A program made the position numbers and the translations under genes. Below the pieces are notes generated by a model. The model did no database searches and was not told the origin of the DNA. It saw only the letters and a program-made list of their open reading frames with translations. Shown here one piece after another: positions 1 to 24,553 of a stretch of DNA of 24,553 bases. Every line of letters begins with the position of its first letter. Position 1 is the first letter of the stretch. The DNA comes from a virus (Duplodnaviria; Caudoviricetes): the IMG/VR virus record IMGVR_UViG_3300010048_000040, positions 1 to 24,553 of that record; one strand, written 5' to 3'.

Positions 1-564
1 GAGAAGACCGGCGATCAGGTGATCGTGCGTTTTGCCGAAAACGACTTCGAGGGCGGCACCATTGTGCAGCGCGTGCATTCCGACGTGGACAAGCCGCCGA
101 TGGTCGAGTCCGGCGAGATGGTGATGTGGACGCAATGGGGCCAGCAGATCAGGCTCAACAAGGATGGTTCGATTACGTTCAAGACTGCGGTGCCGACGCA
201 ACCGGATCAACCGGCGCAGAGTCAAGTCGCGTCGCCCGAGTTCACGCCGTCGAGCCCGCCGACGACACAAACGCCGCCACAGCCGAACAAGGATCAGAAG
301 GCGGTGACGGTAACGATCGACGCCAAGGGCAACCATACGATCGTGGCCGAGAACAACATCACCAACACCGCGACGGTGAACATCACCAACAATGCGGGCA
401 CTGATGTCACCGCCAATGCGGGCAACAACGTCAACGAGATACCCGGCGGCATCGTCAATCTCGGCGGCTACGGCGGACCGCTGGCATCGCGAATGGGTAC
501 GCCAGACACCAATGGCGATCTCGACATTCCGCCGCCGTCGTCGCAGAAAGTTCACATGGTATGA
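1..564 (+). CDS. Baseplate spike / gpV-gp45-like protein (5' partial)
   Basis: Frame is open from base 1 (EKTGDQVIVRF..DFEGG, typical of the gpV OB-fold end), followed by beta-helix-like repeats (ITNTATVNITNNAGTDVTANAG); lies upstream of wedge genes. Confidence 0.7.
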   Translation, partial: EKTGDQVIVRFAENDFEGGTIVQRVHSDVDKPPMVESGEMVMWTQWGQQIRLNKDGSITFKTAVPTQPDQPAQSQVASPEFTPSSPPTTQTPPQPNKDQKAVTVTIDAKGNHTIVAENNITNTATVNITNNAGTDVTANAGNNVNEIPGGIVNLGGYGGPLASRMGTPDTNGDLDIPPPSSQKVHMV

Positions 565-1811
565 GAACTTTCCTGATCGACTGCGTCAACAAGCGCATGG
601 CCGTTGACAACGCGGTTTATCCGATCAGCACATCGTCGTTTGCTGCCAACATCGCGCGGATCGTTTATCACTTCGCCACTGGACAAGGCAGCATCGAGTA
701 CAACGACCGGCCGCTTGTTGGCATTTCGTTCACCGATCCGTCACCATACCAACCGCAGGTCAATGCGTGGCTCACCGCCGCTGCCGCCGACCCGATGCCG
801 CTGCAACTCAGTCAAGCCGTAGCGATCAAGCAAGCGCTTGCGGCTGGCATCGGGTTATCAAAGCAAGGCGCGACGACGGCGAAGGTCGTGCCGGTGCAGT
901 TGGCGCAGAACAACAGCAGCGGCGCGCCCGGCTGGGGCAGCGGCGGCGGCTTCGGTCCCGACTACTATCAGCCTACTGGCGGCGGCAGCATCCTTGAAGC
1001 CGCTACGTCGAGCAACAGCTTCGTCTTCACCGCCGATACGCTGTGCACTGGACTGTGCTATTTCGAATTTACGGCGACATTGCCTTCGGCATTCTCGGGC
1101 ACCGGCTTCTTGACCAGCATTGCTGGCGGTTCTGGCGGCAGCCAACTTGGCGTCTGTCTCAGCGGCGACAGCCTCGGCTTTGGCTTTCTCGGTCGCAGCG
1201 CAAACAGTTGGGGTTACACCAACGGTGGCGGCAAGACTCACTCCAATGCGCAGACAGCTTACGGTGCGACCTTCACCGTCGGCGACATCATCGGCTGCGC
1301 CTTCGATGCCACGAACGGCAGGATATGGTTCTCCAAAAACGGTGTGTGGCAAGGCGGCGCGACGGCAGCCGAGATTGCCGCTGGCATCACCACACACGCG
1401 GCTTTTACCGGATTGCCGACCAGCAACATGTACCCGGCCGCGCAAGGCTGCATTTCCACGTCGGCTAGTGCTCTTTCTCCAATCGACCAGTCCAAGTTCA
1501 CGCTGAACTTCGGTCCGACCTTCGCCTATCCGCCGCCCGCAGGCTACGGGCCGCTGACATCGTTCTCGGTCGGTGCGTCGGCGATGAATCTGGCGCTCGC
1601 CGCAGGTGGCGAAACCGGCATGTCGATCACTCCGACCGGCGGCACCAGCCCGGTGAACGTCGTACCTTCCGCCGTCGTCGCCGCCGCTGCGTCGCTGTCG
1701 GTGAGTCTAGCCGCCATCACCAACGCCGACACCGCGATCAACACCAATCTTGCGGCGTGCGCGAGCATCGCCGCCGTCATTGCTTTCGATGTCACCGCAG
1801 GATGGCCATGA
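561..1811 (+). CDS. SPRY/concanavalin-like domain protein with DUF4376/tail-fibre-chaperone-like ends
   Basis: SPRY hallmarks YFEF, SWGY..GG.T, YGATFTVGDIIGCAFDATNGRIWFSKNGVWQG, YPA, LNFG..FAYPPPAGY; C-terminus ..AVIAFDVTAGWP; ATGA overlaps at both ends. Confidence 0.7.
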   Translation: MRTFLIDCVNKRMAVDNAVYPISTSSFAANIARIVYHFATGQGSIEYNDRPLVGISFTDPSPYQPQVNAWLTAAAADPMPLQLSQAVAIKQALAAGIGLSKQGATTAKVVPVQLAQNNSSGAPGWGSGGGFGPDYYQPTGGGSILEAATSSNSFVFTADTLCTGLCYFEFTATLPSAFSGTGFLTSIAGGSGGSQLGVCLSGDSLGFGFLGRSANSWGYTNGGGKTHSNAQTAYGATFTVGDIIGCAFDATNGRIWFSKNGVWQGGATAAEIAAGITTHAAFTGLPTSNMYPAAQGCISTSASALSPIDQSKFTLNFGPTFAYPPPAGYGPLTSFSVGASAMNLALAAGGETGMSITPTGGTSPVNVVPSAVVAAAASLSVSLAAITNADTAINTNLAACASIAAVIAFDVTAGWP

Positions 1812-2176
1812 GCGAAGTGGCACTGGAATGGCGTTCGGATTTTCAGCTTACCGCTGGCGGTGATCTGTTGGTTGTCGCTGGCGATGATGAAGCGCGCCAG
1901 CGCTTAGAGCGCCGCCTGTTCACGCCGCAGAAGGGTTATGTCTGGCATCCCGACTACGGAGCCGGACTGCCGCAGCGGATCGGATCGCCCTACACGATCA
2001 ACCAGATCAGGTCGATCGTATCATCGCAGGTTTATCAGGAAGCATCGGTCGCGCCGAATCCGCCCGCGCAAATCGGCATCGATGTGTCGCCGAACCAGCG
2101 CGATCTGGTCGGCATCAGCATCAAATACTGGGACGCGCAAACCGGCGTCGCCATTTCCTTCACCGTCACCGTCTGA
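1808..2176 (+). CDS. Baseplate wedge protein (gp46/gpW/gp25-like)
   Basis: MSEVALEW..GDLLVV..RQRLERRLFT..YVWHPDYGAGLP; ATG overlaps the upstream TGA; precedes baseplate J. Confidence 0.8.
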   Translation: MSEVALEWRSDFQLTAGGDLLVVAGDDEARQRLERRLFTPQKGYVWHPDYGAGLPQRIGSPYTINQIRSIVSSQVYQEASVAPNPPAQIGIDVSPNQRDLVGISIKYWDAQTGVAISFTVTV

Positions 2177-2185
2177 GGCTCGTGC

Positions 2186-3373
2186 ATGCCAACGCTGCCG
2201 ACGCAGTCGTTCTCGACGATTGTGCAGAACACCGCCGCTGGCATTCAGGGCCGGGCGGGCCAGCTACTGAACTTCTCGATCGGCTCGGTGTTCCGCGCGA
2301 TCGCCGAAGGCTTCGCGGGCATCTTCCTGTGGTTTCAGGCGCTGGTGCTGCAACTGCTCACCGCGATCCGGCTCTCGACCAGCACCGGGATCGACGTGGA
2401 CACGTTCACCGCCGACTTCATGCCGGTGCTGCCGGGCACGACATCGCCACGGCTCGGCGCGCAAGCCGCCAGCGGACAGGTAGTGCTGGCGCGGTTGACC
2501 GCCGGGCCGTCCGAAGTTGCGATCGGTGTTGGCGCGACGGTCTTGACCTTCGACAGCAGTCAGACCTACGCGGTGGTCGGCGATCCGACCTATCCGACCT
2601 TTAATTCGTTTTTTCAGGCCTACTACCTGCAACCGAATCTAGCGTCGATCGCGGTGCCGGTGAAAGCCACGGTGGCAGGATCGAGCGGCAATGTCGGCGC
2701 GGGCACGATCACTCAGCTTGGCACGACCATCACCGGCATTGACACGGTCAACAATCCGGCCGCATTCACCAACGGCGCGGATTCGGAAAGCGACGCGGCG
2801 CTGAAGCGGCGCTTCTCGGCCTACATTCTCGGGCTGTCGCGTGGCGATCTCTACGGCGTCGAATCCGCCATCATGGGCATCGGCGTTAATGTCCAGTACG
2901 AGATCGTCGAAGATTACAATCTCGACGGCTCATGGCATCCCGGTTATTTCTTTGTTGTCGCCGATGACGGCTCGGGCGCGCCGTCGCAAGACTTTCTCAA
3001 CAACGTCGCCAATGCCGTCAACGCGGTGCGACCGCTCGGCACCATGGCGGGCGTGTTTGCGCCGACCATCATTTGGGCGACCGTGTCAATGATCGTTGGC
3101 GTCGCGGCTGGCTACGACGAGCCGACCGTCGAGGGCATCGTCGCCGCGACCGTGGCACAGAACATCAATGCACTGGGGCTCGGCAACTCGCTGCAATGGT
3201 CGCAGATCGCGGGCTGGGCCTACTCGGTGGCTGGCGTCACCAACGTCACGGCGGTTCTGCTCAACAGCTTGTCCGGCGACGCCGCATCGCTGACCGCCAC
3301 CAAGACCACGCTCGACGGCTACGCGCAAATCCCCTACGCCACGATCAAGTGCTCCGAAGTGCTGGTGAGCTAG
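2186..3373 (+). CDS. Baseplate J/gp47-family protein
   Basis: GSVFRAIAE, A..AGSSGNVGAGTIT, V.NPAAFTNGADSESDAALKRRF, V.AVRPLG motifs; 395 aa. Confidence 0.9.
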   Translation: MPTLPTQSFSTIVQNTAAGIQGRAGQLLNFSIGSVFRAIAEGFAGIFLWFQALVLQLLTAIRLSTSTGIDVDTFTADFMPVLPGTTSPRLGAQAASGQVVLARLTAGPSEVAIGVGATVLTFDSSQTYAVVGDPTYPTFNSFFQAYYLQPNLASIAVPVKATVAGSSGNVGAGTITQLGTTITGIDTVNNPAAFTNGADSESDAALKRRFSAYILGLSRGDLYGVESAIMGIGVNVQYEIVEDYNLDGSWHPGYFFVVADDGSGAPSQDFLNNVANAVNAVRPLGTMAGVFAPTIIWATVSMIVGVAAGYDEPTVEGIVAATVAQNINALGLGNSLQWSQIAGWAYSVAGVTNVTAVLLNSLSGDAASLTATKTTLDGYAQIPYATIKCSEVLVS

Positions 3374-4069
3374 ATGGCGACCGGCGATTCCAACGATATT
3401 TTGAATCGCGTCAAGATGCTGATTCCGTTTCGCTGGTTCGCATGGATCGCGCCGATCCGCGACGCGATCCTCGGCGGGCTCAGCGACAACGCGGCATGGT
3501 GCTACTCGTGGATCGTCTATGCTCGCACGCAGTCGCGGCTGGCGACCGCGACCGGATTGTTTCTCGACCTGACCGCTTACGACTTTCTCGGCCGTCATTT
3601 GTTCCGCAAGAATCAGACCGACGACATTTATCGGCGCATGATCAAAGCCACGATCCTGCAAGAGCGGGTGACGCGCGCCGGGATGATCAATGCGCTGAAG
3701 TCACTGACCGGCAGCGCGCCGTGGATATTCGAGCCGTGGAACACCAACGACGCGGGCGCGTGGTCCGGTCCCACAGTGGCGCAAGCGTCGCACGGCAACT
3801 TTGCTTGGAATACCGCTGGCGGCTGGGGATCGACTGACCTGCCAGCGCAGACCTTCATGCAAGTAACGCGGGCGTCGCCGTCTGGCATCCCCAACGTCGC
3901 CGGTTGGAGTTCGACTGGCCACCTGAGCGGGCTTGGCGGCTGGGGCGTCGGTGCGATTGAACTGATCGGCCCGAGCCAGCAGCAATACGGCATCACCAAC
4001 CAGATGATCTACGACATGATCAACACGACGCGCCCGACCGGCTCGATCGCTTGGACAAGGATCAATTAA
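3374..4069 (+). CDS. Baseplate/tail protein I (gp48/DUF2313-like)
   Basis: RLATATGLFLDL..DFLG..L.R..TDD.YR..I; position between baseplate J and the tail fibre. Confidence 0.75.
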   Translation: MATGDSNDILNRVKMLIPFRWFAWIAPIRDAILGGLSDNAAWCYSWIVYARTQSRLATATGLFLDLTAYDFLGRHLFRKNQTDDIYRRMIKATILQERVTRAGMINALKSLTGSAPWIFEPWNTNDAGAWSGPTVAQASHGNFAWNTAGGWGSTDLPAQTFMQVTRASPSGIPNVAGWSSTGHLSGLGGWGVGAIELIGPSQQQYGITNQMIYDMINTTRPTGSIAWTRIN

Positions 4070-5644
4070 ATGGATCGCGCAATCGTCTATACATCGGCGC
4101 TGCCGCGCACCACCGACTTCCTCAACGCCAACAAGTTCTCGATGATGGGGCTTGCCTATGCGATGCAGGGCGTGCTCGGCAACACGCCGAACACGCCGCC
4201 GCCGCCCTATGTCCATGGCCTGATCGCGGCACCGACATCGCCAGCGACCTTGCAGATCACGATTGGCGTCGGCGGCATCTATGCGTCCGATCCGGTCGAT
4301 GCAACTGCATATTCAGATCTTGGCACCGACAGCCACAACATCGTCAAGCAGGGCATTCTCAATGATCCGGTGACGTTGACGATCACGCCGCCGGGTACGC
4401 CCGGCTACAGCCAGATTTATTTGGTCGAAGCGATCTTGGCCGACAGTGATACCGGCTCGACAGTGCTGCCGTACTACAACAGCGCCAATCCGGCCGCGCC
4501 GTATTCAGGGCCGGGCAACAACGGCACCAGCCAGTACACGATCCGATCGTGCCAGTGCGCGGTGACGCTCAAGGCCGGGGCCGCCGCGCCGACCGGCACG
4601 CAGACCGCGCCGACGCCTGACCTTGGCTATGTTGCGCTGTATCAGGTCACGGTCACTTACGGCCAGACGCAGATCACGCTGGCGAACATCGCTCAAGACC
4701 CGCATGCGCCGTTTTTTCCGACGCTGCCGTCGATGCCGTCGCACATTCAGAACGGCGACTGGATTTCCGCCGACGACACCGGCAACGCCAATGCGGTGGT
4801 GATCACTCCGGTCCCGGCGATCGCTGGTTTGCAGAAGTATCAAAAGTTCAGATTCAAAGTTAAGAACAGCAACACCGGCCCGAGCACGTTCACGGTCAAC
4901 GGCTTCAGCGGCAGTCTCTACATCGGCGGTCAGGCGACATCGGCGTTCCCCGCCAATGCGCTGCAAGCCAACGTCATTGCCGAGTGCATCTGCGACGGCA
5001 TCAATTTCGAACTGACGGCCGCGCAGTTCACCATCAACAACAACAGTTACACGACCGGCGGTCCGACCACTGGCCTTGTCAACGTGCAGGTCTTCACCAA
5101 TAGCGGCACCTACCTGCCGACAGCCGGTGCGACCAAGGCGCTGGTGTTTGCGACCGGCGGCGGTGCCAGCGGCGCAAACACCTGTCCCGGTGGTGGCGGC
5201 GGCGGCGCGGGTGAAACGAGGATCGGGCTGTTCTCGTTGTCTGGCGTGGCGTCGGAAGCGATCACGATCGGCGCTGGCGGTGCTGGCGTCGGCGTCAATA
5301 CGGTCGGCAATCCCGGCGGCAATACGTCGTTTGGAGCACTGATGACCGCCATGGGCGGTACGCCGACCAACACGACTAGCGGCCAAGGCGGACTGGGCGG
5401 CTCAGGCGGTTCGGGTGGTTTGGTCGGCATTCCCGGCGGCGACGGTTACGGCACCGAAGTTTATAACTATTCCGGGCACGGTGGCGCGTCTTTTTGGGGC
5501 GGCGGCGGTCGTGATGGTGGCGTCAGCTTTTCTGGTGCGATCATGTCTGGACGCGCACCGGGCTCAGGCGGCGCAGGCGGTCTTGGCGGTGCATGGACCG
5601 GGTTGACCGGCGCGAGCGGCATGATCGTGATTCTTGAGTTCTAA
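4070..5644 (+). CDS. Tail fibre protein with C-terminal glycine-rich domain
   Basis: Baseplate-attachment-like N-terminus; DTGNANAVVI..FKVKNSNTGPST repeat type; VQVFTNSGTY.P..GGG..G.IVILEF Gly-rich terminal domain. Confidence 0.85.
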   Translation: MDRAIVYTSALPRTTDFLNANKFSMMGLAYAMQGVLGNTPNTPPPPYVHGLIAAPTSPATLQITIGVGGIYASDPVDATAYSDLGTDSHNIVKQGILNDPVTLTITPPGTPGYSQIYLVEAILADSDTGSTVLPYYNSANPAAPYSGPGNNGTSQYTIRSCQCAVTLKAGAAAPTGTQTAPTPDLGYVALYQVTVTYGQTQITLANIAQDPHAPFFPTLPSMPSHIQNGDWISADDTGNANAVVITPVPAIAGLQKYQKFRFKVKNSNTGPSTFTVNGFSGSLYIGGQATSAFPANALQANVIAECICDGINFELTAAQFTINNNSYTTGGPTTGLVNVQVFTNSGTYLPTAGATKALVFATGGGASGANTCPGGGGGGAGETRIGLFSLSGVASEAITIGAGGAGVGVNTVGNPGGNTSFGALMTAMGGTPTNTTSGQGGLGGSGGSGGLVGIPGGDGYGTEVYNYSGHGGASFWGGGGRDGGVSFSGAIMSGRAPGSGGAGGLGGAWTGLTGASGMIVILEF

Positions 5645-5654
5645 GGAGTCGTCA

Positions 5655-6206
5655 ATGTCAGAACAGCATCTTGCGGTCGTGAAAGATGGCATGGTGGTCA
5701 ACGTCATCGTCGCGCCGCCGACGACAATGGGCGCGGCGTTCCAAGCACCGGACGGCCATCAGACGGTGGCGCTGCCGGTGAATCATGAAGTCGGCGTCGG
5801 CGACAGCTATGACGGCACCACCTTCGCCAAGCCACAGGCCAGCAAGCAAGACCTGAAAGAGCACGCGGCGCGGCTGCCGCCGGGCCTGCCGATCGGCATG
5901 CTCACGGTCGGCGACCAGACGATCAAGTTCGACGAGCTTGACCCGAGCTTTCGCAACGTGCTGCCGTATCTGATGCGCGCGGCCCAGCGCGATCCCACGC
6001 TGGTGGTCAGGGTGCCGCGCTTGAACGGCACGCTAGTGACGCTCAATGCTAGCCAGATCACTGCGCTCGAAAAGGCGCTTGGCGATCGCTACATCGCGCT
6101 GTTCGGCACCGTCGCCACCATGTTCGATCAGATCGATTCCGGTCAGTTGACCACCTACAGCGAAGTCAAAACTTACGGCAAGACGGCAACCGGACAAACG
6201 CCGTGA
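5655..6206 (+). CDS. Probable tail fibre assembly/chaperone-like protein
   Basis: AAGGAG RBS before ATG 5655; AVVKDGMVVNVIV..VGVGDSYDGTTF N-terminus, DUF4376-like second half; immediately after the fibre gene. Confidence 0.6.
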   Translation: MSEQHLAVVKDGMVVNVIVAPPTTMGAAFQAPDGHQTVALPVNHEVGVGDSYDGTTFAKPQASKQDLKEHAARLPPGLPIGMLTVGDQTIKFDELDPSFRNVLPYLMRAAQRDPTLVVRVPRLNGTLVTLNASQITALEKALGDRYIALFGTVATMFDQIDSGQLTTYSEVKTYGKTATGQTP

Positions 6207-6829
6207 GCAATGTCGGTTCAATCCCGCAAATCCCGGCTGGCACAACGATCCAGATCGTCACCAATGCCGACTGGCTGGATCAGTTCTACGTGCAGCAGCC
6301 GGGTTATCCGGCATCGCCGATCACCGCTGTCCCGGCGACGCTCAACGGCACCGTCACGGTCGTGCTCAACGGGCCGTCCGGCGTATCCACCGGCATGCTG
6401 GTGGTCGGCCACGGCATTCTGCCGGGCACGCAGGTCAGCGCGATCGCGAGCGACAATGTCACGGTGACGCTCAATCAGGCTGCCACGCTCAGTGGCACCA
6501 ACGTGCCGCTGTCATTCTACGGACCACCGCTCGATCTGACCGGCATCCGCTTTAAGTCGATGCTGCGGCCGAGCCTGCAATCGACCACGGTGCTGCTGAT
6601 CGCCTCGACCGACAACGGCCTGATGACCAACGGACTCACCGGCGGCACCTTCGGCTGGAACGTCCCGGCCGCCAAGCTGCCGACCTTCCCGATCGGCGTC
6701 ACTGGCGTCGGCATGTTGTCGTGCGCTTGCGACATTCAGGCGATCGACATTTCCACTGGCCAGACGATCAATCTGTGCGCGCAATCGGGGCCGATCCCGG
6801 TCACTGTCGCGCTACCGGAAACGAGATGA
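6203..6829 (+). CDS. Hypothetical virion/tail-associated protein
   Basis: GTGA overlap; beta-rich; GMLVVGHGILPGTQVSAI..VTLNQAAT small barrel and PLDLTG..F motif seen in phage structural proteins. Confidence 0.6.
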   Translation: MSNVGSIPQIPAGTTIQIVTNADWLDQFYVQQPGYPASPITAVPATLNGTVTVVLNGPSGVSTGMLVVGHGILPGTQVSAIASDNVTVTLNQAATLSGTNVPLSFYGPPLDLTGIRFKSMLRPSLQSTTVLLIASTDNGLMTNGLTGGTFGWNVPAAKLPTFPIGVTGVGMLSCACDIQAIDISTGQTINLCAQSGPIPVTVALPETR

Positions 6830-6833
6830 TGCC

Positions 6834-7409
6834 ATGCCGATAAACTGGCCGATCCTGCCCGGCACGCTGTTTCCTGCCGGACCGCCCGGCACACCCGGCT
6901 TGCAAGGGCCGATCGGAATTACTGGCCCGCAGGGTGTGACCGGCCCGGCCGGGCCAGCGCCATGGTCCGCGCCAACGGTATGGGCGGCGGGCAACTCGTA
7001 CACGCCCGGGCCGCCTGCGTCGCTGGTGATCAACGCGGGCAACACCTACGTCTGCATCGTCGGCCACACCAGCACATCGACGTTCAATCCAGCGTACTGG
7101 CAGCAGGTTAACGTCGTCACCAGCACCAACTATCAGGCACCGGCTACTGGCGCGACCATCACCTGCACCGGCACCGAGACTGATCTGATTGTTGATCCGG
7201 CTGGCACCATCGCGACGCTGACGATCACGCTGTCCGGCGCGGCCTATGACGGCCAGCGCATCAACATATATTTCTCGCAGACGGTCACGACGCTGACGAT
7301 CAATTCCGCTGGCGGCAAGACCGTCAAAGGTCAGCCGACCACCATGCCCGGTACGTCGCCGTCGATGACCGGCATTTATCGGGCGGTCAATAACACGTGG
7401 TACTTCTAA
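6834..7409 (+). CDS. Collagen-repeat + carbohydrate-binding (CBM5/12-like) virion protein
   Basis: About nine G-X-Y triplets (GPPGTPGLQGPIGITGPQGVTGPAGPA), then WAAGNSY..LVINAGNTYVCIVGHTS..F.PAYW. Confidence 0.7.
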   Translation: MPINWPILPGTLFPAGPPGTPGLQGPIGITGPQGVTGPAGPAPWSAPTVWAAGNSYTPGPPASLVINAGNTYVCIVGHTSTSTFNPAYWQQVNVVTSTNYQAPATGATITCTGTETDLIVDPAGTIATLTITLSGAAYDGQRINIYFSQTVTTLTINSAGGKTVKGQPTTMPGTSPSMTGIYRAVNNTWYF

Positions 7410-7999
7410 TGCCGACCGTGACGATGCGATTCTCGCGTGCCGCACCGCCGACATGGCGCGAACGCTGGCAGACCAAGACGCTGATCGACTATTCGCTGTG
7501 GATTTGCCGGTTGACGCATTCGCCGTTCTCTCATGTCGATCTCGTGCTCGACGACGGCAATCTGCTCGGATCGAGCAACAGTCCGCAGGCTCCGATCGTG
7601 CGCGGCAATGCCGCTGGCGTCGCAGTGCGCCCGCCGGACTATCAGCGCTTCTACACCCGCCGCGATGTCGTGATTCCGACCACGCCGCAGCGCAAGAAGC
7701 GCTTTGAAGCGTTCTGCGAAGCCCAGCTTGGCAAGCCGTTCGACACCGCAGCGCTAATGCCGCGCCAATGGCTGTCACCGAATTTTCACGATCGTGACTG
7801 GCATGCCAACGCCGCGTGGTGGTGCGCCGAGCTTATGACCTGCGCCACCGAAGCCGCGCCGCTGCTCGATTGGCCGATCCCCGGCATTAAAAACCGCGTC
7901 ACATGCGCCGACCTGATCCTGATCTTGGCACCGCTGTACGACTTCAGCGTTGCCATGCAGCCGATCCCCGGCTTGGAACTGGAACGGTGGGAACAATGA
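7409..7999 (+). CDS. Permuted papain-like N1pC/P60 (YiiX/YebB-like) hydrolase
   Basis: His-before-Cys order: FSHVDLV ... QLGKPFD ... WWCAEL; ATG overlaps the upstream TAA. Confidence 0.75.
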   Translation: MPTVTMRFSRAAPPTWRERWQTKTLIDYSLWICRLTHSPFSHVDLVLDDGNLLGSSNSPQAPIVRGNAAGVAVRPPDYQRFYTRRDVVIPTTPQRKKRFEAFCEAQLGKPFDTAALMPRQWLSPNFHDRDWHANAAWWCAELMTCATEAAPLLDWPIPGIKNRVTCADLILILAPLYDFSVAMQPIPGLELERWEQ

Positions 8000-8664
8000 C
8001 GCAGATCGATTACACACCCTTCGTCGAGCGCATGATCAACCGCTATGAAGGGGGTTATGGCTGGGACGCTGGCGACAGCGGCGGCCCGACCAAATACGGC
8101 ATCACCTGTTACGACCTTGCTGCTCACCGCCATGAGAAAATGACATCGATGGCGGCATGGGCTCCGATCGTGCGCGCCATGCCGTTGTCGGAAGCCGAAG
8201 ACATTTACGCCGAAAAGTATGCGGTCGAGTGCTGCTTCAATCAGCTAGGGCCGGGCAAGGATTGCACGGTGTTTGATTTCGGCGTCAACAGCGGATCGTC
8301 ACGCTCGATCCGCTATGCGCAGGGCGTTGTCGGCGTGCATCAGGACGGCGTGCTCGGGCCGGTGACGCTGGAAGCGATCAACGCGCACGATCCGCGCGAC
8401 TTCATTGTTGGGCTGTGCAATGCGCGGCTTCGCTTTCTCAAGGGTCTTGGTATCTGGTCGCGGTTCGGACGCGGCTGGGCGGCGCGGGTAGCCGATCTGC
8501 GGGTCTATTCGGTCGGGCTGCTGCCGAAGCTCGGCGTGGCCTACAAACCAAAGCCGGAAAAGCCGACGCGCAAAGGTTCGGCCAAGGAGCATCGTATCCC
8601 CAAGGCCTTCGGTAAAGGCTACGACAAAGCCGATCTGCGCGAGCTACAGGCCGCGCACCAGTGA
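7996..8664 (+). CDS. Endolysin, glycoside hydrolase family 108 with peptidoglycan-binding domain
   Basis: EGGY..D.GG.TKYGIT, FDFGVNSG, DGVLGPVTL.A, FGRGW..RV; ATGA overlap at 7996. Confidence 0.92.
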   Translation: MTQIDYTPFVERMINRYEGGYGWDAGDSGGPTKYGITCYDLAAHRHEKMTSMAAWAPIVRAMPLSEAEDIYAEKYAVECCFNQLGPGKDCTVFDFGVNSGSSRSIRYAQGVVGVHQDGVLGPVTLEAINAHDPRDFIVGLCNARLRFLKGLGIWSRFGRGWAARVADLRVYSVGLLPKLGVAYKPKPEKPTRKGSAKEHRIPKAFGKGYDKADLRELQAAHQ

Positions 8665-8795
8665 TCCCCGACGCTCGGCGGCATGATCGCCGCCTGTTCA
8701 GAACGTGCCGTAAGTGTCGGCCGTGCCTCTCCCTGCGCGTGCCGAACTGCATCGTCAGCCTGACTGACGGCGACGCCGCCGAGCACCCTTATTAG
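8661..8795 (+). CDS. Possible 44-aa Cys-containing peptide
   Basis: GTGA overlap with the lysin stop; MIPDARRHDRRLFRTCRKCRPCLSLRVPNCIVSLTDGDAAEHPY fills the intergenic gap. Confidence 0.3.
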   Translation: MIPDARRHDRRLFRTCRKCRPCLSLRVPNCIVSLTDGDAAEHPY

Positions 8796-8806
8796 AGCAG
8801 AATCCT

Positions 8807-9394
8807 ATGACAAAAGTGATCTGCATTGACATTCTCGGCATGGGCGGCTGGCATCTCGACCCGGCACGCGGCCAGTTGCAAATCGTGCGCCGTCTGCGCG
8901 ACGAAGGCGTCGATGTGGTGCCGCCGTTCGACCCGGCCGACCCGGCGATCGCATCAGCCGTTGCGGCCGAGTACAAGGCCAATCCCAGCGCGAGCTATAT
9001 GTACGTCGGCGATAGCTGCGGGGCCAATCGCTTCTCGTGGTTGCAGGCCTATCTGCCACAGATCAAGTGGCGCTATGCGGCGCTGATCCAGCCGTCGCTG
9101 TACTGCAACACCGGCTGCCCGCCGATCGGCGGCACCGTCAAGGAAGTGGACTGCTTCTTTACCGGTTTCCTGACGTGGCCGCTGCCCGGGCTCGGCTCCT
9201 ACAAACCGCAGCCAGCAGTGCCGCCGCCCGGGGGAATCAACTACAGTGCGCTGAACGTCTGCAACCACGGCATGACGACGATCATGTACTACGACCAGAG
9301 AATCCACGTGCATCCCGGCGACGACGACGCCGGAACGCAATCGATCATTCTCAAGAAGGCCCAGCAGTTGCAGGCCGAAGCGAAACCGAAATGA
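8807..9394 (+). CDS. Hypothetical protein, possible minimal alpha/beta hydrolase
   Basis: G-x-S-x-G elbow (YVGDSCGAN) after a beta strand, and a late His (HVHPGDDD). Confidence 0.55.
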   Translation: MTKVICIDILGMGGWHLDPARGQLQIVRRLRDEGVDVVPPFDPADPAIASAVAAEYKANPSASYMYVGDSCGANRFSWLQAYLPQIKWRYAALIQPSLYCNTGCPPIGGTVKEVDCFFTGFLTWPLPGLGSYKPQPAVPPPGGINYSALNVCNHGMTTIMYYDQRIHVHPGDDDAGTQSIILKKAQQLQAEAKPK

Positions 9395-9552
9395 CGATGA
9401 CGCCGCAGGACTGTCTCGTCGCGTATGCTGCCGCGCAAGAATGGTGCCGCGATCACAAGGTGCTGTTGCCGCCGGAAGCGCTTGAGCAGTTGAGCGAAGC
9501 CATCGTCATGGCGGTCGATGATGCCCGCGCCAAACGACAACAGGAGCACTGA
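9391..9552 (+). CDS. Small hypothetical protein (53 aa)
   Basis: ATGA overlap; MTMTPQDCLVAY...; ends just before the next gene. Confidence 0.55.
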   Translation: MTMTPQDCLVAYAAAQEWCRDHKVLLPPEALEQLSEAIVMAVDDARAKRQQEH

Positions 9553-9554
9553 CT

Positions 9555-9956
9555 ATGGACAGACGAAAGCTGATGCAAAGTGCATCGCTGATCCCGATCG
9601 GTTTCGGCGTCAGCGGTATGGCAGGTGGCGCACTGGCAACCTGCACGCCGACCGGCATTCAGATCGACCCGAACGTACTGGTCGCGATCAACAATGCCGT
9701 GGCGACCGGCTGCAACTGGATACCAGCGATTACCACGGTAGTGGCGCTGGTCAACGCCAGCTTCCCGGCCGTCGTCGGCGCGACCACGGTGGCCGAGAGC
9801 GTGGTCAATCAGGTCGCCAATGTGCTGTGCAAGGCCGCACCGGCACCGACAGCGGGCGGCAAGTTCGAAGCTAAGGCTCCGCTGAAGGCGGCGGACGGCA
9901 CTGAAATTCCAGTTCATGGATGGGTGGTGGAAAATGGCAAGCTCACGTATGTCTGA
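9555..9956 (+). CDS. Twin-arginine-signal (Tat-like) exported/lipoprotein-like protein
   Basis: AGGAG RBS; MDRRKLMQSASL + hydrophobic/Gly stretch + LATC. Confidence 0.65.
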   Translation: MDRRKLMQSASLIPIGFGVSGMAGGALATCTPTGIQIDPNVLVAINNAVATGCNWIPAITTVVALVNASFPAVVGATTVAESVVNQVANVLCKAAPAPTAGGKFEAKAPLKAADGTEIPVHGWVVENGKLTYV

Positions 9957-10257
9957 CAAGCTGCGGATGGGCACCGCTAGCACTGACGAGATCAACGCGG
10001 CGTTCGACAAGGTCTATCCCGAGCTACTGAACCTTGCCCACTACTATGCGGGCATGGTGCACGTGCCGTTCGTCAACGTCGAACAAATGATCCGCAACGA
10101 GATGCAGACGCCTGAGTTCAAGAAGCAGGCGGTGCAGATCATTGCCGATGCGATCACGGCGGCGGAAGCGGTGCACGCGCCAAGCGCAAGCGCTGGCGGT
10201 GCCGGTGGTGGCCCTAGTGCCGACGCTACCGTGATACCGGCGGGGGGAAAAAAATGA
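9949..10257 (+). CDS. Hypothetical protein
   Basis: Start overlaps the upstream stop; phage-like codon usage; ATGA overlap with the next gene. Confidence 0.65.
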   Translation: MSDKLRMGTASTDEINAAFDKVYPELLNLAHYYAGMVHVPFVNVEQMIRNEMQTPEFKKQAVQIIADAITAAEAVHAPSASAGGAGGGPSADATVIPAGGKK

Positions 10258-11177
10258 CGCAGGTGCCCGGGCAACGGCGCGCCGGTAAGCGCGGCAAGCT
10301 GCCCGCGCGGCCCGGCTCCATTATTCTCAAGTTCGGCGACTATCTGAACAAGGCCAAACTGCCGCCGCTGCCGCCCCGATTCGGCCATGTCACCAATGTG
10401 CCGCCCGGCCACGGCTGGGGCATGCTAGGCAACGATGTGGCGTCGGACTGCGTCATCGCCGGGCGCTGTCATGAGATCATGATGGAAGCATCGGCGACGC
10501 ATCGGCCGATCCCCAGCTTCACCGCCGCCACGGCGCTGGCCGACTATTCGCGCTGCTTGGTGGCGTCGGGCGGACCACCGTACAACCCGCACGATCCGAA
10601 CACCGACGCCGGGCTCGACATGCAGCAGGCGGCTAAGTGGTGGCGCGATGTCGGCATCACCGACGCCGACGGTCATGTCCACAAGATCGACGCCTTCGTC
10701 GCGATCGGCAGTGTCGATGACCTGCTGATGGCGACCTATCTGTGCGGCTCCGGTGGCTGCGGCTTGGCTTTGCCTGCATCGGCGGAAGCGCAGTTCGAAG
10801 CCGGTCAGGTATGGGACGATCTGCGCGGCGCGTCGATCGGCGGCCACTACGTGCCGTGTGTCGGCTGGATGGGCGGCCATCTGGTCTTCGTCACGTGGGG
10901 CGAGTTGCAGGGCGCGACGCGCGAATACGTTGCGGCGCGCATGGAAGACGGCGTGTGCTGCCTGTCACGCGAATACATGACGGCGAGCGGACTGTCGCCC
11001 GAGATGATCGACTGGTCAGCGCTGATCGACGACGTTGATGCGCTGGCCAATGCGTCGAGAGTCGGCATGCACGAGTCGGCGCGGCAGCAGGCCGAGCGCA
11101 CGGCCGAAGCCGAAGAGCCGCCTGAAGACGACCCGCCACCGCGATCGCGCAAGCCGCGCAAGAGAAAGAAGCGCTAG
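10254..11177 (+). CDS. Papain-like (C1-related) cysteine peptidase-like phage protein
   Basis: MLGND..SDCVIAG (Cys), GGHYV..VG (His), FVTWG; basic disordered termini. Confidence 0.6.
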   Translation: MTQVPGQRRAGKRGKLPARPGSIILKFGDYLNKAKLPPLPPRFGHVTNVPPGHGWGMLGNDVASDCVIAGRCHEIMMEASATHRPIPSFTAATALADYSRCLVASGGPPYNPHDPNTDAGLDMQQAAKWWRDVGITDADGHVHKIDAFVAIGSVDDLLMATYLCGSGGCGLALPASAEAQFEAGQVWDDLRGASIGGHYVPCVGWMGGHLVFVTWGELQGATREYVAARMEDGVCCLSREYMTASGLSPEMIDWSALIDDVDALANASRVGMHESARQQAERTAEAEEPPEDDPPPRSRKPRKRKKR

Positions 11178-11563
11178 CGATCGCGCGGCACCACCTGCCC
11201 GCTGAACTTCCGCGACCGGCTCTTGTCGAAGCCACGGCTCCGCAGCTTTCTGCGGGGCCGTTTTCGTTTGCGCGGTCCCATGCCCGGCAGCTTGGCCGTA
11301 ATCCGTTTGACCTTGGCGACGATCGATGTGTCGCGCCGGGCTGTCTCACGATGCTCAGGCTTGAGCATTGGCGTCAGATTCCACCAGCGATCCGGCCCGT
11401 CGTGGGCATGCAAAATGTTGTGGTGCATCTCAAACTCGCGGATCACCGCTGACGCGGAGAAGCGAGCAGTGCGCATTAGGTCGCGCACGCCTTGCGGCAG
11501 CAGCATCGACAGCGCTGCGGCAAGCTGTTCGCGCAGCGGGATATGCTTGCGCTTACGCTTCAC
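11174..11563 (-). CDS. HNH-endonuclease-like protein
   Basis: EMHHNILHAHDGPDRWWNLTPMLKPEHR..RD...AKVKR and SRGF..RKFSGQVV tail; GTG start at 11563 overlaps the upstream gene end. Confidence 0.6.
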   Translation of the reverse strand: MKRKRKHIPLREQLAAALSMLLPQGVRDLMRTARFSASAVIREFEMHHNILHAHDGPDRWWNLTPMLKPEHRETARRDTSIVAKVKRITAKLPGMGPRKRKRPRRKLRSRGFDKSRSRKFSGQVVPRDR

Positions 11564-12083
11564 TGCCTTTGATCGTCTGCTTGATCTTGTCCACCATGCT
11601 GGCGAAGTCAGGATCGTCGGCGATGCGTTCGCGAGTCCTGTCACGGGCGTGCAGCACTGTGGTGTGATCCCGGCCGAACCAGCGACCGACCGCTTTCAGG
11701 CTTGCGGCGGGCACAATCTCAAGGCACAGAAACATCGCGACCTGCCGCGCTCGCGCAACATGCTGCGAGCGCTTGACGCTGACAAGTTCGCTGCGGGTCA
11801 TACCGAAGCGCTCAGCGACCACTTGCTGGACGTGCCGCCATGACAACATGGGCGGCACCTTAGCACGCCAATCGTCCAACCACTGTGCAATCCAGTCGGG
11901 TCGGATCGGCTCGGGCTGGACAAGGGGTTTCAGCGGCTGGGGCGGTGGCGCAGGCGGCGGTGGCGGCGCTGCCGACTTGATCGTGTGCCAGCGTTTCATG
12001 CGCTCGGCGTGCTCGCGGGCGAGTCGTTTCTGCGTTGGCGTGGCGTCGTCGCGGTGCGTGTCTTCACGTAGTAGGTTTGTCAT
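11553..12083 (-). CDS. DnaA C-terminal (domain IV) DNA-binding protein, no AAA+ domain
   Basis: VAERFGM..EL.S.KR...ARARQVAMFL..SLKAVGRWFGRDHTTVLHA signature; GAAGGAG RBS before ATG 12083. Confidence 0.85.
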   Translation of the reverse strand: MTNLLREDTHRDDATPTQKRLAREHAERMKRWHTIKSAAPPPPPAPPPQPLKPLVQPEPIRPDWIAQWLDDWRAKVPPMLSWRHVQQVVAERFGMTRSELVSVKRSQHVARARQVAMFLCLEIVPAASLKAVGRWFGRDHTTVLHARDRTRERIADDPDFASMVDKIKQTIKGSEA

Positions 12084-12213
12084 CGGCTGGCTCCTTCGCT
12101 GGTTCGGGCCAGATCGCCTTGAAGGCATCGAGCACCGCCTTGCTGAGCGGCAGCGGCACCGGCTTCACATTGTTCTCGATCCTGATCTTGAGCGTCGGTC
12201 CGTAGTTTTTCAT
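12064..12213 (-). CDS. Small hypothetical protein (49 aa)
   Basis: ATGA overlap with the upstream gene; fills the operon gap. Confidence 0.5.
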   Translation of the reverse strand: MKNYGPTLKIRIENNVKPVPLPLSKAVLDAFKAIWPEPAKEPADDKPTT

Positions 12214-12497
12214 TGCACGGTCCCGTGCGGCGGATGGCTCGGCAGATTCAAGGCCGTCATCACCGTGTAGTTGCAACCGCGCTTTTTGATGTCAGTCACA
12301 TGCCCGCATCGGTCGCAGGAGCCGGTTTCGTAGAAGGCGTTGGCGATCGGCATCGTCAGCCGCTGCTTGCACTTATCACAAGTGAACTTCTGATAAACGG
12401 TGAGTCCGCCGCACGCCAACTCATTGGCGCGCTTGATGACCTTCTCGAATGGAAAGTCCAGCGGCTTTTTCTTGCCCTTGAGCTTGAGCTTGGTCAT
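12210..12497 (-). CDS. Zinc-ribbon protein
   Basis: CDKC ... CDRC pairs; ATG overlaps the RecT stop. Confidence 0.7.
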   Translation of the reverse strand: MTKLKLKGKKKPLDFPFEKVIKRANELACGGLTVYQKFTCDKCKQRLTMPIANAFYETGSCDRCGHVTDIKKRGCNYTVMTALNLPSHPPHGTVQ

Positions 12498-13378
12498 CGC
12501 CGCCACTTCCGGTGTGGTTGCTTGGTCTTGGCCTTCGGCTTCGGTTTGTGGTTCAGCGCCGCCGCGACATGTTCGTGGCTGAAGCCTTCACGCTCCTTGG
12601 CGTCGGCGCTGGCGTTCTGCTTCAGCCGTTCGGTCAGCGCTTGCACATCGCTGGTCACGTCGATCGCCCGCTCGGCACCGACGCCCGCCATGTCCTGAAG
12701 CTCGTCAACGCCGTACAGGCCGAGCATCACTTCAGGGCAGTACATGCGGCAGAAGGCGCGGCTGGCGTAATAGAACTGCTGCCGGTCGGGATCGCTATCC
12801 CACAGCGGCGAGCCCTTGCGCACCATCACCGGCTTGCGATCGGGGCCAAGAATCTCGGTGCCAGCCTTGTCGGTCTTTGGTCCCAAGACCGGCATGATCT
12901 GTTTGCGCGGTGGCGTGGTGTAGCTCAGCGGATCAAGCTCGTTGATGAAATGGCCGGTGACGGTGCAGGTGCGATCGTCGCCTTCGCCAGCGTAGCTGAC
13001 CTTCAACCGGCTGCGCAGGCCTGCCCGCTTGTCCATGACGGCGCGGAAGACGTGCGACGTGAAACCGAGCCGTCCGTTGATCACGGCCGATTCGTTTGCC
13101 AGCATGTACGGCGAGAAGCCCCACGACATCGCCACGTCGTGCAGCGCGATCGACATGCCGAGATTGCCGCGCACGTGCGCTGGCACCGCTTCCTTGCTGT
13201 TCGCCATGGCCTTGGCGATGTCCGCCATCTGCGCAAAGTCTTTGGGCGTGATGTAGCCGCGCTCGCCGACCGGGATCATCTGCGCGGCCGAACGAGCATC
13301 GCCCGGCTTGATCGGCGGAAGCTCGGTTTCGGTCGCTGCTTCGGGCATCTGCATTGCTGCTTGGGTTTCGTCAGTCAT
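12494..13378 (-). CDS. recT: RecT-family single-strand annealing protein
   Basis: VPAHVRGN.G..A..WGFSPY, SPLW..DPDRQ..Y.A.RAFCR.YCPEVMLGLY..DE; adjacent to the exonuclease gene. Confidence 0.85.
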   Translation of the reverse strand: MTDETQAAMQMPEAATETELPPIKPGDARSAAQMIPVGERGYITPKDFAQMADIAKAMANSKEAVPAHVRGNLGMSIALHDVAMSWGFSPYMLANESAVINGRLGFTSHVFRAVMDKRAGLRSRLKVSYAGEGDDRTCTVTGHFINELDPLSYTTPPRKQIMPVLGPKTDKAGTEILGPDRKPVMVRKGSPLWDSDPDRQQFYYASRAFCRMYCPEVMLGLYGVDELQDMAGVGAERAIDVTSDVQALTERLKQNASADAKEREGFSHEHVAAALNHKPKPKAKTKQPHRKWRR

Positions 13379-13563
13379 AGTTGCTCTCCCTCAAACAGAA
13401 CATCGCTGGCGTGCTTACGGGCGTCGGATTCGCTCTCGGTGAAGTGGACGACAAAGTCCTGCCCGAGTATCGGCAGACCGGACAGCATCTTGGCAAGGTC
13501 GTAGCGATCGAGCGCGATCAGCGTGACGACGTTGCCTTGATAGATGCCACGGTGCGCGATCAT
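13375..13563 (-). CDS. Small hypothetical protein
   Basis: ATGA overlaps at both ends. Confidence 0.55.
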   Translation of the reverse strand: MIAHRGIYQGNVVTLIALDRYDLAKMLSGLPILGQDFVVHFTESESDARKHASDVLFEGEQL

Positions 13564-13769
13564 TGCATCCGTTCCAGAGTTACGGCGCGAGTCTTGGTGC
13601 CATCCGGCCATTCGATCCAGACCGTGCCATCGGGATATGCCAGTGCCTTGCCGCCCGTGCGCATGGTGCCATCGACGAAAACCACGGACGCAGTGCCATC
13701 AGCATAGACGCGAATCGTTGCCGGTCCGTCAGTGCCCCAAATCACCACATCATCGTCATCGCTAGTCAT
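13560..13769 (-). CDS. Small beta-hairpin-repeat hypothetical protein
   Basis: Four x-x-x-DGT repeats (YADGT, FVDGT, YPDGT, WPDGT); ATGA overlaps. Confidence 0.6.
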   Translation of the reverse strand: MTSDDDDVVIWGTDGPATIRVYADGTASVVFVDGTMRTGGKALAYPDGTVWIEWPDGTKTRAVTLERMQ

Positions 13770-14674
13770 TGCTGCGGCTCCGCTGATTCCCGGTACTTCT
13801 CGGTCAGTGGGATGGTGACGATATGGCCGTCGCCCGGGCCGGGCCAGCGCTTGTGCTTGATGCAATCGGCGATCAGATCGAGGGCGCGGCGATTCTGCCG
13901 GTGGCCGAGATCAATGTCACGCGGATCGAGCACGACGATGCGCACGCAGTGCGGTCGCTTGCTCTCGACGAACACCAGCGAGAACGATGTCATGCCGAGC
14001 CCGAGCACTTGCGCACTGGCTTCGCGGATCACGGCGGCTTGCTGGTGATAGGCGCAACTGCCAACCGTGTTCATCAGCAGCGGGAAGCTGGTGCGCGTGG
14101 TGGTCTTCAGGTCGGCATAATCACCAGAATCGTTCGGGATCACGTCGGGCCGCGCCTTCACCCACAGCCCGGTCTTGCTGTCTCGGTAGAACAGCGATTG
14201 CTCGATCCGGCCAGTGAGCAGGCTGATCGCCAGCGGCGCTAGTGCGATCTGCATTGCCATGCCGGTGATCGCTTCGACCTGCTCGCCGGTCAGCGGCATC
14301 CGGCCGCGCGCTGTCTGATCGTCGCGCCAATCACGCGCCGCCTTCGATCGGTAGTCGGGGAAATCGTCGGGCCGGATCGCAAACGATTTGGAGAACGCGC
14401 CGCCACGCTTCGAACCTTCAAGGAACAAAAAATGAGCGGCACGACCGAGCAGGAAGTGCGGTTTATCTTCCGGCTCGGCGGCCTGCGGGTTGCCGGACCA
14501 CTCGTCGTAAAAATGCGCCGGGCTGCCGCCGTTGATCTCAAGCACGCGGCGCAGCCCGCTCGACGACACGCTCGGGCCGTCGCATATCCACTGGCTGTGA
14601 TAGATATTGAGGGGGATGCCGGAATAGATGCCCGGCTTTGAGATGGTCTTGCCATCCCACTTGATTGCTTCCAC
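13766..14674 (-). CDS. RecE/exonuclease VIII-like PD-(D/E)XK nuclease (DUF3799-like)
   Basis: PGIY..I....YH, VSSSGLR, LGRAAH..LE, EQSLF.RD..TGLW.KARPD, DLKTT, YHQQAA; GAAGGAG RBS, GTG start. Confidence 0.88.
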   Translation of the reverse strand: MEAIKWDGKTISKPGIYSGIPLNIYHSQWICDGPSVSSSGLRRVLEINGGSPAHFYDEWSGNPQAAEPEDKPHFLLGRAAHFLFLEGSKRGGAFSKSFAIRPDDFPDYRSKAARDWRDDQTARGRMPLTGEQVEAITGMAMQIALAPLAISLLTGRIEQSLFYRDSKTGLWVKARPDVIPNDSGDYADLKTTTRTSFPLLMNTVGSCAYHQQAAVIREASAQVLGLGMTSFSLVFVESKRPHCVRIVVLDPRDIDLGHRQNRRALDLIADCIKHKRWPGPGDGHIVTIPLTEKYRESAEPQQ

Positions 14675-14691
14675 TGACCGGCTCCTTCAGG

Positions 14692-14731
14692 TTGCGATTT
14701 GCAAAATATAGCAAAAAGCCCCGGCTGACAA
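14692..14731 (-). promoter_or_regulatory. Putative promoter for the recE-recT operon with overlapping 13-bp palindrome
   Basis: Minus strand TTGTCA-N13-GCTATATT, followed by palindrome TTGCGATTTGCAA (14692-14704) and the RBS. Confidence 0.45.
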
Positions 14732-14746
14732 CGGCTGGGGCTTCTT
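14713..14746. terminator. Hairpin, probable intrinsic terminator after 14763-15314
   Basis: AAGCCCC...GGGGCTT stem with an A-run on the left (U-tract on the minus strand), 17-20 nt after the stop codon. Confidence 0.5.
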
Positions 14747-14762
14747 GGGCGTTTTTCGAGAA

Positions 14763-15314
14763 TTACGCAGCCATTGGAACAGGCGGGATGATGCCAGCAT
14801 CAACGGCGCGACGGTGGGCACCCTTGAGAATGCGAACCTTCCCGTCAGAGTTGCCACCACCATTTCCGCGATAGCCGGGCGCACCGTGCTTCTTTGGCAC
14901 CTTCAACGTAGCGACGATGTCTGCATCAGCAAACTCTCGCAGGAAGCGCCGGTTTGAGAACGTATCAAATCGACGAAGATGCCTTGTGAAGTTGTGGGCA
15001 TAGCGAACGCAGCGGAAAGTGCCGCCGACCCGGCGCGGTACATGCGTCAGGATATACACCGCCGATCCGATCACATAGACCAGCTTTACCTTGTGGGGGA
15101 AAAGCGCGGGCTGTTGGTGTGCCAATTCCCTGACGGCTTCCGCCAGCAGACAAGTCCACGGGATGCCGCGACTGGCTCTTCTGACAAAATGTTTAGCGAG
15201 CGTGATCGGGACATCAATCTCTCGCTTGCCGTCCGTCCATATTGCCGGAAGGTAGTTCTTTAGATGATCGTCAGTGTAGAGCCTGACGATCTTCCGCCTT
15301 CTTTGTGACCGCAT
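14763..15314 (-). CDS. Hypothetical basic protein
   Basis: 183-aa ORF with GGAG RBS; overlaps the upstream gene end; followed by a hairpin. Confidence 0.6.
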   Translation of the reverse strand: MRSQRRRKIVRLYTDDHLKNYLPAIWTDGKREIDVPITLAKHFVRRASRGIPWTCLLAEAVRELAHQQPALFPHKVKLVYVIGSAVYILTHVPRRVGGTFRCVRYAHNFTRHLRRFDTFSNRRFLREFADADIVATLKVPKKHGAPGYRGNGGGNSDGKVRILKGAHRRAVDAGIIPPVPMAA

Positions 15315-15900
15315 GGGCCATCTCCCTGAGCTTGCCGAGCAGTTCTTGCCATGCGGCGATCACACGCTCGACGTTGTCGATAGCGTCGAGCTTGCGAATC
15401 AAACCCGGCGATGTGCCATCACGAAGGATGGCGCATTGGTTGGCGAGGCGGATTGCTTCTGGTATCTGCCAGCGGAACGCATTGGCGATCAGTTCGGCTT
15501 CGGTTAATCCGCCGTCGTCATCATGTTCTGGATCGTAGCCACGGCAGTCAGTGGTCATGGAATTTTTGCCGTTCGCGGCTGTCGAGCCACTGTTACGTAA
15601 CAGTGACTTGGCGCGATGTTTGCGCACTCGTTGACGAGTCGCCGCTCGCACCTTGGCGACCGTGGTTTTATTTCGGGAAATGCTGATCAATTCATCGGCG
15701 CGTTGCTGACTCAGCTTGAAGTGCTCGCGCACGTACTCGGGCCACGGGCGATCCTTCGGCTTCCCGTGCTTGAGCTTGGCCAGCGCCTTGCCAGCGGCGA
15801 CGGCATGCTTCTGAGCGGTGTGTGTCGTCTGCTCCAACCCGCACAGGTGATATTTGACTTCGCGGATCAGTGCAGCTTGCTGTTTGTCGGCCATCGCCAT
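15271..15900 (-). CDS. DUF3102-like DNA-binding protein
   Basis: AVAAGKAL..LK......W.EYV.EHF.LS..RA.EL.I pattern; AGGAG RBS; divergent from the Cro-like gene. Confidence 0.6.
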   Translation of the reverse strand: MAMADKQQAALIREVKYHLCGLEQTTHTAQKHAVAAGKALAKLKHGKPKDRPWPEYVREHFKLSQQRADELISISRNKTTVAKVRAATRQRVRKHRAKSLLRNSGSTAANGKNSMTTDCRGYDPEHDDDGGLTEAELIANAFRWQIPEAIRLANQCAILRDGTSPGLIRKLDAIDNVERVIAAWQELLGKLREMAHAVTKKAEDRQALH

Positions 15901-15913
15901 GTTGCCGTTCTCC

Positions 15914-15975
15914 TGCTATATTGCGAGATGCAAATGCGAAGATAAGCGTGACCGCTGGCGTTTGCAAGCTGCGAA
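15914..15975. promoter_or_regulatory. Divergent control region with TTGC-N5-GC(A/G)A boxes
   Basis: TTGCGAGATGCAA (15921-15933) and TTGCAAGCTGCGA (15962-15974) between divergent genes. Confidence 0.45.
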
Positions 15976-15986
15976 GGAAGGCTTGA

Positions 15987-16205
15987 ATGCGTGACGGTTA
16001 CGTGAATGACGACCTGATCCGGCAGCGGATCGCCGCCGAGCTTAACCGGGGCACCACGACCCGTAAGCAGATGGCGCAAAGGCTGCGCATCAGCGAGCCG
16101 TTCCTGTCGCAGTTCCTGAGCCGAGTCCGGCCGCACGCCAGCCCGGTGATGCTCAAGGTTTTGGGTTATGATCTGACCCGGTACTACAAGCGAGTAGATC
16201 AATGA
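15987..16205 (+). CDS. Cro-like XRE helix-turn-helix regulator
   Basis: TRKQMAQRLRISEPFLSQFLS..R...P.MLKVLG; 72 aa; first gene of the rightward operon. Confidence 0.8.
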   Translation: MRDGYVNDDLIRQRIAAELNRGTTTRKQMAQRLRISEPFLSQFLSRVRPHASPVMLKVLGYDLTRYYKRVDQ

Positions 16206-16420
16206 CCAAATCGATCACGCTGGCTTATGCACGGCTCGGCAACACTTACGAAGTGCAGTCGATCAGCAACTCGGCGCTGCTCAACCCGGGCGACTGGATC
16301 AACCCGGCCTACCGCAAGGCGCTGGTTGATGCCGGTTGGGAAGTGACGACGATCGCGTTGCACATTTCAATGCCGATCAACCCGGCGACCGTTCTGAGCG
16401 CGATCCCGGCGGTGCTGTGA
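16202..16420 (+). CDS. Hypothetical protein
   Basis: ATGA overlap; phage-like codon usage. Confidence 0.6.
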   Translation: MTKSITLAYARLGNTYEVQSISNSALLNPGDWINPAYRKALVDAGWEVTTIALHISMPINPATVLSAIPAVL

Positions 16421-16647
16421 TGACCGATGATCTGAAGCTCGGCGCGACCGGCGAATTCCCGCAGGGCAAAATGAATCCCACTGACGAGGGTGCGTGCAAC
16501 ATCGCGATCGCTCGCGATCCGCAAGGCCGCGTCGTCGTCAACTTTGGCAAGCCGGTGGTCTGGTTCGCGCTGTACCGGACCGATGCGATTCAGTTTGCCA
16601 AGTTGATCCTGCAAAAAGCCAACGTGAAGCGCTTTACGTTCCCATGA
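16420..16647 (+). CDS. Hypothetical protein
   Basis: TGATG overlap; LGATGEFPQGKMNPTDEG..VVVNFGKPVVW. Confidence 0.65.
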   Translation: MTDDLKLGATGEFPQGKMNPTDEGACNIAIARDPQGRVVVNFGKPVVWFALYRTDAIQFAKLILQKANVKRFTFP

Positions 16648-17078
16648 CCGTGCAGTCGCCGACATGGAAGGGGCCACCGCTGCCGGATCACCAGCCACTG
16701 CTGGATCGGACTATGCTCGACCTGCCGCCGCCGATCTCGGTGAACCGGCTGCGCCGGTTGAATAAGGCGGAACTGTTCGCGCACGGCCGCTGGATCGACA
16801 GGTGCGATCGCACGGTGACGGCGCAATGGGCAGCGGCCAAGCTGCGCGGCGTCAGCCGCCCGAACTTCGGCGACGCCAAGGTTGAGATCACGGTGCAGCT
16901 AAACGAGCGGATGAAACTGCGCGACGCCGACAACGCGGGCAAAGCGGTGCTCGACTACCTGAAGCGAATCGAGATAATCCGCGACGACTCAAAGCAGTAC
17001 GTGCGTCGAATCATTTTCGAGTGGGTCGCGGCGAAGGATGCGCCCGAAGGCGTGCGACTAACTGTTGTGCGTCTTTGA
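16644..17078 (+). CDS. rusA: RusA-family Holliday junction resolvase
   Basis: LPPPISVN, RDADNAGKAVLDYL....IIRDDS..V catalytic Asp pattern; ATGA overlap. Confidence 0.8.
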   Translation: MTVQSPTWKGPPLPDHQPLLDRTMLDLPPPISVNRLRRLNKAELFAHGRWIDRCDRTVTAQWAAAKLRGVSRPNFGDAKVEITVQLNERMKLRDADNAGKAVLDYLKRIEIIRDDSKQYVRRIIFEWVAAKDAPEGVRLTVVRL

Positions 17079-17195
17079 ACTTTTCGGCGCTAAACCTTGG
17101 GTCAGTTTTTTTCCGTTGACTGTGACGGCGCTCGGGTATTGCATGACCGAATCATGAATAGGTCGCAGATCAATCCAACACGGTAGGTGAAACGA

Positions 17196-17226
17196 AAAGC
17201 CCGCAGGTGCGATCCCTGCGGGCTTT
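17196..17226. terminator. Perfect 12-bp hairpin, potentially bidirectional terminator
   Basis: AAAGCCCGCAGG-tgcgatc-CCTGCGGGCTTT. Confidence 0.65.
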
Positions 17227-17324
17227 ATGTTGGGCGAGCCGGTTAAGCAAACCCAACGATGCAGTGCCGTCCTGTGGGAACTGCTGCTGCGGTTTGTTAG
17301 CTAGCATCGCAGCGGTTCTAAAAC

Positions 17325-17364
17325 AAGACGGCCCTCAAGTTGCGACACTTGAGAGCCGTTTTTT
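17325..17364 (+). terminator. Hairpin + U-tract
   Basis: ACGGC.CTCAAGT-tgcgac-ACTTGAG.GCCGT followed by TTTTT. Confidence 0.55.
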
Positions 17365-17575
17365 ATGTCGTGCGCCGGTCCACGGCCATCTAACCCGATC
17401 CACCGAAGGCCAAGGTGGTTTGGGTGATCCAGACAAAGCGGGCGAATCAGGGATTCGCACGCAACGGGAGAGGCTTAGCATGATTCGGAAGCGAACACTA
17501 GAGAGGCTTGCTCAGACTCAGTCTTCGCTGGGCCGCTGTAAAGACGTGGCCAAGGAAGCAAGGAAGTGAAGAGGG

Positions 17576-17584
17576 TGTGGATAA
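17576..17584 (-). promoter_or_regulatory. Consensus DnaA box
   Basis: TGTGGATAA is the reverse complement of TTATCCACA (9/9). Confidence 0.5.
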
Positions 17585-17639
17585 CTCGGACTCAGAGCCT
17601 AGAACTCGGAATCACCAGTGAGCGTGGAACGGTTTTTTG

Positions 17640-17891
17640 ATGGCGAACTGGAAGAAGCCGACGCAGCAATTTTGGCGGGAGTGGAAAGCCGATCGCATGG
17701 CGATGATCGAGCGCGGCTTCACGATCAAAAAGATCAAAGGCGTTTGGCTCATGCGCAATCGCTACGAAGACGCCCGAGCGCAGGCAGAAATGTTCCCGAT
17801 TGTTGTTGAGCGATCTGATGACGGGCTGATGCCGGACGATCCGCACTCGCAGTATCCCGGCGTCGATATGAGTGTGCTGCCATGGGACTGA
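17640..17891 (+). CDS. Hypothetical protein
   Basis: MANWKKPTQQFWREWKADR..GFTIKK..GVW; overlaps the next start. Confidence 0.6.
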   Translation: MANWKKPTQQFWREWKADRMAMIERGFTIKKIKGVWLMRNRYEDARAQAEMFPIVVERSDDGLMPDDPHSQYPGVDMSVLPWD

Positions 17892-18157
17892 CCACCAAAC
17901 GCGACGAAGCTGCTTACCGGGATTACGTGGTCGCCCAGCTACGGCTGGCGCACATGCGGGTGCGGCTGCTGCTCAACGAAATTGAAATGATCGGCAAGGC
18001 GCTGAAGGGAAATTTGATTGAGCCTGACGATGCGGTGGCGTGGCTGCGCAGCGTCAACGGTCTTGAGTATCTGATCCCGGTTGAAGACGAGTTACCGAGT
18101 GCGGCGATGATGTCAGTGCCAGAAGGAGCAGCGGCGGTGCTGAGCCAGCCATCATGA
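17882..18157 (+). CDS. Hypothetical protein
   Basis: 91-aa ORF in a tightly packed operon; ATGA overlap with the next gene. Confidence 0.6.
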   Translation: MGLTTKRDEAAYRDYVVAQLRLAHMRVRLLLNEIEMIGKALKGNLIEPDDAVAWLRSVNGLEYLIPVEDELPSAAMMSVPEGAAAVLSQPS

Positions 18158-18390
18158 AGCTAACAAACAAAACGCAAGCGATCTACGACGCGGTGAAGCG
18201 TCGGCCGCGCACGGTATCTGAATTGGTCGAGATTATTTGGTGGCCGCATCCGCAGGACGGTAAGCGCGAAACCGTGAAGGCGCACGTCTGGCATTTGAAT
18301 CAGCGGCTGCGGCCGTGCGGATTGATGGTGCGAGCGCGGCTGGAAAGCAGCATTAGCGACGAGCGTGAATATCGATTGGTGAAGATATGA
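18154..18390 (+). CDS. Winged-helix DNA-binding protein (OmpR C-terminal-like)
   Basis: LT.K...IYD.V..R....SELVE.IW........TVKAHVWHLNQRL...YRL. Confidence 0.65.
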   Translation: MKLTNKTQAIYDAVKRRPRTVSELVEIIWWPHPQDGKRETVKAHVWHLNQRLRPCGLMVRARLESSISDEREYRLVKI

Positions 18391-19019
18391 TCCCGTTGGT
18401 TGGAATGGACGAGCGAGTGCTGGTGGCGCTGGCAGACGAGAACTGGAAACTGGGCGAGATCGTCGGTCGTGCACGTTATGACAGCGCGATCGCTGCCGGT
18501 CGGCACGTATTTGATAACGGCCGTGCCGCTAGCGTTGAAGAGATCATCGACGAGTATGTTCACGGTGCCCGTGGCGAGATTGCGGTGCATGGATTGTTCC
18601 CGTGGCTGCCATGGCACGATCTGAGCGATCGGGTCGATGATCTGCCGGACATCGGCGATTTCATCGACGTGAAAGCGCCAGCGCAAGACCCTAGCAGCAA
18701 CAAGCCGCGCAAGCTGATCGCTTACGACAGCCAACTACGCAATGACTGGGCGTTTGTGCTGGCGCTGTACGTCGGCAGGCAGCGCTTCCGTATCATGGGC
18801 TGGGCATCGAGTGCGGAGTTGCGGGCCGCGCCGATCAAGGAGCTTCAGCCGGGGCGGCCGTGTCATGTGCTTGAGCCGTCGATCCCGCCGCTGCATCCGC
18901 TGCGCCAACTGCAAGAGATCGCGTTGACGCGGCATCACCGACAGGCACTCGAAAAGGAGAAGGAGCATGAGCGATCAACAAGTGGCGAGCGTAGCGCGCA
19001 ATCTGGCGACGGCGCTTAA
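18387..19019 (+). CDS. Hypothetical protein, possible PD-(D/E)XK nuclease fold
   Basis: GARGEIAV ... PDIGDFIDVK ... FVL ... IMGW pattern. Confidence 0.6.
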   Translation: MIPLVGMDERVLVALADENWKLGEIVGRARYDSAIAAGRHVFDNGRAASVEEIIDEYVHGARGEIAVHGLFPWLPWHDLSDRVDDLPDIGDFIDVKAPAQDPSSNKPRKLIAYDSQLRNDWAFVLALYVGRQRFRIMGWASSAELRAAPIKELQPGRPCHVLEPSIPPLHPLRQLQEIALTRHHRQALEKEKEHERSTSGERSAQSGDGA

Positions 19020-19158
19020 GACCTTCGGCCGCGACCGCAGCCCCGAAGACAAGCAGAAGGTGCTGCAACTGGAAACCGAACTGTGCAAGGTCGTGCGCGA
19101 CGAAGTGGCTGAGCAGATCGACGCGGCAGCGGAAGCGCAACATGAGCTACAGCTTTGA
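18967..19158 (+). CDS. Hypothetical protein
   Basis: Strong RBS AAGGAGAAGGAG before ATG. Confidence 0.65.
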   Translation: MSDQQVASVARNLATALKTFGRDRSPEDKQKVLQLETELCKVVRDEVAEQIDAAAEAQHELQL

Positions 19159-19366
19159 AGACAAGTTGGCCGCTGTTCAGCATGAGCTAGCCGTGCGCCA
19201 GTGGTGGCAGAAGGCAAGCGCCGACGAAAAGGCGTTCAAGCCCGAAGCCGCATTCCGCCACATCGAAGTGCTGGAAGAGATCGCCACCGACTACCGGCGG
19301 GCGATCGATCGGCGATCCAATGTTAGTCACCTGCGCGTCGTGCGGCCGTCGTCGGACGCTGGATAA
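19142..19366 (+). CDS. Hypothetical phage protein
   Basis: EDKLAAVQHELAVR......A..HIEVLEEIA.DY pattern typical of small phage proteins. Confidence 0.65.
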   Translation: MSYSFEDKLAAVQHELAVRQWWQKASADEKAFKPEAAFRHIEVLEEIATDYRRAIDRRSNVSHLRVVRPSSDAG

Positions 19367-19727
19367 GCGCCCGCGTGGCAAGCTCAAGTGCACCCAGTGC
19401 GGATCACTGGCGGTGCGGGTGCGCCGCAAGGTGCGCTGGTGGCTGGCGTCGAGCGATCAGGACGGCGTGCCCGAGCATGAAGCCCGCATCAGGGTGTTCG
19501 GCTGGCTGGTCTGGTATGCTGAGATGATGCGCTACAAATCCGGCTGGGCCGGTTGCAAGTTCAAGGCGATCTATGGCTGCTGGCCGAACGGCGAGCGATC
19601 GGCGGCGATCGAGCCGACGCCGATGCAGGGCGAACTGGCGTGGTGGATCAACCAGCAGAACGCGGCCTTTTCCACAGCCCGTCGCCGGGAACGAATCAGG
19701 GCCGGGAACGAATCAGGATCATTATGA
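19320..19727 (+). CDS. Zn-ribbon + phage helicase C-terminal-like domain protein
   Basis: CASC..CTQCGS, then LVWYAEMMRYKSGWAGCKFKAIYGCWP. Confidence 0.6.
   Translation: MLVTCASCGRRRTLDKRPRGKLKCTQCGSLAVRVRRKVRWWLASSDQDGVPEHEARIRVFGWLVWYAEMMRYKSGWAGCKFKAIYGCWPNGERSAAIEPTPMQGELAWWINQQNAAFSTARRRERIRAGNESGSL
19684..19717 (+). repeat. 17-bp perfect tandem duplication
   Basis: GCCGGGAACGAATCAGG at 19684-19700 and 19701-19717. Confidence 0.95.
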
Positions 19728-19897
19728 GTAAGCAGCGCCAGATCGCGATCGCAACAGCCAAGAAGCAGGAGCGCGAACTGATGGCGGCGATCCAGCGGTC
19801 CCGGCGCGCCGACTGGCAGCCAGCGCCGCGCGATCCCGGCATCCGGCCGGGCGGCATTAGGGACCGCGCCATGCGGGCGCTGGCGGCAAGGCGATGA
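19724..19897 (+). CDS. Small basic hypothetical protein (57 aa)
   Basis: ATGA overlap; MSKQRQIAIATAKKQE... Confidence 0.55.
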   Translation: MSKQRQIAIATAKKQERELMAAIQRSRRADWQPAPRDPGIRPGGIRDRAMRALAARR

Positions 19898-19930
19898 TAG
19901 GGCCGGGTGTGGATTGGCTTACCAGTGGCC

Positions 19931-19959
19931 TTGCGCAGCCCGCTGCGAGCCACGATAAC
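19931..19959 (+). promoter_or_regulatory. Putative sigma70 promoter of the candidate sRNA
   Basis: TTGCGC-17 nt-GATAAC. Confidence 0.45.
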
Positions 19960-19964
19960 AAGGG

Positions 19965-20067
19965 GGCTCATGAAGCCTATCTGGTAGGTTGGCTCCTTCT
20001 GGTTGGCTAGAGCTAGGGTCGCCCGGGTGCTAGGCCTTCGTCAGTCAGGCACCGGGCGGCTCTTTTT
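19965..20067 (+). ncRNA. Candidate trans-acting antisense sRNA against the AGGAGCCAACC leader
   Basis: Lies between promoter-like and terminator-like elements; contains GGTTGGCTCCTTCTGGTTGGCT (19987-20008), complementary to the repeated RBS leaders. Confidence 0.5.
20015..20067 (+). terminator. Intrinsic terminator
   Basis: AGGGTCGCCCGGGTGC (20015-20030) pairs with GCACCGGGCGGCTCT (20049-20063), followed by a T-run; the G:U pairs work only on the + strand. Confidence 0.7.
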
Positions 20068-20147
20068 ACAGGATCGCCATGGGTGATCTGCGGCACAGCC
20101 GGGCCAGCAAGAAAGCGTGGCGCAGCCGCAAGCGCCGCAAGGCGGCG

Positions 20148-20357
20148 CTAGACCAGCATCAGCTTGACCGCCTGCCGCCGGGATCGCTCGGGCAGCATGG
20201 CCAGCAGCCGGAAAAACTGGACGACGGTGCCGGGGATCGCCCGGTCGCCGTGCAGCCACGACCGGACGGTGCGGACGGCAACACCGAGTAGTTGGGCGGC
20301 TTCGCGCTGGTTCAGCCCGTGCTCGATCAGCAGGGTGCGTAGCTGGATGCGGGTCAT
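20148..20357 (-). CDS. XRE-type helix-turn-helix regulator
   Basis: GLNQREAAQLLGVAVRTVRSWLHGDRAIP; last gene of the leftward array. Confidence 0.85.
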   Translation of the reverse strand: MTRIQLRTLLIEHGLNQREAAQLLGVAVRTVRSWLHGDRAIPGTVVQFFRLLAMLPERSRRQAVKLMLV

Positions 20358-20545
20358 GCGCTGGCCTTCGCGGGCTCAAGATCGGCGAAGTTGCCCAGCG
20401 TTTCGTCCAAGCACGGTCCGCCGTCGTAGGTCGAGCAGTCGTGATGGCCGTAGCCGCAGGGATGCGCCCGATCGGTGGCATAGAAGTCGCGCAGCCAGAT
20501 TTCGGCAGCGCGGCGGCTCAGGATGCGCGGTGTTCCGATCTTCAT
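20354..20545 (-). CDS. Small Cys/His-containing hypothetical protein
   Basis: AAGGAGCCAACC leader; HPCGYGHHDCS....PC. Confidence 0.7.
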   Translation of the reverse strand: MKIGTPRILSRRAAEIWLRDFYATDRAHPCGYGHHDCSTYDGGPCLDETLGNFADLEPAKASA

Positions 20546-20558
20546 GGGTTGGCTCCTT

Positions 20559-20939
20559 TCAATCCAGTTTGAAGTTTTCGTCGTTGAACGCGGCGGCTGC
20601 GATTTCAAAGTCGGTGCGCTTGATCACGCCGAGCTTGAACAGCACCCGGGCGATCGTGTCAGGGTCTAGGTCATCGCCATAGACGCGCGCAAACTCGGTG
20701 AACGTCTTGGGCTCGACCGCGACCGAGTTGGACACGATCAGTTGCCCCAAGCCGTCAGCGCGGACGACGGGCTCGCTGTGGTAGCGATGGTCGCTGGAAT
20801 AGACGTATTTCCATTCGCGGCCGTCGTGCAGCGTGAAGCGTTGGCCTTTGGCGAGAACTGGTTGTTTGTTCCAGTCTCTCGACCGGCGGTCGGGATGCGG
20901 ATTTTTTACGTCCGTTATCAGTTCAAGAACTTTGGTCAT
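20559..20939 (-). CDS. Hypothetical protein
   Basis: GGAGCCAACC leader; 126 aa. Confidence 0.75.
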   Translation of the reverse strand: MTKVLELITDVKNPHPDRRSRDWNKQPVLAKGQRFTLHDGREWKYVYSSDHRYHSEPVVRADGLGQLIVSNSVAVEPKTFTEFARVYGDDLDPDTIARVLFKLGVIKRTDFEIAAAAFNDENFKLD

Positions 20940-21154
20940 TGGTTGGCTCCCTTTCCTATGTTGTCGAGCCGACGCGCAGCGCCGGTTACGTGGTCGTCGT
21001 GATTGATCGCATCGCGCAGGCGATGATTGGCTTCGTGCATTTCACTGATCAGGATTTCGAACCGATAGACCATCTCGCCGTCGCGCACGTCCGGCGGCAG
21101 TTGTTCGCGCAGGGTTGCAAAGGCGCGCGACATCACATCGAAGCAATAACTCAT
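20936..21154 (-). CDS. Hypothetical protein
   Basis: Leader at 21157; ends ..GANQ over the next leader. Confidence 0.7.
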   Translation of the reverse strand: MSYCFDVMSRAFATLREQLPPDVRDGEMVYRFEILISEMHEANHRLRDAINHDDHVTGAARRLDNIGKGANQ

Positions 21155-21214
21155 TTGGTTGGCTCCTTTCGGTTTGGTAGTCGAGTCGGTCAATCCACCT
21201 GAAGAGTAGTCAAG

Positions 21215-21499
21215 TCATCGCTTGCCGTTCAGCTTGTCGGTGACTTCGGGCACGGTGCCCTGCACCATGTACTCCTGCTTGCCCTGCATGATGATCTTGG
21301 TGCAGGCGGGCACGCTGGTCTGGCGCGCCGGATCATTTTGATTCTGATCCCACCACATGTTGACTTGCGGCGCGTACTTCTCGCCGCCGAACTCGTCTTG
21401 GTAGTGCTCGATCACATCGACCCGTTTCGGATCGACAGCGATCGGCCGACGCTTGGTGCCGTCGATCGCCCAGCGCATAAACAACACTTTGTCGGTCAT
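21215..21499 (-). CDS. Hypothetical protein
   Basis: Leader at 21500; PIAVDP..V..IE...TKI......VQGT..EV..KL (FlbD-like pattern, weak). Confidence 0.7.
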   Translation of the reverse strand: MTDKVLFMRWAIDGTKRRPIAVDPKRVDVIEHYQDEFGGEKYAPQVNMWWDQNQNDPARQTSVPACTKIIMQGKQEYMVQGTVPEVTDKLNGKR

Positions 21500-21510
21500 G
21501 GTTGGCTCCT

Positions 21511-21720
21511 TCAGTTCTGCCGTAAGGTTTCGACATAGGCGCGGATCGCCGATGCCAGCGCGGCGTCGTCAACACCTTGCGCGATCTGCAAGCGTCCGTA
21601 GTCGAACACCTTGCCGATCTCCATGATGTTGATGGCGATGCCGCGACAGGTCGCGTAGTAAGCAGCCTCGATGCGCTTGTCGGCGATCTTGGCTGCTTTC
21701 TTTTCTGCTCGTGTCATCAT
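21511..21720 (-). CDS. Hypothetical protein
   Basis: Leader at 21722; the stop abuts the next leader. Confidence 0.7.
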   Translation of the reverse strand: MMTRAEKKAAKIADKRIEAAYYATCRGIAINIMEIGKVFDYGRLQIAQGVDDAALASAIRAYVETLRQN

Positions 21721-22109
21721 TGGTTGGCTCCTTCCAGTGTTGCCCGGGCTTCCTTGATCGCTTCCGCGACCATGCCGGGAAAGTAGTGGCAGATCACGAT
21801 CGTGCCTTTGGCCGCTCGCATGATCGAGCAGTTGCGGTTCATCGGATCAGGATCGCGGTGGCTGGTGGCGAACTGCTCGGCGCTGTCGTAGATGCAGCCG
21901 TGCAGCGTATCCCAGCCGAGCGTCTTGCCGGTGTGGCGATCGTTGACTGTGACCCGGGCGACGAAGGCGACCAGTTCGCCGTTGTGCAGCGCTGCGCCGG
22001 TCAGGCCGTCCGTGTCCCAGCTAAGATCAAGATCATCGTCCGGCGCGGCGTCGAACCGCACCGTGAAGTTGGCGGTGTTGAATTTCCAGATATTCTCCCA
22101 GTGCAGCAT
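21717..22109 (-). CDS. Hypothetical protein
   Basis: Leader at 22110; LGWDTLHGCIY..YF..MV.EAI.EAR; ends ..GANQ. Confidence 0.75.
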   Translation of the reverse strand: MLHWENIWKFNTANFTVRFDAAPDDDLDLSWDTDGLTGAALHNGELVAFVARVTVNDRHTGKTLGWDTLHGCIYDSAEQFATSHRDPDPMNRNCSIMRAAKGTIVICHYFPGMVAEAIKEARATLEGANQ

Positions 22110-22174
22110 GGTTGGCTCCTTATTTCGAATCGCACTGTGACGCGCCGCGCATGGCGGCGCGCTCGGTACGGTTC

Positions 22175-22702
22175 TCAGTGGTCGGGTGATTCGCCGAGAT
22201 CGTCGCGATCGTAACCATCGATGTGATCGGCTTCGGCTTCGCGGTCGGCGCGCTGGGCGCTGGCTTGCGCGTATGCGACCCGAGCTTCGGCCAGCCCGCG
22301 CTCAAGCGGATCGCCGTCTTTGCGGTGGCTCTCGTAGGCAACCTTGGCGGCGATGATGGCGTGAAGCTGGTCGCGATGCTTCTCGGACAGGCCTTCGCTG
22401 TAGTTGTTCAGCCAGTCTTGCAGTTCGCGACTGTCGGCATACCCGGCGTGAATGCCGGACCATGTGACGTGACCCTTGTCGTCGAGGATCATCACGCCGA
22501 AGTGGCAGTAGGTTGAGCCCTTCGGCTTGTTCCACGGCTCGCCCAGCCGCTTGGGGTTGGTGGTCTGGCTCATGAGCCGGAAGCCGAATTTCGGCCGGTG
22601 CTCAAGCCAGTACCGGATGCGGCAGCGCAGCCGAAAGCCGTAGGGATAGTCTTCGACCACGTAGGCCGTTTCCGGCGACGTGTGACCTGATAGAACCTTC
22701 AT
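22175..22702 (-). CDS. Hypothetical phage protein
   Basis: Leader at 22705; HTSPETAYVVEDYPYGFRLRC..RYWLE..QTTNPK..WNKPK.STY. Confidence 0.75.
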   Translation of the reverse strand: MKVLSGHTSPETAYVVEDYPYGFRLRCRIRYWLEHRPKFGFRLMSQTTNPKRLGEPWNKPKGSTYCHFGVMILDDKGHVTWSGIHAGYADSRELQDWLNNYSEGLSEKHRDQLHAIIAAKVAYESHRKDGDPLERGLAEARVAYAQASAQRADREAEADHIDGYDRDDLGESPDH

Positions 22703-22941
22703 GTGGTTGGCTCCTTCTTGAGTGCATGTCGCATGACATCGCACTCGGTTGTGGCTGGACTCTCGGGCGTGACCCGCCGCAGATCGGCGACAGGTATCCG
22801 GTCGGTCTTCCAGCCGGTTTCGATCCATTGCACGTTGGCAAAGAACTTGCCGTGGCAAAGGTGGATGGTGCGGACGATGCCGTGGTGACGTGGATCAGCC
22901 ACGTCATAAACGACAGTCCCACGTTGTATGGGCGCGTTCAT
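22699..22941 (-). CDS. Small SH3/KOW-like beta protein
   Basis: Leader at 22943; IQRGTVVY......G.VR......ANVQW......IPVADLRRV; first gene of the array. Confidence 0.65.
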   Translation of the reverse strand: MNAPIQRGTVVYDVADPRHHGIVRTIHLCHGKFFANVQWIETGWKTDRIPVADLRRVTPESPATTECDVMRHALKKEPTT

Positions 22942-22961
22942 TGGTTGGCTCCTTTCACCAT

Positions 22962-22996
22962 GTATATATGCACTTTGTGCCGCTGGCACAATGTGC
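22962..22996 (-). promoter_or_regulatory. Putative promoter and operator of the leftward array
   Basis: Minus strand TTGTGC-17 nt-TATATA overlapped by inverted repeat GCACTTTGTGCC-gct-GGCACAATGTGC (22970-22996). Confidence 0.55.
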
Positions 22997-23119
22997 CCCG
23001 CCCTAGCTCGGGAATCGTGACGGGGCCGTACCGCAGCAGAGCCCGATGCGGCACCTGACAGCATCACCACACGCTACCCACCGGGATTGGATACCCGCCA
23101 AAGCCTTGTCCGTGTGTTG

Positions 23120-23806
23120 TCAGGCAACTCGTTTGATCAGTTCAGTGAGTGGCTTTCTGCTCATGTGCATGTTCCAGCCGACTTCCTTTTCCATTGCGAC
23201 GTACTTGTCGAAGATCGCTGGATTGTGCTTGCGCCCGCAGGCGAGATCGCCCTTGGACGACATGATGCAGAAGATACAACTCAGTCGCTCATTGCCGAGC
23301 GAGTAGGCTTCGTGGGGCTGCTGGCCCGCCTTGATGATCATGCCGAAGACGCCGAGTTCATCAACGTCGCGGATCGGCAGGTATTCGTACCAAGGCCGGT
23401 TGGCGACCCAGTTGCCAGTTTTCTTGTTGCGGAATCGCGTGACTTCAGAGAACACCGGCCGCTTGGCGCGGCCGTGCGATTCCTGTGCCCGCAGCCCGAG
23501 CACGTTCACGATCGTGGTGAAGCCGTGCGCTTTGGCGTAGCGCCGGACTTCGCGCTCGATCGGGTTGCGCTTGAGATCAGACGTGCACTGTCGCCGCTTG
23601 GCGTCGGGCCAAGCTGGCGCGTCAGGCCGTACTGCGTGCCGGTGCCTGACCATGTCGAACATGGTCTTGCTGGCACGGGCGACAATGAAATCGCAGCCGA
23701 CCGCCTTGGCATGTTGCTGGGCATGCTCAAGCGCACCGGGCCACTCGATCTCGCCGAGCGAAGCGTGCACGACGACGATCTGCTTGGCCGGGACGTGGTC
23801 GCGATC
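23120..23806 (-). CDS. Phage PAPS-reductase-family protein, N-terminus (SGGKDS PP-loop) missing
   Basis: VVHASLGEIEW, RQCTSDLKRNPI, LGLRAQES..RAK, YLPI.D, AY.LGNERLSCIFCI. Confidence 0.8.
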   Translation of the reverse strand, partial: DRDHVPAKQIVVVHASLGEIEWPGALEHAQQHAKAVGCDFIVARASKTMFDMVRHRHAVRPDAPAWPDAKRRQCTSDLKRNPIEREVRRYAKAHGFTTIVNVLGLRAQESHGRAKRPVFSEVTRFRNKKTGNWVANRPWYEYLPIRDVDELGVFGMIIKAGQQPHEAYSLGNERLSCIFCIMSSKGDLACGRKHNPAIFDKYVAMEKEVGWNMHMSRKPLTELIKRVA

Positions 23807-23871
23807 GAGCAGCGCGACTCGAGGACGAGTGCGGAGGCGGTCAGCTTCGCTCGGTCGCCGACCCTTCAGCG

Positions 23872-24553
23872 CGCCCTCCGTCGTCGCGATCTCGCGGAAT
23901 TTAGCGCCGAGTTCCGTCGTCGTCGCGTAGAGCGGGCCGCAGACGTCGAGCCCGGCATAGAGAGCGGTGCGAAAGCCCGCGGCATCGGCGACGCGATTGA
24001 CCGCACGCTTTGTCGCAAAAAGCGCTTCCGGCGAGATCAGGGTCAATCGCTTCGCCCAGGCGAGGCTCGCCGCCGCCAATTCGGCGAGCGGTACCACCCG
24101 GTTGACCATGCCGAGCGAGAGTGCCGTCGCGGCGTCGATCGTGTCGCCGAAATAAAGGAGTTCGCGCGCCTTCTTGTAGCCGATGATCATCGGCATCACG
24201 ATCGCCGGACCGACCGAGGAGAAACGCACTTCCGGTTCGCCGAAAGTCGCGTTGTCGGCGGCGATCGTCAGATCGCACAGCATGACGAGTTCGCAGCCGC
24301 CGCCCATGACGTGGCCCTGCACGGCGGCGATGACCGGTTTTTTCATGAGCCACGGCGCCATCTCGAAGGCGAGCTGGGGTGCGAGATGCGCATGCGCGCT
24401 CGTCGGGTCGCTGCGCCAGTCGTCGCCGCCCGGCTCGCGGGCGCCGATGTCGTAGCCGGCGCAGAAGCTGCGGCCGGCGGCGCGCAGCAAGACGACGCTC
24501 GTCGCCGCGTCGGCATCGGCGCGGGCCAAGGCGTCCTCGAGGCAATGCTGCAA
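23872..24553 (-). CDS. Enoyl-CoA hydratase/isomerase (crotonase) family protein, bacterial; 5' end off window, 3' end replaced
   Basis: FCAGYD, KPVIAAVQGHVMGGGCEL...CDL.IAA..A.FGEPE, ARELL..G..IDA..AL..G.VNRVV; no stop before the PAPS-reductase sequence. Confidence 0.9.

Follow-up and report, generated by a model that had tools for sequence, protein, structure and literature searches.

Eight leftward genes in the window (the whole 24,553-nucleotide stretch of phage DNA analysed here) begin behind the same 12-nt ribosome-binding leader, and one further copy of that leader lies away from any minus-strand gene start, between a promoter-like site and a terminator. What is this orphan copy for? 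Antisense control is known in phages, P4 CI being one case, and the AbcR sRNAs of alphaproteobacteria use seeds that are complementary to the Shine-Dalgarno (SD) sequence. The original prediction was that the orphan copy belongs to a small plus-strand RNA that would pair with all eight leaders and shut off translation of the genes together. We think it likely that such a trans-acting antisense RNA is made, that it seeds on a phage-specific spacer within the leader, and that in the leftward array it covers both SD and AUG.

The window phage

The window record is 43% complete and contains genes for myovirus-type baseplate, tail-fibre, endolysin, RecT-like, exonuclease VIII and RusA-like proteins. 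Its best cultured matches, approximately 38-41% identical, are found in Brucella, Ralstonia and Komagataeibacter phages, so that a proteobacterial host is likely. Two DNA runs, X1 (a soil metagenome, possibly the source sample of this uncultured phage) and X2, were used for a check of the assembly only. No RNA run was among those listed for the sequence, a result that has no bearing on expression. Contigs of run X1 cover positions 14296-22189 with 11 differences. The phage-matching contig of X1 stops at 23809, and a further assembly has a length of only 23707 bases, so that the right end of the window is probably a chimeric join; positions 23810-24553 hold an enoyl-CoA hydratase frame fused to a PAPS-reductase frame.

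The proposed RNA had also been considered as a possible substitute for a CI repressor, a suggestion that finds no support. A tyrosine integrase, resolvase or S24 domain was found in none of four records (19-81% complete), and no tyrosine integrase, resolvase or S24 repressor was found in the window (43%) or in relatives of 81% and 74% completeness; these incomplete records thus give no sign of lysogeny. The window proteins scanned gave no hit to RegA or RegB.

The shared leader and the leftward array

The leader, AAGGAGCCAACC, precedes eight small genes that run leftward from 22941 to 20354 and belong to no Pfam family, and the end of its GGAG lies 6-8 nt before the ATG in all eight array copies. 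The common leader originally described is therefore present. When GGTTGGCTCCTT was searched for at up to two mismatches, 10 matches were found in the window, all on one strand, compared with a mean of 1.28 in shuffled sequences (0 of 100 reached 10). Eight copies are exact (19987, 20547, 21157, 21500, 21722, 22110, 22705 and 22943) and two have one mismatch (20941 and 12085). Nine copies had been counted previously, which holds for the array and the orphan; the tenth, at 12085, is the leader of ORF 11553-12083 and had gone unmentioned. Base 20949, an extra C in the window, is missing from the contigs of both X1 and X2 (depth 2.3), and the copy at 20941 is therefore probably exact as well. The array and the related features are as follows.

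22963-22991, minus strand: candidate array promoter TTGTGC-17-TATATA, read from the sequence and of putative function
22943-22954, minus strand: leader copy, gene 22699-22941
22705-22716, minus strand: leader copy with a 14-bp match to the seed, gene 22175-22702
22110-22121, minus strand: leader copy, gene 21717-22109
21722-21733, minus strand: leader copy, gene 21511-21720
21500-21511, minus strand: leader copy, gene 21215-21499
21157-21168, minus strand: leader copy, gene 20936-21154; top predicted target in the array (-21.0 kcal/mol)
20941-20952, minus strand: leader copy with one mismatch, probably exact, gene 20559-20939
20547-20558, minus strand: leader copy, gene 20354-20545 (63 aa)
20148-20357, minus strand: HTH_3 (Cro/XRE-like) gene, last (ninth) of the leftward array and convergent on the terminator
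14675-14690, minus strand: exonuclease VIII leader AAGGAGCCGG
12085-12096, minus strand: tenth leader copy, one mismatch, DnaA_C-domain gene 11553-12083

The HTH_3 gene is without the shared leader and overlaps the upstream stop codon. A palindrome, TTGTGCC-GCT-GGCACAA, overlaps the candidate array promoter and may be an operator for the HTH protein; together, this palindrome and the terminal HTH gene recall anti-defence operons that end in an Aca-like autorepressor. Outside the array, gene 11553-12083 is a possible further target (-19.0 kcal/mol in the pairing model) and the exonuclease VIII leader a possible, weaker one (-15.3 kcal/mol).

The orphan copy and the predicted RNA unit

The orphan copy lies just beyond the end of the rightward genes, in the following setting; G001 and G002 are two related lineages described below.

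19320-19897, plus strand: last two genes (135 aa and 57 aa) of the rightward run, which ends at the same terminator
19696-19971, minus strand: shadow ORF of 91 codons, not a conserved gene
19931-19959, plus strand: promoter-like site TTGCGC-17-GATAAC, with the palindrome CGCAGC..GCTGCG in its spacer
19965-20067, plus strand: predicted non-coding RNA of about 100 nt, an imperfect 5' hairpin and then the terminator
19968-19973, plus strand: TCATGA, conserved in G001, predicted to pair with the AUG region of targets in several duplexes
19987-19998, plus strand: orphan copy, or seed, GGUUGGCUCCUU, with a predicted open apical loop UUGGCU at 19989-19994
20000-20008, plus strand: partial second copy TGGTTGGCT, 3' arm of the hairpin, predicted to lengthen pairing upstream of some leaders
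20015-20067, plus strand: intrinsic terminator, a long stem with G:U pairs and a U-tract, conserved in G001 and G002

Much of the original description of this unit holds. The nearest ATG to the orphan copy is 21 nt away, against 6-8 nt in the array copies, so that this is indeed the copy without a minus-strand start; its match to the 22705 copy over 14 of 14 positions and the partial second copy at 20000-20008 are as claimed. Folding the terminator gives -30.7 kcal/mol on the plus strand (z -5.5) and -20.3 kcal/mol on the minus strand, with the U-tract on the plus strand only, and its proposed plus orientation is confirmed. The promoter-like element fares less well. Its sequence is as stated, but it matches the Escherichia coli sigma-70 consensus at only 7 of 12 positions and was not among the five sites given by a promoter scan; the ATA core of its -10-like hexamer aligns with TATAGT in G001 and CAATAT in G002, and the -35 is not conserved. 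The rightward genes stop at 19897 and would naturally end at this terminator too, so that the RNA might instead be the 3' end of their operon transcript. The 135-aa gene of this run has a weak zinc-ribbon hit.

A test set against the antisense reading was that the orphan copy might simply be the ribosome-binding site of ORF 19696-19971. This is ruled out by the 21-nt gap between SD and ATG and by in-frame stops in relatives, where the matches to this ORF are the reverse of the 57-aa plus-strand gene, of which it is the shadow. A conserved plus-strand peptide within the unit was likewise rejected (MKPIW in the window, a different frame in G001). The Rfam check suggested for the locus returned no family there: within 16500-23200 the only matches were two sub-threshold Thr_leader hits away from the unit.

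Relatives of the window phage

With the 135-aa gene as anchor, three non-self homologue clusters were found and aligned. The anchor alignment search gave two viral loci and seven metagenome loci, the latter comprising the window itself (one), repeats of G001 (two), a repeat of G002 through the terminator (one), two that end too early, and L224, in which there is no terminator within the 280 nt available. The informative lineages are thus three (the window, G001 and G002), the direction of change among them is unrooted, and the seed is carried by only two related lineages.

In G001 (L219; anchor protein 62% identical) the anchor gene is followed in order by TATAGT, TCATGA, GTAGGATTGGCTCCTTCGGTTTG, the terminator and a convergent HTH_3 gene at the same place as that of the window; the 57-aa gene is absent at the unit. 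Its array has AGGAGCCA on 8 of 12 SD-led starts, with leaders that vary after CCA, and two of the leaders match the G001 seed over 17 nt. In G002 (L220; 49% identical) the terminator is kept, as is a similar convergent small gene (by blastn) without the motif, and the hairpin folds differently with only GCTCC of the seed. AGGAGCC stands on none of the 11 array starts of G002, and the leaders are still similar (AACC..AAAGGAGT). Seed and leader thus pair off as GGTTGG with CCAACC (8 of 8) in the window, GATTGG with AGGAGCCA (8 of 12) in G001, and neither (0 of 11) in G002. Among six homologous leader pairs, four have GCCAA in G001 where G002 has GTC, GTG or GTT, and the other two have GTC in both. 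Leader strictness follows the seed, which extends over 12 nt in the window, about 9 in G001 and none in G002. The co-variation of orphan copy and leader motif that had been put forward as a test is therefore seen: G001, with CCAA leaders, keeps the orphan unit, and G002, without the seed, is also without those leaders.

Wider searches added few relatives. Among 50,697 phage records there was one 119-nt match (Sphingomonas phage Carli, with different leaders), and the anchor protein had no match in cultured phage records. A single-copy pattern scan gave 120 loci, none with the array. A two-copy scan gave 89 stretches, the best 17 of which were mostly pentapeptide or tandem repeats with one true leader array (L172, here G004). 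The array proteins as anchors led to two distant loci, both without the motif; exonuclease VIII led to L216, a close relative, but its contig runs out 393 nt upstream of the gene and does not reach the region; and DUF932 led to G001 and G002 only. A pattern for the RNA unit had four hits, namely G001 and three ordinary leaders. The genome collection yielded no prophage relative and 10 pattern hits, none with an array plus orphan.

Several other features of these genomes may be recorded. A tRNA-Glu(CTC) gene lies within the leftward array of G001 (L230:10242-10318), and none was called in the window or G002. The palindrome AGGACCA(C/G)TGGTCCT, a possible operator, is conserved at L219:6745-6770 and L220:14865-14885, where the leftward array and the DUF932 gene diverge from a common promoter region. 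A non-coding element, CATCACCAC.CGCTACCCACCGGG ... GCCTTGTCCGTGT, with a variable middle and a long-stem fold, is kept inside the leftward array of all three lineages (window 23056-23125; L219:3438-3515; L220:12240-12335) and is possibly a second structured RNA. Finally, the intergenic region at window 17170-17370 contains hairpins at 17191-17231 and 17328-17359 with weak, sub-threshold Thr_leader hits, and a short match from it is conserved in L220 and L222.

Predicted folding and pairing

If the RNA has its 5' end at 19964-19966, 5-7 nt past the -10, it is predicted to form a long imperfect hairpin in which UUGGCU is unpaired (P ~0.92) and the closing stem takes up the anti-SD CC; with longer 5' ends the seed is buried in the predicted fold. 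The G001 unit homologous to window 19965-20067 (L219:987-1077) is predicted to have a 5' hairpin of the same shape with the loop UUGGC. The G001 hairpin has z-scores of -3.1 and -2.5, and that of the window is no more stable than shuffled sequences (z -0.4). By inspection, the outer stems can pair in both G001 (CUUC/GAAG and ACAA/UUGU) and the window (GCUC/GAGC and AGCC/GGCU) despite their different sequences. When the two aligned sequences were given to RNAalifold, only six pairs of the 5' hairpin were recovered, two of them changed on both sides. The common apical loop is in part built into the motif, since GGTTGGCTCC self-pairs (GG/CC). The fold of the whole unit is more stable on the plus than on the minus strand, both in the window (-47.9 vs -32.7) and in G001 (-40.9 vs -32.1).

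The pairing of one RNA with eight leaders, as originally proposed, is borne out at the level of prediction. The window RNA is predicted to bind the eight array starts with a mean of -15.9 kcal/mol, against -5.8 kcal/mol for 25 other starts (p 2.5e-5), a within-genome contrast that is partly circular because the seed was picked for its complementarity; none of 60 shuffles bound the array as strongly. Four of the 25 other starts (12083, 14674, 18967 and 18154) are also bound well. The G001 RNA is predicted to bind its 12 starts at -15.7 (0 of 60 shuffles as strong), and the G002 element, for which the result is not circular, its 11 starts at -3.6 (41 of 60 as strong). The window and G001 RNAs would bind each other's arrays nearly as well (-14.6 and -14.9). 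Predicted duplexes over the SD have 10-14 consecutive Watson-Crick pairs, and in several of them the conserved UCAUGA forms a further helix with the start codon. A 5'-end switch, in which read-through RNA would hide the seed, was considered and has no thermodynamic support, as the long form is predicted to bind the array about equally (-15.1 vs -15.9 kcal/mol).

Repeated leaders in unrelated phages

GGAGCCA leaders are used by unrelated phages too. G004 (93% complete) was found solely through the two-copy leader pattern and has no blastn or tblastx similarity to the window family. It has 18 GGAGCCA sites, eight of them leaders and 10 not. One of the latter extends to GGAGCCAACCAT, at the end of a 2303-codon gene, and belongs to a unit of comparable layout.

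L260:12509-12620, antisense: promoter, hairpin with a UUGGCU loop, second strong hairpin

The long copy lies 14 nt after TTGACA-17-TACCAT, a sequence matching the sigma-70 consensus at 10 of 12 positions and pointing antisense; approximately 0.5% of positions are within 30 nt behind such a promoter. The UUGGCU loop is followed by a 12-pair hairpin without a U-tract (z -4.3), and the RNA is predicted to bind the eight G004 leaders at -12.9 and 43 other starts at -3.3. The copy also precedes a 49-codon TTG frame antisense to the large gene. No Rfam match was found in L260.

Repeated leaders do not always come with a geneless complement. G008 (97% complete) has 29 copies, of which every one that is not at a start falls within a long open frame, with no geneless complement; none of seven leader copies in G009 (53% complete) is geneless; and in the right arms of TM4 and Pixie, which have repeated leaders, a geneless copy was not found.

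A further parallel is provided by the cluster K mycobacteriophages, in which many non-structural gene starts are preceded by SAS, an asymmetric 12-13-nt repeat with AGGAG, conserved beyond the SD (PMC3203893). Four K1 genomes have one SAS copy in the opposite orientation and away from gene starts (Pope et al., 2011; PMC3203893). The role of SAS was left open in that report, in which RNA or protein binding was suggested, and is still called unclear in a later one (PMC11373665). About half of the SAS copies are preceded by an extended SAS, which has 17-bp inverted repeats and a promoter; in the window, one palindrome was noticed, at the candidate array promoter. In Adephagia the reverse copy is at 58682, between genes 92 and 93, the interval in which late transcription is reported to start (PMC11373665), and it is predicted to form the 10-nt loop CCUCCUAUCC of a very stable plus-strand hairpin (z -6.0).

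L213:30610-30730 (JF704105, approximately 58610-58730), plus strand: Adephagia hairpin

The interval has matches in 186 records. In nine records from the divergent half, the exact loop is present in two (Mdavu and Shaobing) and a pyrimidine variant in three (Hammy, Ellie and Krueger), and none was seen in four. Like SAS, the window leader is an asymmetric repeat with an AGGAG core a few bases before starts, in one orientation relative to the genes (eight array copies), and the window, G001 and G004 each resemble the K1 genomes in having a single copy off gene starts. The motif differs (AAGGAGCCAACC, not GGGATAGGAGCCC), and the window phage is of myovirus type, with matches in proteobacterial phages rather than cluster K. 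Moreover, the K1 copy has an inverted orientation and forms part of a late leader on the same strand, whereas that of the window is a direct repeat for which opposite-strand transcription is predicted. The K1 loop covers the SD and upstream bases; the predicted target of the window loop is the spacer.

Proposed anti-leader control and its alternatives

Our working hypothesis is that a plus-strand RNA of about 100 nt pairs with the ribosome-binding regions of eight leftward genes, and that the result would be a joint shut-off of their translation. That the RNA silences the eight genes together is likely because the layout is kept in G001 and repeated in the unrelated G004. Pairing would start between the open loop UUGGCU and the spacer AGCCAA, which separates SD and AUG; a start at this phage-specific spacer would confer specificity over ordinary SD leaders. 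The duplex would then spread over the SD and often reach the AUG through the 5' UCAUGA. The RNA may have a promoter of its own or be released from the rightward operon as its 3' end; duplication of a leader is its probable origin. From its position we would expect it to act once the earliest phase of infection is over, in the manner of T4 RegB but as an RNA, so that the leftward array would probably fall silent when expression of the rightward genes begins. The terminal HTH protein may exert transcriptional control alongside the RNA.

One possible alternative is that the orphan copy has no regulatory role, being either a leftover leader whose gene has been lost or a stretch of DNA homology that serves as a tag in cassette shuffling; the copies would be homogenised as short direct repeats by RecE/RecT, and the terminator would merely end the rightward operon. 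The orphan copy does have the DNA orientation of the leaders and resembles their A/C-rich upstream flank (over 24 nt it is 83% identical to the 21157 copy), the phage has exonuclease VIII and RecT-like genes, the relatives differ in gene order through shuffling, and the G002 terminator persists without the seed. We nevertheless regard this explanation as unlikely, since the seed and TCATGA are kept from the window to G001 while the flanks diverge and no ORF is conserved, and since the long geneless copy of the unrelated G004 stands directly behind its antisense-pointing promoter with 10 of 12 consensus positions. Homogenisation of direct repeats, furthermore, cannot explain Adephagia, in which the extra copy is inverted.

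It is also conceivable that the leader is the site of a protein, similar to RegA or RegB or the terminal HTH protein itself, and that the orphan copy is an extra site or a decoy, acting as DNA or in sense form. The G:U asymmetry and the U-tract favour the plus strand in the window and G001, the G004 promoter is directed antisense, and G002 has a similar convergent small gene without the motif, all of which make such a role distinctly improbable, even though T4 RegB and RegA silence early mRNAs through motifs overlapping the SD (PMC3014915), no antisense copy was found beside the repeated leaders of TM4, Pixie, G008 and G009, and the leftward transcript has no evident intrinsic terminator ahead of the orphan copy. 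Alternatively, the RNA may be real and act mainly on host mRNAs or a competing phage, or only dampen its own array slightly, the match to its own leaders being a by-product of its origin. Its seed includes a generic anti-SD, the cross-binding between the window and G001 arrays is nearly equal to binding of their own (-14.6 and -14.9), and the same GGAGCCA leader occurs in unrelated phages. Against this, several genes in the lineages that carry the seed have, each separately, leaders shifted towards it, and the open loop matches the phage-specific spacer and not the SD, and we consider it very improbable. Silencing of the phage's own array by an anti-leader RNA is in our view the most likely reading.

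Comparison with known regulators

One precedent in action is c4 of P1/P7, the loops of which occlude a ribosome-binding site in trans and set specificity (PMC5320573; PMC12197685). The loop of the window RNA is likewise predicted to be complementary to a target ribosome-binding region, but the RNA is predicted to have one hairpin plus a terminator where c4 has three stem-loops, and it has no Rfam match; c4 is cut by RNase P and controls an antirepressor in lysogeny, whereas the window RNA would address at least eight separate leaders in a phage with no sign of lysogeny. Three other small phage RNAs (P22 sar, lambda OOP and aQ) block or destabilize a phage mRNA at a developmental switch, each being described with one target gene (PMC12197685). 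The predicted targets of the window RNA lie 550-2960 nt away and have a common leader, and unlike the cis-encoded sar and OOP it is not transcribed opposite one single target. Mycobacterial B11/6C represses many mRNAs through loops that pair with ribosome-binding sites (PMC10470900); those loops are described as generic C-rich anti-SD sequences, whereas UUGGCU would read a phage-specific spacer with the CC predicted to be paired. Among proteins, T4 RegB and RegA inactivate many early mRNAs through a common initiation-region motif, and the RegB consensus GGAGRAYARAA extends 3' of GGAG (PMC3014915), as does the window leader, for which the proposed agent is RNA and not protein. The window RNA is in none of the c4, B11 and RegB families; none was matched in Rfam.

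In the available part of the 2025 review of phage sRNAs, the known phage antisense RNAs have either a single phage gene or genes of the host as targets, and no case of one RNA and many leaders is given (PMC12197685). A literature search covering titles and abstract openings, with most subscription journals outside its scope, revealed no phage sRNA directed against a standardized leader set. Judged from sequence comparison, the predicted anti-leader RNA would be a new form of phage antisense control, with comparative support.

It is interesting to speculate that phages have repeatedly evolved an RNA-addressed regulon, in which the spacer between SD and AUG is the one address of a block of early genes, read by the loop of a single hairpin RNA that then covers the ribosome-binding site; we put this forward tentatively, as a serious possibility that may well prove wrong. 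If true, such regulons would span the window myovirus family, the unrelated G004 and the subcluster K1 mycobacteriophages, and the reverse SAS copy of K1, unexplained since 2011, would be accounted for. Coordinated early shut-off has so far been credited to proteins such as T4 RegB, and a switch of one RNA and many leaders would be a new layer of phage timing control and a reason why many phages repeat extended ribosome-binding leaders. It would also offer synthetic biology a compact, address-specific translational repressor. Adephagia is a cultured test case for anti-leader control.

Two further repeat arrangements were observed among the records surveyed. Jumbo-phage early genes in G005 (only 10% complete) and G008 (L261-L280) have a near-identical promoter-plus-leader cassette, AATATTCCCA..TTGCTATAAT..AAAAGGAGCCAA. 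A 154-kb record (L150, L151 and L156) contains an irregular long tandem array of at least 46 AAGGAGCCAACCT(C/T)GATGAC units, on both strands.
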